A stretch of DNA of 64,000 nt from Vitrella brassicaformis CCMP3155 (lineage: Eukaryota; Protista; Chromerida), in contig CDMY01000223.1 of the NCBI GenBank assembly GCA_001179505.1, positions 62,001 through 126,000 on the forward strand, written 5' to 3'. This document shows positions 1 through 64,000 of this stretch, piece after piece. The notes beneath the pieces were generated by a model, which saw only the letters and a list, made by a program, of their open reading frames with translations, did no database searches and was not told the origin of the DNA. How positions within the stretch are numbered: the stretch's first letter is position 1; every line of letters starts with the position of its first letter. The position numbers and the translations under genes are program-made.

Positions 1-54
1 CGCTCCGTGCCGACTCAGGCGCAGGGCGGCACGACCACGGCTGCTGCCGTCTAG
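1..54 (+). CDS. Possible 3' end of a gene entering from upstream of the window (RSVPTQAQGGTTTAAAV*)
   Basis: Frame 1 is open from base 1 to TAG at 52-54 with GC-rich codons, followed by CA-rich UTR-like sequence. Too short to identify. Confidence 0.3.
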   Translation, partial: RSVPTQAQGGTTTAAAV

Positions 55-1313
55 ATCAACACACCACACCACACACCACACCACACACCACACACCACAC
101 ACCACACACACAGACAGACTGCATACGTACCGTACACCCCAGGGTATGTAATCATGTGTGTACAGGGAGGGAGAGAGAAGCGCGTGTGCGTGCGTGTGCG
201 CGGTTTAGTGCCAGTGGTCTGGATGGATGGATGCCTCCTGTCTGGATGCCAATCTGTCTGCCTGTCTGTCTGCCTGCCTGCCTGGATGGCTGGATGGATG
301 GATGGATGTGCTGCTGTGGTTTGTCCTTGTGTCGTGGGTTGGTTCGTATGTGCATAGCGAGTGGGTGGGTGTGGAGGGTCTAATGGCATCGTCTGATATG
401 CCGTGATCGATGGATGGATGGATGGCCAGGCAGGCAGGCACTTTCCGATAGCCGCTCTCGAGATATCGGTGCACCAACACACAACACAACAGTTGAGAGC
501 AGACAGACATAGCGCCCGGTTTTCCAGTGCTCGGGCGATGCGCAGGCAGGCAGGCAACACTCCCTCTCTCTCTCACCCCCTCTCTCCCCCTGAGCCTTGT
601 GGATACTCCCAACTAATCGAGCCTGCGGATGCTAGCAAACCAGATAGCAAATGAAATGCGTAGATGGCTGGCTGAGTGTGCGACGGTCACGTGCTGCGTG
701 TACAGAGGGATGGATGGATGGGTGGATGAACAAGCAAGGCAAGTGACTGGCTGGCCGGTTTTCGTTCCGTTCCGTCGGGCGGTGTGTGTTGTGTTGCGAC
801 GTTCCTTTTATCTACACGGCTTTTCTTTTCGTGTGCTGTGATGGTCTGTGTGTCGTGACTGGAGGGAGCACTGCAGCTGCGTTGCCAGGCGCTTCGTGAT
901 CCTTCTGTGGCATTGCACTCCAATGCCACAGAAGGCTCGCAGCGCGTCAGGTAATGCCGCTGCGGTGCCTACACACACGACGCGGCAAACAAATGTGATA
1001 ATGCATGGCATGGATGGGCACGCACACCCACCGCTCCCCCATCCCCTCCCCCTCTGTATACACACCGATGGTTGGATGGATGTGTGGACGTCCGGGTGTC
1101 CGCGGCTGGATGTGATGTGTGGGAAGGAGACTCACGCGGGGCGGGACAGAGACATTCGAATGAAAAGGAATCGGATCGAATCCTCAGTATGGAAGATCAT
1201 TGATTTGTCTGTCGATCGATGAACACACTCATTCATAGCAGTCAGTCCACACAACAATCCCTCCCCTCATCCACCCCTCCCTCCCCCCCCGCCAGGCCAT
1301 CCATTCCATCAGT

Positions 1314-2303
1314 TCATTCCGCCTTGAGCCCATCGAACATCATAATCTCCCTCCTCACGGGCAGATCAGGATGCTCCAGCCGCAGGTGGCCCTTCGGCTC
1401 CCCGCTGTCTCCCACAAGAGCCGTCTTGGCCCGCATGTCCCGTGTCCCGTGGCCGAAGGAGAAGGTGGGGTTGGTGCGGTTCTTCGACTTGACCTGCCGC
1501 CCAAGACACGACCGGGGGTCGCCCGTGTCCAGGAAAGTGTCGTTCTGCGGCGCCCTCTCGCCGAAGCGGTTGTCCTTTGGGAAGGAGTGAATCGGCAAGG
1601 TCTGCCTGCCGGACTCTGCCTGGTGGCCGACGGACGAGACGAGGGGGTAGCTGCCGGGGCCCACTGCTGACGGCGTCTGGACTATCGCCCCCAACACTGG
1701 CGTCTTGAGGCCGAATGACGAGGCGCGGATAGAGCGGCGAATCTTCAGGATGTCCGGATGATACCCGGCAGGGCCTGCGGGAAAGAAGAGACAGACGGCG
1801 TGGTTCCGTTGTGGATGATTTGGTGTGTGTGAGCTGACAGACCGGGTGAAGTCTGTCCATAGAGTGCGGCCGGGTGTGACTTGACGATGGTCGCATCACG
1901 GTTGTTGAATCGGGTGCCGGTTCCGAAGGGCGGCGGGTGCACGCCCTTGAACTTGAAGCTCTGGCTGTCTGGCACGATGCCCATCAGGTCGGTGGTCGAT
2001 ATCGGCACCTCCGACCGGTAGTCGGGGCGCTGCTTGGCGTCGCCGAACGAGAACACGTGCATGTTGGCCTTGCCCTCATCGCCACGAGGACTGCACACAG
2101 ACAGACACCAAGACACACACACACAGAGACAGGCAGACGGCCTGCATGCGACAGTCACCATGAGTGTGTGTGCGCGTGTGTATGTACTCGTATATGGGTC
2201 CAGGGCTGTGTTTGAGGCCCGTCTTGAACTGTGCATCGCGGCCAGACGTGCCAAACGAATACTCGGGGGCGCTCTGCCTCAACCCCTGCATGTCGTCAAC
2301 CAT
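1314..2303 (-). CDS. Sperm-tail PG-rich (STPG/SHIPPO/ODF3-like) repeat protein, 3 exons, likely axonemal
   Basis: Spliced product contains SAPEYSFGTSGR, SPGPIYE, TSPGPAGY, VGPGSYPLVSSVG and NPTFSFGHGTR, the PGP-x-Y / P-x-(Y/F)SF pattern of SHIPPO repeats. GT-AG introns at about 2189-2090 and 1845-1780. Confidence 0.75.
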
Positions 2304-2684
2304 CGACCGACATCACAGAAACAATCACGAGAGGGAAGAGGAAACAGAGGGAAGGCCGTTGCTCCCGCCGTCCTCACCTCAATCTGTCTGCCAACAGCAG
2401 GTACGTTCGGGTTGTCCAGCAGCAGATTCGCCATCACGCCTCAGACCTCTTCAACTCCGAGTCGTCGTCTTGGGGGACGGTGGGGGCCTGCTTCTCGCCA
2501 CTTTCAAGCTTTACCACAGCCTGGCTCGGCTCAAATCAGCCTCGCTGAAGCGGTCTCGAGGCAGCAAATGCTCAAAATCTCTCCGGCGATCCGTCACGCT
2601 GAGCTCGCAGGTTTGCGCCGAGTGCTGAATGCTCTCGATCTGTTACACCAGGTATGCATATGCGAGTCGTATAGGGACGGCGCG

Positions 2685-4765
2685 ATGCTTTTTCGTCACG
2701 GTGCGGCCCTGAGCGATGGCTGCACAGCCATTGGCTTCGTCAGATCTGCTCCTCCTTTCATCCCATTTCAGCCCTCCCGCCGGCGCATCGTGCGGCTCAG
2801 CTCTCGGCGCAGCTCGAATGCCCTGCCAGTGGTGGATGGATCGCACCAGGAGGAAACCGCAGAGGCGCTCATGGAACGCGCCAGACGGCTGCGGTCTGAG
2901 GCTTCGGTCATGGAGGATGAGATGCTGCGGCTGCTGACGGACGACAAGGAGGAAGTGGCCGATGAAGCTGCGGAAGAGCAGAGATCTGCTGTGGCTGTGG
3001 CGGTGGCAGCTGAGCCTGGGGAGCTTGCAAAGGAAAGAGTGAGGGAACAGAAGAGCGCAAGGCGTCTGCGGGCACTTCTCATGCACTGTGTTGGTTGGTT
3101 GCCCCTGCCCCTGTCTGTGTGTCGTGTGTGTCAGGGTGAGATCTGGGAGGCCCTTACTGAAGCGCTCGCTGAGGAGAGGACCAAAGGCGAGAAGGTCGCC
3201 AAGCTGCTAGAGGCGCTGAAGCTCCGCGATGGGGTCAGCCTGTGGGACGCAGAGTCGGTGCTGTACCGTCCCACGCCGCTGGAGCAACTCAAGATATATC
3301 TCAAAATGAGAGGTGAGGTGAGGAAAACACACATGGCTGACACGACGTCCTGCACTCACACGCAGGGATTGTTCGTCTGTGTGTCAGATGTGTCGAATCC
3401 GGCAAGGGTGCTGGACATTGATGGCGGCAGCGCCGTGGACAAGATCGCTCTCGGGCTGGGAGTGCTCTGCCTCGTCGCCACCGGAGCTGTGTTTCTGGGG
3501 GCCCTCAATGTAGGAAGTGACGTGCACTTCAGATGACCAAAAGGAGATGACTGGTCTGTCTGGGTGTGTGTGTGTCCGTGGCGTGGTGTGTGTCAGTGGA
3601 TTCCCAATGACTTTGTGCGATACTGTGTGAGTCTGGCGCTCATCTCCCTGCCATTCACCTACATGGCGGTGGGCATCGCGAGACCCAACGACCTGTTCTT
3701 CTTTATCGCTGAGGTAGGTGACTGGCGAGCAACCAAAACCGATGGAAAGATAAAGTTGCACGTTCCTCTCTCTCTCTGTGTCTGTGTCTGTGTCTTGTCA
3801 GGTTTGGCGGGCGCTGAGCCCAAAGACAGCCGAGAGGCTCTACTATCATGAAGCAGTGAGCACACACAGCATTACGCACCCACACCATAAGCACGACGCT
3901 CCCTGCGTCCATCCCTCCCTCCCCCATGCCCTCCCCCATGCCCTCCCTCCCTCCGACATGTAGGCGCACTTTCTCGTCGGCTATCTGCTGGGTCTGCCAA
4001 TCAAGAGCTACTCGGCCAACAGCTTCCTCAACCGCGTTGAGTTCTACGACGACATGGACATCCTCACCGCCGCAGACCGGCCACCAGAGTCGCTGCGGGA
4101 CCGCATACAGGCCGGCTTCGAGGTGCCCGAGGGGGACAGGCCGCGGGAGGCTGACGACGACGACGAGGTCACACTGAGGCGTGAGTTGAGGAGCGGTGAG
4201 AGGAGGCCTCGACCTGGAACGGTCGTCAACTTAGAGCGGGCCAAGCGGGCGATTGTCGTGGCCTCCGCTGGCGTTGCGGGTCGGTGGGCTGGGAACAAAC
4301 GAGCTGTCTCTTTCTTGGCAAGTTGTGATTCATTGGTCGGTGGCCTGCCTCGGTGTGTGGTGTGTGTGAGTTCAGGTGAGTATTTGTACTGTGAGAGTGC
4401 CGAGGGGGGCAGCGCCGACATCAAGTGGATCGACGCCGTCCTCAGGAGGTAGTACTGTACACCAACACCTGTCAATGAGCCTGAGCCTCTGTCTCTATGT
4501 GTCTGTTGTTCTTGCGTGGACGACAGGACGGATCCCCCGTTGAAGCGTGACGAGCGTCAGGACTATATGAGGTGGGGCGTGGTGGAGGCCTACCTCCTAC
4601 TCGACAAGTACAAAACCACACTGGACGCCCTTGTGGACAGCTTCAGGTACACACACACACACACACACAGAGGCGCATGGCAGTGATTTCTGTCTGTGTC
4701 TTTCTTTGACCAGGGCTGGCCGGTCCATTGTCGAGTGCGTGAAGGCGATCGAGGACAGTGCGTAG
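2685..4765 (+). CDS. Plastid-type FtsH-like zinc peptidase (M41-like, VIR3/cyanobacterial family) without AAA domain, multi-exon
   Basis: Spliced: Ser/Arg-rich leader, coiled coil, two TM helices (KIALGLGVLCLVATGAVFLGALN|WIPN; YCVSLALISLPFTYMAVGI), then ERLYYHEA|AHFLVGYLLGLPI (HExxH), AIVVASAGVAG, GGSAD, WGVVEAYLLL, and C-terminal SIVECVKAIEDSA*. Start codon uncertain (2685 or 2568). Confidence 0.8.
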
Positions 4766-4814
4766 TGCCGGTCCATTGTCGAGTGCGTGAAGGCGATCGA
4801 GGACAGTGCGTAGT
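4719..4814 (+). repeat. Perfect 48-bp tandem duplication that includes the stop codon of the upstream gene
   Basis: gccggtccattgtcgagtgcgtgaaggcgatcgaggacagtgcgtagt occurs at 4719-4766 and 4767-4814. Confidence 0.95.
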
Positions 4815-5730
4815 GCCAGATGAGATGAGAGGAGATGAAGGCGTTAGGTTGCGTCGGTTCCTGTGCTAAGATCTGTGTGTTGATTGACTGATCGTGTCGT
4901 ATGTGTGCGTCGTATTGTTGACGTGTAAGGGTGGCGAACACTTGCGATTGCAGCACGTTAATCAATCGGGGCTGTACAGACGTTCACAGCTTGTTGTCCT
5001 GCCCACTCCCTTTGTGCGCTGGTTTTCGGCTTTGTGAAGCCGTCCGCCAGCACCGAAGGAACACGCCAGTCATGGGTGTCCCTCCAGTGCTCGGAGACTT
5101 CTTCGACAGACGACGACCAGCACACTGGCGCAGCACGCACTCATGCACCAGACAATGTATCAGCCATCAAAGCTCCTGTCCCCGTCCGCCTCACCTCCGC
5201 CAAAAAGTGACGTTGTCCAGTCACATGTACGTATCGCATCCATCCGTCAAACACCGTTCGCAGTCGGTGTGCCGGCCTTCTCGTTCGCCATGCCATAGGC
5301 CACCCAGGAAGGAACACACATGTGATGAGCGTTCCGCCCCAGGTGACCACCAGCACACCCAACGCGAAGACCCAGCACAGGGGTAAGCAACACATTAGAT
5401 GGGCATTGCTTGCGACGGAACACCAGAACCCTCTTCCAAGTCAGACAGCCCGTCTGTCTGTGTGCCTTCAGCAACAACGCATCCAGACTAAGAGCCAAAA
5501 CGAGCTTGTGGCATTGTCGTCGTGGCTATCAGTCAGGGCGCATCGCCGCATCAGGCACACCAGACAGATAGACAGACAGACAGACAGAGAGCAACGCTTT
5601 GCTGGCTGCCACAACACAGACCACCACCATTCTGAACCCATCTCGCTGCTCACAGCCGCACCACCGCAACCAAAAAGCCCCTTGACAAAGAAAGCAGCAC
5701 ACACCACACCCACGCACACGAAGCCCTCCC

Positions 5731-7247
5731 TCACTTTCTCTTGTCGTCCTCATAGACCGCATCCCCCTCGCCACCCCCACCACCCCTCCTGGCCACCGCA
5801 CGGGGCCGCCCGCCTCTCTTGTCGTTTGTGTGGAGGGGCAGGCGTGTGTTGCGGGGCATCAGCAGCCGCATGCTGTATCCGTGGGGCCAGGCGGGCTTGA
5901 GTGACAGGCAGCATGACAGAAGGAAGGGGAACAGGAGACCCCCAGCCACAAGGATGGACAGAGTGAGCGCCGCCGCGTAGAGGACCTGATGAGACACACA
6001 CATGCACAAACACACCCCAGCCTCCTGCAGAAACTGTGTGTGTGTCTATCTGGCTGTCAGCTTACGTGTGGCGTGGTCCACACAATGGGCTGTGGATCCG
6101 TCGCCATGAGCGCCTTGAGCACCCGCCCATGGCCGGCATAGCTCTCCTTGCCGCCGCCCGTGTCGGTCGTCATGAAGGCGACACAGACGAACACCGAGCC
6201 GAAGGTCGCCATGTGCCCCATGTTGAAACCAACACGATAGCCGCTCACCCCATCCGGCGCACTGGCCACCGCCATGGCGGGGGGGAGGGCGGCAGCGTAT
6301 GAGGGGTGGACAGCTGGGGGAGTGTCGAGATCGAGGGAAGGAGGGGTCGCTGCTGCTGCTGCTGCTGCTGTTCTCATTGTGGCATTGGTGCTGTTGGGCT
6401 GCACGAGCGACTGGAGGAAGGACAGCTGCTGCTTGAGCAGCTGGTTCTCCGCGCGTAGAGAGGTCGCCTCGTGGCGAAGAGCTTCGACCTCCTGAGAAGA
6501 ACGAGGCGCATGAAGGCACATCCATCCATCCATAGTGAGAAGGTGAGTGTGGTTTGCCCTGCTTGCTGTTGCCTCACGTACGTGTTCGAGTGACGTGTAG
6601 TACTCCTTCTTCTTCGCACGGGAGCGCACAGCCGACGCCCTGTTCTGATCTGCAGACACAACACAACAACAGTCAGACAGACCAAGAAGCCCTCCCTTCC
6701 GTTCCTCCGTCATGTCATTGTCACCTCGTTTCCTCTGTTTCTTGATCTCATCCACGTTCCTCCCTCCACCCGCAGCCCCTCTGGCGGTGCCCCTCTTGAG
6801 CACCACCGCCCTGTCGGCCCTGTCCGACGACTCCTCACTAACACTCACCGCCGGACGACCACCACCATAGCCATCGAACATCTGCAGAGCAGGGCTGTGC
6901 TGCCGGCTGCTCGCCGTCGCCGTGGGAGCATAGTGTGTGGTGTTGGTGTTGGCCGTCAGGCTCCGCCCCCCCTGGCTGTGCGGCGAGGGGTTCTCGGTGG
7001 TGTGCATCAGGCTGCTGGGTGGCGCGTTGGGCGCAAGCCCACCGCCTGACAGTGTGTGGGTGAGGTGGCTCATGACGTCGTCGTGTGGAAATGCCGATGC
7101 TGAGGGAGGGCGTGAGGGCAGGTTGAGGAAGGAGTCGGGGTCGATGAAGTCATTGGGGTCGTCGGACGGCAGGGCGGGAGGCAGCAGAGGGATATGGCTG
7201 CCTGTGAGATGGTGGTAGTGCATAGGGCTGTCATCTTCGTCCATCAT
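5731..7247 (-). CDS. bZIP transcription factor with C-terminal hydrophobic segments (membrane-tethered), 4 exons
   Basis: Spliced basic region and zipper: EIKKQRKR|DQNRASAVRSRAKKKEYYTSLEH|EVEALRHEATSLRAENQLLKQQLSFLQSLV. Then MATFGSVFVCVAFM, and a last exon VLYAAALTLSILVAGGLLFPFLLSCCLSL...EDDKRK* ending at 5731. Confidence 0.85.
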
Positions 7248-7298
7248 GGCTTTCTAACACGATGACGTGTCGCTGACGTCATCCATCTTAGTTCCAGG

Positions 7299-7329
7299 GT
7301 TTAGGGTTTGGGCGAGCTCAACCCTAAAC
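7299..7329. promoter_or_regulatory. Inverted pair of telomere-like (TTTAGGG/telo-box) motifs in a 111-bp bidirectional promoter
   Basis: gtttagggtt (7299-7308) and its exact reverse complement aaccctaaac (7320-7329), between ATGs at 7247(-) and 7359(+). Function inferred. Confidence 0.45.
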
Positions 7330-7358
7330 GAAGACTCCGGGCTCAAAAGTGGGACCTC

Positions 7359-7703
7359 ATGTGCGCTCCACGTGTTGGCCCGACTCCTGGCGTGTTGGTC
7401 CGACTCCTGGACGTATTTTTCTTTGTGACTCTTTTGGCCGTCCTCATCGCCGTCACATACTTGTCCTGTACGCGAGATGCTGCTGCTGTACCCTCAGACC
7501 ACCAACTGCTATTGAAGGCGGCAAGAGAATATCTCGAGAGTGTGGTGAAGTTGAGGGACGTGCTGAGGGACGTGGGCTCGGCAACCTACGCCGACGGGAC
7601 GGATGCGATGCCTGCAGTGCAGAAGGTGTTGCTGGCTGCGGAGGATGCCATACCGCTTATACAGAACGCGACGTGGGTTATAGGGAACCACACTACGCGA
7701 TGA
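7359..7703 (+). CDS. Small single-exon protein with one N-terminal TM/signal anchor, unknown function
   Basis: ATG 7359; VLVRLLDVFFFVTLLAVLIAVTYLSC hydrophobic stretch, then helical region, two NxT sequons (NAT, NHT) near the C-terminus. Confidence 0.6.
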   Translation: MCAPRVGPTPGVLVRLLDVFFFVTLLAVLIAVTYLSCTRDAAAVPSDHQLLLKAAREYLESVVKLRDVLRDVGSATYADGTDAMPAVQKVLLAAEDAIPLIQNATWVIGNHTTR

Positions 7704-9466
7704 CTGACTCTCTCTCTCTGTGGGTAGATAGGTGCCTAGGTGGTGGGTGTGGCTTGGGGGGGTTGTATTCGGTGCAGCAGGGCAGGCACCTCAGACAGGT
7801 CACAAGTTTGAGAGGGGTGCTGCCTTCCCTTGCTCGTGTGTATGCATATGAACCATGTACTTACTTAGATCGGTGGCAGGCCTGCCGCAAGGGCGAAGGA
7901 ATGGTGTGGTGTGCGTATTTGCGGCCATGTGATATATGCATCATATACGTGTGTGATGAGCGGAGCCGTATCTAGTCAAATTTTGTCATGGGGGGCGTGT
8001 CGTGTCGTGGTGTGGTGTGCTGCAATCCATGGCATCATTGTGCTGGGCAGTGTGCCGACTTGATGATACCTGTCTTACTTGTCAATCAATGTGTGACCGA
8101 ATGAATGGTGAGAACCGACCGACGTTTGTGTTTACGTCACTCTTCTCTGTCATCCGGCCATGCACACAAACCATCCAGAGAGGCGGGCTATCCACCGATC
8201 GCAAGGCAATCTATCTAATCTTATCGTCCTGCCCCTCCTCTCTGCTCCCATCACCAATCGCAGCGGGGGTGCTGCGGGCGGCGGGGCACCCGCCGCGGGG
8301 CTGGGTGGTGAGAACCAGCCAGCGCAGGCAGCCTTGGGACCGATATATAGATAGATGGGACGGCGGAACCCCACCCACCCCACCATACCTGGATGGATCA
8401 ATCACATCGGCACAGGAAGCAATGCACACACACATGACTTCTTACTTGGGCGCCCCGTTAGCAGCGGGCGGCAGCGGCCCGCTCGCGCCTCCACAGCCCC
8501 CTCGACCGCACAAACATCCGCAGAAGTGCGTGTGTCGGCCGGCGGGTCCCAGACACATCATAGGCACAGATCAAGGCCACCAATATCGAAGGCCGCTTGG
8601 GGGCGAAGCGATATGGGCCAGCGGGGCGAGGACGGGGATGATGTGACGAGCGATGAAAAGACTGGCTGGTGAGAGGGCAGTGGAACTCAATCCTGAGGCC
8701 GGCCCAGCAACACCAGGGTCTGTTCCTCTGTGAGCGGCTCACTCCCCGCGTCCCTTGTGTGTCCGAGAGCGGGGCGAGGCAGTGGTGTCGCCCGTGGACG
8801 GGCCGATGGAGATCGACGGCATGCAGCCGGCCGGTCAGCCATGCAACAAAACTACAACTGCAACCATTGACAAATACAAGGAAGGAAGGACACACAGATG
8901 TGCCATGCCAGCCAGTGAGTTTCTGTCCAGGGTAGATAAATAGATAGACTCCCATCTTGTCGTCATCCCTGCCGAACGATTAAATGATCCGGCTTATCTC
9001 TGCGTGGCCCTCGTAGTGCACCAGGATGTCTGTCGGTGCGGCAGCAGGAGGGCTCCGCGGGATGAGGCCCTTCCCAGGGGGCGGGCAGCGGTGGGCAATC
9101 GGCGACGTCGAACACGTCGCGCCAAAAAGAATGGGAGGTGGCATCCACATCACAGCTGTCAATCTTGCTCCACGCTGACATCTCGACGAGGACGGCAGAT
9201 CAGCGAGCAGAACACCGGTGCTTTCTGTATGTCGCTCCGTTCTTGATGCTATGTACGTCGCTTCAGGCGCACCAAGGCCGCTTCCCTCCAGCCATCCATG
9301 CGAGCTCAAATATCTGCGAGCTAAGCCTGCGGACGTGCAGGATTTCCCTCGTCAGGGCGTTGCCTACGTGCCCTGCTGTTCCATTGAGCCGAGATCCGCT
9401 CCGATCCATCAGTATTTGATGAATGCCATGCTCGCAACGTGGTCCTGACGGCCATCCATCCGATAG

Positions 9467-12309
9467 ATGCATCCCCTGGAGGCGACAAGCAGCCGTCTGC
9501 TGGGAGTGGTGTTTGTGGCCCAGCGGCCGTCTAGCGAGGCCGAGGTCATCTTCCAGTACCCACCGCCTTGCGAGGTGGTGGACAGACCCAGTGACCAGGC
9601 GTCAAGGAGCGAGAGCATCGAGGCCAGGCTGGCGTGGGACGTGTTTGGGATTGACTGTCGGTACTTTGCAAAGCTGATGCTGCCGCACCCGCAGCTGTGC
9701 AATCGGGGATTCGAGCTGGAGGTGGACGCAGGTACATGTGGTGTTGTGTGAGGCAGGGAGGCAGGGAGGGAGGGAGGGAGGGAGAGCATGGTATGGTGTG
9801 GATGATATCTGTGTCGCGTCGCGTGTGTGGTCATGTCATGTGTGTGTGCAGGTGACAAGATGTTGCCGATGTTTCACGTCGGTGGCGTCCACACGCACAA
9901 CCACCTGAGAATCGTCAACTTCCCCTTCCTCCTCAACAGAGACCGAGAGCACCCCGACCACACACACCCACACCCACACCCATATGCCTCCCTCTCACGC
10001 CCCGTCCACCCGGCATCGTCACACCACAGCACACACCACCCCCACCAGCACCAGCACCACGACGAAGACTCCCTCCCGCCCCGCACACCGTCCGCACCGA
10101 TCCACCCTGTCAGTGTCAGCCAGCAGCTGTCACAGCACGCCAACAACGCCCTGACGGTGCCTGTGAATGCGACTGAGGGTGTCGAAAGCTGTCCGCCCAG
10201 CCCCCTGCAGCCTCCAGCACCTGGGGCTGCTGGCTCTGATGCTGGAGGCGCTGGTTTTGCTGCTACTGGTGGTGGGGGTGTGGGCGTGGGTGGTCTTGGC
10301 GTGACGGGACATCTGGGGTCCGACAAGATACACAAGTGGGCGGATGGGGGGAGGGGAGGGAGGGGAGGGAGGGAGAGATGAGAAAGTCAGCAGCATATCC
10401 CTTATGTGTGTGTGTGTGTGAGTAGGTTTTCGGTGGTGTTGGTGTTCGATTCCCGTGAGACGACCGACGTGGAGACGTTCTTCCAGATCGAGCAGAACTT
10501 CTCCAAGGCGCTGCTGGTCGCGGAGGAACGATTCGAACACCTCAGCCAAGAGGTAGGTAGGTAGGTACGCCAGCCAGCAGCCTGGACCGCGTGCAGTATC
10601 CACACACACACACACACACGTGTGTGTGTGTATGTGTGTGTGTGTAGGTCGATAAGATAACGGGGCTGATCAACGACTTCACCAAGAAGTACTTCAAGCA
10701 GCACGAGGGGAGGCCCGACCGGTGGGATGAGATGAGATGAGATGAAGACCAACACACACATACACACACATACACACACATACACACACACATACACACA
10801 CACACACACGCAAGCCACCTCTCATGGAAGTTAGTGTTCGTCTTTTCTTCCTTCCATCAGCGACCACACGGGCGACTCGCCACGCGCACACCGCACTTCG
10901 CCACAACCTCCACCAACAGCACCAGCAGCAGCAGATGTAATCAGACAAACACACAGAGAGAAAGAGATGCGCACACAGACACCCTGTATGGTTTGGTATG
11001 ATTTGTTCAGTTGTCTGGTGATGGTGTGGAGGTAGGTGTGAGCGGTCTGGACGAGGAGGGGCGGCTGACGCTGAGGGGCCTCATGGACAGAATACTCGAC
11101 AAATCATCACTTGCACAGGTAGGTACCTAGGTATGCGGGCGGCCACGTTGTGTTGGCACTGACTGACGGGACGGGATGCCTTACTTGTGTGTCTGTGTCC
11201 CTTGTGTGTGGTGCGTGTTGATCGATCCAAAAGAACCTGAAGAGTTTGTACGAGCAGCTGCAGACGAGCCGGTCGGCCCAGCTGCTCATCCACGGGTGCA
11301 TCGCCTGCAGACTCTCTACCTACCCCATACAAGTAAGAACATCAACATACCTACACACCGTGCACCTTGTGTCTGTCATGTCTTGCTTGTTGGACATGTC
11401 ATGTCATGTCAGCACATCCCCGCCCCTCCTCCCCACTGTGCCTTGGCCCTGCTGTGGCCCATCCACCAGCTGCAGAAGGATCTGCCCATCGACTCGGCCT
11501 CGTCTGTCAGACGACTGTGCGACGCCGCCAACCCACACAAGAGCCTCAAGGTCGGTCGCTGCGGGAAGGAAGGTTCTCTATGACCCGGCGGGCAGCTCAT
11601 TCCAGCTCATTCATGTGTGTGTGTGTGTGTTGTGGTTTCGTTCAGGAGTTGGTAGTGGATCTGTGCATCCCGGTGCAGACGATCATCCGGATCGCTCAGC
11701 ACCTCGTCTACTGGCGGGCGGCAAAGGTCGTCGACACACTGCAGGACGAACAGGTGCTTGCTGCACTGCACACACACAAAGAACTGACTGACGACGGCAC
11801 GCAACGCATGGGCCCATGCCCTCCCTGCGCACATGGGCGTTGTGTTGTGTTCTGTGTGTGTGTGTGTCAGGTGTATTCGGTGATATCTGTGTTCTACGAC
11901 AAGGTGCACCAGGGCGACGTCATGGCCGAGTACGTCCGGACCTTTCCCACTTGCCCGCCGCTGTTGCAGCTCTTCTCCCTCTTCACGCCGGTATGCACCC
12001 TTCCATNNNNNNNNNNNNNNNNNNNNNNNNNNNNNNNNNNNNNNNNNNNNNNNNNNNNNNNNNNNNNNNNNNNNNNNNNNNNNNNNNNNNNNNNNNNNNN
12101 NNNNNNNNNNNNNNNNNNNNNNNNNNNNNNNNNNNNNNNNNNNNNNNNNNNNNNNNNNNNNNNNNNNNNNNNNNNNNNNNNNNNNNNNNNNNNNNNNNNN
12201 NNNNNNNNNNNNNNNNNNNNNNNNNNNNNNNNNNNNNNNNNNNNNNNNNNNNNNNNNNNNNNNNNNNNNNNNNNNNNNNNNNNNNNNNNNNNNNNNNNNN
12301 NNNNNNCCC

Positions 12310-12340
<31 letters not shown>

Positions 12341-13969
12341 ATGTCAGTCCTTCCGTGTATGGCTGTGAGTGTGTGGCAGCAAGCGACGGTGCGTGAGGTG
12401 CGCTATCGGTTCATCTCCCTCATGGGTCGGGCTGTCCGGGTCAGCCCCGACAACCGCACACTGGCCAAGCTGTTCGACGACATCATGGCATGGTTAGTTC
12501 GCTCGTCACACACACACACACACACACACAGGAAGATACACACAATGGCGCTCGATTGACCTTCCACTGACTGGTATATCAGGTTGGTGGCGAAGGGCCT
12601 GTTGGTGAGGGTACGTGACTACTTCTGCTTCCTTCCCCCCTCACACCTCTCCCTCTCCTTGGCACCGACCGCATCCTTACCCTCTCCACACCCACACCCA
12701 CACCCAGGGTCTTTCCCCCTTCTCAGAGCAGACGGCCAATCCGCCTCTCTAGAGAGGACTTCCAGCGAGCCACCCCACCAGGCGGAGGTCATCCACGAGT
12801 CGGCAAGAGCACCACCACCCTCATCATCACGGCGGCTCGATTATGGCCGGCCTCAATTAGTGGAGAGGCGCGCGAGCAAGGAGCAACAAGTGCATGGCCA
12901 CGGCCATATGGTGGGTGCGGCGGTGCGTCATTTGCTCAAGGACCACGCCACCTGCCGGGCGTTCATCGACTTCTTCCTCGACAGCGAGCTGGAGTGTCTG
13001 TATTGGGTGGCCAAGACACAAGGGCTCTACGAGTCATATGAGCCCGTACTGAGGCAACAGCAGCAACAGCAGCAGCAGCAGCAGGAGCGCTCGACGCACC
13101 TCCCCCCTCACCCACACCCACACCCACACCAGCTCCACATGGATGAGCAGCGCACGTGGAGCGACCCATGGGATGCCTTCGAGCTCCCGGAGGACGACCA
13201 GGCCGACCAGGAGCGGGAGAACGAGAACGAACCGCTCGTCATCGTCCCATCAATCGTCGACCACCACCTTATCGCACTCGACCATCAACAAGACGAAGAC
13301 CCGAACCACACACCGGCTGACAAAGGTGAAGGGGAGGAAGGGACTGCGAGGAGATGGCAGGGAGAGGGCGAGGGCGAGGGCGATAAGACCGTCTGCCAGC
13401 CTTCGCGCCATGATGCAGTTGGTGACGACGCTGTGCGGCGGTTTGAGGTGTTCCAGAGGCTACTGGAGGACGTCAGGGGGCAGCTGCTGAGACCTGCAAA
13501 GGGGCCCGGCACACCAGAGGTGCGGCGGGGAGCGCGGGGCGGAACTAAGAAGGAACCCCAAGTGATCGACGACCTCATCTTCCTCATGCAATTCGTCGCC
13601 GAATTCATCTGGTTTGAGGAGCGAATAGGCAGGCCAGCAACTGCAACTACTCTCTCTCTCCCTGTGCGTGTCCTGACTGACAGGCGTGGCGAGGACGCGA
13701 CGACCATCCGGCACGACCTCTGGCCAGACGCCATCGAGAACGACTTCCGCTTCGCCCCCCCGCCATCTTTGTCCCACTCATCTGCCAGCCCCAGACGCAC
13801 CCCGTCCTTCGTGCGGTTCGAGCGACTGGTTCGGTTGCCCGCCCAGCGTGAGATGGAGAGGGGCCGTGTGGTGGATGTGCTGCTGTGTGGTGAGGGCAGC
13901 GGTGGTGGTGGAAATGAAGAGCTGGAGGGCGTCAGGTGCGGACCTTTCGTAGTGTTCCGGGGGCAATGA
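9467..13969 (+). CDS. NPRL3: NPRL3/Npr3-like GATOR1 subunit, multi-exon, spans an assembly gap
   Basis: Longin-like N-terminus LLGVVFVAQ...IFQYP, FGIDCRYFAKLMLPHPQLCNRGFELEVD, PPPHCALALL, IAQHLVYWRAAKVV, AW|LVAKGLLVRVRDY match my recollection of NPRL3 motifs (LLFRYP, CGQKFELKID, PYHALLL, AHLVYWGKA, WLLQRRLL). Confidence 0.8.
12007..12306. other. Assembly gap (300 N) followed by a poly-C tract
   Basis: Run of N in the sequence, inside the NPRL3 gene. Confidence 1.
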
Positions 13970-15243
13970 GTGAGGGTGGGGTGGTGGGTGGGTGGGGTGG
14001 TCAGGGGGGGAGGCGTGGCACGGGTGTAGATATATGCTGTGTGGGGGTGTGGGTGTGGGTGTGAGGGATGCGACGCCTTCATTGAGACATTCATTGAGTC
14101 GTGTGGCTTGTTTGAGAGACGGAGGAGTCACCTGAATCGAATCAACTGAGACCGAGTGTGCCATGTCAGTCAACTGAGTCAGTTCATTCATCTGTCAACC
14201 CTACACCTGACGGGTGGTGTGGTCCCCTTCAGCATCCCCCCCGCGCACACACGCACACACAAAACGCCAGCCAGCGACTGAAGGTACGCACACCACACCA
14301 ACACGCACACACAGGATAAGGCGGTCAGACAGCTCTAGACAGACAGACAGCAGACAGACCACCACTAGAAAACCACGCAGGCAGACACTCACTGTCATGC
14401 ATTGGCGCATCAATCCATCATGCATTTACCCACATGGAGCCATCCGCGGTGAGCTGAACACCGCATCGTTCGTTCGATAAACCGGCCAGACAGACAGCAC
14501 GGCAAGAGCCGCCACGCCCACACGAGCAAGCCAAGCCAAGCCACGGGAGTGAGGGAGAGAAACACGCACCAATCACTCACTCACTGTGCTGCGAAAAAAG
14601 CAGCAGGGAAGGAAAGAAGGAAGACATGCATGTCATGTAAAGTCATGTAAATGGGCGGAGTTAGTTGTAGAAAACCCCCGCAGTACGTACCTCCCGACGA
14701 CCAGACAGACCACCTTGTGCGGTCTCGGCAAACACGCAGCTAGCCACACTTTGACACGCAAGACGCACACACACACACACACACACGACAACTCTTGCCC
14801 CCTCCTGCCCTGCCTGACTCAAAACACACATATGGCCACCCAGCTCTCTCAGTCTCTCACTTGTCACATCTATCACACACACTGTCCCCCACCGATTTCG
14901 ACGGCGTGGCTGCTGCAGATCGCCCCGGGTCCGAAACAAGGAGTCTGCCATGAACTTCGGGTCTCATGCACTGCACCTGCCACGCCGTCAAAATCAATCG
15001 CGGATGACATCCCATCACATCACCTCACGGCACGTAACAACAAGGCCAGCCCTGCCTGACGAAAAACCTGGATCTGTCTGGCGGCAGGGGCAGCAAGGGG
15101 GAGGGTGTGGTGTGGTGTGGCGTGAGGCAACCAACCACATCCCACGGCGTGCATCAGATGACGCATCTATCCATCCATCCATCCATCCAAAACCCCCGCT
15201 AAGTACTGCACGTGCTGCCTGCCTGCCTGCCCTGCCTGCCTGC

Positions 15244-16785
15244 CTAGAACTGGCAGGAGGCGCCGTCGCACCCTCTGAACTGACCCTGGCCGAAGAACCT
15301 CGCCCTGCCCAGCGAGACAATGCCATCTGACACCCACAGACGTCAGCAACACGCCAGACGGTGTGGTGTGCCTATAGGATCGCTCTTTCCCTACTCCCTG
15401 CCCGCCCTGTGTGGCCTGGCCTTACTTACCGTCGTCGTAGACCTTTCCAGAGTTGAACTGGAAGCACATAACACACGAAGAGAGAGACGGGACAGTCAAG
15501 TCACAACCACTTTACTTCAGCTTGTTCGGTCCTTTTCCCCTCCCACTCTCTCTCTCTCTCTCTCTCTCTCTTGTGTCTGTGAGTGAGTGAGAACTGACGT
15601 TGAGGTTGGAGCCGATGCCGCGCGGCCCCCTGTTGTAAGCAGGACCCACAATGCTCACACCTGGGCAGGCAGATCCACAGCCATGCAATGTATTCCATGC
15701 ACCTTCAGCCATCCATCCATGTGTGTGTGTGTGTTTCTTGGTCTTACGGGATTGGAGCTGGCGTCTGGCGGGGTCCTCGGGCTTGGGCTCCTCAGCGTCA
15801 CGCGGGTCGGGGCCGTTGAGGATCTCGGCCACTGCGCAGTACCCCTCGGGGGCGTCGGCGGCGTCGGCCTCGCCACCGCATCCCCCCTCTGGCTTGGGGC
15901 GGAGCAGTACGGCTCTCTCCTTGTCGATCTCCAGATACTCTCCTGCAGAGAGGCATATACACACCTCGTTCCTTCTGTCGCTGGGCAGGCCACTCCCTCT
16001 CCCCATCCCCCTCCCACTCACTCACCGTTCAAGAAGACGACTTTGACGGATCCCTGGCTCTTGTTCTTGGTGACATCCCGCACTTTGAAGTACCGCTCGA
16101 GGACGTCGCCGTTCTTGGCCAGCAGGTCGTCGATGTAGAGGCCGTCCAGCTGCAGCCATATGTGGATGGATGAACCAACACACCACACACGTCAAAAGAC
16201 GCACGCCGTGTGGACCAACACATATGCAACACATGGTGCTGTGCTGGTGTGGGTGCAGCGTGTGTGACTTACGTTTTCGAGGTCATCCAGCGAGTGTGTG
16301 ATGAAGTCAAAGGGGCTCTGGTAGATGGAAACAGCACAGCGCGGAGAAAGGGAGACAGACGACACGTGCATGACATGTTGGCTGACTGACTATCACGAGC
16401 AGCGCACCTCCACGTCGGTCTTCGCCTTCGTTTCTGCACGCCCACGACAGCACACACAGATACGCACACATTCGCCCGTGTGCATGCAATTTTCTCTCCC
16501 TATGCCCTCCGTCGTAAGTCACTTACGGATGACGTTCTTTGTGGCCTTGGTGCCAATCACCAGGCCGTTTTCGTCCGGCTTGAAGTCCTGCAGTAAGGAG
16601 GGCGGGGTGGTGGCAGGTGAACAAACCACGTCTCTCCCTGTCTGTGTCTGAGTGATGCGACTGAGCGACTAGACTCACTCACCTTGGCCATCTCCACCGC
16701 CGCGAAGGTGATGCCAAGCAGCAGTACTATCGTCACGCTGAACAAGGGATCGCACACACACACACACACGCACACACACAAGCCG

Positions 16786-16817
<32 letters not shown>

Positions 16818-17238
16818 TGGCGTTTTTGGTGTGTGGTGTGCGGTGTATGAATGTGTGTGGATGTGCTGGTGGGCCTCTACCCACATACATGTAGAGGATG
16901 ACGACGCCGAAGATGACCCACTTGAGGCGCTTGTTCTCCTTCCGCTCGCTCATCATCTGCTTGGCGGCAGCCGTCACCTCGTCGATGCTGCATCAGCCGC
17001 ACACACACACACACAGACACGGAGAGAGAGGCAGGTACTTGCATTGCCTGTCCCCATCTCCCCGCCAGGCATCACTGTGTCAGTCACCCCTCACTCACCT
17101 GAACATGCCATCCTGGTTGGTGTCCCAGGCCTTGAGCAGCTGCACAATGCGCTCCGTGTCGTTGCCCGGCGTGGACGTGGTCGATGCATTCTCGAACGCA
17201 ACGGTTCTCTGCTTGGCGTTCTGCTTCTCTGTCGACAT
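15244..17238 (-). CDS. EF-hand / single-TM / luminal-domain protein, paralog A
   Basis: Spliced: MSTEKQNAKQRTVAF...LLKAWDTNQDGMF|SIDEV (canonical EF loop), KWVIFGVVILY|IVTIVLLLGITFAAVEMAK, DFKPDENG, GEYLEIDKERAVLLRPKPEGGC...GYCAVAEILNGPDP, ARRQL, |DGIVSLGRARFFGQGQFRGCDGASCQF* (TAG 15244-15246). Confidence 0.8.
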
Positions 17239-17412
17239 GACTGGGAGGGGCGGATGTTACAGAGGGGCAGATCTGTCGATGGGAGAGTGAGGAATGGGGT
17301 GGGGCGACGGCTGGAAGGGCTGGAAGACGATTGTAGAAAGATTCGTGAAGACCCGGCGGTGAAGTCTGAGCAGCCGTTTCAGGCAGCACCCTAGGCAGCA
17401 GAGTCTCTCGGA

Positions 17413-17470
17413 ACCCTACCCCCAAACCGTGCACTCCCCTACCCCACAAACCCTGCACTCCCTCAAACCT
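17413..17470. promoter_or_regulatory. Duplicated C-rich motif in the shared promoter of the paralog pair
   Basis: cctacccccaaaccgtgcactccc followed directly by ctaccccacaaaccctgcactccc within the 258-bp ATG-to-ATG interval. Confidence 0.4.
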
Positions 17471-17496
17471 GGCACGGCTCGTTTTTTTGAGCCGCC

Positions 17497-18825
17497 ATGT
17501 TGGCGGCGAAGCAGAAAGAGAGGACTGAAAGGACTGAAAGGACTGCTGCGTTCGCGAGGGAGGCTGTCAGGACATCAGGCGACGAGTCAGACCCCGACCG
17601 GATTGTGAGGCTGCTGCGGTCATGGGACACAGATGGGGATGGCATTTTCAGGCGAGTGACGCAGAATGAATGAATGATGGGAGGAAAGGCAGATCTTACA
17701 TGTATCATTCCATCTGGCTGTCTGTCCGTCTGTCTGTGTGTCTGTCTGTGTGTCTGTCTGTCTGTGTGTTCAGCGTCGACGAGGTAGCGGAGGCGGCGCG
17801 CATGGTACTTCGACAGAAGAAGAAGGGCAGGGGCCTTCAAAAGGCCGTCTGCACCGCGGCCATCCTCTATGCCGTCACCATTCCGATTCTCTTCGGTGTT
17901 ACTCTCGGTGCTATGGAGATGGCCAAGGACTTCAGGCCGGACGACAACAGCATCCTCTTGAGCACCCGCGGCGACAGGAACGTCATCCGTAAGCGCCACA
18001 CGGCAGCCCACGGGAGGGATGGCGGCCATGAGGATCAAACATGCTGCCTCATTCTTTGGTTCTGGCTGGCTGCAGGGACGAAGCGGAAGATCTATGTGCA
18101 GTCACCGTTCGAAATGGCCAGCAAATCTCTGGCCGACCTGGAACGAGTACTCTTAACTCACACGCACACGTGCACGGCCGCAGGCAGGCAGGCAGGCACT
18201 CCCATGCCGCTCATGCGAGTGCATGTTGTTCATCTCCTCGTGTGCTTCACATCCATCCATCCATCAGGTGGACAGCATATACATCGACGACCTGCTCGCG
18301 GGCAACGGCGAGGTGCTGCAGAGGTTCTACAAGGTCGAGATGATCACCAAGGCCAAGGCCTCAGAAAATATCAAAGTCGCGTTCTTCGGCGGTGACTACC
18401 TCGAGGTCACCAGCGAGAGAGCCCTGCTGTTCCGCCCAAAGCCGGCGGAGGGCTGTGGCGAGGCCAAGGCCGCCGACACTCCCGACGGGTATTGCCCCGT
18501 GGCCGAGATTGTGAATGGCCCCGACCCGCGTGAAGAACAGACTCGGCGGCGGCTGGCGACTACGGCCATCCCTGAGCCGCTGTACCCCATCGGGCCGCGC
18601 AACATCGGAGGCAACGTATACTCGTCATTCAACACGGGATCGATATACGAATCTGGTGAGGGAGTCAGCGCGGCGGGAGCAAGTCTCTGTTTGAATCGTG
18701 TGCTGCCTGTGTGCGCGATGCGGTGCGGTGTGTGTGACCTGTCAGATGGCATAGTGTCCCTTGGGAGGTCACGGTTCTTCGCGCAGCACCAACAGAGGTT
18801 CTGTCAGGGCCCCACGTGCACATAG
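17497..18825 (+). CDS. EF-hand / single-TM / luminal-domain protein, paralog B
   Basis: gccgccATG at 17497. LLRSWDTDGDGIF|SVDEV (GC-AG intron 17652-17773), AVCTAAILYAVTIPILFGVTLGAMEMAK, DFRPDDNS, GDYLEVTSERALLFRPKPAEGC...GYCPVAEIVNGPDP, TRRRL, |DGIVSLGRSRFFAQHQQRFCQGPTCT*. Confidence 0.85.
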
Positions 18826-20600
18826 CGTGGTTCGTTCCGCGCTGAGATCGCCTTTTTTTGTATCTCCGTGTAAACAACGTGACAAAGTGCGAAGCGTCCT
18901 CCAGGTTTTTGTCTGTTCCGGGAGCGTGTGTAGCCATCTGGCGCTTGACGTGCAGGAGGGCCTGAGTGTGTGTGTTGTCTGTGTCAGTCGCTTAGAGAGA
19001 CAGATTGTGTGTGTGTGTGTGAAATGTGTCTGTCTCTTGCTGTCTTTTGTGTGTGTGGTGGTGGTGCGTTCTCTCTTCTCTCGCTCTTCAAGTTTCTCGT
19101 GCGGTCGTGACCTTTGTGCCGGTTTAGCTTTTTTCGGCTCGGGTGTCATGTGGCCGCCAGTCTACACGGCAAATCTATCGTTCTGGGTGGAGGCCAGCCA
19201 TGGATAGGTCGGTTTGTGGGTCGATGCATCCAGGATGGGACGACCTTTCGTCTCTCTCGCCCTTGATCTGTGTCGTCTGTTCGTCTGCCTAGTGGAGCTG
19301 TCTGTGTCCATAAAGACGCATCTATCTGCATGCCATGACCTTTCTGCCGTGGCGACGCGACATGCTATAATCAACACCTGACCTGCCCACTCACCCCACC
19401 CCACACACACGTGCACCGCACAACAGCTACCGCGAGTGAGAAGGAGACGTCCATGTCACACACACACACACACATACACACGTCCAGCCAGCAAGATTTG
19501 GTGTGGTGGGTGATCACGCCTACACGCAGCCCTCTTCGTCCGCAACAAACAAGGAGGAGACAGCGCTCTCTCCTCTCTCCACGCACACACACCGCCAGCC
19601 AGCCAGCCAGCCAGTCAGACAGACAGACAGACAGACCAGGCAGGCAGACAGACAGGCCGAGAGGCCACACACACACACACACACACACACCGGCACGACG
19701 CCGTAGGGTAGGCACACATACACGAGACGAGAGGGGAGGAGAGGAGAGGTGGACCAAAAAGGAGAACTGCAGGAGCCACGAAGGCACACAGCGCATCCCG
19801 ATCCCGACAGGCAGACATACACTCATTTCGTCGCCCACCGCAAGCAACAAATTTCTTCCTCGTCTAGCTGTGCAGGAGCCATACACACACCTGCACCTGC
19901 ACACACAGCGATGTCTCTCTCTCACACACACACACACAGCCCTTATCTCAGCTACACATCGGCAAAAACATGCGCAAGCACGAGAGGCGCATGTGTGACC
20001 TGCCAAACACGAGCCAGCACATGCGTGGCCATCGATGCATCCATGGCACATGCATGGCATGCAGCACGCATCAAAACGTCAGCCCATCCGCGCGTCGATT
20101 GACATGCACACAGTCACTCACCATATCTCACCACATTCATCGAATCGATGGGCCCACAAAGGTGCAGCCCAAGGCATGGATGTGTGTGTGGATGACGAAC
20201 AAACAAATACCAGCACGCAGCCCTCGCCATCCGCGACAACAAGACCTCTCTCCCCTCTCCACACACGCACACCGGCAGACAGACAGACAGACAGACAGCC
20301 GGACAGACAGAGGCACACAAACCAGCCGGATAGACCGAGATGCCACACACCACACACAACCAGCCAGCTCAATTCAGCTCTCAACCACCACCGCCAACAC
20401 GCCAGAGTAGTGAACGCACACGTACTAGACGAGAGGAGAGAAGGGTAAAAAGAGTAGGACACAAAGGGAGGTCTCACCGACAGAGAGACAGACAAGGCAG
20501 ACAGACAGACAGACAGCTGTATTCAAGCAAAAATAAGCACCCACACCTACACCTACATCCAGGTCTGACTTCCACAAAAGCCTGACTACAGACCGGCTGC

Positions 20601-22596
20601 TCAGTTTGCAGAGTCGTCGGGTCCTCCTTTCAGCTGCCCGTCTCTGCGAGCCCTGCCATAGCGATCGGCCTCGCGCATCGCCTGTGGGCCCATGCAACAA
20701 GACCACACACCACACACCACACACAAAGATGGGAGCCCGTCCATCTGCCCGTCATTCTGTCAGTCTGTCTGTCTGTCTGTCTGTCCCCACACACACATCC
20801 ACACAAACGCACCTTGACGATAGCGTCTGCGTCGATGTGGGTGTGTGGCTCGTTGAGCATGGGCGAGGAGGGCTCCAGGCACCGACTGGCCACCACCAAC
20901 AACTCCTCCTCAGTCACCTCACCCAGGCCAATATCACCTGAATGTGTGCAGCACGGTGAAGGAGAGAGAGGGAGCGACAGACAGCCTTGAAGGCATATCG
21001 TGCCTGCCATCGGTGCGCTTGTGTGTGTGCTCACCGAGCACAGTAGGCAGTCCCACAGCCTCACAGAAGGAGTAGATCTCCTCGACGGTCTTCTTGTCCT
21101 TGTGTGTGAGGAACAGCGAAGCCAGCAGGCCGATGGTGACCTTCTCACCGTGCACATACGAGTGCGCCTCCGGCAGCAGTGTCAGTCCGTCGTGGATGGC
21201 GTGGGCCGCCGCGCAGCCGCAGCATTCGAAGCCCAAGCCACTCAGCAGGGTATTGGCCTCGATGATCCGCTCCAAGGCGTAGTTGACACTCTGCGACTCC
21301 ACCGCACTCTTGGCCTCACTGAATGAATGAAGCACGCACACACCACCCCTCAGCCATCAACACAAACAAACGTATGTATGTGTGTGCGTTGGTGCAGGGT
21401 GTGGTGGGGTGTTGGACAGACACTTACATGCCATACTCGAGGACGGTCTCATAGCAGAGGCGGGCGAGTGAATACGCGGCCCAGCTGCCCGGCCGGCCCG
21501 AGTTGGTAGCGTTGGGCGCCTGCTTCGCCCGGCAGCTCTCCGCCTCAAACCACCTACACACATCAATGACACATGGATGGATGGATGGATGCCTTCCTGC
21601 CTCCACCACTGGGGTGTGTGTGTGGTGCGTACGTTGCGAGTGCATCGCCCATGCCGGCGACGATCATGCGCACGGGTGACCTCGACACGACTCTGCTGTC
21701 CACGACCACCACATCTGCCAGACAGCCGGCAAACAGGCGGCCACTCATTTGGTGGTTTTGTGTGTCTGTTGTGTCCACATGGCAGACAGACATACCGGGG
21801 CTCTTCCGATGGAACTGCACGCGCTTGAATGTGCCGTCGTTTGTGTAGACGACGGAGAGCCCGCTGCAGGGGGCGTCCGTGCTGGCCATCGTCGGGCACT
21901 GACCAAGGAAGGGACCAAGGAATCAACTCCCACGCACCAATGGATGCTCTTGTGTCTATGTTATGTGTGGCGCACTCACGATAATGCACGGCAGGCCCAT
22001 CTTGTCAGCCACACACTTGACCGTATCCTGACCACACACACACAGACACAGACAAAGACACAGATCGAGGACTGACAAACCATCACAAATCCGTCGGTTT
22101 GCATGAGAGCACGTCAAGCTTACACATACCAGGGCTTTGCCGCCTCCCATGGCCAAGAGGACGTCGGGTTGAAACTCCCTGGCCAGGCCCATCACCCGAG
22201 CAATCTCATCATCGCTGCACTCGCCCCGATGCGCAACGGCATCAAACTCATCCAGGCTGCTCGTCAGAGGTCCCTCTATCGACGGCAGAATCGCCTTGTA
22301 TGAGTATGGGCACAGAAGCGCCTGCAGGCAAGAAGGGAGTGCCGTTGCGTGATGGGCATTTGTGAAATTCAATGTACATAGAAGAACGAAGGGCTGCCTT
22401 TGTTTCTCCTCACCATGGATCTTGGCCCGAACCGCTTGATCTCCTCAGGAAGGGTCGTGGTGAAGGCCTGCATTCATGCGCAATGCACACACATACACAC
22501 ATACACACATACATCTGTCCCTTCAAGATTGTTCTTGCCTACATCAGGCCCCTGGATGTATCGGCCTGGAAAGATATTGGTTATGATCTGGGCCAT
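20601..22596 (-). CDS. gldA: Bacterial-type NAD-dependent glycerol dehydrogenase (GldA), about 10 exons
   Basis: MAQIITNIFPGRYIQGP, GECSDDEI, MGGGKAL|DTVK, PTMASTDAPCSGLSVVYT, VAGMGDALAT|WFEAESC, EANTLLSGLGFE...AAAHAIHDGLT, HGEKVTIG, |AMREADRYGR. Metal ligands D, H and H are present. Confidence 0.95.
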
Positions 22597-22735
22597 CGTA
22601 ATCCCTTCGCCAAGCTTGCCTGCGCCACTCGCCAGTCAGCGATAGGGTCAGATCTTCCGTGAAACTTCCACAGGGAGGTCTGCGAGCAAGCTTCGAGAAG
22701 GGGAGGGCAGCAGCGACCTACGCACAACAGCCGGG

Positions 22736-23796
22736 ATGGATTTCGGTGATGATTCCCCGAAGCTGGCACTCATCACTGGAGCCTCCTCCGGTATCGGCAC
22801 GGCAGTGGCGCTGAAGCTGGCTGAGGAAGGGCATCATCTCTATCTCATCGGACGCTCCGTCGACTCACTGCACAATGTCGAGGAGGTTCGCGTTGATTGA
22901 TCCATGATCTCGAGCAGGATCCACCATTTGACTGCTGCGTATGTGTGTGTGTGTGTGCAGGACTGCCGCAACACGTACATGGAGTTCCAGCACGACAAGA
23001 GTTTGGTGCAGCACGGCATTGGTGATGTTGGCGACGAGCGGGACTGCGAGAGGCTGGTGGATGCGTGTGTGAGTCACTTCAAGGGGAGGGCCCCTGACGT
23101 GGCCGTACTCAACGCCGGCGTCGGCCGACCGGGCGCAGTCGACGAGACGACCGTCGAGGACTTTGACCTCATTATGAAGACCAACGTCAAAGGTGAGTGA
23201 AATCATTCACAGAAATACCGCGACACACACACGTGACCAATAGATGGCCTTATAATTGGCAGGTGTGTTCCTGTTCATGCGCAAGCTGCTGCCTCTGATG
23301 AAGGCGCGCGGCTCTGGGCAGATCGTCGTGACGTCGAGTGTGCTCGGCCTGCGCACGTGCGAGAAGGCCGCCGTCTACTGCGCATCCAAATATGCCGTTG
23401 AAGGGCTTGTCGACGCCACGAGGAAGGACTTCGCCGGCACCGGAGTCAAGCTGGGCGTCTGCAACCCTGGTAGCTTGGCTTGACTTACACATTTGTGTAT
23501 GCTCTTACAGAAGTCTCGTGTGCGTGTGTGTGTGTGTCATTGAGTCAGCTGCGGTCGCGACGCCATGGTGGGAGAGCAAGCAGAGAGGGGGCTGGGAGAA
23601 GGGGGAGGCCGACACCAGCAATTTCTTGACCGCCGACGATGTGGCGGAGGGCATCATGTCGATCATCAAGCAGTCGCCCATGTGTGACATAGGCCGCGTG
23701 GTGATGGAGAATGTCACCGTCAAGAAGAGGCGGAGAGTCGATGAGGAGGGGGAGGGCAAGCAGCTGGCAGGGACGGGCGACATGCATATGACCTGA
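22736..23796 (+). CDS. Classical short-chain dehydrogenase/reductase (SDR), 4 exons
   Basis: [10 protein letters not shown] (TGxxxGxG), VLNAGVG, MKTNVK|G, VTSSVLG, YCASK (YxxxK), NP|AAVATPWW. Confidence 0.92.
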
Positions 23797-24382
23797 ACTG
23801 ACCTGGTGGGGGTCTTTTTTGCGACGCATGACATGAGAGGTTGTTGGCCGTTCCGTGAGTGAGAGATCAGTTTCTTGTATGTATTTGTATGTATCGGGTT
23901 GAGTGTGCGAGAGGTGGCTGGATGAGAGACAGTGCTGTTTGTAGGCGTGATGAGTGGCCCGAGAGTGAAAGCACGCAGGCGTTAGGGACACATGAGACCT
24001 CAGTACATGTGTCCCAGCAGGCAGGCAGGCAGGCAGGCAGGCAAACGATGCATGCAGTCCCTCTTCACTTATCCAATGCTCCTTCCCCTCTTCGGGACCT
24101 TTTTGCGTACGCACAGGCAGATGACAACCATTCCCAGCGCTCTCTCGCCCACCCCACGCCATTCAGCCGCACTTCGTCAATCACGTCAGCAGGGCATCAC
24201 ACACCAGCACACGACAAGCACATGCACACCAGCGAGGCGGCAAGACAGGAGCAGGTGAGCAACAAACAAATCAGCCACACATGACACGATTCTCTCCCCT
24301 TCGAAGCAGCAACAAACTCACGGGGGGGAGGGGGGCGTAGAGCAGGCAAAAATCGTGGTTGTGTCCGTGCCTGTCTCAATTG

Positions 24383-27300
24383 TCACTGGATGGTGCACGC
24401 CTTGCTACCCTTGCCCCCCGCGTTTGCGTCCTGTTTGGCCTTGCCCTTGGCGGCGGGTTTTGGTGCGGCAGCGGGCTTCTTGGTCGGAATGGCCGGCTCG
24501 GAAGGAGACTGGCTCGGGACAGGTGAAGGCGACACCTGGGGCACGGCGGGAGTGCTGGGGTCACTCGCCGACACCACAGGAGCCGCTGGCATACATCCAT
24601 GTGGACACACGTCATAACCAAGCAAGCAGTGATGTCGTGTCTTGCGATGGTGTCGCTTCTCCCTTCACCTGGCGGAACGAGTTGTTCTGCGGCGGCCGTC
24701 GGTTTGGCCGGCACAGATGGCGATGTGGGAATGGACGCAGGCGCGGGCGCAGGGGCCGGCTTGGGCTTTGCCTTTGCGGCCGGGGGCTTGGCCATGCGGT
24801 TGCCGAAATCGGCCAAATAGTCGGCGTCGACCTCCTCAGGTTTCTCCTCGATCATTGGCGTCATGGCCCCGGCGTTCCTTGGTGTGCGGGCGGCGGGTGT
24901 GTGCTGCATCGAGGCCTGCCTCGACGCCTGCCTCGACGCCTGGCGAGACCCTTGTGCGGACGGCGCCTGGGACCTCATCGCACCAGCTATCTCGGCACCC
25001 TTGTCCTGAGACACAAACAATAGGGCAGAGACACACACTGCGCTGGGTGCCGCTGTGCTCACTCACCACTCCATAGACCTCAAAGCTGAGTGCGTCATTG
25101 TTCAGGTAGTCGAGGAACTTCTCTGTCACCGGATCCTGCAACAGAACATAGGCGGTACCGATGTATATGTCTCCCGATGTGAGGAGTGTTTACCTGTGTG
25201 ATGACCTCCGAGTAGTTGAACGCGGGCGATCTGTTGTGCCCCTCCACCGCGGGCACCTTCCGTGGTTCATCGTCCAGGAAGTAGGTGTACTGGACCCTGA
25301 CGTCATTGGCCAGCGCCTCGGGCAGTTTCTCCGCCTTGTGAATCTGACAAGACAGTGATGCTACTTACTTGATGTCCGTCTACATATCCCTTCGTGAGTT
25401 ACCTTGACGAGCAGATCCATTCGTGTGCCGATGAGGTCGGTGGGGTTCTCAACAAGGTCCTCGTCGGCTATCGGACCTCCGTCCTGTATGCGAAACCACC
25501 AGACACATACAGACAGCCTTGTCCTTGTGCATTCGCTCTCGACTGACCGGGCTGACGGGTTCGATGGCGACATGGAGAATGCCGCACTGCTTGCCCTCGC
25601 TGCTGAGTAGCTTGGCCTGTGCATCGGCATCGATCTGGTATGAGAGTGGCTTGAGGAACAGCTCCGCCTTGCCAATCAGGCGGTCGGACTGCACGGGATC
25701 CCAAAAGGGGTCTTCCTCATCGGGAATCGACGTCAGGAACTCAAACTTGTCGTCTGCATTGCATGCAGGAATGAGTTGACGCACCATCCATTCCCTCACT
25801 CACAATAGAGGAGGTCCACTCACTCACTCACTCACTGTCTGGCTGACCTGCATCGGCCCAGTTCTCGAACATTTCTCGCATGAGGAAAATCCTATTCTCT
25901 AGGATGCTGCTGTGCCAGTCGTAGACGTGGTTGCCCTGCATGTCATGTAGAGAGAGACACAACAGCTGAATGTTGTTAGCTTTGCATTCATTCACCACGT
26001 CTCCCCCCTCACCTCGAGTGAGACCGATACGAGCAGTTCGGTCTTCTTTCTTCTCTTGTGTGTGATATGCACCTGCAGCTTGGTGCTCAGGTGGTACGGC
26101 TTGCCCATCTCCTGAGCTATCATGTTCGCCTCCTGCACGTCACGTGAGAGGGAGTGGTGTTGGTGTCAAGAGCACATCACGTACAGAAAGAAACACACGT
26201 GCGGAGATTTGTGTGTCAGTCAGGCGTGTAGGTGTCAGTCACCTTGACGAGTGGGAGAATTCGTGCGAGTTTCTCGTCGAGTGCGCTTTGCTCCACTTGC
26301 TGCTCGTGCTCAACGCGCTTCTGTTCCTGCACCTCCTTCTCTTTCTTCTCTGCCTCCTGACGAGCCCTCTCAGCCTGACAGACAGACAAACATACATACA
26401 TGCGATCGCTCGACCATCCACCCACCCACCTACCTCCTTGGCAATTAGTTCCTGTTGCTTCTTGAACTCCTCCTCTGCCTTGCGCTTCTCCTCCTGGTTC
26501 AACCGCTCCTCCATCTCCTGCACACGTGAGACACACACATACATACATACATACACACCGGTCGATCTTGTGTGGCAACGACGTGCAGCGGCTGACCTTC
26601 ATTTTCTTCTGGAACTCTTCCTCCTTTGCCCTGAGTGCCGCCTGCGCCTCCTCCTCTGCCTTGCGCTTGAGCTCCTCGACCTCCTTCATCTTGGCCTCGT
26701 ACTCCTCGTGACGCTTCTTCTCGGCCGCCAGCTCCTCGGGGGACTTGAGGATGCTCTTCAGGTCACCCTGCTTCTCCGCAACTTCCTTCATGATGCTCTC
26801 GAAGTCATGCGCCTGTGGTGGCACATGCAAACAGGTAAAGGTAGATGTACTGTGTCTTTGTGTGCTGACCTGTATCAGGTCGCCTTGCGAGCCGATGGAT
26901 GGGATGACCACCAGGAACGCATACTGGGAACCAAATACGACACGGTCGCCATGTTGCAGAGTCACCTCACGGTTCCTGTGAGGTACCAAGAGGAAGGATC
27001 GGAAAGGTCGAGAGGTAGAGAGGTGTATGTGTGTGTGTCATGTGTGTGTCATGTGTGTGTCATGTGTGTACTGCATGGTTTTGTCTCCGTTGATGAAGGT
27101 GTAGTCCGCCCCCTCCATGCCCTTGATGACTATGATGTTGGCAGCACGATTCGCGATCACAGCGTGGCGACTGGCGCGCACACACACACACGTGCACATG
27201 ACGACAAGCAACATGTGCGTGCCTCCTGTGTGGCGTCTGTCTTTTGTCACGAGTGAATGCCGATGCCGGAGAGTGGCAGGTCAGGTGTGAAGTCGCTGCT

Positions 27301-29854
27301 CTTCTTGCCGATCCAAATCTCGGCGTTTTCTGTGAGGGCGTAGTTGAGTTTGCCCGTCAGCACCTCATCCTCGTTGATGTTGGTCAGGTGGGGAATCTTC
27401 TTCCAGTCAGGTCCCTGCCAGGCAGCCGAGAGACACACATCCCACGTCTCACTCCCTTCGTGAGGCGTGTCTGAATGGACGACCTTTGCTTTTTCGGCGG
27501 CCTGCTTCGCTGCCGCCTCCTCTGCTTCCTTCAGGCGCTGCTCCCACCCCTTCTGCATCCCCTCCTGCGAGACACACACACACACACAAACACACACACA
27601 TGACAGACGACCGGGGTACGGTTAATGATCGACACTTGCACACATACATACCAGTGCCTTCTCCATTGCGGCGATCTCCTTCTTGTGATCCTCCTCGATT
27701 CGCATCCGCTCCGCCTCACTCACAGCACTGCCGCCGGCGCCGTTCGGACCTCCCCCTGTCGCCACTCCCTTGCCTGCACACACAGACACATCAGCCAACA
27801 CGAGGTGAATGCACCGCTGTGCTCTGTGTATGTACCTTCCAGCAGCGCCTTGAGTCGCTCGTTCTCCTCCTTGAGCTGATTCAGCAACTTCTCCTGCACT
27901 CACATATGCATGGATCACATTTTCAGGCGAGATGTTTCCCTTTCCATCTCACCGTGGGGTCTTCGTTGATCTCGGCGTGATTCTTGATCTTCTTGGCGCG
28001 ATCTGAAACAAGCATCAGGTGGAGACAGTCATGCAGGTCACAGTCAAATCACGCTCGCGTGTGTTGTCCTCAGTGCTTGCCGGCGTATCGCAGTGTCGAC
28101 AGTGTCTCTTCGTAGTTGGACGAAGCGGGCGACAGGGCGCATATCATGATGGTCTTCGATGAGCCTCCAAGGGCATTCTGAAGCACTCAGCAGAGGAGTG
28201 ACGCGCGTGTGAGTGTGATGACTGGATTTCTCCCACCTGCAGCAGCCGGGTGAGCTTTGAGTCTCGGTAGGGGATGACCTGGCCCTTCTTCAACTTCCCT
28301 GAGCGTCCACAGGAAAATGTTTGCCTGTACGTCTGTCGCCGGTCCACGCACCTGAGGCCTTGTCTGCAAGTGCCGATATGACATTTCCCAATGCAGACAG
28401 CGACTTGTTGATGGCACAGCCCTCCTTCAAACGATCGCCACTAGCACCTGGAGGCCGTCCGTCGACAGAGTGTGTAATCCCTTTTCTGTATGTTCACGGG
28501 AATGTGTGCACACCTGTTTGCTCGGCCTTCTCGGAGCCGGCGAGATCGACCAGATTGATGACTGAGAGTTTGCGGCCCTCCTTGCCCATATACGTCGTCA
28601 CCTACCACACACATCGCACGCAGACAGGTGTATTGTCATGTCTCACATACAGATCGTCCATCCATACTTGTGTGAATTCGATGATGAGCACCGTGTGTGC
28701 ACGGGAGCTCGTCCTATCACAGAAGGCAAGCCGACCGACAGGCACACGTAAGCGCAGACAATCAATGGCATCTTTCCATTAGTGTGTGGAGACCGACGCG
28801 TTCATGAGGGTGGAGCCGATGGTGCGGTTCGCCGTCCCCTCGTCGACAACGTCTTCGATAGCCTCGTAGCTGTTGACAGCCCGCTTGGTCAGGTCCTGCA
28901 CATAGATGCCCAGCTGCTTCGACTCGCGAACCTCCAGACCACCCTGACAGAGCACAACAGCACACAGCACCACATGGCAGAGACAGGGACCTGGTGGGTT
29001 CTCATTGATCCCACCTTTGTTCGCTGGCTGGGGTGGATGAGGAGATCCTGAATCTTCTCATTGTAGATCTCCAGCATACCGATCTGCACACTCACGGGTT
29101 GGTTGAGCGAGCGGCTCTTGTTAGTCAAGCTCATTCAGCTGTTGCTTACCGTCACTTCGAAGTGTTTCGCTGGATCTTGGTTCTCCCCGATGCGGCGGAA
29201 GATGTCCTCACACGTGATGGGTACGATGCCCTTGTTGGGGCCGAAGCCCACCATAGAGTACGACTTGCCCGCGCCCGTCTGCCCATACGCGAACAGGCAG
29301 CAGTGATACCCTGTCCACGCGTTGTTCTGAGGAAGAAGCAGAAACAGACAGGACAGACAGACAGGACAGACAGACAGACAGACCAGCTGTCTTGATCTTG
29401 CTGCATGGATGCCCAAAGCTTGCTGGCTGTCTGGCCGACTGACCAGCACTTCCACGCCCAGGCAGTCGAAGACTTTCTTCTGGTCGACATAAAGGCTGTT
29501 CCCATCCTCAGGGATCAACAGCCCCTCGCCGTTCACGGAGAACCTGCAGACATGACAGTCTGCACCGTATGCGAAGGCACGTGAGTGTGCAGCTCCGCTA
29601 CTTACCCATCATGCGACCAGAATGAGTAGTCGAATGTGAATTTCTTCTCTCCCGACCCACCCTCGACATCATCAATTGTCGTCGTTGGTCCAGCCTACCC
29701 AACACAACACATCCACGGTGGGGCAGGCAAGCCAGCTCCAGTGAGCGACCGTCTCTCCGTATACCATGGCTATGCAGCAGACGGCATCGAGGCCCCGTTC
29801 TCTCTGGTTGAAGGGCCGCACCCTCACGGCCACCTTGACTGCCGAGTCACTCAT
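24383..29854 (-). CDS. Kinesin-3 family motor (motor + FHA + coiled coil + tail) ending in a CaaX motif, over 20 exons
   Basis: [83 protein letters not shown]-type PHLTNINED...GIGIH. Pro/Ala-rich tail ending [10 protein letters not shown] (TGA 24383-24385). Confidence 0.93.
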
Positions 29855-30327
29855 GATTCTATGTCGTCAACCAAGACAAATCGCTGAAGCAACGGGCCAA
29901 CCTGGACACACACGGGATTGGTGCATCAACCATGGACGCGGGACAAGAGAACACGCGGTAGAGATGGACGAGTGGGCCTCTGCGCACCTTTGGGGCAGCG
30001 GATAGGAGAGGCGAACACAGAGTGCAGCAGGGAGCGGACACTACCCCCCCCCTGGACGCAAAGGGTACAAACAACCGTGCTTCACTTGAAGGGCAGAAGG
30101 AAGAGAAGAGCTGGGGCAGGACCGGTCGTGGACTGGATCCTGTCGTCCTTTTCGGAGGGGGAGTGGAAACCGCCTCTTTCGATTCTCGAAGGAGTCCGAA
30201 CGGGTGGGCGTGCCCCCGAAAGTCGAGAAAAACGTTTGCCCCCGAAACCCTGTAACCCGACTACAGTGTACGACAAACGACGAGGCGAACGGCCGCTCAT
30301 AACACCGACACGGACGTCACGGGGACG

Positions 30328-32016
30328 ATGTCAGGCACCATGAGGATGGCGATGCTGCTGTTGGTGTGCCTGAGTGCGCATGTGGCTGTTTCGTCCGCTC
30401 AGTCTAAGCCGCAGCTGGCTCTCGATGAGACCTCCAACACGCCCATCCTGGACTTCCTCCAGAAAACTGCAACGCAGTTCAGGGAGATGGACCCCGATGA
30501 GGTGAGCGAAGCGAAACGGGAGCAATGGGCATCTTCCTAGATCCCTTTATTTTGTGTGTGTTGCCTATGTGTCGCTTGCAGGCGAGTGCTCGTGTGGCCA
30601 ATTTCGTCAAAAACGCGACGACCAACGCGCAGGAGTACCTCGCTAATCTGGACGAAGACGAGGCGAAGGAGACCGCCAAGAACCTCTTCAAAGAAGCCAC
30701 GCAGTCGGCAAGTGAGTTGGGCTGGCGGGCCAACGAATTAGACATACACACTGACTCCACTCACTGTCCTCAATGCAGGCAACTGGGTGACGAATTTCGA
30801 CAGCGAGGCTGCGATGGAGAAGCTCGGTTCGACCATTGACAGGGTCGTACCGGCCTCCAAGGACTTCTTGGACAATGTGGATGTCGACGAGGCCAAGGTC
30901 GCCGTCACCAAGTGGGCCAAGAGCGCCCGGGATCGCTCACGTGACATCCTCGACAATGTCGACATCGAGAAGGTCCAGGAGACCGTGGGCTCGCTCGTCG
31001 GAGGCGCCACGGAACAGAGCAAGGAGCTGCTGGTACGTACGCACCTACACACGGATGGGATCAAACCCACGAGGCGAAAAGGCTTGGTTTGTGTGCAGAA
31101 GGAGCTCAATCCGAATGAGACTCAGGCGACGCTCGAGGCGATAGTGGAGAAGGCCGTGCACACGGGGCAGCAGATCGATGAAGGCGTCATCTCTCAGATC
31201 GTCGGCATCGGCAAAATCGACTTCGGACGTACGGCAGATGACACACACACACACAAACACACACACGCCAAGACGGCAGCAGACTGCTGACTATGTTTTT
31301 TGTGTGTGTGTGTCCCAATGTATGTATTGCAGCCGTCCAGACGGAGATGCTGTCCAGCATGCTCAATGGCGTTGTCGCCAAGGGCCGCGATGTGATCGAG
31401 AACGCCACCCCCGAGGAGGCCGAGGCGGCCGCATCGGACCTCGCCAAACGTACACACACCCTCGCCTCGCCTCGCCCAGAGACACGCGCATATGTGCCGT
31501 TGCGCCTTTCTCCCTCGCTGCTTTCAGGTGCTGTTGAAGAGGGTCGGACTTTTCTGAGTGGCGCGACCGACGCGCAGGTGACCAAGACGGTGTCCAGCGT
31601 GGTGGACCGTGTGGTGGAGGGCGGCCGGTCCTGGCTCGCCGAGCTCGACACCGACAAACTTAAGAAGAACACCAACGAGTGGATGAACAGCGCCGTCGAC
31701 AAGGGCAAGCAGTGGCTCGAAAAAATGGACGTCGAAGAAACATCCGGTCAGCCGAGACAAGACAGCCGAGCAGCCGTCATATCAAGAGTGCTGTCATGGT
31801 GTGTGTGTGTGTATGTGTGTGTGTGTTGCAGAGAAGGTGGGCGACCTGGCGGTCAATGTTGCCAAGAGGGGTCAGGATTGGATCCAGAAGCTCGACCCTG
31901 ACAAGGCCTCCAAGACGGCGTCGCGGGTGGTGGGGCAGCTCAGCAACTTCTTCTCACGCATCAACGGCAGCCCAGCCAGCCCTGCCACATCCACTGCTAC
32001 TGACACCGGGGCGTAG
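30328..32016 (+). CDS. Secreted protein built of 27-residue amphipathic helical repeats
   Basis: Signal peptide MRMAMLLLVCLSAHVAVSSA. Ten complete 27-aa units are recovered across GT-AG splice junctions (see findings). Confidence 0.85.
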
Positions 32017-32274
32017 ATAGCTAGCTACTACGCGGCCCTCTGGCCCATTCATTCTTTTCCCTCAACACGTTTCTTGTGCATTTTGCTGAATAAGGCTCCT
32101 ACAGTAGTTGTGTACACAGATATCTGAGACGGGAGGCAGGCCTGTGGACGTATCCCCGCGCTACGTACCACCCCAATAGGGTGGAGCAAGGGGACCCCAC
32201 TCAGCTGGCGTGCTCCATCGACTTTGTTGGAATATGTGTGTATGTGTACATCCACTGACTAATGAAGGTGGGGG

Positions 32275-32574
32275 NNNNNNNNNNNNNNNNNNNNNNNNNN
32301 NNNNNNNNNNNNNNNNNNNNNNNNNNNNNNNNNNNNNNNNNNNNNNNNNNNNNNNNNNNNNNNNNNNNNNNNNNNNNNNNNNNNNNNNNNNNNNNNNNNN
32401 NNNNNNNNNNNNNNNNNNNNNNNNNNNNNNNNNNNNNNNNNNNNNNNNNNNNNNNNNNNNNNNNNNNNNNNNNNNNNNNNNNNNNNNNNNNNNNNNNNNN
32501 NNNNNNNNNNNNNNNNNNNNNNNNNNNNNNNNNNNNNNNNNNNNNNNNNNNNNNNNNNNNNNNNNNNNNNNNNN
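32275..32574. other. Assembly gap (300 N) flanked by G-rich sequence
   Basis: Run of N between convergent genes. Confidence 1.
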
Positions 32575-32732
32575 GGGAGGGGAGGAGGGGGCCGCGGAGG
32601 GGAGGGGAGGAGGGGGACTCGGACTGGTCATTTGTAGATGTTTGTTTAGTAGCCTATTTGCACACCGAACCACCTGACGGCGTATGTATGCGTGAAAACA
32701 TCCGACACACAAAGGTCCCCCCCACTCTTTGT

Positions 32733-37550
<4,818 letters not shown>

Positions 37551-37701
37551 GGGGAGAAAAGGATTTCGGGGGAGGAAGGAGCCCGCAGACGCCCCCTGCA
37601 TGCATTTGAGCTTGCGGATCGCAATTTGCACTAATTTGCACGAATTCAGTGGCTGGGGACAAGCGCAGAACATTGCCAGCATGGCTAGCTTAGTATATCT
37701 A

Positions 37702-38360
37702 TCAACATGAGGTCCGTGCCTCAGTCACCGCCTCCCCGCCAAAAGCCACGACATCATCCAGGCCGTCTTCCTTTCCCACATCAAACACCCACCCCTCACT
37801 CTGCACCCTCACCCATGCATGGCGCAGCTCCTCCCTGCCTCCCACACCCGCATGACCGCGACCGTCAGCCACGTACATGACCAAAGGGTCCAGCTGCAGT
37901 TGCTCGTCTGTACTGTGACGCGGCACACGCAGGTACCTCTCGATGACAGCAAATGCCTTCTCCTTGTGCGGATAATGGCGCAGAAGGATTCCGATCTTGT
38001 GCACAGTGGGAATGACAGCCGAGCTGGTGGCGGACTGCAGGAGGCCCGCCAGCTCGAGCGATGTCAGGATGTGGCCGATGCGATAGAGGGACAGCAGCTT
38101 CATCGCTACCTCCACGGGCACGCACTCACTGTCCCCATTCACAGCCTCTGCTGAGAGCTGCCGATAGGCTGCCATCTCTCCAGCAGCAGCCCGAATGAGG
38201 AAGCGGGCAAAACCGGGCAGATCGACGCTGTTGTTCTCCTTGAGCTGAGCCTGGCAGATGGATGAGGGTGGCGGGTGGCCGTGGCGCGTTGCGATGGCTT
38301 TCAGATCCAACACCAAAACCCGCAGCATGTCACGAATATTCAGAGCGTTGATCTGACACA

Positions 38361-38396
<36 letters not shown>

Positions 38397-39307
38397 CCGT
38401 ATCAAAGAAACAGTATGTGTTCCTCATCCACACCCTTGCACTGACCCAGTTGTGATTGATGGCCATGCAGTCCGTTTCATTGCACACCTGGTGATACCAC
38501 CCGCCAGGCACAAACACAACATCGCCTCCACAGCTCTCAACCTCCACATACGGCGCACGGCTGACATCCGGGAACTTCCTCTTGTCGTAGCTCCTCAGGT
38601 CGGGCACGAGGGATGTCCCTGACGCATCCATGAGCATGTGGGCGTCGTCTGGATCGAAGAAGCGCCACCGTTTCCTGCCAACGATATTGGCTGACCAGCT
38701 GTTGCTTCCCAGCACATCCATATGGATCGGCGTCGTCGTCCCTGCCTTACCTGCATGAGGTGCAGGACCGAAAGCCATATGCGCAAGGCATACTTGTGAG
38801 TTATGTGCTGTGCTCACCCCAGTAGACGAATCGATAGTCCTCAGAAGGCTGCAACCGGTATTTGTTGAGCCAATCGTCAGCAAAGAAGCTCGGCACGGGA
38901 TAGAGAGAAGAAGAGTCGCCCCTGAGCACCTCCTCGACGTAGCGCCAGTCCTTCAGATAGAGCAATGGATCGTCATCAGCCTCGCCGCGGCGCTCCCAGT
39001 AGTCCAGGAAGGCGTGCAGACCCATCTCCTCGCACTCAAACCCATCACCAATTCGACATCTCTCCACAGACACAGGCACATCAGCATGCTCACGCCGAAG
39101 TCGTTGGATGTCAGGCACGCCATCCTTCTGCCACTTTGCAGCCGCCGGCCAACCCTCTGCAAGGCCACGCAGCACCACAGGCACCCGGGGAGCCATGAAC
39201 TTTTGTACGAATGACTCGTAAGTGAGCCGGGATGGGTCGTCGACGACGTGAATCTGACGGGGAGTGCGTTGAGGACGAACGAAAGCGGAGATCTTTTTGG
39301 ACCACAT
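37702..39307 (-). CDS. JMJD4: JmjC-domain 2OG/Fe(II) oxygenase, JMJD4-like
   Basis: LTYESFVQKFMAPRVPVVLRGL, LYLKDWRY, FADDWLN, DYRFVYWG, TPIHMDVLGSNSWSANIVGRKRW (HxD), VFVPGGWYHQVCN, AINHNW. ATG at 39307 preferred because the longer ORF start overlaps the opposite-strand gene. Confidence 0.88.
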
Positions 39308-39359
39308 CCCATCAACAAGTGCGTTTACGATGGGAGGGGGAGGCGAATGAGAGTTGACG

Positions 39360-42300
39360 ATGAAGGCGGTGGTCCGCTTGACGTCGGCGTCGGAGCCCGG
39401 TATCAGCCAGTGCACATCAGCGGATGGCAAGAGTCTCCATCTGCCGTCCGCTCATCAGCGGACGGCCAGCGACGTCGACAGGTGATAGTTGGATAGATGA
39501 ATGCTCATGGCCGCGTTCGTGCACGTGTGGCCTTGTTGTTGTTGGTATGCAGGTATGACTTTGACCGGATATACAAGCCCTCGACGGACCTGGAGGTGCT
39601 GTATCAAGATGGTGTGGCGTCGCTTCAGCAGTTTGCACACAAAGGGGAGGTGAGCACATCTTTTCCATCCATCCATCCATCTGTGCCTTGATGCCTGTCA
39701 GCACAACGCTATCATCCTTATCGGCCCGCCGGGGCAGGACAGGGTGATGAGAAAAAAGAAAGACGGCACACACATCCCTCCCTCCGTGCATCGCAATGCT
39801 TGTCCTCTCCTTGCACAGGGATGGTTCGTAGAGGGCCAGGATGGCAGCGAAGGGCCAGGTAAAAAGGCCGTACTGACATTCCTCTATCAGCGTTTCAATT
39901 GCATTCATTCCTCCTTGTTTCCGTCAAGGTTTGTTCCGTCGGTGCCTGCAAGGCCTCATATCCGAATCGCAAACACAACAGACCGACGCACCACTCACCG
40001 TCACACTCACATGGTCCGCCAGCACACCACAACACACAGCGCAATGATGCACGGACACTCCAGATGCCGCCCTCTCTATGGTTCTGTCTGTTAGGTGTGG
40101 TTTCGTTGGCGAGCGCATTGTGGACATTCTGGCGTCTCTCAACACGCAGCGGCCGCAGGGCCGCCTGCAGGTGGTGGAGGATGCGCAGAGGGGCACGGTG
40201 GTGGAGGGCCTAGAGGAATACCTCGTAGACGACCTGGACGCCATCAGCGGAGCATTCGCCAGTAAGCAACGTGGAATAAGAGGTGCTGCATACCATTGCT
40301 CGGCATGTCGTCTGGTGTCAATATTCATTCAACTTATTGCAGATGTCCGTGAGGTGAGTGCGCTGGGGCACTGCAGCCATCACGTGCTGACCATTCACGT
40401 GTACAACCCCTCGGGCACTCGGAGCCAACATGGGTCGCTGCGGTTCGCATCTATAGGAGAGGTCAGTCAGCCAGGCAGGCAGGCAGGCAAAGGGGTTGGC
40501 TTCTTGTAGGGTCTTTGCTCACACAGCCATGCTGTTCTGTCTGTCCTGCAGCAAGGTAGTGGTGCTGAGGAGTTCAGCTCATGTGAGCTTCCTCCGCCGT
40601 ATCTGTATGAGTCCCAGACGCCCCCATGGGCGTGTCTGCTGGCTGTCATCCCCTCCATCGCCCCCGACCTGCCCATCCCGCCCATCCCACTCACACACCC
40701 ACTCACGAGGCTGCTCACAAAATGGTCAGCAAAATCCCACAACACGCGCAAGACTCCAGGGCACATGAGACTGTCTTCCTGCCTTTCTGCCTGCGCGGCG
40801 CCTTCCTCTTCAGTTTCAGCGGCGGTTATCGGACTCTTCTGATCGTGTCGGCCCCTGACAGCCTCGCTCAGCTCCCCCGTAGCGCCCCGCTCCTCCGGGC
40901 GGGTGCAGCCCTCCGTCTCGCATACCGAATGCGAACACACGCCCGCCACCACACCGCCAAGGACCGACGCCCCAAGCCAGCAAAGGAGCAGCCGGCGGTC
41001 CACATGGCTTCGTCGAGCCAGAGCGAGACCGTGCAGCAGACGGACGTGACGTCATGTCTGTCGACCGCATCTGAGGACGTCATGAGTCGAGATGGCGCCA
41101 AGGGGCCGAGGGGGGAGGACGGGAGGGCTATCGGGGGAAGAGGCGAGGGAGAGGCGTCGACGCAGCCGGCTGTCGTCGGTGGGGCTGAGGAGATAGCATC
41201 TGGCCATCGGTTCCTGAGGACGGAGGTGGGGCGTAGATTTCGCGTGGGGACGATTGAGACAGTTTCGCCAAAGAAAGAAGACCGCACACGGCCAGAGCAG
41301 GAGGGGGAGGAGTGCGACAAAGGCGGCCAGCAACCATCGGAAGCGGCCAATCAGACGGCGAGCGACACCCCAGCTCCCGTGCCGCAATACGTGCTGCCCC
41401 CACGGCCGCCATCTGAGTCAAGAACACGTCTCCCTCTCGGCCCTCCCATCCCCAAGAGCCCCAGCTCTCCCGCGCAGGGAGACGCCCTGCTGGCCAGTGT
41501 GCATCGGCTGATCAAGAAGCACGATGCCGCCTACAGCCCCCACCACCAGATACCCCTCACGCCACCCGTCAAGAGCAATGGTGAGGACCAGCCCATTGGG
41601 CCCAAGCCCAGGAGCCGGCTGTCGCTGCCGGTCGCCAGGGGAGTGGATTTCACTGCACATGAGGAGCAAGGTGGAAAGGAGACATGGCCAGTGGTGGACA
41701 ACGGCGGCCCTGTGAAGCTGCAACAGGGGACCCCTTCCATCCCACTCACTCCCCCCACCCTGCGCGACGGTCGACGCTTCTCCTCTCCCCCTCTCCCTGA
41801 CGAGGCGGCCCATGGTGCCCAGGAGCCACCGATGTTTGCTCAGCACGGTGCCCTCCTGCCAAGCATGCCCGCTTTCACCTATTCTGGTGGTGATGGCGGG
41901 ACAGCAGGGGCGTATGCACGGCTGGTAGAAGCTGCTACTGCAAAGGGGCCCAAGGGGGATGAGGGCGGGTCGGAGAGGGCGGTAGAGGACGTGCTGCCCA
42001 AGGGCGCCCGGCTCCTGCGGGCGGCATCGGCTGACGGGTAAGTGCTGGCCTCATCTGTTCATGTGTCGATAGCAATTGTATCCGTGTCATTGTTTCATTG
42101 TATGTGTGTGTCAGTCGTCGGTCTCTGCCCCGCACGTATGCCGACTTCCAGAGGAGCAGCCCAGTGGCGTCTCAGGCCTCATCCACACCGCCCAAGGACG
42201 CACCAAGAGCACTTCCCAGACCCAAGACAGCTGCCCCACCCAAGTACACCAAAAAGCCTGCCTGCCACGTTCCATCACCCGATTGCTCTCCTTTGTCTGC

Positions 42301-44900
42301 GTGCAGGGCTGTGGTGTCTCCGAAGGTGACGCCCTTCGTGCCTCCTGGGTGGCATGTGCGGAGCACGGAGGGACGGACAGGGCCGCCATCGTGGTGACAC
42401 AGACAGCAAAGGATAAAAGGTGATGGCATTGCGTCCTTGTGTTGGTTTGTGCAGCGCTTCGAGTGTAGTGGATGAGCTGCCCAAGCGTCGCGCGAGCGTG
42501 GGAGGGAACGACGCCGCCAAACGGAGTGCGTCCATCGGACCTGTGGGCGTAAGGCAAACACATCACCGTCGCATCACCGCCGGTACTGCGATCTTCATCT
42601 GTTTGTGTGTGGCTATCAGTTGCCGCCGCCCAAGGACACCAAGGCGGATCTGAAGGCCCAGCTGGCCAAGGCACACAAGGAGTTGAAGGAGTTTCATACG
42701 TACAAGGAGGCCATGGAGGCCACACTCACAAGAACCAACACACAGGTGACTTCTTCACAGACGCGACGCGACCCTCCACACATGATCACTCGTCTGTCTG
42801 CCTGCCTGTCTGTCTGTCTGTCTGTCTCCCTCATATGCAGCTGAAGGCCACCCGGCAGAGTCTGCAGGCAGTGCAGAAGCAGGTAGGCTGACGAGCGATG
42901 GCAGCTGTCAAATCAGTTTGCCCCGAACGCATTCACGTGCCCTGGCCTCTCTGTCAGGTGCATGAGAAGGGCATCGCAGTTCGCCGGCTGACCAAGGGCA
43001 TCCAGGACAGAGACAAACACATGGCCGCACTCAAACTGGAGGTCAGGGGAACAAAACCAATCACGCTCCTTCCCTTGGCCAACGAGGGTCCTTCTGTCTC
43101 GTGTGTATGGGTGCAGTTGGAAGAGAATCTCGTTCTCCAACAGAAGATAGAGCGAGCGGTCAGCCGACAGCAGGCACAGAAGCTGCTCACGCCATGACTT
43201 GTATCCTCTACTCTCTCCCATGAAGGCCCAAGCTGAGATAGGGACCCTCCGTCGCGAGAAGGATGCCCAGATACGGCAGCTTCGCGAGCACCTGGCATCC
43301 CAGGGCCAAGACGTAGCGGAGAGGGAGGCCGCACTCGAGGTGCCCCGCGCACAAAGGGCAACCAGGAGAGGCACTGTGGCCACCGCCGGTTCTTGTCATT
43401 TTTGTTGGTGCAGGGTGAGCATGCGTCTCGGCAGGAGATGGTCGTGTCGATGACGGTGCAGATCGACCGACTTCAGAAACAAAACCAACAGCTCATGGTG
43501 AGACGAATGGAAGAGCCGCCTACAGGAGGGGCATTGCTGATCTCTTCATGCGCCCATTCTGCCCTGTAGGCCGCTCTCCACATCCGAGAGCAACAGCTCA
43601 AGTAAGCATACTAGATGGCCCATCAGTACAATGATGGAATGCGCATTTCTGTTACTTCAGTTGGCAGCAGACGATGTCTCAGTATCTGCACGACCAGGTA
43701 CATGCCCTCAAGACGGGCCAGCCAGCCCCACCATCCCCTGCATTCCCGGCACCGCCATCGCTCCATGGCTTGCCCTCACACTCCAAACTTCCAATCGCCT
43801 CTCTGCTCGACGTAAGACCAGAACAATCCACAAAGGATACGGCATCTTAGTGTCTCCTGTACGGCTTTCAGGTGGACCAAGAGTTGTCGGGTATAGCTGC
43901 GCCTGTCGACCCCACGCTTTCCCACTCCCACTACTCCCGTCACAGCACTCCCGCGGGCCGTCGGGCGTCCCTCCCAGCCAGCCGCAGACCAGCAGTCGCC
44001 AAAGTGCCCCTGCCACCAGCAGGGCCCAGCAATCTCATCCCATCAGCAGCCGCCCGCCGATCGGTCACTCCATCTGCTGCTGCATCCAAGAGAGCCATTC
44101 CTCCGGCAGCAGCCAAGGCCAAAGGGGCAGCGGGGAAGGCCACGGCGGCCGCTCGATCCAAATCTGTCGGTCCAGCTGCGCGGCGAGCTGCGTTGAGGGC
44201 GGGAGGGATGCGGCCGGCTTTGCCGAGGGACATTCCGGTGCAGGTGCTGGTGCCTCCAGTGCGGCAGATGGGGCCATCCGTAGAGGCGCCATCCCACCAA
44301 GACGAACGAGCGGAGAGTGCCGAAGCGGCTGGAGCAGAGCGAGAGGATTACCTGGCAGCAGATCAGCCTGTTGCTGCCCTCCCCCCTTCTGCGGCGAGTG
44401 TGATCGAGGCGCATCCCCTCGTCCCACCAATTGTCGTCGGCTCGGGCACCACGAACATCAGCGGCGCAACACAAGCCAGCGCCACCCAGACGACCGGCGC
44501 CAACACGCCCCAGGCCGCCGCCCCGTCTCTGCCACCAGTCCCTCACGGCCAGCCTTGCCCTGTAGCTCTTGCAGTGGATCGGTCCGCAAGTCCCCCACCC
44601 CTTTTGTTTCAGCGAGTGGACACCTACACCCAGCCGCGGATGGAGGTGAGGCTCACGCCACGAGGGCCGCCCAGAGAGAATGACGAGGGGAACGGGAGGG
44701 AGGGTGGGTCGGCTCGCGACCTTGCGCGTGAGATGCCCGACTCAGGGGGATCTCCGCTGTCTGAGCGGCGGGCCATGCGGAAGAGGGAGATGGCCATGGC
44801 GGCAGCACAGAGGGCTGCTGGTGGGGAGCTGAGTGAGGCGGGAGGGAAGGACAATGGCGAGGCGTATCGCACCAGAGATGTCGAGGACATGGCGCTCTGA
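39360..44900 (+). CDS. Degenerate kinesin motor domain (pseudo-kinesin) + Pro-rich linker + coiled coil + low-complexity tail
   Basis: Spliced: MKAVVRL...DR|YDFDRIYK...KGE|HNAIILIGPPGQDR|...|GLFRRCLQGLI...VTLTW|CGFVGERIVDIL...RLQVVEDAQRGTVVEGLEEY...SHHVLTIHV...GSLRFASIGE|...PIPLTHPLTRLLTK|...RTLLIVSAP. Kinesin elements are in the correct order with catalytic motifs altered. Confidence 0.75.
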
Positions 44901-45071
44901 TGCATGCTCGTGACTGATGAATCAATGCGTGATGAATCAATGCGTTTGCGTGAACCGTAGAGACGGATTGCAATTGACGGATTGTTTCCCTTTTGCTCCG
45001 CATGCAACGTAAATCTCCACACTCTAAGCTCGCGTCAGGCGGAGGAGGAAGGGAAAGGAGAGGAAGGCGCG

Positions 45072-48000
45072 ATGGCCTCCGACGAAAACCTCTGGCAGCC
45101 GACAGAGCGGCGCAGGCATGATTCATCATTGACTCTCTATCTTCTGGTGTCGGCCCCCCACTCGCTGCTGGTGGCCTCTACACCATCTTGTGCTTGAGAT
45201 CCAACAACGGTGAGCGCATCACACGGTCAATGACGCGACCCTACAGACAGCCACTGCTTGTGCTCTGTCGTCTGTGCCGTGTTTGACTCAGATCCGTCGC
45301 TTGTCGCATCTTCTCCTTCGTCTCTCAGGAGAGCTCAAGGCCAGTGCGAGGGCGATGAGTGCGCTGAGGGCGAGCAGAGCGTCCTCCTGTCGGTCTCTGG
45401 CTGCCGATGCATCGACGAGACCTGTCAAGAGGTGGAGCTTCTGAGCGGCGAATTCGAGCGCTACTGCCGCGTCGAGAAGGAGGACTGTTACGTGGACGGC
45501 TGCACATGCCAGGGGCCGATCTTCGGCCAGTACATCGATGCGTGCGGCTTGACAGCCTTGACTGGGCCAATCGGTGCGGCGGATGAAGCAGAGGAGCTGG
45601 ACCATCCGACTGTCTTGTTCTCGTTGACCGGCTGTCCATGCATCGAGAGGAGCTGCCAGAAGGAAGGCCTCGACATCCCCGGTCTGGAGCGATTCTGCAT
45701 GGTTCGACAGGAGGACTGCAACAAGGGTCCATGCAAGTGCATAGGGCCCACGCTTGGCCAGTACTACGACGCGTGCGTCGAGGGTGGCATCGAGCAGGTA
45801 TTAACCAACGGCGGCTGCCGGTGCATCGACGAGTGCCGGAAGCGGTCGTCAGACGATAAACCCACGTGCCGGATCCATCCAAAAGAGCATTGTGAGGACC
45901 AGTCGGAGAGTGGCTTGTACACATTGCCCGAATGCGACAGTCCCGCGTGGGAGTACCAGCTGAGGCCGCCCACCTTCTGTGCGGGAGTGGCAGAGCGCCT
46001 CAGCGGCACAAGGAAGGCACACTGGACGCATCTCGTGTATATGAACGCGGTGAGAGTTGCCAGAGAGATGCGCGCGCTCCCTCCCTCCCACGTGTTCATG
46101 TGTGTCTGTGCGGTCGTCATCAGGACAATAAGTTGGAGAGCTATGCCATGAGTGACTTGAAGAAGATGCTTCAGATCCCCGAGGGCGACATCAACCTGCT
46201 TGTGCTCGTCGACCGCGCCGACCCTGAAGTCGAGGACTCATCCCACCGGGCGATTCACGATATGGTCATCTGTCCAAATGCCACTCCCGGAGAGGTCACT
46301 GCCAGAGACGTATGCATGCACACGCGCCCAGGCATCTCACATCGACCGATAGACGAGCATGAATACCTTGTCCCTTCTGTATTTGGGTGGCGTCGGTTTG
46401 TTCAGGCAAGGCAGCAGTTTTCCGGGGCATATGAGCTGCTGATGATCGGCGATCCATACGAAAACGAGAACAGCACCAGCCGGCGCCGCTGGCTTCTCAA
46501 GAGGGACTTAGGCGAAATCAATATGGACGAGGGGCAAGTGCTCCGGGTGAGTGACACGACAAGCCGTCAACACGTGCCCGTTCCTTCTGCATGTGTGTGT
46601 GGTGTATGCAGGAGTTTATTGTGGGAAGCTTGAAGGATTTTCCCGCAGAGCACTACGCCCTCACTTTTTGGGATCATGGCGTCGGCCGGAAAGGGTGGAC
46701 TACCGCGGACAAAAAGAAATGCATGTATCAAGAAGCATGGGTGGACCGTGTGTGTGCAGTTTCGGCGGCGATTCTAGCCATGGTAACTGGGATTCGCTGA
46801 TGAGCCTCTGGGATCTAGAGACGAACATCAGAGTAAGCAACATAGACCATTTTACGCCATGGATCTTTCTTTCCTCTTACATCGAGCTTGTCTTGTCTTG
46901 TCTTGTTTCGTTATCCCAGGAAGGCGTTAAGGACGCGGGCATGCCTGACGACTTCCGCTTCGACCTGCTGTCATTCGACGCATGCCTGATGGCATCGTAC
47001 GAAGTCACAACGGCCCTCGCATCGCAAGGACACTTCTTTCTCAGTCGGTGAATAGCACCCATATCATTCACAGACAGTTAGTCAGAATCATGTCTGTTTT
47101 CAATACCAATCATGGCCCTCCTTCTCTTCTGCCTGTTCGCATGCAGGCAGCGAGACCCTTATCAGCGGCACTGGCTGGGACTGGAAGTCGCTGAGACCCA
47201 CACAGCCGAACGGCCAAGCGACTCCTCCGTTGGAGTACGTCAAAAAGATCGCCCTAGCGACGATGGACTACTACGTGCGCAACGAACGCCTCATGAATCT
47301 CGCCATTGTGGACCTCTACAAGATCCTTGAGTTCCGCCAAGCCTTTTCCCAACGCCAGAAGACGCTGACCAAACGCCTGCACGATTGCGTCGATACGAAG
47401 GAGGTCGATCGCATCCGGACGGCTTACCAGAGGGCCGACGACAGCCTGCGAGGCCGCCAGGCGTCGCTATTTAGCGGGGAGATAGTGAATCCGGTGGACA
47501 TGGGTATGCTGCTGCAGTATCTGGAGGCCGAGGTGGAGCGGGTGATGCCTGCCGACGAGCTCGATTCTTTCTCTTTCAAGGTACACGAAGTAGAGTTAGT
47601 GTAGAATGCATGGGTGAATGGACAAATGTGTTCTCAGGACGCCATCAAGAAGTACACCGAGAGCATCGTCTACTTCAATGGCTCGGACAACTTCGGCAAC
47701 ATCCCCCTGACCGGTGAGGGAGTGGGGATATGGGTAGGTTCATGAAGCAAGCTGCAGTGTAGATTGTCATTCATGTCTCGTGTTTGTCAGGTTTGCACGC
47801 TGATTTGACTCTGGAAGAGCCGGTCACTTCCCGCTTGCTTGAGGCAGATGAGCATTCCACCAGCGAGGCGCCGGCATCTGATGCTCGCCAGCTGCAGGAC
47901 GACGACGCCAAATGGGGAGCAAACATCGTAAGACACCACCACGTGCACTGGACAGGAAGCGAGAGCACGTTCTGATTTGCTCTTCTTTGTACCTCGCTTC

Positions 48001-49435
48001 ACAGACCGACGACCCGAACTGGCAGAAGACCGGCACGCCGACTGACCTGAGGGTCCTCCTCGAGCCCATCCGCGACACCAAGCGCGTAGTGTGCCGTGCT
48101 ACAGTGGGCCCACCAGAGGCTCAGCCTACGTTCGAAATCATCAATACCACCCTCTATCTCATGACTCCGCCACGCTATCGGATCGAGATCTTCAGGAACA
48201 CAACCAGTGGGGCAGCCTCATACACGGTTAGGCCAAGAGAATGAAAAGACCTTCCTATGCAGGGGCTGAATGAGTGCGTCGTTGTCTCGCTTCAGGCGCT
48301 AAAAGCAATCATGATCCAGCCCAGATCCGAGGGCGCCAGGTTCCGCAAGGCCTTTGTGGTGACGGCGGAGGAGTCGCTTGAGACCGAGGAGATTCGGGAG
48401 GAGGAGGGCGCTCATCCTGTAGACCGCGTGGCGGCCGAATGGGAGGGCGAGGGGTGGATCCTCCATCAGAACATCTGGAAGGGCATCCGGGCCTCCCTGA
48501 CACGGCACGACTGCGACATCACACCTGGGATCAAAGGATGTCCCGCAGGATTCGCCCGAGTAGTGCCCCCACGATCGAGTCCGGCCATCAATGAAGGCAC
48601 CGACCGCACCTTTACCCGCCGGTGTGTGTGGCTGACTGCGCTGGCGCCTCCTCAAAGACAGGGCGCGACTCGACGACCCCTGCAGATCCCCGCCCGCCTC
48701 TATCGGAGTTTCCTCGACTTCATGCGCGTGAAGGACGCTCGTAACGCCACTTTGGTGATTGACTACGATGCCAAGAGTCCCGACAAGAGCCGCCTGTCTC
48801 TCTTTGCTGCCAATCGCTTTGGCGTTGAGGCGGAGGTGTCTTCGCGTGATTGGGGGCTGATCGAGCCGCTGCACACGTACGTCAATCTCACCGAGGTGGA
48901 GGGGCCGGGTCGATACGACATGGCCGGCAACGGGGGCCTGCAGCGGGGTCTGCCGTCATGCGCGGCATTCATGTAAGCGGAGGGAGGGGGGGAGGGAGAG
49001 AGAGGCAGATGCACAACACAAGTGCACACATCGCTGCAGGTGGGGCTCTGATTCTGAAGCGACGCATCCTGAGGCCGACGAGATCGAGGTGTTGCAATGG
49101 CCGCCCACGGGCAGGGAGACGACTGAGGGTCAGTCAGACAGACAGACAGACAGATGAACAAGTGGCTGCATGCGGTTGTTCATCTGTGCATGTGGTCGTC
49201 AGGGCGTGTGCTGGGCATCACAGCCGAGGAGCAGCTGGCCAATCCAAGGATGGTCGGTGCGTTCGCGGCCGTCTCCCCGGCCAACGCTCGATGCGAAGAG
49301 TTCGAGAAAGCCCCGGCTATGTATTGCAAGATATGCGACACACTGTCGGAGCTGGACGAGTGTGAGAAAGAGGAGGGCCTATTTGGGTGTGAGGGCATCT
49401 GTGCACACAAATGTGACGGGAAGCCGTGTGCGTGA
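45072..49435 (+). CDS. Clostripain-family (peptidase C11) cysteine protease with N-terminal Cys-rich repeats and a Cys-rich C-terminus, multi-exon
   Basis: WTHLVYMNA|DNKLE...DLKKM, LLVLVDR, HYALTFWDHG (catalytic His), FGGD, FDLLSFDACLMASYEV (catalytic Cys), SETLISGTGWDW. The 5' end is unresolved; the first certain exon starts at 45292. Confidence 0.85.
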
Positions 49436-49925
49436 GTGCGTCTCTGTAGCTGTGTGGCGAAGCGAGCGGTCCCCATCGGCACTCACGCAAAGCAACCGCT
49501 GCTGAGAGAGTGCCTTCTTCGGCGAAGGCGACCGTCTGAACCGCCATTCTTCGTCACCGCGTTATGGTGCGTTATTTTTCGCGGTTGTGCTCCATCATTT
49601 AAATGAGAGAAGAGGTGTGTCGTGTGTGGTGTGTCGTGGGCGGTTGTGCCGCGTTTAAGTGAAGAGGTGCCATGTGCTATATCGCCGATCGCGTGTTGTG
49701 TGTGTGGTATTATCGCATCTCATTATGTTTTGGCTGCCGCAGAAGAGCCGTTGGTTGCCACGTGACTTTGTTTTCATCCATCCATACATGAATGCATTTG
49801 TGCGTGTGCATGTCATGGACACACAAGGGTCTCAGAAAAGCAATCATCTGTCTGTCTCTCTCTGGACAATACCGGGATCAGTGTACACGCAACCCACACG
49901 CACCGTCAGTCGCCCGCTCATTCAC

Positions 49926-51461
49926 TCACTCACTCATCATACTTGACCTTTTCTTCCTCTTTCTCTTTGACTTGCTGCCCTCATTCTCCTCTGCCTCCCA
50001 CGAATGCACGCTACCTGGGTCATCCACAGCACCCTCACCCCTCACCCCCGGAAGCCTCAAAGTGAAGCCTAGGTCATTCGCAAGTGCATCACGCTTCTGC
50101 ACGGCGAGGATGATAGCCGTCCGCACGCCCTCCACCGTCATCTCTGTAATGCGGATCGACCCGCCCGGCACGTTGTTGGCCTTCCTCTGTTGACCGTACT
50201 TGTTGACGATCTCACGCGACAGGTCGGTGGTCGATATGCGGATCTGGAGGTAGAAGTAGGAGGTCGTGCCTTTGGAGTCTAGGTTGATCAGCTGCACGCC
50301 CCTCTGGCCCGTCTTGCGCCCCGCCGTCGGCTTGCCGATTCGCGGCATCAGGTCAAGCAGGTGTCGCGTCAGAGTCGACATCTGGTGGGGGTCGAGCTCC
50401 GTAGACTTATTGACACTGCTGCAGGTGGTGGTGTTGACGAAACTGACCAGCTCCTCGAGCGGCGGCGCCCAGTTTCTTGGCGGGGGCTGAGAGGGGTGGG
50501 ACGGCTGGGGGAAGGGGGACGGCCGAGAAGGGGGCGGGGGGGTTGGCTGGGGGAGGTGTGGGAGGGAGGACGCACCCAGGGAGAGGGGAAGGGGGCCCCC
50601 CGTCTGAGCCGGTGGCCAAGGGCTGAAGCCGTCGGGAGGTCCCGCCACCCACCCATCGATGGAGCCACACGGCCACAACTCTGAGAAATTCATGGACACA
50701 AGCGGGGATGGTGTTCCTGCATGCGGCCCATGTTGTTTGTTTGTTTGTTTCCCACTCACTCACTCACTCACTCACTCACCTGGCGGCAGTCCTTCCGGCC
50801 ATCCACCGAGAGCAGCCCACGCGCTGGCGAGCAACTTCATCTTCTCCGGATCCTCGTCCTCACCCTCACCCTCGTCGCCGCTATTCTCGCCAGCCTCCAA
50901 CGGCACATCCGTGTGCACCTTGAGATCTCCAACTGCCTCGGCAGGGAAATGATCCAACAGCCTGTCCGCTGCCGCCTTGGCTGCCCGTCTCCGTCTGACG
51001 GGCACCCTGTCCGAGCCGCTCCTGGACCTCCCCACGCGCCGCTTCTTCTTCTCTGGCATATCATCGTACCACAGGGGCCGCACCGACACGTTGCGGCGGG
51101 ACCGGCGACGCTGACCCTCCTGGTGGTGGGTGTCAGGCTTATCGTGACGCTCCATTTCTGCATCCACAGGGTCGACGGGCGAGGCTACCGGCAGCGAGGG
51201 GGAGGGCCCCGACTGCTGCTGCTGATGCTGCTGCTGCTGCTGCTGTTGGCTATGCGAGCAAGATAGATCAGGCGATAGTGATACAGACACACCTGAACAA
51301 ACAGCATACAGCAGACAGACATGTCCATCAGTGGACCCTGACTGTCGCAGTGCGTTGTGTGGCTGACCCGGGATGTTGGTATCGGTGTTCGTGCTGCATG
51401 TCATGTGGTTGTGCAAGGCCGGAGGGTCGTTGATGGACCCCAATCGAGGAATGCTGGCCAT
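49926..51461 (-). CDS. Nuclear-type protein with polyQ, basic stretches and a possible divergent AP2-like DNA-binding domain
   Basis: Two large exons. GQRGVQLI...SYFYLQIRI...GSIRIT...VEGVRTAIILAVQKRDAL resembles three strands plus a helix of AP2. NLS-like KKKRRVGR and KSKRKRKKR. Domain call is tentative. Confidence 0.5.
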
Positions 51462-51868
51462 CGGCAAGAAGAGAGCTACGAGGAGAGCTACACGCACCTG
51501 CGGCAGTCACAATCACAACACACACGGACGCATGTGATGCGCCATTGTGTTTGAGTGCACTGGTGCTCTGGCTGTTACCTGCTAGACGTACGCGGCTGTT
51601 CTCTTCGACAGTAAGCCACTGCCGTGCGAGAAACCAATATGACGCCTCGAACCCTCTACTCTCGGAAGCCAAGACATTTGTGCTGCCAAGCAGTCATCGC
51701 AATCGTCATCATCTGTGCTCCGATGGCCCGTTTTCGCCACCTGTGTGCTCAGCGATCCGTCAGAAGCTCGCAAAAAGAGAGGAGGGAAACGGCGGAAGAA
51801 AAAGGGGAAGAAGAGAGGCGCCCTAGGAGATCCATATGGCTTGTTATCTATAAAAAAGTCGAACAGCG

Positions 51869-54469
51869 ATGGTCCGCAAGCGTCGCCGCAACGATGACGA
51901 CGAGGAGGACTTTGCGAGTCTCGATGCGGCGTCTGAAGAGGAGGACGAGGCACCCGACACCGAGGGAGACGAAGACGACGATGACGAGGTCAGAATCTCA
52001 GCAAGCACGGCAATTCATGTGTATCTCGTTGCATGTCTGTGGCTGTGCCATGACTGTCTGTGATCAGGATGAGGAGGAGGATGACGACGAGGAGTCCGAG
52101 GCAGAGCCTGAGAAGAAGGAGCTGCCTGAGCGGGGCACGCGAGGGAAGCGCATGGTCGCACTCCTCGGCGAAGCACTCGACAAGGACCAACAGGTCAGTC
52201 AGTCAGCCAGCCAAATACCAACACGCCCATACACTCGTTAACCCCACCCACCCACTGCCTTGTTGCTGTCTGCCTCTCTATCTGGTTGTGTACGTATCAG
52301 TTTTGGCAGCACGACACTTGGCGGGAGGAGAATGACGCGGAGGACAGTGAGTACGACAAGAAGGATGACGAGAAGGAGTTCAAGGAGGACCTCAGCGACA
52401 GCGACATCGACGAGCCCGAAGACGAAGATGAGGACGAGGACCAGGAGCCCGTCGAGGAGAAGGTCAAGAAGAAGTCCAAGTACGTCGACCCCGCACTCCT
52501 CAGGAAGAAAGCCGCCATGGCCAAGGCAAAACCAAAGCCCAAGGCGCTGGCTAGGGGAGAGAAGAGGAAACCCAAAGCAGGTCAGGGAGGCAATGCATGA
52601 TAAAGACAGGCAGGCAGAGAGGCAGGCAATGACGCGTGTGTGTGTGTGTGTGTGTGTGTGCCAGCCCGTGCTGACTCGTCGCAGTCTCAGTCGGACTTGC
52701 TGGCGATGAGTGCGGACCGTGCGAAGCGAGCCACCACCAAGCAGCAGTCAGAACTGCTCAACGAGGAACTCAAAATGAGAGAGGAGGAACAGGTACACAC
52801 ACACACACACACACGTGCATCCATGGCTCTCTCTCTCTCTCTGCGTGTACAATTGTTGTTTAGAAGTGGCGCACTCGTCGGAAGAAGGTCACTCCCGTGA
52901 AGCGTGTGTACGTCCCCACACAGGAGGAGCTGCTGCGGGAGGCCAAGATCACCGAGGAGTACAACACGGCCTCACTCGAGGCCCTGCGCAGGATGGTACG
53001 CACAGACACAGCAGGGCAGGCCTGCCCAGGCCGGGCACACACCGACACACACTCGGGGAAGAATGGGCTCTGTTTCTGCACATGTGTGTTCTGTGTGTCT
53101 TATGTACTGCTGCCTGCAGGAGGAGGTCAAGAAGCAGAAGATCATGGCCCAGGCCAAGAAAAAGTAAATAACCACACACACACACCACACAAACCACAGA
53201 CGACTGACGAGTGACGCTTGATTCTCACTTCTTTCTCCCCTCCTCTGCCTGCCTGTCTGCGCTTCAGGCAGCACCGGGGCCCCAAGATCATCTTCACATC
53301 GTCCTCCAAGATCCACCATGACAGGCGCAAGCCGCACCCCAACACACACATGGCCAACGGGCCCTCCGCACCGGCAGCGGCACCGGCACCTGCTGCTGCT
53401 GCTGCTGCATCGACGGAGCCCGGTAGCCGCGAGATAGTGTTCTTCCAGCGGGGAGCGCTGCCCAAGTGGCTGGATGCCATCGGTGCACCAACACGTGAGC
53501 CAACGATAGAGAAGGGGAGGGACGGAGGGGGAGAGTGCGTCTTGATCATGCGAGCATCTGTGCCTGTGGGGTGTGCCTGTGGTGGGTGCCTGTGGTGGGT
53601 GCCTGTGGTGTGTGTGTGTGTGTGTGTCTTTGTGTGCCCAGAGCCCAAGGCCAAGCGTTGCAAAGTGACAGGTGTGGCGAGAAACAAATTGTCTGTCTGT
53701 GCACTACCGCAGACACGTGTCTGTCTGTGCATCTGTCTGTTTGTGTGCGCAGGTCGTCCTGCGAGGTACCGTGACCCCAAGACTAAGGAGTATTTCAGCG
53801 ACGCGAAGGCCTTCAAGGCCCTGCGCACCCACCACCACCTGCAGGAGGACAAGACCTTCGTCACACAAATGCTCCACATACGGGTGGGTCAGCCGACGAC
53901 CGACAAGCCAGACATCAGAGACATCAGACGCACTGTGTGTGTGTTCACACATTGTGTCTGTCGTCGGTTCTGTTGGCTGCCTGCAGGACTTGATTGAGGC
54001 CAAGCGTAAGGAGGTGCAGCGCTTCGAGGAGAGGCAGGCCGAGCGCAACAGACAGCTGGGCCTCAGCGCAGACGGCCAGATACAACACCCCATGGAAGCA
54101 CCACCACCACCGCCACCACCACCAGCAGCCCCCGTCATCAAGCAAGACCCCTCGCCCCTCCCCGCCCCTCCCCCTCAGGAAGAGCCCAGCCCCCGCCCTT
54201 TTGCCGGCATGGCACCCATGCAGACGCAAGCCCAGTACACGCAGCTTCTCCTGCAGCAGCAACAGCAACAGCAGCAGCAGCAGCAGGCCTTCCCTGCCGC
54301 TGTTCGTCCACCTTTTGTGCATCCCTTCCTGGCGATGGGTGCGGGTGGACCGTTTGCAATGCGGCCGGTGATGAGGCGAGATGCGGCTGGTGCTGGGGGT
54401 GGGGGGCAGGGTCAGGCAGGGCTGCGCCAGGGGGTGCAGAATGGTGGGTTGGGGATGGGCATGAGATGA
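51869..54469 (+). CDS. VPS72: YL1/Vps72 (SWR1/SRCAP H2A.Z chaperone subunit), multi-exon
   Basis: Acidic N-terminus, LPERGTRGKRMVALL, EDSEY...DSDIDEPE, PTQEELLREAKITEEYNTASL, YL1_C motif RCKVT|GRPARYRDPKTKEYFSDAKAFKALR. Confidence 0.92.
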
Positions 54470-54925
54470 GACTCAATTGCTCGGTTCGTTGGTGTGGTTG
54501 TCTGTGTTGTGCATACCGATCCGTGACCATCAAGTCGATGAGAGGCGGGGGCGTGAGTAGCTACTCAAGCCAGGCCCCTCGTCTGCTTGCTGGTCACGGG
54601 TCGGATGCACAACAAATCAATGCCGCCACCAGGGTAACACAAATTGGAGGTCGTCTTCTCTCTGTGAAGCGTCCGTTCGATTCTCGAGGCGCCCCACGTT
54701 CACTCATCAGCTACTGCCAGCCCTCACTATCGACTCAGCACGTACACCCGCACCCACCCCTACCCCTCCCCCTCACACCCCGTCAGCTGGTCATCGACAG
54801 CAGAGCCCATCTGTTCTGTCTATCCACACATGCTCGCTCAAGCACTCACTCCCCCACTCACTCACTCACAGGATCACTGCACGTGACGCATCGGTCGGTA
54901 TCCGTCACGTCAAGGTGGCGCCGTG

Positions 54926-56266
54926 TCATGATGGGACAGGTTCTGCGGTGCCCCACAGCTGCTTGAGCCTGGCGTCGCGGCCACACGACCTCCTGTAAAA
55001 CTTGTACAGCTCGGAACTCTTCTTGTAGTAGTCCTGATGATAATCCCTGCACACACACAACACCATGTGCTGTTGGCCTCTCCCTCTCTCCTTTCCGCCC
55101 TCCTCACTCGGCAGGGAAGAATGTGGCGGCCGGGAGTATCTCTGTGGCTATGGATCGGCTGCCGAGGGCGCCTGAGCTCTGGAGCTTCTTCTTGCTTTCC
55201 TCAGCTATCCGACGCTCAGCATCGGTGCGCACAAAGATCGCAGAACTGACGACAGACGGACGCAGATAAACGTGGCCTGTGCTGTGTCTGCCATGTGGGC
55301 TTCTGTGTGTTCGCTTACGTGTATTGTTTGCCCTTGTCGCAGAACTGTCCTGCTCTGTCGGTGGGGTCAATAGACCGCCAGAAGAAATCCACCAACGACT
55401 CGTACGATGTCTGCACACAGGCAGGGCAAATAGATGTCCCGGCAATTAGGGCAAACCTTCCTTGTGTGTGTGTGTGTGTGTGTGTTGTGTGTTCGCATAC
55501 CACTGATGGGTCATATACGACGAGCACCGACTCCCGGTGCCCCGTCACGCCCTTGGACACCTGCAGGACGGGCAGAAAGACAGACACACAGACGCATCCA
55601 TTGCCTCGGCCACTGGCCCGCCCTGGGCTCACTGACTGACACACCTGTTGATAAGACGGATTGGCCACATTGCCTCCAGTGTACCCAGACACGACAGAGT
55701 TCACCCCCTTCAAGGCCTCAAAATCTGCACCCGCCCGCGATGTGAAGAGACAAGCATGGGACGTTCCTCCCTCTCTCTTTCGCTCTCCCACTCTCCTCGG
55801 CGCACGCACCTTTCTCGCTGCACCAGAAGCATCCTCCAGCGAATGCCGCCACCTCATAGCCATAGCCCTTCACAGCGGCCGCCAGGTCATCGGCTGACGG
55901 CACGTCGCCCTGAAGCGACTCCCGGCTGAAGTCAATCTTCTTAGTCCTGCTGTCGTAGATGGGCAAGCCACCCGCATCTGCTGCATCTGCCGCACCAGCT
56001 GCTTGCAGGAAGGAGAAGGGAACCTCACGCAGGGAGACGGGCCGCCGCTGGAGCAGTTGACGCGAAAGATCGTCTGCCGTCCTCACTATGGCTGGCGGAT
56101 CTTGCAAGGGAATCAGTGGTGGGGCGTCCGCAAGGGCAGCCAGCGCGTGAAGCGAGGGAGAGCCAGGCGGCCGTCCTCTTCTTGCCTGTTGGTGTGGCGA
56201 TGAAGGTGGCTGCAGGAATGCATCGGCAGCAACCAGCAGTGCCTGGCAAATGGCAAACAGCTTCAT
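54926..56266 (-). CDS. msrA: Peptide methionine sulfoxide reductase MsrA with bipartite plastid-type leader, 6 exons
   Basis: MKLFAICQALLVAADA/FLQP leader; AAFAGGCFWCSE|ADF, VVSGYTGG...NPSYQQV, GHRESVLVVYDP, DPTDRAGQFCDKG, FFPAE|DYHQDYYKK, YKFYRRSCGRDARLKQLWG. Confidence 0.93.
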
Positions 56267-56468
56267 TCTGCAGACCTCGTAGATCTGCAAAGCTCGCAAA
56301 TGTCAAGCCCTAGGGTGCTCCCTGAAACCGCTGCTGCTTGCAGCAAAGGAAGTTCCGCTGAACCGCTGAAAGCTAAACCAGCGGATCTCTGTGGTGATCT
56401 TGGCGTGAGGTTGTCCACATCGCATCTCTTTGACAAGGCAGTTGGCACCGAATCGGGGAGGATTGAGG

Positions 56469-58528
56469 ATGGCGACGACACCTGAGGCTGCTGGCAGCAG
56501 CGGGTACCACCGCCTCGAGAGCGAAGATCCCGCTGCCGGGCCCTATCATGGTGAGGCGAACGGACGCCCTCCGCTGCAGCACAGAGGTGGGAAGGAAGCA
56601 AGGCACACACGCACACTCACGACAAACACACACCTCCGTCGTGCAGGCAATGTGCTATTTATTGCCTGATTTCCTTCCTGTGTGCAACTAACTGGTCAGG
56701 TTCTGGCCCCATCCACACGTTTGCCCGAGATGTGGCGGTTCGGATGAGTGCCACAGTGCGGAAGATTGAGGACTCCGGCGAGTCGATGAGGGTGGAGGTC
56801 ATCGTCTTCTGCCTCTATCACCTCCCGGTGAGCTAGCGCATCGTGAGCAAACAGAGAGAGGGATGGCGGAGAAGTGCTTCTCACTTGTGTCTGTGTGTGT
56901 GTGTGTGTGTGTGTGTTCGACCGGGCGTGGCTTGCCTTTGTGCGAAGGAGTGCTGCGACGGCGAGGAGCGTGTGCATTCCCACGGTCGGTGTCGCCACTG
57001 GAAGATCGTCAATGACGTGAGCCAGCTCCCGTGGCACCCACACCTCGTCCTCAGAGCCAGCGACACCAGGGACTTCGTTCCTGAGATGTGGTCAGCTCAA
57101 CACACACACACAGACATACGCACACCCACACAGACGCACACACACACACAGCCTCTCGGCAAACCCCTTTAGCATCCTTGTTGTGTTTCTGTCTGTCTGT
57201 CTGTCTGCCTGTCTGTCTGCCTGTCTGCAGCGCTTTCAATCTGTGCAGCGGTGTGTGTGTGTACCTCAAGTCGTGGTCGGCCGACATGTACGTTTCGCTG
57301 GACCTCAAGGCTTTCCCCTTCGACCAGCAGTTGCTGCCCATCCGCCTCTTCTGCACCAACGCACGCATGATGCCACAAATCGACCTCTCATTCGCCGCGT
57401 GGGCGGGAGGGCCCGGATGGTATGTACGGTACACACAACACAACACACGTGATCGAGATACAGACAGACAGAGAGTATCCGATAGATGAGATGGAGCCAG
57501 CCACTCACCTCACTCACCTCACCTGGGCATCTATCTGTCGCATTACTGCATGGTACGGTGCCTGCCTTCCTTGTGGTGTGCAGGTGGCCCGACCTGCCGT
57601 TTGTGATTGACAGTTTGTGCGAGATGGCGGTGCAGACGAGCTCGTGGCATGTGGATGAGGTGGAGCCGCTGCGATTCAGCAGCAGCGACTTCAGCAGCCT
57701 CTCCACCACCTGGATGCTCGCGCACGTCCAGCGGAGCTCCCACTTCTTCCTCTGGAACATCATCATTATCATGTGAGCGACGTGCCTGTAGGTAGCTAAT
57801 GGCCGTTTGGAGGCTTGTGTGTGTGTGTGTGTGTGTGCGTGTGTGTGTGTGTGTGCGTTGCGTAGGTTCCTGATCGTGTGCATTCAGTTTGCCTGCATTG
57901 GGATCCACTTGACCAACTTCGCCGACCGGGCACAGTTCTGCGTCACCCTCTTCCTCACCGCAGTCGCCTTCAAGCTGGCCGTCGCACAAAGGTGGGTGGG
58001 GAGGGAACACACAGATCCTCACAGTCAGCTGCGCCACCCTCTCCTCTCTCCATCTTTGTGTGTGTGTGTGTGTGTGTGCGTGTGTCGTGTTGGTTGGCCA
58101 ACCACTCCAGCCTCCCCCCACTGAGCTACCTCACCTTCATGGACAAGTATATCATCGTGTGTTTCGTCGTCTTGTCCGCATTCATCGTCGAGTCCCTCAT
58201 CGTCAGCCACATCGCCCACGGCTGGGGAAGCGAAGCGCTCGCCCAACAGGTCGATTTCTGGTTCTACATCGTCTCCTCGGCATCCTGGGGCGTGTTCCAC
58301 GTCTGGCTCTTCTGCAAGAGTGGGGTGGCTGACGTCTTGGCGGAAAGGAAGCACAGGCGGCTGTGTGGGGAGTCGGGGGGGGACGACGAGAGGGAGCCGC
58401 TCAGCAAGGGGAGGCATGCGGCCGTACGGCCCGTCAAGAAGGGGTCGCTCATGTCGTCGATGATGAAGCAGGACACGTGGGAGATCAAGGAGGAGCTCAC
58501 GCAGAGGACAATGGACTATGACACCTGA
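56469..58528 (+). CDS. Cys-less (Pro-loop) pentameric ligand-gated ion channel, multi-exon
   Basis: WHPHLVL, LDLKAFPFDQQLLPIRL (Pro-loop without flanking disulfide), HVQRSSHFFLWNIII (pre-M1/M1), FADRAQFCVTLFLTAVAFK (M2), LPPLSYLTFMDKY (M2-M3), M4 VDFWFYIVSSASWGVFHVWLF. Confidence 0.88.
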
Positions 58529-58979
58529 AGGGAAGGCCAGGCTCTTGCCTTGTATGTCTGTGTGCAGCGAGTGCATGCCCTTGAGTGTCTGTGTGTCTGT
58601 GTGCATGGCATGAGTCAGTCTTCCTGGTCAAGTAGGGCGTCCTAGGCTTTGTGTGGCCGTTCTTCGTACCTAATTTGTGTGCCGTGCCAGTCGAGTCGGG
58701 GATGGGTGTCGGTGTGGGTGTGGGCCAGCGGGCGGGGGGTGCGTGGACTTACCGTAACTTCAGATAGATAAACAGCTTGTCGCTATGTGGTTTTTATATC
58801 AGGGCGTTCCGTGCCGAAGGAGAGCGTTGCAGTGCACGGCTGCGATACGCACCCCTTTGCACACGCATCTTTTTCACCAGGGACGCGTGGATGAATCAGA
58901 ACAGACATGGACAAACTATTTACATGTCATTCATGTCAAGTGTCCGTCTGGTCCTCCGGGTCTGCTCACACGAACACAA

Positions 58980-59447
58980 CTATCTGACCCCTTCACCGCC
59001 CGTCATGGCACTTGCCATGCCCGGGTGACCACTGGCGGCAGCCTGTCCTTCACTGCTCTCATCACCCGTTTCAACACTCTTATCGATTGGCATCTTGAGC
59101 CCCACACTCGCCGCCACCTTCTTGATCTTCTCAATGTCCTCCGCACTCTCGCCTATCTCGTACTTGTCCATCAGACTCGCCACAGCATTGATGCTGTCAC
59201 GGTACTCCACAAACCCCGTCAGCAGCTCGGGCCGCTCGTGCGCAATCCGTGTGCCCCAATCATGCCACATGGGGTTGTCCCTCTTGTGGCACACGTCACG
59301 CTCGACGACCGTGAAGAAGTCGCGCAGCTTGGACGCGGGAGATGAGCCATTGAGCTGATGCTGCTTGGGCGCCGCCTTGGATCTGGCAGGATTTGAGGAT
59401 GACGGAGACTGGCTGGCGCAGCAGCGGCGAACAGACCGACGCAGCAT
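58980..59447 (-). CDS. Small protein of unknown function with a mitochondrial-type presequence
   Basis: MLRRSVRRCCASQSPSS (Arg/Ser-rich, no acidic residues), then a globular-looking region LRDFFTVVERDVCH...WHDWGTRIAHERPELLTGFVEYRDSINAVASLMDKY with coding-like codon use. Confidence 0.6.
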   Translation of the reverse strand: MLRRSVRRCCASQSPSSSNPARSKAAPKQHQLNGSSPASKLRDFFTVVERDVCHKRDNPMWHDWGTRIAHERPELLTGFVEYRDSINAVASLMDKYEIGESAEDIEKIKKVAASVGLKMPIDKSVETGDESSEGQAAASGHPGMASAMTGGEGVR

Positions 59448-59506
59448 CGTCCTCGTCGTCCTTCTGCTCAGCGGTTTCAGGCCCCTTACACTGCGAGCTG
59501 GAACTG

Positions 59507-61152
59507 ATGCGCGAGATGATGGCAACGGCAGTTGAGCAGGTGGTGCCGTCCGCGATGGGCGACAAAGTCGTTCTCAAAGACGCAGATCTGACGCTGCACG
59601 TGCCCATCTTCGATTTGGCCGAGGACAATGAGTCCCTGCGGATGGCGGTGCGAGAGGCGTGCAAGACCATCGGCTTCTTCCTTGTCAAGAACCACGGTGT
59701 GCCTGAAGAGGTGACACAGATGGCGAGCAGCAACAGAAGGAGAGGAGATGGTTCGTCGTCTTAATTTCATGAGTGCATCTGTCTGTCTGTGTGTGTCAGT
59801 TGCTGAGCCGCGCGTTTTCTGAGATGCGGCGGTTCTTCTCGCTGCCGATTGAGCGGAAGATGCAGGTCGCCGCGTCGACCAACGCCAACAACCGGGGCTA
59901 CACTCGGTGGGCAGAGGAGACCCTCGATGTCGAAAAGTCAACGCAGGGCGACACCAAAGAGGGTCAGAGGAGAGGGACAGACCAACACACACGCGACAGA
60001 CAGATATACACAGTCACTGCTGCATCTGTCTGTCCTGCGCGTCTGTGCTGTTGCTCTGCAGGGTACTACATTGGCCGTGAGGTGCCGCCCGACTCACCGG
60101 AGACGTCACTGCCACTTCATGGTCCCAACATGTGGCCAGCGGACCTCCCCGGATGGCGAGAGGTGCGTAGGACAGACGAGAGAAGCAACGGCTGTGTGTC
60201 ATATGCTGTGCGTGTGCGTGTGCGTGTCATTGGTGCAGACGATGGAGGAGTATGTGTCGGCGGTTATCACACTCAGCGTGCGGATCACACACCTCCTGGC
60301 GATGGCCCTTGACCTGCCAGAGGACTGGTTCGATCAGTACTTCACGAGGCCTCTCACTGCGTAAGACGCACAAGAGAGGCTAGATGAACGCAGGCTTGAT
60401 GCTTGCAAGTGTGTCGGTGTGTGTGTGTGCAGCTTGCGGCCGCTGCATTATTCGGCAGAGCTGTCGGATCCGGCCAAAGGGAAGTTTGCTGCCGGCGAAC
60501 ACTCAGACTATGGTGAGAGCTCTAGCAGAGAGAGCCCCGCTGGCTGCCCTCCTACACTGCTTAGGTTCCCCGTGGTGTCTGTCTGTCTGTCTGTCTGTCG
60601 TGTGTTATGTGTCAGGTATGCTGACTGTGTTGGCGACTGACGGCACGCCAGGTCTGCAGATCAAGCCGCGGGGCTGCGACAGGTGGATCGACGTGCCGAC
60701 AATCCCTGGCACTTATGTCATCAACCTGGGGGACATGCTGCAGGTGTGAGTGAGGTGACCACAGGGATGCCTTGATGTGATGTGTGGATTGCATTGGTAT
60801 AGAGGTGGACCAATGACGTGTTCATGAGCACCCCCCACCGGGTGGTGAATGTGACGGCCACCGAGAGGTACTCACTGCCCTTCTTCTACGAACCCAACTA
60901 TGACACAAAGGTAGGTGTGCAGTGAGTGCATCCACACACACAGAGAAAGAAGGCAGGCGGACATAGACGTGTTGTTTTTTTAATCCATCCATTTGGCAGG
61001 TTGAGTGTCTGCCGTCGTGCTGCTCGGCCACCAATCCGCCCAAGTACGAGCCCTGCATCAGCGGCCAGCACCTGATCGGCAAATACAGCGCCACACACAA
61101 GGACTTCGCCAACGAGAAGCCACACACCATGAACGGCACGGGGGGACAGTGA
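59507..61152 (+). CDS. IPNS-like 2OG-Fe(II) dioxygenase (DIOX_N + 2OG-FeII_Oxy), about 8 exons
   Basis: VPIFDL, ACKTIGFFLVKNHGVP, FFSLPIERKM, NRGY, GPNMWP, LRPLHY, AGEHSDY|GMLTVL (HxD), GLQI, VINLGDMLQ|RWTN, STPHRV, RYSLPFF (RxS). Start may be 59507, 59516 or 59519. Confidence 0.93.
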
Positions 61153-61530
61153 AGCTAGCTAGGGGGGTTTGTGACACTCAGATGGATGACATCCATGGCG
61201 CTTTGCCAGCCATTTTGTCCGTCTGAGTGAGTGAGTGGATGAGTGTGTGTGGGTCAGTCAGCATGGCATGGACGGGGGACCGGCTGGCGGGCTGTCTTTT
61301 TGCAGCTGGCTGGGTCGATCGAGGCCGATGGCTGGTCATGTCTGTGCAGTCCATACAGGCATCATCGATGCTTTTTGAACCGACTGAGCGTATGTGCAGT
61401 GATGAGGTGATTGATGTGTCCATGACACTTACTTGGAGTGCCAATTCGACTCGTCGGTCAGTCACCGGTCAATACATGTCTCTCAGGCACACCCCCAACA
61501 CACACACACATGCGTCCTCTCAGAACCGAA

Positions 61531-62418
61531 TCAACTTACATCATAATATAAAATGTAGACAGCGATGCACACACACACACTCTTGCTGCCCTTCCGAGCC
61601 GTCGTTCTACGTAGAAATGTGGGAAGCGAGGTGGAGTAGCTGAGTGCCGTGATGATCGCCAGCGACAGCACCGCCACCAGCAGCCACATCAGCACCTTGC
61701 CCCACCGCAGCGGTCCCGGGAGTCGCCGCATACACCGCTTGCAGCATGTCGGCCCTGCGTGAACAGAAACGATAGCCGACAGAGGTCGTGATAGACAGAG
61801 GTCTCAGACCTCTCCCTGCTGCACAGCAGAGGGGCGGGCAGATAACAACGAAGCCTCTACTCTGTGGCTGTGCACACACACACCGGGCAGGCCAACAGAC
61901 AGGAATGCGCACAGGAACTTGCTCCCGAGGGCGTGAAAAGTGACGTGGGTGGCATCATAGAGACGAGAGCTTAACTGGTGGGCTCAGCACGTGGCTCAGC
62001 ACGGCCAAGGTGATGACGCAAGGGAGCCATCACGCTGTCGCATTCGCATTACTCACCGGCCAATCCCAGAATGATGGGATTCTGAGCAGTGGTCCCGCGT
62101 AAGCGCCCAGGAACCTCGCGGCGTTCTGTGCCGAGCGGGGAAGTCGGTTGTTGAATGTGACGTCCTTGGTGTGCTGCACATACAACGACACACACAGCAC
62201 TGTCTGTGTGCTTGATGCTGCTGTGGGTGTGGGTTTGGGTGTGGCTTACCCTCCAGCAGGTCGAACACCGAGCTGTCCAGCTTGACCAAGCCCCTCTCAG
62301 AGCGGCGCAGTGCCGCCTCGGCCTTGAAGCTGCCGGTGGTCGGTTGGTCCTCCTCCTTGTCTCTCTGACCTTTTTCCTGCCACTTTCCATGGCCTTCTGG
62401 AGCGGGTTGTCGAGGCAT
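61531..62418 (-). CDS. Putative multi-exon protein with a C-terminal TM helix, unknown function
   Basis: In-phase GT-AG joins give ...KAEAALRRSERGLVKLDSSVFDLLE|AHQGRH...IILGLA|GPTCCKRCMRRLPGPLRWGKVLMWLLVAVLSLAIITALSYS. The 5' end is ambiguous because an out-of-frame ATG ORF starts at 62506. Confidence 0.4.
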
Positions 62419-62755
62419 GGCCTGCGACGGTCTCTGGGGCCTTGGACGTGGTCTCCAGGAAGTGCGTGATCGACGAGGCGGTCAAGTTCTCGTACGTCAG
62501 GGCCATGGTGCCCTCACCAACGCCTACAGTCTCGGCGCTCCCTGCTGCTCACGAGCAGAGGGGGCGGGCAGACGACAACGAACACCTCTCCTCTGTGTCT
62601 GTGCACACACACACCGGGCAGGCCAACAGACTGCGCACAGGAACTTGCTCCCGAGGGCGTGAAGTGACGTGCGTGGCATCGTACCCGAAAAATAAGAGAA
62701 ATGGCGACAGCCTAACTGCGCTCAGCACGACCAAGGTGATGAGCGAAAGCAAGGG
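61812..62755. repeat. Diverged direct duplication of about 215 bp (copies 61812-62024 and 62538-62755)
   Basis: Collinear shared blocks: ctccctgctgc, gcagagggg(g)cgggcaga, tgtgcacacacacaccgggcaggccaacagac, gcgcacaggaacttgctcccgagggcgtgaa, gtgacgtg, gctcagcacg.ccaaggtgatga, gcaaggg. Confidence 0.85.
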
Positions 62756-63873
62756 CGCAGGGGAGCAGATGAGAGAGGCTCAGCGACGTCCTCATCAGAC
62801 GGCTGCAGCTTCTCTCCCTTGCGTTTGCGCGATGGCGGGATGTGTGGTTCAGGTTGGGCAGCGGAGGCGGCGGGGTGCGAGGGCCTCCTGGAGCGGGGGC
62901 CGTCCTTGCTTTCTGTGATGACATCAGGGGGAAATCCAGAGAGGGAAAGGCAGAGAAACGATGACGTCCTGGGTGAAAGGAGATGGAATGGCATAATCTG
63001 TTGGTTGTCCGTAGGGAACTGCACTCTCTTGCTGCCCACTGTCTGAAGAAACGGTTTCTTTCAGAAAAATTGTTTCTCGTGAGACAGAGGGATTCTCGAC
63101 ACAACAGGAATTTACAGAAAGGACAGGAGACAAGAGGGGATCGTATTCATCGCTTTCCCACTCTGCCTTCCCCATCCGTGCCCCTTTAGGCCCGGCAGAT
63201 GCGAATGGGCATGCCGGAGACAGCTCGAGGACGAACGAACGAAAATATGGCGGGTCGTCGAACCCGCTCGCCCCGCATCCATGCAGGCAGCCCGAAGGCT
63301 GATGCAGCCCACGACACGTGTGCCTCAGGCAATGCTCCTGCTGAAACAGATGCAATCCCCACACTTTTGCAATGTATGCCAAGAGGGAACGGGGGGGGAC
63401 ATTCTATACGCCACGACGCGAAGGTTTGACCATCATTTTATACGGCCCTTGACTGGGTCAGTCATATGAGGCGCAGCGGCTCAGGATCCCCGAATTCCAC
63501 AGCACCACACAGTGGGTACTTGGAGACACGAGGAAACACCAGCTGCATGTATGGTCGTAGACGGCAGACGGCTGCATCTACTGCCTCGGGAGGAAACTCT
63601 CCTCGGTATGATCGAATGACGCCTCGAAACCTCGCCGCTGCATTCGCCTCCACCGAACGGCTACAACGATGTGCGATTTGCAGTGGAAAGGCCCACGAAA
63701 CGACGGGGGCGTCCTCAGCCTGAGATAGAAGAGCCTTTCCACGACAGCCACGCGTCCCTGCAGAAGAACACACGAGTTGCACGGACGAGCGGAGAGAAGA
63801 AGGCATGCGCGCACCGAAGAGGACGCCACACTTCTACGACATCCGTAAGCCCACGAACACGCTTGCATGCATA

Positions 63874-63971
63874 CGGGGCAACCCGGCATTCTCACATAGT
63901 GCGGGGCAACCCGATATCCTCACATAGCAAGGGGCAACCCGGTATCCTCACACATCACGCGGGGCAACCCG
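63874..63971. repeat. Tandem array of four 28-30 bp units, each with core (c)ggggcaacccg
   Basis: Cores start at 63874, 63902, 63930 and 63960; spacers resemble (g/a)tatcctcacatag. Confidence 0.9.
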
Positions 63972-64000
63972 GCAATTATACTGAGACACGATGCGACGGA

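What the first reader, a model, noticed from the sequence alone, without database searches (positions are those of the whole stretch)
5731..6770. bZIP factor with SREBP-like hairpin topology and an S1P-type cleavage site
Seen: after the bZIP come a hydrophobic segment (MATFGSVFVCVAFM), a 35-aa hydrophilic loop containing GRVLK/AL (RVLK at 6125-6114), a second strong TM (VLYAAALTLSILVAGGLLFPFLLSCCLSL) and a basic tail. Established: site-1 protease cleaves (R/K)-X-(L/I/V)-Z motifs in the lumen; SREBPs are bHLH-TM-short loop(RxxL)-TM hairpins; ATF6/CREB3/plant bZIP28 are single-TM bZIPs; apicomplexans are generally described as lacking ATF6/IRE1 transcriptional UPR arms. Inference: a hybrid architecture (bZIP head on an SREBP-like hairpin) activated by regulated intramembrane proteolysis, a candidate ER-stress or lipid sensor in an apicomplexan relative. 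TM1 is only moderately hydrophobic.
Basis: partly seen in the sequence, partly recalled or inferred. Interest (0 to 1): 0.7.

Follow-up and report, generated by a model that had tools for sequence, protein, structure and literature searches.

The report
Two-pass membrane-anchored bZIP factor, Vitrella
This expressed gene of the alga Vitrella, a relative of malaria parasites, encodes a DNA-binding bZIP protein that appears to be held in a membrane by two spans, with a conserved protease-type cut site between them; similar proteins occur in several other protist groups, so it is a good candidate for a membrane-to-nucleus signalling switch that I found described in no paper.

Summary
It equals the annotated 422-aa Vitrella brassicaformis protein P0001. 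The bZIP is real (bZIP_1, 46 bits).

TM2 is strongly hydrophobic. TM1 is weak in Vitrella, but it is the best-conserved C-terminal segment against the Chromera relative Cvel_24003. It aligns with clearly hydrophobic first spans in at least 15 other bZIPs of the same layout: bZIP, TM, loop, TM, basic tail. Named sources are a ciliate, Ancoracysta and Platysulcus.

An R-x-(L/I/V/M)-(L/K) motif sits 15-29 residues after the first span in 8 of 15 loops (1.7 expected). ATF6-like single-pass relatives carry the same kind of motif, 19-45 residues after their span. Flank charges, and KxKxx C-termini in the ciliate-like members, fit a hairpin with both ends in the cytosol.

So the hybrid-architecture reading is supported. 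Proteolytic activation is inferred, not shown. I found no S1P-specific domains, and the three M50 loci look plastid- or bacterial-type. Signal peptide peptidase homologues are present.

Verdict: a new variant of a known kind, of moderately high interest.

The parts
7248..7287 (-). 5' leader of the mRNA. Holds a 10-codon upstream ORF (7286..7254), a CRE palindrome TGACGTCA (7281..7274) and CACGTCA (7269..7263).
   Evidence: Transcript contigs begin at 7287/7282. Sequence. The CRE count in the window is at chance level.
6725..7247 (-). Exon 1. Start codon at 7247 (annotated start 7244). Low-complexity N-terminal region and the first part of the basic region (KKQRKR). Ends in phase 1.
   Evidence: No Pfam family on this exon.
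6650..6724 (-). Intron 1. 75 nt, GT..AG, in frame and without a stop.
   Evidence: Junction present in contigs of 4 runs.
6582..6649 (-). Exon 2. bZIP basic region with the N-x7-R signature (N176..R184).
   Evidence: bZIP_2 23.2 bits and bZIP_1 23.7 bits on these 22 residues alone. bZIP_1 46.1 bits on the whole protein.
6492..6581 (-). Intron 2. 90 nt, GT..AG, in frame and without a stop.
   Evidence: Junction present in contigs of 4 runs.
6402..6491 (-). Leucine zipper, start of exon 3. Heptad leucines L201, L208, L215 and L222 lie here; L194 is in exon 2.
   Evidence: AlphaFold helix over residues 164-226 with pLDDT above 94.
6213..6401 (-). Ala/Pro-rich linker between the zipper and TM1, residues 227-289.
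   Evidence: pLDDT about 50.
6171..6212 (-). TM1, residues 290-303. Short and moderately hydrophobic. Preceded by GH and followed by TTD.
   Evidence: Hydropathy. AlphaFold helix 288-304, low confidence. Best BLASTP segment against the Chromera relative, E 0.004. Aligns with strong first spans of relatives.
6066..6170 (-). Loop of 35 residues (304-338), inferred to face the lumen. Net charge 0. Ends with a conserved Trp (W334) before TM2.
6114..6125 (-). RVLK, residues 319-322. S1P-type motif, 16 residues after TM1.
   Evidence: Same column holds GRILL, GRSLL, SRVLL and GRVIL in relatives. Enrichment test. HGRALKAL in a choanoflagellate single-pass relative.
5986..6065 (-). Intron 3. 80 nt, GTAAG..CAG.
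   Evidence: Junction present in contigs of 4 runs.
5899..5985 (-). TM2, residues 339-367. 29 hydrophobic residues with GG and P in the middle.
   Evidence: KD 19-mer 2.30. Single AlphaFold helix 337-366, pLDDT 72-84.
5731..5898 (-). Basic C-terminal tail, residues 368-422, plus the stop codon. Net +3 in the first 20 residues (scored from S365, the end of the 17-residue TM2 window). Inferred to be cytosolic.
5200..5730 (-). 3' UTR. It runs on below 5200, which was the edge of the stretch I laid reads on.
   Evidence: The X7 contig is continuous from 5983 down to 5200.

Best explanation
The gene encodes a membrane-tethered bZIP transcription factor of the ATF6/CREB3/bZIP28-like group, in a two-pass (hairpin) form.

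Inferred topology: the N-terminal activation region and bZIP face the cytosol. TM1 crosses into the ER lumen. A 35-residue loop there displays the site R319-V-L-K322. TM2 crosses back, and the basic 55-residue tail is cytosolic.

Inferred mechanism: the protein is held in the ER and then reaches a compartment with a lumenal subtilisin-type protease. That protease cuts the loop at the R-x-L-(L/K) site, which separates TM1 from TM2 and the tail. An intramembrane protease that accepts spans with a cytosolic N-terminus (site-2 protease or signal peptide peptidase type) then cuts TM1. This frees the bZIP to enter the nucleus, probably acting on ACGT-core sites.

Shown: the gene, its splicing and expression, the bZIP domain, the hydrophobic segments, and conservation of the layout and the loop motif in relatives.

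Inferred: topology, cleavage, the identity of the proteases, and the signal (ER stress or membrane/lipid state).
For: 1. The spliced mRNA, including the TM2 exon, is present in contigs of 4 runs from 3 studies. It is identical to the annotated protein P0001.

2. bZIP_1 scores 46 bits, with five Leu heptads.

3. A search of 1.84 billion representative proteins gave 59 relatives, all matched through the bZIP domain. Of the 59 domain rows I then scored (57 of those hits, the query itself and P0067 from the word search), 34 have a hydrophobic span after the bZIP. Eighteen have or begin the two-span layout. One survey reports a TM in 16% of bZIP_1 proteins overall (PMC13294678).

4. TM1 is homologous. 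The motif H-x-(A/S/T)-(T/I)-(F/Y/L)-(L/F)-G and a Cys inside the span are shared by Vitrella, Chromera Cvel_24003 and the ciliate-like members. TM1 is the top BLASTP segment between the Vitrella and Chromera C-terminal halves (E 0.004). TM1 scores 2.0-3.0 on the KD 17-mer in the non-chromerid members.

5. The loop motif R-x-[LIVM]-[LIVMFKT] occurs in 8 of 15 loops, against 1.7 expected from shuffles; none of 5000 shuffles reached 8. It sits 15-29 residues after TM1. Single-pass relatives carry the same kind of site 19-45 residues after their span: RNLL in a beetle ATF6-like protein, RSLL, RTLL, RHLL, and RALK in a choanoflagellate.

6. Charges fit a hairpin. The pre-TM1 flank is 0 to +4 (0 in Vitrella), the loop is -3 to +1, and the post-TM2 tail is 0 to +6 (+3 in Vitrella).

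7. Six ciliate-like members end in KxKxx. By established knowledge this is the COPI ER-retrieval signal, which works only on a cytosolic C-terminus.

8. AlphaFold with the family alignment gives helices at 288-304 and 337-366.

9. Intramembrane proteases exist in the genome: M50 at 3 loci and A22B signal peptide peptidase at 2 loci.
Against: - TM1 is short and weak in both chromerids. KD 17-mer is 1.61 in Vitrella and 1.56 in Chromera; the Hessa sum for the Vitrella 19-mer is about +4 kcal/mol. AlphaFold confidence there is only about 55.
- No S1P-specific accessory domain was found. None of six subtilisin loci tested resembles S1P.
- The M50 loci look plastid- or bacterial-type (RseP-like, EGY-like), and no M50B was found.
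- Most ciliate-like members lack the Arg at the aligned position (for example SMTLLS, AMVLLS), so the site is not universal.
- The sequences are related, so the shuffle test overstates independence.
- The bZIP-domain tree is unresolved.
- The Chromera protein has a third hydrophobic segment. It resembles the distal half of Vitrella TM2 (shuffle P 0.06), so the topology after TM1 is not certain.
- There is no experimental evidence of cleavage or of location.
Confidence: 0.55

Rival explanations
1. Single-pass anchor. TM1 does not insert in Vitrella, and the protein is held by TM2 alone, with the bZIP in the cytosol and the tail in the lumen. RVLK would then be cytosolic and irrelevant.
For: TM1 has only 14 hydrophobic residues, a KD 19-mer of 1.40 and an unfavourable Hessa sum. 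AlphaFold pLDDT is about 55. The tail also contains RLLM and RLPL, which could be read as lumenal sites.
Against: TM1 is the best-conserved C-terminal segment against Chromera. It aligns with strong spans in relatives. The tail is strongly basic, and in relatives it ends in KxKxx, a cytosolic signal. The aligned, conserved motif lies in the loop, not the tail.
Confidence: 0.15
2. Permanent membrane tether. The hairpin keeps the bZIP at the ER or inner nuclear membrane, where it binds DNA or sequesters partners without being cut. The loop motif is conserved for another reason, such as a partner or folding.
For: No S1P orthologue or ER/Golgi-type S2P was detected. Ciliate-like members keep the layout without the Arg. 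Membrane-bound bZIPs have been proposed to tether chromatin at the nuclear envelope (PMC12652670; abstract only).
Against: The motif matches, in form and distance from the span, the sites of ATF6-like relatives. From established knowledge, the ATF6 family is cut there by S1P. A conserved Gly and Cys inside TM1 suggest recognition within the membrane.
Confidence: 0.17
3. Release by another route: removal of the membrane part at the mRNA level (IRE1-type or alternative splicing, as for bZIP60/XBP1), or proteasome/ERAD-type clipping of the cytosolic linker (as for Spt23/Mga2 or Nrf1).
For: The 63-residue Ala/Pro-rich linker between the zipper and TM1 is disordered and could be clipped. The S1P and S2P partners are unidentified.
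Against: All contigs show one isoform, though contigs drop rare forms. No IRE1 KEN/RNase domain was found in the genome. This route does not explain the conserved loop motif.
Confidence: 0.08
4. Chance. This is an ordinary soluble bZIP whose C-terminal hydrophobic stretches and RVLK have no function.
For: RVLK alone is low-information. Outside the bZIP, sequence similarity to relatives is weak.
Against: TM2 is an unambiguous 29-residue hydrophobic helix on an expressed exon. At least 15 relatives share the layout. The motif is enriched in the loops.
Confidence: 0.03

Closest known systems
ATF6, the CREB3/OASIS family, and plant bZIP17/bZIP28 (single-pass membrane-bound bZIPs cut by S1P then S2P)
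   Same: N-terminal cytosolic bZIP, a span after the zipper, and an R-x-(L/V)-(L/K) motif 15-30 residues into the lumen. ATF6-like proteins, including one from a beetle and one from a choanoflagellate, are among the nearest bZIP relatives and carry RNLL, RSLL, RHLL or RALK, mostly at that distance (RALK lies 45 residues in).
   Different: Those proteins are single-pass, with a lumenal C-terminal domain of 120-380 residues. In ATF6 that domain senses unfolded proteins (established knowledge). Here the lumenal part is a 35-residue loop followed by a second span and a cytosolic basic tail, so the sensing element must differ.
SREBP / fungal Sre1
   Same: Hairpin logic: cytosolic DNA-binding head, TM1, short lumenal loop with an RxxL site, TM2, cytosolic C-terminus. 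The SREBP topology and S1P cut in the loop are as summarised in PMC5249076.
   Different: The DNA-binding domain is bHLH-Zip, not bZIP; no bHLH family matched here. SREBP has a large C-terminal regulatory domain that binds SCAP (established knowledge). Here the tail is 55 residues, and 6-40 residues in relatives. There is no sequence relationship, so the resemblance is analogy or convergence.
Plant bZIP60, XBP1 and HAC1 (IRE1-spliced bZIP mRNAs)
   Same: A bZIP with a C-terminal membrane-binding part linked to ER stress.
   Different: Activation there is by IRE1 RNA splicing. No IRE1 KEN domain was found in this genome and no alternative junction was seen.
Nrf1 (NFE2L1) CNC-bZIP
   Same: An ER-membrane-bound bZIP released by proteolysis.
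   Different: Nrf1 is anchored by an N-terminal span with the bZIP at the C-terminus, and is released by retrotranslocation and cytosolic proteases (established knowledge). The order is opposite here.

Membership tests
bZIP transcription factors (Pfam PF00170/PF07716) | Basic region with N-x7-R followed in register by heptad leucines | tested here: met
   bZIP_1 46.1 bits (cut-off 27.6) and bZIP_2 37.7 bits. N176..R184 and L194/201/208/215/222. Helix with pLDDT above 94.
ATF6/CREB3/bZIP28-type membrane-bound bZIPs | Hydrophobic span C-terminal to the zipper, with the bZIP on the cytosolic side | tested here: inconclusive
   TM1 is present and conserved with relatives but weakly hydrophobic in Vitrella. 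Orientation is inferred from flank charges.
ATF6/CREB3/bZIP28-type membrane-bound bZIPs | Lumenal S1P site (R-x-hydrophobic-L/K) shortly after the span | tested here: met
   RVLK lies 16 residues after TM1. The motif recurs at the aligned place in relatives and is enriched over shuffles. Only the motif is shown, not cleavage.
ATF6/CREB3/bZIP28-type membrane-bound bZIPs | Single-pass type II topology with a lumenal C-terminal domain | tested here: not met
   A second strong span (339-367) and a basic tail replace the lumenal domain.
ATF6/CREB3/bZIP28-type membrane-bound bZIPs | S1P and S2P orthologues in the same genome | tested here: inconclusive
   MBTPS1_N, _3rd and _4th gave no match. Many S8 loci exist, and the six tested are subtilisin/SUB1-like. 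M50 is present at 3 loci, but these are RseP-like and EGY-like. A six-frame, exon-by-exon search has limited sensitivity.
SREBP/Sre1 | bHLH-leucine-zipper DNA-binding domain | tested here: not met
   Only bZIP families match.
SREBP/Sre1 | Two spans joined by a short lumenal loop, both ends cytosolic | tested here: inconclusive
   Two hydrophobic helices 35 residues apart, flank charges and KxKxx tails in relatives all fit. Topology cannot be measured with these tools.
SREBP/Sre1 | Large C-terminal regulatory (SCAP-binding) domain | tested here: not met
   The tail is 55 residues and has no Pfam family.

The most novel reading that the evidence does not exclude
Hairpin bZIPs with a lumenal R-x-L-L site are an old, widespread but undescribed protist family, seen in chromerids, ciliates, Ancoracysta, Platysulcus and others. 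Together with ATF6-like single-pass proteins, they would descend from an early eukaryotic membrane-bound bZIP that was already activated by two-step proteolysis. In chromerids this protein would be the only ER-to-nucleus transcriptional arm, since no IRE1 was detected. Its loss in apicomplexans would have left their site-2 protease without its original substrate.
Probability: 0.25. Interest if true: 0.8.

Novelty: new variant of a known kind. Interest (0 to 1): 0.62.

Why it matters
Apicomplexan parasites are described as lacking ATF6, SREBP and bZIP factors altogether, yet Plasmodium keeps a Golgi-proximal site-2 protease whose substrate is unknown (PMC5249076). Protozoan parasites are also described as lacking the IRE1 and ATF6 transcriptional arms (PMC13076163).

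A free-living relative that has an expressed, ATF6-like membrane-bound bZIP gives a concrete candidate for what the ancestor of these parasites had and lost.

The two-pass form joins the ATF6 head and cut site with SREBP-like membrane geometry, and it recurs in distant protists. This means the lumenal sensor domain is dispensable in these lineages. It raises a testable question: how is a 30-80-residue loop plus a short tail regulated, by retrieval signals or by membrane properties? It also widens the known range of S1P-type sites outside animals and plants.

Tried and rejected
- **Word-index protein searches.** The read-through ORF found only the Vitrella protein itself. The family alignment A2 found 4 proteins because the candidate list saturated. 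Neither helped to map the family's range.
- **Paralogue search in the genome.** Nothing resembled the C-terminal module.
- **ESM Atlas look-alikes of residues 160-422.** Scores were 0.88 or lower: unnamed ciliate and oomycete clusters plus bZIP clusters. I treat these as leads only.
- **bZIP-domain tree.** 59 rows and 64 columns, unresolved, with one mis-extracted long branch (P0040). It cannot say whether the hairpin arose once.
- **S1P hunt.** The three MBTPS1 accessory-domain families gave no match. Six S8 open frames compared with PDB sequences gave subtilisin, SUB1 or deseasin-like best matches, or none. About 20 further S8 loci were not examined.
- **S2P hunt.** M50B gave no match. The C708 M50 had no PDB relative.
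- **IRE1 KEN domain.** No match.
- **Literature.** I found no paper on a two-span bZIP or on this gene.
- **Earlier scan notes.** Nothing on this gene, S1P or S2P.
- **CRE in the leader.** Its count in the window is at chance level, 3 against 1.9 expected, so it is only noted.
- **Vitrella/Chromera TM2 similarity.** Shuffle P 0.06, not significant.
- **Joined exons.** Exons were searched by reference. The full-length sequence I used is the database record P0001 returned, which equals the spliced model.
Full report
**1. What is in the sequence**

On the minus strand there is a four-exon gene:
- exon 1, 7247..6725
- intron 1, 6724..6650 (75 nt)
- exon 2, 6649..6582
- intron 2, 6581..6492 (90 nt)
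- exon 3, 6491..6066
- intron 3, 6065..5986 (80 nt)
- exon 4, 5985..5731, ending in TGA

Introns 1 and 2 are multiples of three and contain no stop codon. That is why a 396-aa read-through ORF (6057..7247) stays open. Removing them places the basic region (N176-x7-R184) directly before five heptad leucines (L194, 201, 208, 215, 222).

Transcript contigs of four public runs from three studies carry exactly these three junctions with GT..AG ends. They continue through the last exon into a 3' UTR longer than 530 nt. These are contigs, so they show that the spliced form exists. They cannot show that rare isoforms are absent.

The word-index protein search returned the annotated protein of Vitrella brassicaformis CCMP3155 (P0001, 422 aa). 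It is identical to this model starting from the second ATG. The genome size and contig number (72.7 Mb, 1064 contigs) fit that assembly. I used P0001 as the reference for the full-length protein.

**2. The domains**

Pfam gives bZIP_1 at 46.1 bits, bZIP_2 at 37.7 and bZIP_Maf at 27.5 over residues 164-224. Exon 2 alone, 22 residues, already passes the bZIP_2 threshold.

Hydropathy:
- TM2 (residues 339-367) has a Kyte-Doolittle 19-mer mean of 2.30 and a summed Hessa scale near zero. It is an unambiguous membrane helix.
- TM1 (residues 290-303) reaches only 1.40 over 19 residues, with a Hessa sum of about +4. Over 15 residues it reaches 1.89 and +0.6.

AlphaFold2 with the family alignment predicts three helices:
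- the bZIP helix, pLDDT above 94
- a 17-residue helix at 288-304, pLDDT about 55
- one continuous helix at 337-366, pLDDT 72-84

**3. Relatives**

I ran HMMER with residues 160-422 against 1.84 billion representative proteins. It found 59 other proteins at E up to 0.001. All matched through the bZIP domain, and the best E-value was 6e-8. No protein is alignable by HMMER across the C-terminal module, so this protein has no close orthologue in that library.

The architecture of the hits is informative, though. I scored 59 bZIP-domain rows: 57 of those hits, the query P0001 and P0067 from the word search. Of these, 34 have a hydrophobic span after the bZIP. One survey reports a TM in about 16% of bZIP_1 proteins overall (PMC13294678).

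Sixteen of the rows, P0001 included, have the full layout of bZIP, span, loop of 26-78 residues, second span and short basic tail. Two more are truncated inside the first span.

Named sources of the two-span members:
- the ciliate Pseudomicrothorax dubius
- Ancoracysta twista
- the stramenopile Platysulcus tardus
- an unnamed EukProt transcriptome
- Chromera velia (Cvel_24003, 1080/1143 aa)

Several others sit on long environmental or genomic contigs of up to 136 kb.

**4. Is TM1 real?**

In the alignment and the extracted segments, the first span begins with a shared motif:
- ciliate-like members: KRHATMLGV, KKHTAYLGV, GKHATFLGV
- Chromera: AHSITFLGA
- Vitrella: GHMATFGSV

A Cys lies inside the span in most members. 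BLASTP of the Vitrella C-terminal 153 residues against the Chromera C-terminal 321 gives this very segment as the best match (11 of 31 identical, E 0.004 for the pair).

In the non-chromerid members the first span scores 2.0-3.0 on the 17-mer scale. Vitrella scores 1.61 and Chromera 1.56. So TM1 is a conserved element that is a normal span elsewhere and has become marginal in the chromerids. It is established that marginal helices can insert as part of a hairpin with a strong neighbour. I did not test that here.

**5. Topology**

Across the 15 two-span sequences scored:
- the 15 residues before TM1 carry net 0 to +4 (0 in Vitrella)
- the loop carries -3 to +1
- the first 20 residues after TM2 carry 0 to +6 (+3 in Vitrella)

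This is the positive-inside pattern of a hairpin with both ends in the cytosol.

Six ciliate-like members end in K-x-K-x-x. This is the canonical COPI retrieval signal of ER membrane proteins with a cytosolic C-terminus (established knowledge). Vitrella itself ends in DDKRK, which is not canonical.

A Trp just before TM2 is also shared by most members.

**6. The cut-site motif**

MAFFT places these in one loop column block: Vitrella GRVLK, GRILL, GRSLL, NRKLH, SRVLL (Ancoracysta), GRVIL (Platysulcus) and SRHMM. Chromera has RRRRL in its loop, and a further two-span member has QRKLLS.

Using R-x-[LIVM]-[LIVMFKT], 8 of 15 loops carry a match, against 1.7 expected from residue shuffles of the same loops. 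None of 5000 shuffles reached 8. For the strict R-x-[LIV]-L form the count is 4 of 15 against 0.37. The sequences are related, so these are not independent trials. The loops are otherwise unalignable, however.

The motif lies 15-29 residues after the first span.

The single-pass relatives serve as a positive control:
- ATF6-like proteins with the Asn-containing span, including one from the beetle Ceutorhynchus, carry GR-N/S/T/H-LL 19-29 residues after the span.
- Other protist single-pass relatives carry RKIL, RRIL, SRVLLS or GHGRRLLHK.
- The choanoflagellate Salpingoeca punica has HGRALKAL, against Vitrella HGRVLKAL.

By established knowledge, recalled and not tested here, S1P cuts after (R/K)-x-(hydrophobic)-(L/K/T/F). 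Examples are RSVL in SREBP-2, RHLL in ATF6, and R-x-L-K sites in S1P's own propeptide and in GlcNAc-1-phosphotransferase. RVLK fits this consensus.

Most ciliate-like members have Met or another residue in place of the Arg (SMTLLS, AMVLLS). The Arg-dependent step is therefore not universal in the family.

**7. The proteases**

- **M50 (S2P family).** It is present at three loci. C759 and C521 are 36%-identical paralogues with PDZ domains whose nearest Atlas clusters are bacterial RseP-type. C708 has the HEVGH and RLDGGR motifs typical of plastid EGY proteins; I read these by eye, and the EGY assignment is from memory.
- **M50B.** No match.
- **S1P.** The S1P-specific families MBTPS1_N, MBTPS1_3rd and MBTPS1_4th gave no match.
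- **S8 subtilisins.** The family gave about 70 exon-level matches. Of the six open frames I compared with PDB sequences, five are closest to subtilisin, apicomplexan SUB1 or deseasin, none to S1P, and the sixth (L019) matched nothing at E up to 0.001.
- **Signal peptide peptidase (A22B).** It is present at two loci. By established knowledge it cuts spans of the orientation proposed for TM1.
- **IRE1.** No KEN domain was found.

All these searches ran in six frames, exon by exon, and the negative ones carried the tool's own warning that no match does not show absence.

**8. Conclusion**

It is best described as an ATF6-like membrane-bound bZIP in which the lumenal domain has been replaced by a second span and a short cytosolic tail. 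That gives SREBP-like geometry without any sequence relationship to SREBP.

Two-step proteolytic release is the most economical mechanism. It explains the conserved loop motif, the conserved residues inside TM1, and the retrieval-type tails.

Three things remain inferred:
- The responsible proteases are unidentified.
- The signal is unknown. A 35-residue loop can hardly work as ATF6's lumenal sensor domain does.
- The Chromera protein has an extra hydrophobic segment that resembles the distal half of Vitrella TM2 (LF..LL.SCCL.L; shuffle P 0.06). This leaves some doubt about what lies beyond TM1.

I found no description of two-span bZIPs, or of this gene, in the literature searched. Papers on apicomplexans state that no ATF6 or SREBP homologues are known there, that Plasmodium appears to lack bZIPs, and that the substrate of Plasmodium S2P is unknown (PMC5249076).

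Noticed in passing
window 7296-7327 (minus strand): Two telomere-type units, AAACCCTAAACCCT (7309..7296), unique in the window with 0 expected, and an inverted TTTAGGG (7327..7321). They lie in the roughly 50-bp gap between this gene's transcript start (about 7287) and a divergent plus-strand transcript that starts at about 7337. This looks like a telo-box-type element in a very short bidirectional promoter.
   Followed up: partly
window 7263-7281: A perfect CRE palindrome TGACGTCA (7274-7281) and a second ACGT-core site CACGTCA (7269..7263) lie in the gene's own 5' leader. These are classic bZIP target sites, so autoregulation is conceivable. TGACGTCA occurs 3 times in the window against 1.9 expected, so this may be chance.
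   Followed up: partly
window 7254-7286 (minus strand): A 10-codon upstream ORF (MDDVSDTSSC, then stop) starts at the very 5' end of the transcript contigs and ends 7 nt before the main ATG. I did not establish whether it is part of the mature mRNA or has any effect on translation.
   Followed up: no
window 6492-6581 and 6650-6724: Both introns inside the bZIP are multiples of three and contain no stop, so the unspliced reading frame stays open for 396 codons. An ORF-based annotation would insert 25 and 30 spurious residues into the bZIP. Retained-intron transcripts would encode a protein with a disrupted DNA-binding domain.
   Followed up: partly
P0037/P0064 (Chromera velia Cvel_24003), residues about 782-885: The Chromera relative is 1080-1143 aa, with about 350 residues between the zipper and TM1. 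After TM2 it has a third hydrophobic segment that shares LF..LL.SCCL.L with the distal half of Vitrella's 29-residue TM2 (local alignment score 38, shuffle P 0.06). The Vitrella TM2 may correspond to two segments in Chromera.
   Followed up: partly
G000 contigs C759:201533-202959, C521:4886-5356, C708:120999-121523: All three M50 metalloprotease loci detected in Vitrella look plastid- or bacterial-type: two RseP-like paralogues with PDZ domains and one EGY-like. The same kind of search found no IRE1 KEN domain and no S1P accessory domains.
   Followed up: partly
window 5556-5597: A (CTGT)n-type microsatellite lies in the 3' UTR. The read tool skipped it as a repeat, and one run's contigs break there.
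   Followed up: no

What the first reader, a model, noticed from the sequence alone, without database searches (positions are those of the whole stretch)
15244..18825. Head-to-head paralog pair: cytosolic EF-hand, TM, luminal domain, RRxL site and a conserved disulfide-capped C-terminal peptide
Seen: two genes transcribed divergently with 258 bp between ATGs (17238-, 17497+) are paralogs along their whole length. Each has one canonical 12-residue EF loop (DTNQDGMFSIDE / DTDGDGIFSVDE), a basic stretch, one long TM ending EMAK, and a luminal domain with a conserved C...GYC pair. An acidic linker ends in RRQL / RRRL, followed by a ~60-aa tail that aligns well: GPRGIGSNLN-FNSGKVYDDDGIVSLGRARFF...CDGASC versus GPRNIGGNVYSSFNTGSIYESDGIVSLGRSRFF...CQGPTC. 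Two intron positions are shared. Established: RxL/RRL-type motifs are secretory-pathway processing sites in alveolates (PEXEL/TEXEL) and for site-1 protease. Inference: a co-regulated, possibly heteromeric Ca2+-responsive precursor system that releases a Cys-capped peptide into the lumen or outside (extrusome, wall or adhesion cargo). I do not recognise a named family.
Basis: partly seen in the sequence, partly recalled or inferred. Interest (0 to 1): 0.78.

Follow-up and report, generated by a model that had tools for sequence, protein, structure and literature searches.

The report
EF-hand membrane proteins with RxL tail
Two back-to-back genes of the alga Vitrella encode membrane proteins with a calcium-binding loop inside the cell and, outside, a small domain followed by a nearly invariant Arg-x-Leu motif and a conserved Cys-looped tail; they belong to a large unnamed family of marine protists in which that motif most likely marks a cleavage site.

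Summary
Window 15244-17238 (-) and 17497-18825 (+) are two expressed, spliced genes of Vitrella brassicaformis. They are identical to database proteins P0005 (305 aa) and P0001 (302 aa), 50% identical over their full length (E 1e-108), with 258 bp between the ATGs.

They are not an isolated pair. About 30 loci of the family lie in this genome, and a profile search found 346 relatives, in Chromera, the colpodellid Alphamonas, a dinoflagellate and a green alga. ESM Atlas look-alikes also point to diatoms and haptophytes. No Pfam family covers anything but the EF-hand.

Family-wide invariants:
- EF loop: D1 113/118, G6 114/118, E/D12 114/118.
- An E-x-[SA]-K-[DE] motif at the outer end of the TM helix.
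- R-x-L before the C-terminal tail: R 95/100, L 91/98. RRL occurs in 47 of 102 ectodomains against 4 expected.

AlphaFold2 gives one helix running from the EF-hand through the membrane, a confident beta domain with no clear fold relative, and a disordered tail.

Cleavage at RxL is the best-supported reading but is unproven. The heteromer and co-regulation ideas are unsupported.

The parts
15244..17238 (-). Gene A, 11 exons, protein P0005 (305 aa)
   Evidence: Model built and corrected by P0005. Spliced contigs support the exon chain.
17497..18825 (+). Gene B, 5 exons, protein P0001 (302 aa)
   Evidence: The translation equals P0001. Spliced contigs in four runs.
17239..17496 (.). 258-bp divergent intergenic region. 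Transcript contigs reach 17382 (A) and 17439 (B), leaving about 57 bp between the 5' ends.
   Evidence: table 8.
16978..17124 (-). EF-hand loop of A (residues 39-50, DTNQDGMFSIDE), split by intron 1
   Evidence: Loop ligand positions are conserved across the family.
17626..17783 (+). EF-hand loop of B (residues 44-55, DTDGDGIFSVDE), split by the GC-AG intron 1
16695..16920 (-). TM helix of A (W70-V94, split by intron 2), followed by the E-M-A-K-D motif
17844..17915 (+). TM helix of B (residues 76-99), part of one predicted helix spanning 53-102
   Evidence: pLDDT 93-98; positive-inside.
16408..16433 (-). 26-nt microexon of A (QTKAKTDVE)
   Evidence: Joints 16317>16408 and 16433>16527 in three runs; P0005.
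17931..18513 (+). Beta ectodomain of B (residues 105-229, introns included), with the Cys pair C209...C222
   Evidence: AlphaFold2 pLDDT mostly above 90. No clear fold relative.
15755..15766 (-). RRQL of A (R243-L246). The family motif R-x-L corresponds to R244-Q245-L246.
18544..18555 (+). RRRL of B (R240-L243)
15247..15754 (-). Tail of A (residues 247-305, three introns included), ending C-D-G-A-S-C-Q-F
   Evidence: pLDDT below 50.
18556..18822 (+). Tail of B (residues 244-302, one intron included), ending C-Q-G-P-T-C-T
   Evidence: pLDDT below 50.

Best explanation
Genes A and B are two of about 30 Vitrella members of a widespread, unnamed protist family of single-pass type II membrane proteins, with the N-terminus in the cytosol. 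Each has four parts. (1) One cytosolic, probably Ca2+-binding EF-hand, whose exiting helix is predicted to run on without a break into the TM helix. (2) A nearly invariant E-x-[SA]-K-[DE] motif at the outer membrane face. (3) A small disulfide-braced beta domain outside. (4) After an acidic flexible linker, a nearly invariant R-x-L motif followed by a conserved tail of about 59 aa with a terminal C-x4-C loop. Shown here: gene structures, expression, paralogy, family membership and motif conservation. Predicted or inferred: topology (from charge bias and fused domains) and the fold (AlphaFold2). Also inferred: the RxL motif is a secretory-pathway processing site, cut either by an S1P-like subtilase or by the kind of RxL protease known from apicomplexans and diatoms. 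Cutting there would free the tail peptide, or leave it non-covalently attached, while the EF-hand, TM and beta-domain stub stays in the membrane. The EF-hand would couple cytosolic Ca2+ to trafficking, oligomerisation or exposure of the protein. The head-to-head arrangement is a product of local inverted duplication. It gives a shared promoter region but need not mean a heteromer.
For: Gene models and expression. Paralogy. Family size and range. EF loop ligands conserved: D1 113/118, D/N3 107/118, G6 114/118, E/D12 114/118; relatives pass Pfam EF-hand thresholds. Topology: net charge +2.5 before the TM against -1.0 after it, with N above C in 111 of 118 sequences; the same N-module is fused to GH17+CBM, lipase_3 and M43/PAN domains. 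Structure: one helix 53-102, beta domain with pLDDT above 90, tail with pLDDT below 50 in both models. RxL: R 95/100 and L 91/98 in the 121-sequence alignment; it is the near-invariant column among 27 ectodomains whose tails fall into at least three unrelated types; RRL occurs in 47 of 102 ectodomains against 4.1 +/- 2.0 in shuffles, and in the last 80 aa 39 against 1.7. Tail: the most conserved region in the near subfamily, 0.69 against 0.48 for the beta domain. [quoted passage not shown]
Against: No cleavage product has been seen, and no proteomic data were available. The residue two places after the Leu is E/Q/D in only 22 of 96 sequences, so the motif is not a classical PEXEL. Gene A has RRQL, not the strict TEXEL RRL. 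The motif sits near the C-terminus, unlike the N-terminal PEXEL and diatom RXL domains. No protease was identified in this genome. The low pLDDT of the tail may reflect a shallow alignment rather than true disorder. P0001 (gene B) and the paralog P0002 score below the Pfam EF-hand gathering thresholds (about 15 bits against 25), and loop position 8 is Phe. Ca2+ binding is untested.
Confidence: 0.45

Rival explanations
1. The RxL motif is not cleaved. Motif and tail stay on the intact ectodomain as a binding, oligomerisation or adhesion element, for example a flexible Gly/Asn-rich arm that orders only on a partner or in an oligomer.
For: The tail is highly conserved within the subfamily, as expected of a working part of the mature protein. 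No cleavage data exist. AlphaFold2 cannot exclude induced folding.
Against: A three-residue motif kept at 91-95% while both flanks and the tail type change completely is typical of a recognition site for an enzyme or receptor, not of a structural element. It lies in an acidic, low-confidence linker.
Confidence: 0.27
2. The motif is cleaved, but the tail is a C-terminal propeptide or sorting signal that is discarded. The working product is the membrane-anchored EF-hand, TM and beta-domain protein.
For: Diatom RXL domains are removed propeptides. Across the family the tails are short (median 52 aa) and of several unrelated types.
Against: In the Vitrella subfamily the tail is better conserved than the beta domain, 0.69 against 0.48. 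It also keeps a Cys pair, which is unusual for a throw-away propeptide.
Confidence: 0.13
3. A and B form a co-regulated Ca2+-responsive heteromer through pairing of their single EF-hands.
For: Single EF-hands usually pair (established knowledge). The two genes share a 258-bp divergent promoter region, and both are expressed in all four runs. A second head-to-head pair of the subfamily lies at C347.
Against: complex prediction gave no answer, which is evidence neither way. Most family members in this genome are solitary loci. A and B are not each other's closest relatives: A is 62% identical and B 56% identical to the C964 paralog, against 50% to each other. The A/B contig-depth ratio ranges from about 0.3 to 3 between runs, though contig depth is a poor measure. 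The C347 pair shows a 98% inverted repeat over the first exons, which points to duplication or gene conversion as the cause of the arrangement.
Confidence: 0.12

Closest known systems
TEXEL/PEXEL substrates of Toxoplasma ASP5 and Plasmodium plasmepsin V
   Same: An Arg-x-Leu core (often RRL) in proteins of the secretory pathway. The organism is a close free-living relative of Apicomplexa. The abstract of PMC4764566 says ASP5 also matures substrates at C-terminal ends.
   Different: No sequence homology to known substrates. The residue two places after Leu is E/Q/D in only 23% of sequences. The family and its motif also occur in a green alga, and Atlas look-alikes point to diatoms and haptophytes, so the motif is not an apicomplexan invention. 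A clade-D aspartyl protease in Vitrella was not checked.
Site-1 protease (S1P/SKI-1) substrates such as ATF6 and the plant RRIL/RRLL precursors
   Same: Type II membrane topology with a luminal R-x-hydrophobic-x site. The family consensus [RG]-R-[RKQ]-L-[QLA] fits R-x-L-Z. The S1P consensus is from my own knowledge, not tested here.
   Different: There the released part of interest is the cytosolic N-terminal domain, after a second intramembrane cut. Here the conserved part lies C-terminal of the site. No bZIP or other effector domain is present. No S1P ortholog was identified here.
Diatom RXL-domain proteins (silaffins, cingulins, Silicanin-1, SAPs)
   Same: An RRL/RXL tripeptide in luminal parts of secretory and membrane proteins, removed by a still unknown protease (PMC5525289). 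Atlas look-alike clusters suggest diatom relatives of this family.
   Different: The diatom RXL domain follows an N-terminal signal peptide. Here the motif precedes a C-terminal tail in a signal-anchored protein. There is no biosilica-type composition.
STIM1
   Same: An EF-hand on one side of a single TM helix, thought to pass a Ca2+ signal across the membrane (my own knowledge).
   Different: Inverted topology: the STIM EF-hand is luminal, with a SAM domain. No homology.

Membership tests
EF-hand (Pfam PF13405/PF00036) | 12-residue loop with ligands at positions 1, 3, 5 and 12, Gly at 6 and a hydrophobic residue at 8, flanked by helices | tested here: met
   DTNQDGMFSIDE and DTDGDGIFSVDE. Family columns: D1 113/118, D/N3 107/118, G6 114/118, E/D12 114/118. 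Helices 31-43 and 53-102 flank the loop. Position 8 is Phe, outside the PROSITE pattern as I recall it.
EF-hand (Pfam PF13405/PF00036) | Score at or above the Pfam gathering threshold | tested here: not met
   P0001 and the paralog P0002 each score 14.8 bits against a cut-off of 25. The exon pieces of genes A and B gave no EF-hand hit. Relatives P0089 (50 bits) and P0092 (25.8 bits) pass.
PEXEL/TEXEL substrates | Motif RxLxE/Q/D (PEXEL) or RRLxx (TEXEL) | tested here: inconclusive
   B has RRL (in RRRL) and A has RQL (in RRQL). In the family, R 95/100, L 91/98 and the middle residue R in 51/100. The residue two places after Leu is E/Q/D in only 22/96.
PEXEL/TEXEL substrates | Cleavage after Leu by a clade-D aspartyl protease | not testable with these tools
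   No proteomic data. The protease ortholog was not sought. PMC8540915 does not say whether chromerids have clade D.
S1P substrates | Luminal R-x-(hydrophobic)-Z site | tested here: met
   R-[RKQ]-L-[QLA] sits in a flexible acidic linker of the outside part. The residues I recall as excluded at the cleavage position (V, P, D, E, C) occupy 11 of 97.
S1P substrates | Cleavage by S1P | not testable with these tools
   Needs experiment.
Diatom RXL-domain proteins | RXL shortly after an N-terminal signal peptide | tested here: not met
   No signal peptide. The motif lies a median of 52 aa from the C-terminus.
Any known ectodomain fold | Significant structural match | tested here: not met
   Foldseek against PDB: no hit at E<=0.001. 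VIA-align wide: best Z 5.4-5.8 (VirK, 5xta_A), below the usual noise level of 7-8. The best Atlas matches by shape are unnamed or EF-hand-labelled diatom and green-algal clusters, all with TM-scores of 0.40 or less, most likely relatives.

The most novel reading that the evidence does not exclude
The family is an ancient system of Ca2+-coupled, membrane-anchored peptide precursors shared by alveolates and green algae, and probably by diatoms and haptophytes. Its RxL site would then be processed by the same secretory-pathway machinery that apicomplexan parasites later used for host-targeting (PEXEL/TEXEL) and diatoms use for their RXL domains. The released Cys-looped peptides would act as extracellular signals, adhesives or antimicrobials.
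Probability: 0.15. Interest if true: 0.85.

Novelty: new variant of a known kind. Interest (0 to 1): 0.6.

Why it matters
If RxL is a cleavage site here, a free-living photosynthetic relative of Apicomplexa carries dozens of endogenous substrates of an RxL-type secretory protease. That would make the pre-parasitic role of PEXEL/TEXEL-like processing, and the identity of the unknown diatom RXL protease, directly testable. The family also offers an uncommon architecture: a cytosolic Ca2+ sensor joined rigidly to a TM helix and an outside domain. It is abundant in marine protist transcriptomes, yet it has no name and no Pfam model beyond the EF-hand.

Tried and rejected
- Pfam on all exons and on the full proteins found only sub-threshold EF-hand hits and a chance dCache_3 hit over the TM.
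- An ESM Atlas search with exon 4 alone gave nothing useful.
- The PDB sequence search with the family profile found only weak EF-hand chains, E >= 0.07.
- Word-index searches found only Vitrella proteins and one near-identical environmental contig. The third search, with the 121-row profile, was swamped by candidates and added nothing.
- A tree of the near subfamily was unresolved, so it could not tell whether the two head-to-head pairs were duplicated as units.
- Complex prediction on the EF-hand plus TM parts of A and B: no answer (score 0.02, mark 0.34), evidence neither for nor against binding.
- Literature searches found no description of this family, and no statement on a plasmepsin V/ASP5 ortholog in chromerids.
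- The pseudogene or artefact reading is rejected, because both genes are intact and spliced in RNA-type assemblies.
- Reversed topology is rejected on charge bias and on the fused extracellular-type domains.
- A GPI-signal reading of the tails was considered and dropped, because the tails are not hydrophobic enough (by eye, not computed).
Full report
**Organism and method.** The window is contig C223:62001-126000 of a 72.7-Mb, 1064-contig assembly. Database proteins identical to the genes are labelled Vitrella brassicaformis CCMP3155, a free-living photosynthetic relative of Apicomplexa. Searches used single exons by reference, or one uninterrupted open frame (window:18223-18822, which reads through the last intron of gene B without a stop). 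After that they used the database proteins those searches returned (P0001, P0005). Exons were joined only inside local scripts, to check reading frames and to build one tree.

**Observation.** Gene B (+) has five exons, and its translation equals P0001, 302 aa. Gene A (-) has eleven exons and equals P0005, 305 aa. My first model of A failed in frame. The annotated protein and the RNA contigs showed a 26-nt microexon (16408-16433, QTKAKTDVE) that cannot be found by eye.

Spliced contigs from three studies carry the joints of the models. Gene B is complete in four runs and gene A in three; run X2 holds only fragments of A. Three joints (the GC-AG first intron of B and introns 1 and 2 of A) are not listed as joints, but follow from contiguous record positions in the contigs. 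Transcript contigs reach 17382 for A and 17439 for B, so the 5' ends lie about 57 bp apart within the 258 bp between the ATGs.

A and B are 50% identical over their full length, E 1e-108. All four introns of B have a counterpart in A at the same position and phase.

**A family, not a pair.** A six-frame search of the genome with exon 4 of B found six more genes with the same ectodomain and tail (C964, C271, C821, C460 and two at C347). The C347 pair is also head-to-head. The N-terminal module alone hits many more places. With the family profile, about 30 loci match.

A profile search of 1.84 billion representatives gave 346 proteins at E <= 1e-3. Named members come from:
- Vitrella;
- Chromera velia (Cvel_8506, Cvel_8116);
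- the colpodellid Alphamonas edax;
- the dinoflagellate Biecheleria cincta;
- the green alga Cymbomonas tetramitiformis.

The ESM Atlas places P0005 at 0.90-0.96 next to large unnamed clusters whose known taxa are mostly diatoms, with some green algae and haptophytes. The best Atlas matches by shape to my ectodomain model are clusters of the same kind, at low TM-scores of 0.40 or less. Pfam recognises only the EF-hand, below threshold in P0001 (gene B) and the paralog P0002 and above it in some relatives. In other organisms the EF-hand plus TM module is fused to GH17+CBM, lipase_3 or M43/reprolysin+PAN domains.

**Anatomy.**
- In the 121-sequence alignment the EF loop keeps its ligand positions: D1 113/118, D/N3 107/118, D/N/S5 110/118, G6 114/118, E/D12 114/118.
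- The 15 residues before the TM carry a net charge of +2.5 and the 15 after it -1.0, with the N side higher in 111 of 118 sequences. Together with the extracellular-type fusion partners, this puts the N-terminus in the cytosol.
- AlphaFold2 on B (mean pLDDT 81) predicts helices 2-27 and 31-43, the loop, and then one unbroken helix 53-102. That helix contains both the EF exit helix and the TM segment (pLDDT 93-98). A beta domain follows at 105-229, mostly above 90, and the region from about residue 240 is below 50.
- The ectodomain of A modelled alone gives the same picture.
- The outer end of the TM carries a nearly invariant E-x-[SA]-K-[DE] motif: E 86/118, K 106/119, D/E 113/119. Its role is unexplained.
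- The beta domain has no clear structural relative. Foldseek found nothing at E <= 0.001, and the best VIA-align score was Z 5.4-5.8 to a VirK protein, below the tool's usual noise level.

**The RxL motif.** This is the main result. In an alignment of 27 divergent ectodomains, the Arg of R-x-L is one of only two columns conserved at 90% or more. The linker before it varies from a few residues to about 100. The tails after it fall into at least three unrelated types.

In the 121-sequence alignment the columns read [R37/G21]-R95/100-[R51,K11,Q9]-L91/98-[Q28,L17,A10]. RRL occurs in 47 of 102 ectodomains against 4.1 +/- 2.0 in residue shuffles. Within the last 80 residues the count is 39 against 1.7 +/- 1.2. 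Control tripeptides (KKL, LRR, RRE, RRG) are not enriched. The sequences are related, so descent contributes to this, but the contrast with the unalignable flanks argues for selection on the motif itself.

The tails have a median length of 52 aa. In the near subfamily the tail is the best conserved region, at mean pairwise identity 0.69, against 0.48 for the beta domain and 0.46 for the EF-hand. It ends in a C-x4-C pair.

**Interpretation.** A short, nearly invariant motif in a flexible acidic linker of the outside part is what a protease or receptor recognition site looks like. Arg-x-Leu processing is documented in related lineages:
- PEXEL cleavage by plasmepsin V, and TEXEL cleavage by Golgi ASP5, which according to the abstract of PMC4764566 also matures substrates at C-terminal ends;
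- removal of RRL-ending RXL domains of diatom proteins by an unknown protease (PMC5525289).

The consensus equally fits the S1P rule R-x-hydrophobic-Z, which I cite from my own knowledge. Because the family and its motif reach at least a green alga, and probably diatoms and haptophytes, I favour a broadly distributed protease over an apicomplexan-specific one. The data cannot decide, since the residues after Leu discriminate poorly. I put about 0.6 on cleavage in total: 0.45 for the whole best explanation, in which the released tail is the working product, and 0.13 for a discarded propeptide. I give 0.27 to an uncleaved motif. Cleavage, Ca2+ binding and any downstream role are inferred, not shown.

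**Head-to-head arrangement.**
- The heteromer test gave no answer.
- Contig depths for A and B are of the same order in three runs, but the ratio ranges from about 0.3 to 3. The tool warns that such depths cannot rank genes.
- Most family loci are solitary.
- A and B are each closer to the C964 paralog than to each other.
- The C347 pair has an inverted repeat of at least 182 nt at 98% identity across its first exons, against 74% for the window pair.

I read the arrangement as the result of local inverted duplication, followed in one case by gene conversion. A shared promoter region is a possible by-product, not evidence for a two-component system.

**Novelty.** I found no paper on this family, and no Pfam model for the TM-proximal motif, the beta domain or the tails. 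I file it as a new variant of a known kind, namely membrane-anchored secretory precursors with an RxL-type site. What is new is the cytosolic EF-hand joined to the anchor and the breadth of the family.

Noticed in passing
window 17652-17773: Intron 1 of gene B has a GC donor (GC-AG). The contiguous record positions of spliced contigs confirm its removal.
   Followed up: yes
window 16408-16433: A 26-nt microexon in gene A, flanked by introns of 93 and 90 nt.
   Followed up: yes
L007:1-834 (G000:C347, about 276.8-277.6 kb): A second head-to-head pair of the same subfamily. Its first exons lie in an inverted repeat of at least 182 nt at 98% identity, which points to gene conversion or a young inverted duplication.
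   Followed up: partly
proteins P0054, P0058, P0093 (other organisms): The same EF-hand plus TM module is fused to M43/reprolysin+PAN, lipase_3 and GH17+CBM domains. It behaves as a portable Ca2+-sensing type II anchor.
   Followed up: partly
proteins P0028, P0060, P0089, P0092, P0128, P0132, P0137 (environmental): After RRL these relatives carry a different short conserved tail, of the type G-G-A-L-M-T-S-G-S-F-T-M-M-A. Its meaning is unknown.
   Followed up: no
window 16683-16700 and 17901-17930 (E-M-A-K-D in both genes): An E-x-[SA]-K-[DE] motif at the outer end of the TM helix is nearly invariant across the whole family (K 106/119). It is unexplained.
   Followed up: partly
window 15748-15942 (P0006): A 281-aa database model of gene A lacks 24 residues inside this exon, including the GYC cysteine. 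No spliced contig supports it, so it is probably an annotation artefact.
   Followed up: partly
window 17489: G>T in the 5' UTR of gene B in contigs of runs X7 and X8. This may be a strain difference or an assembly error.
   Followed up: no
L019:2748-3896 (downstream of gene B): A convergent iron-containing alcohol dehydrogenase gene lies on the same transcript-type contig as gene B, which suggests overlapping 3' ends.
   Followed up: no
window 15159-15240, 15530-15585, 16744-16821, 18180-18265: Microsatellites of the types (CATC)n, (CTGC)n, (CT)n and (GT)n, mostly in introns and flanks. They attract very deep, chimeric contig matches, and the reads tool skipped some of them.
   Followed up: no
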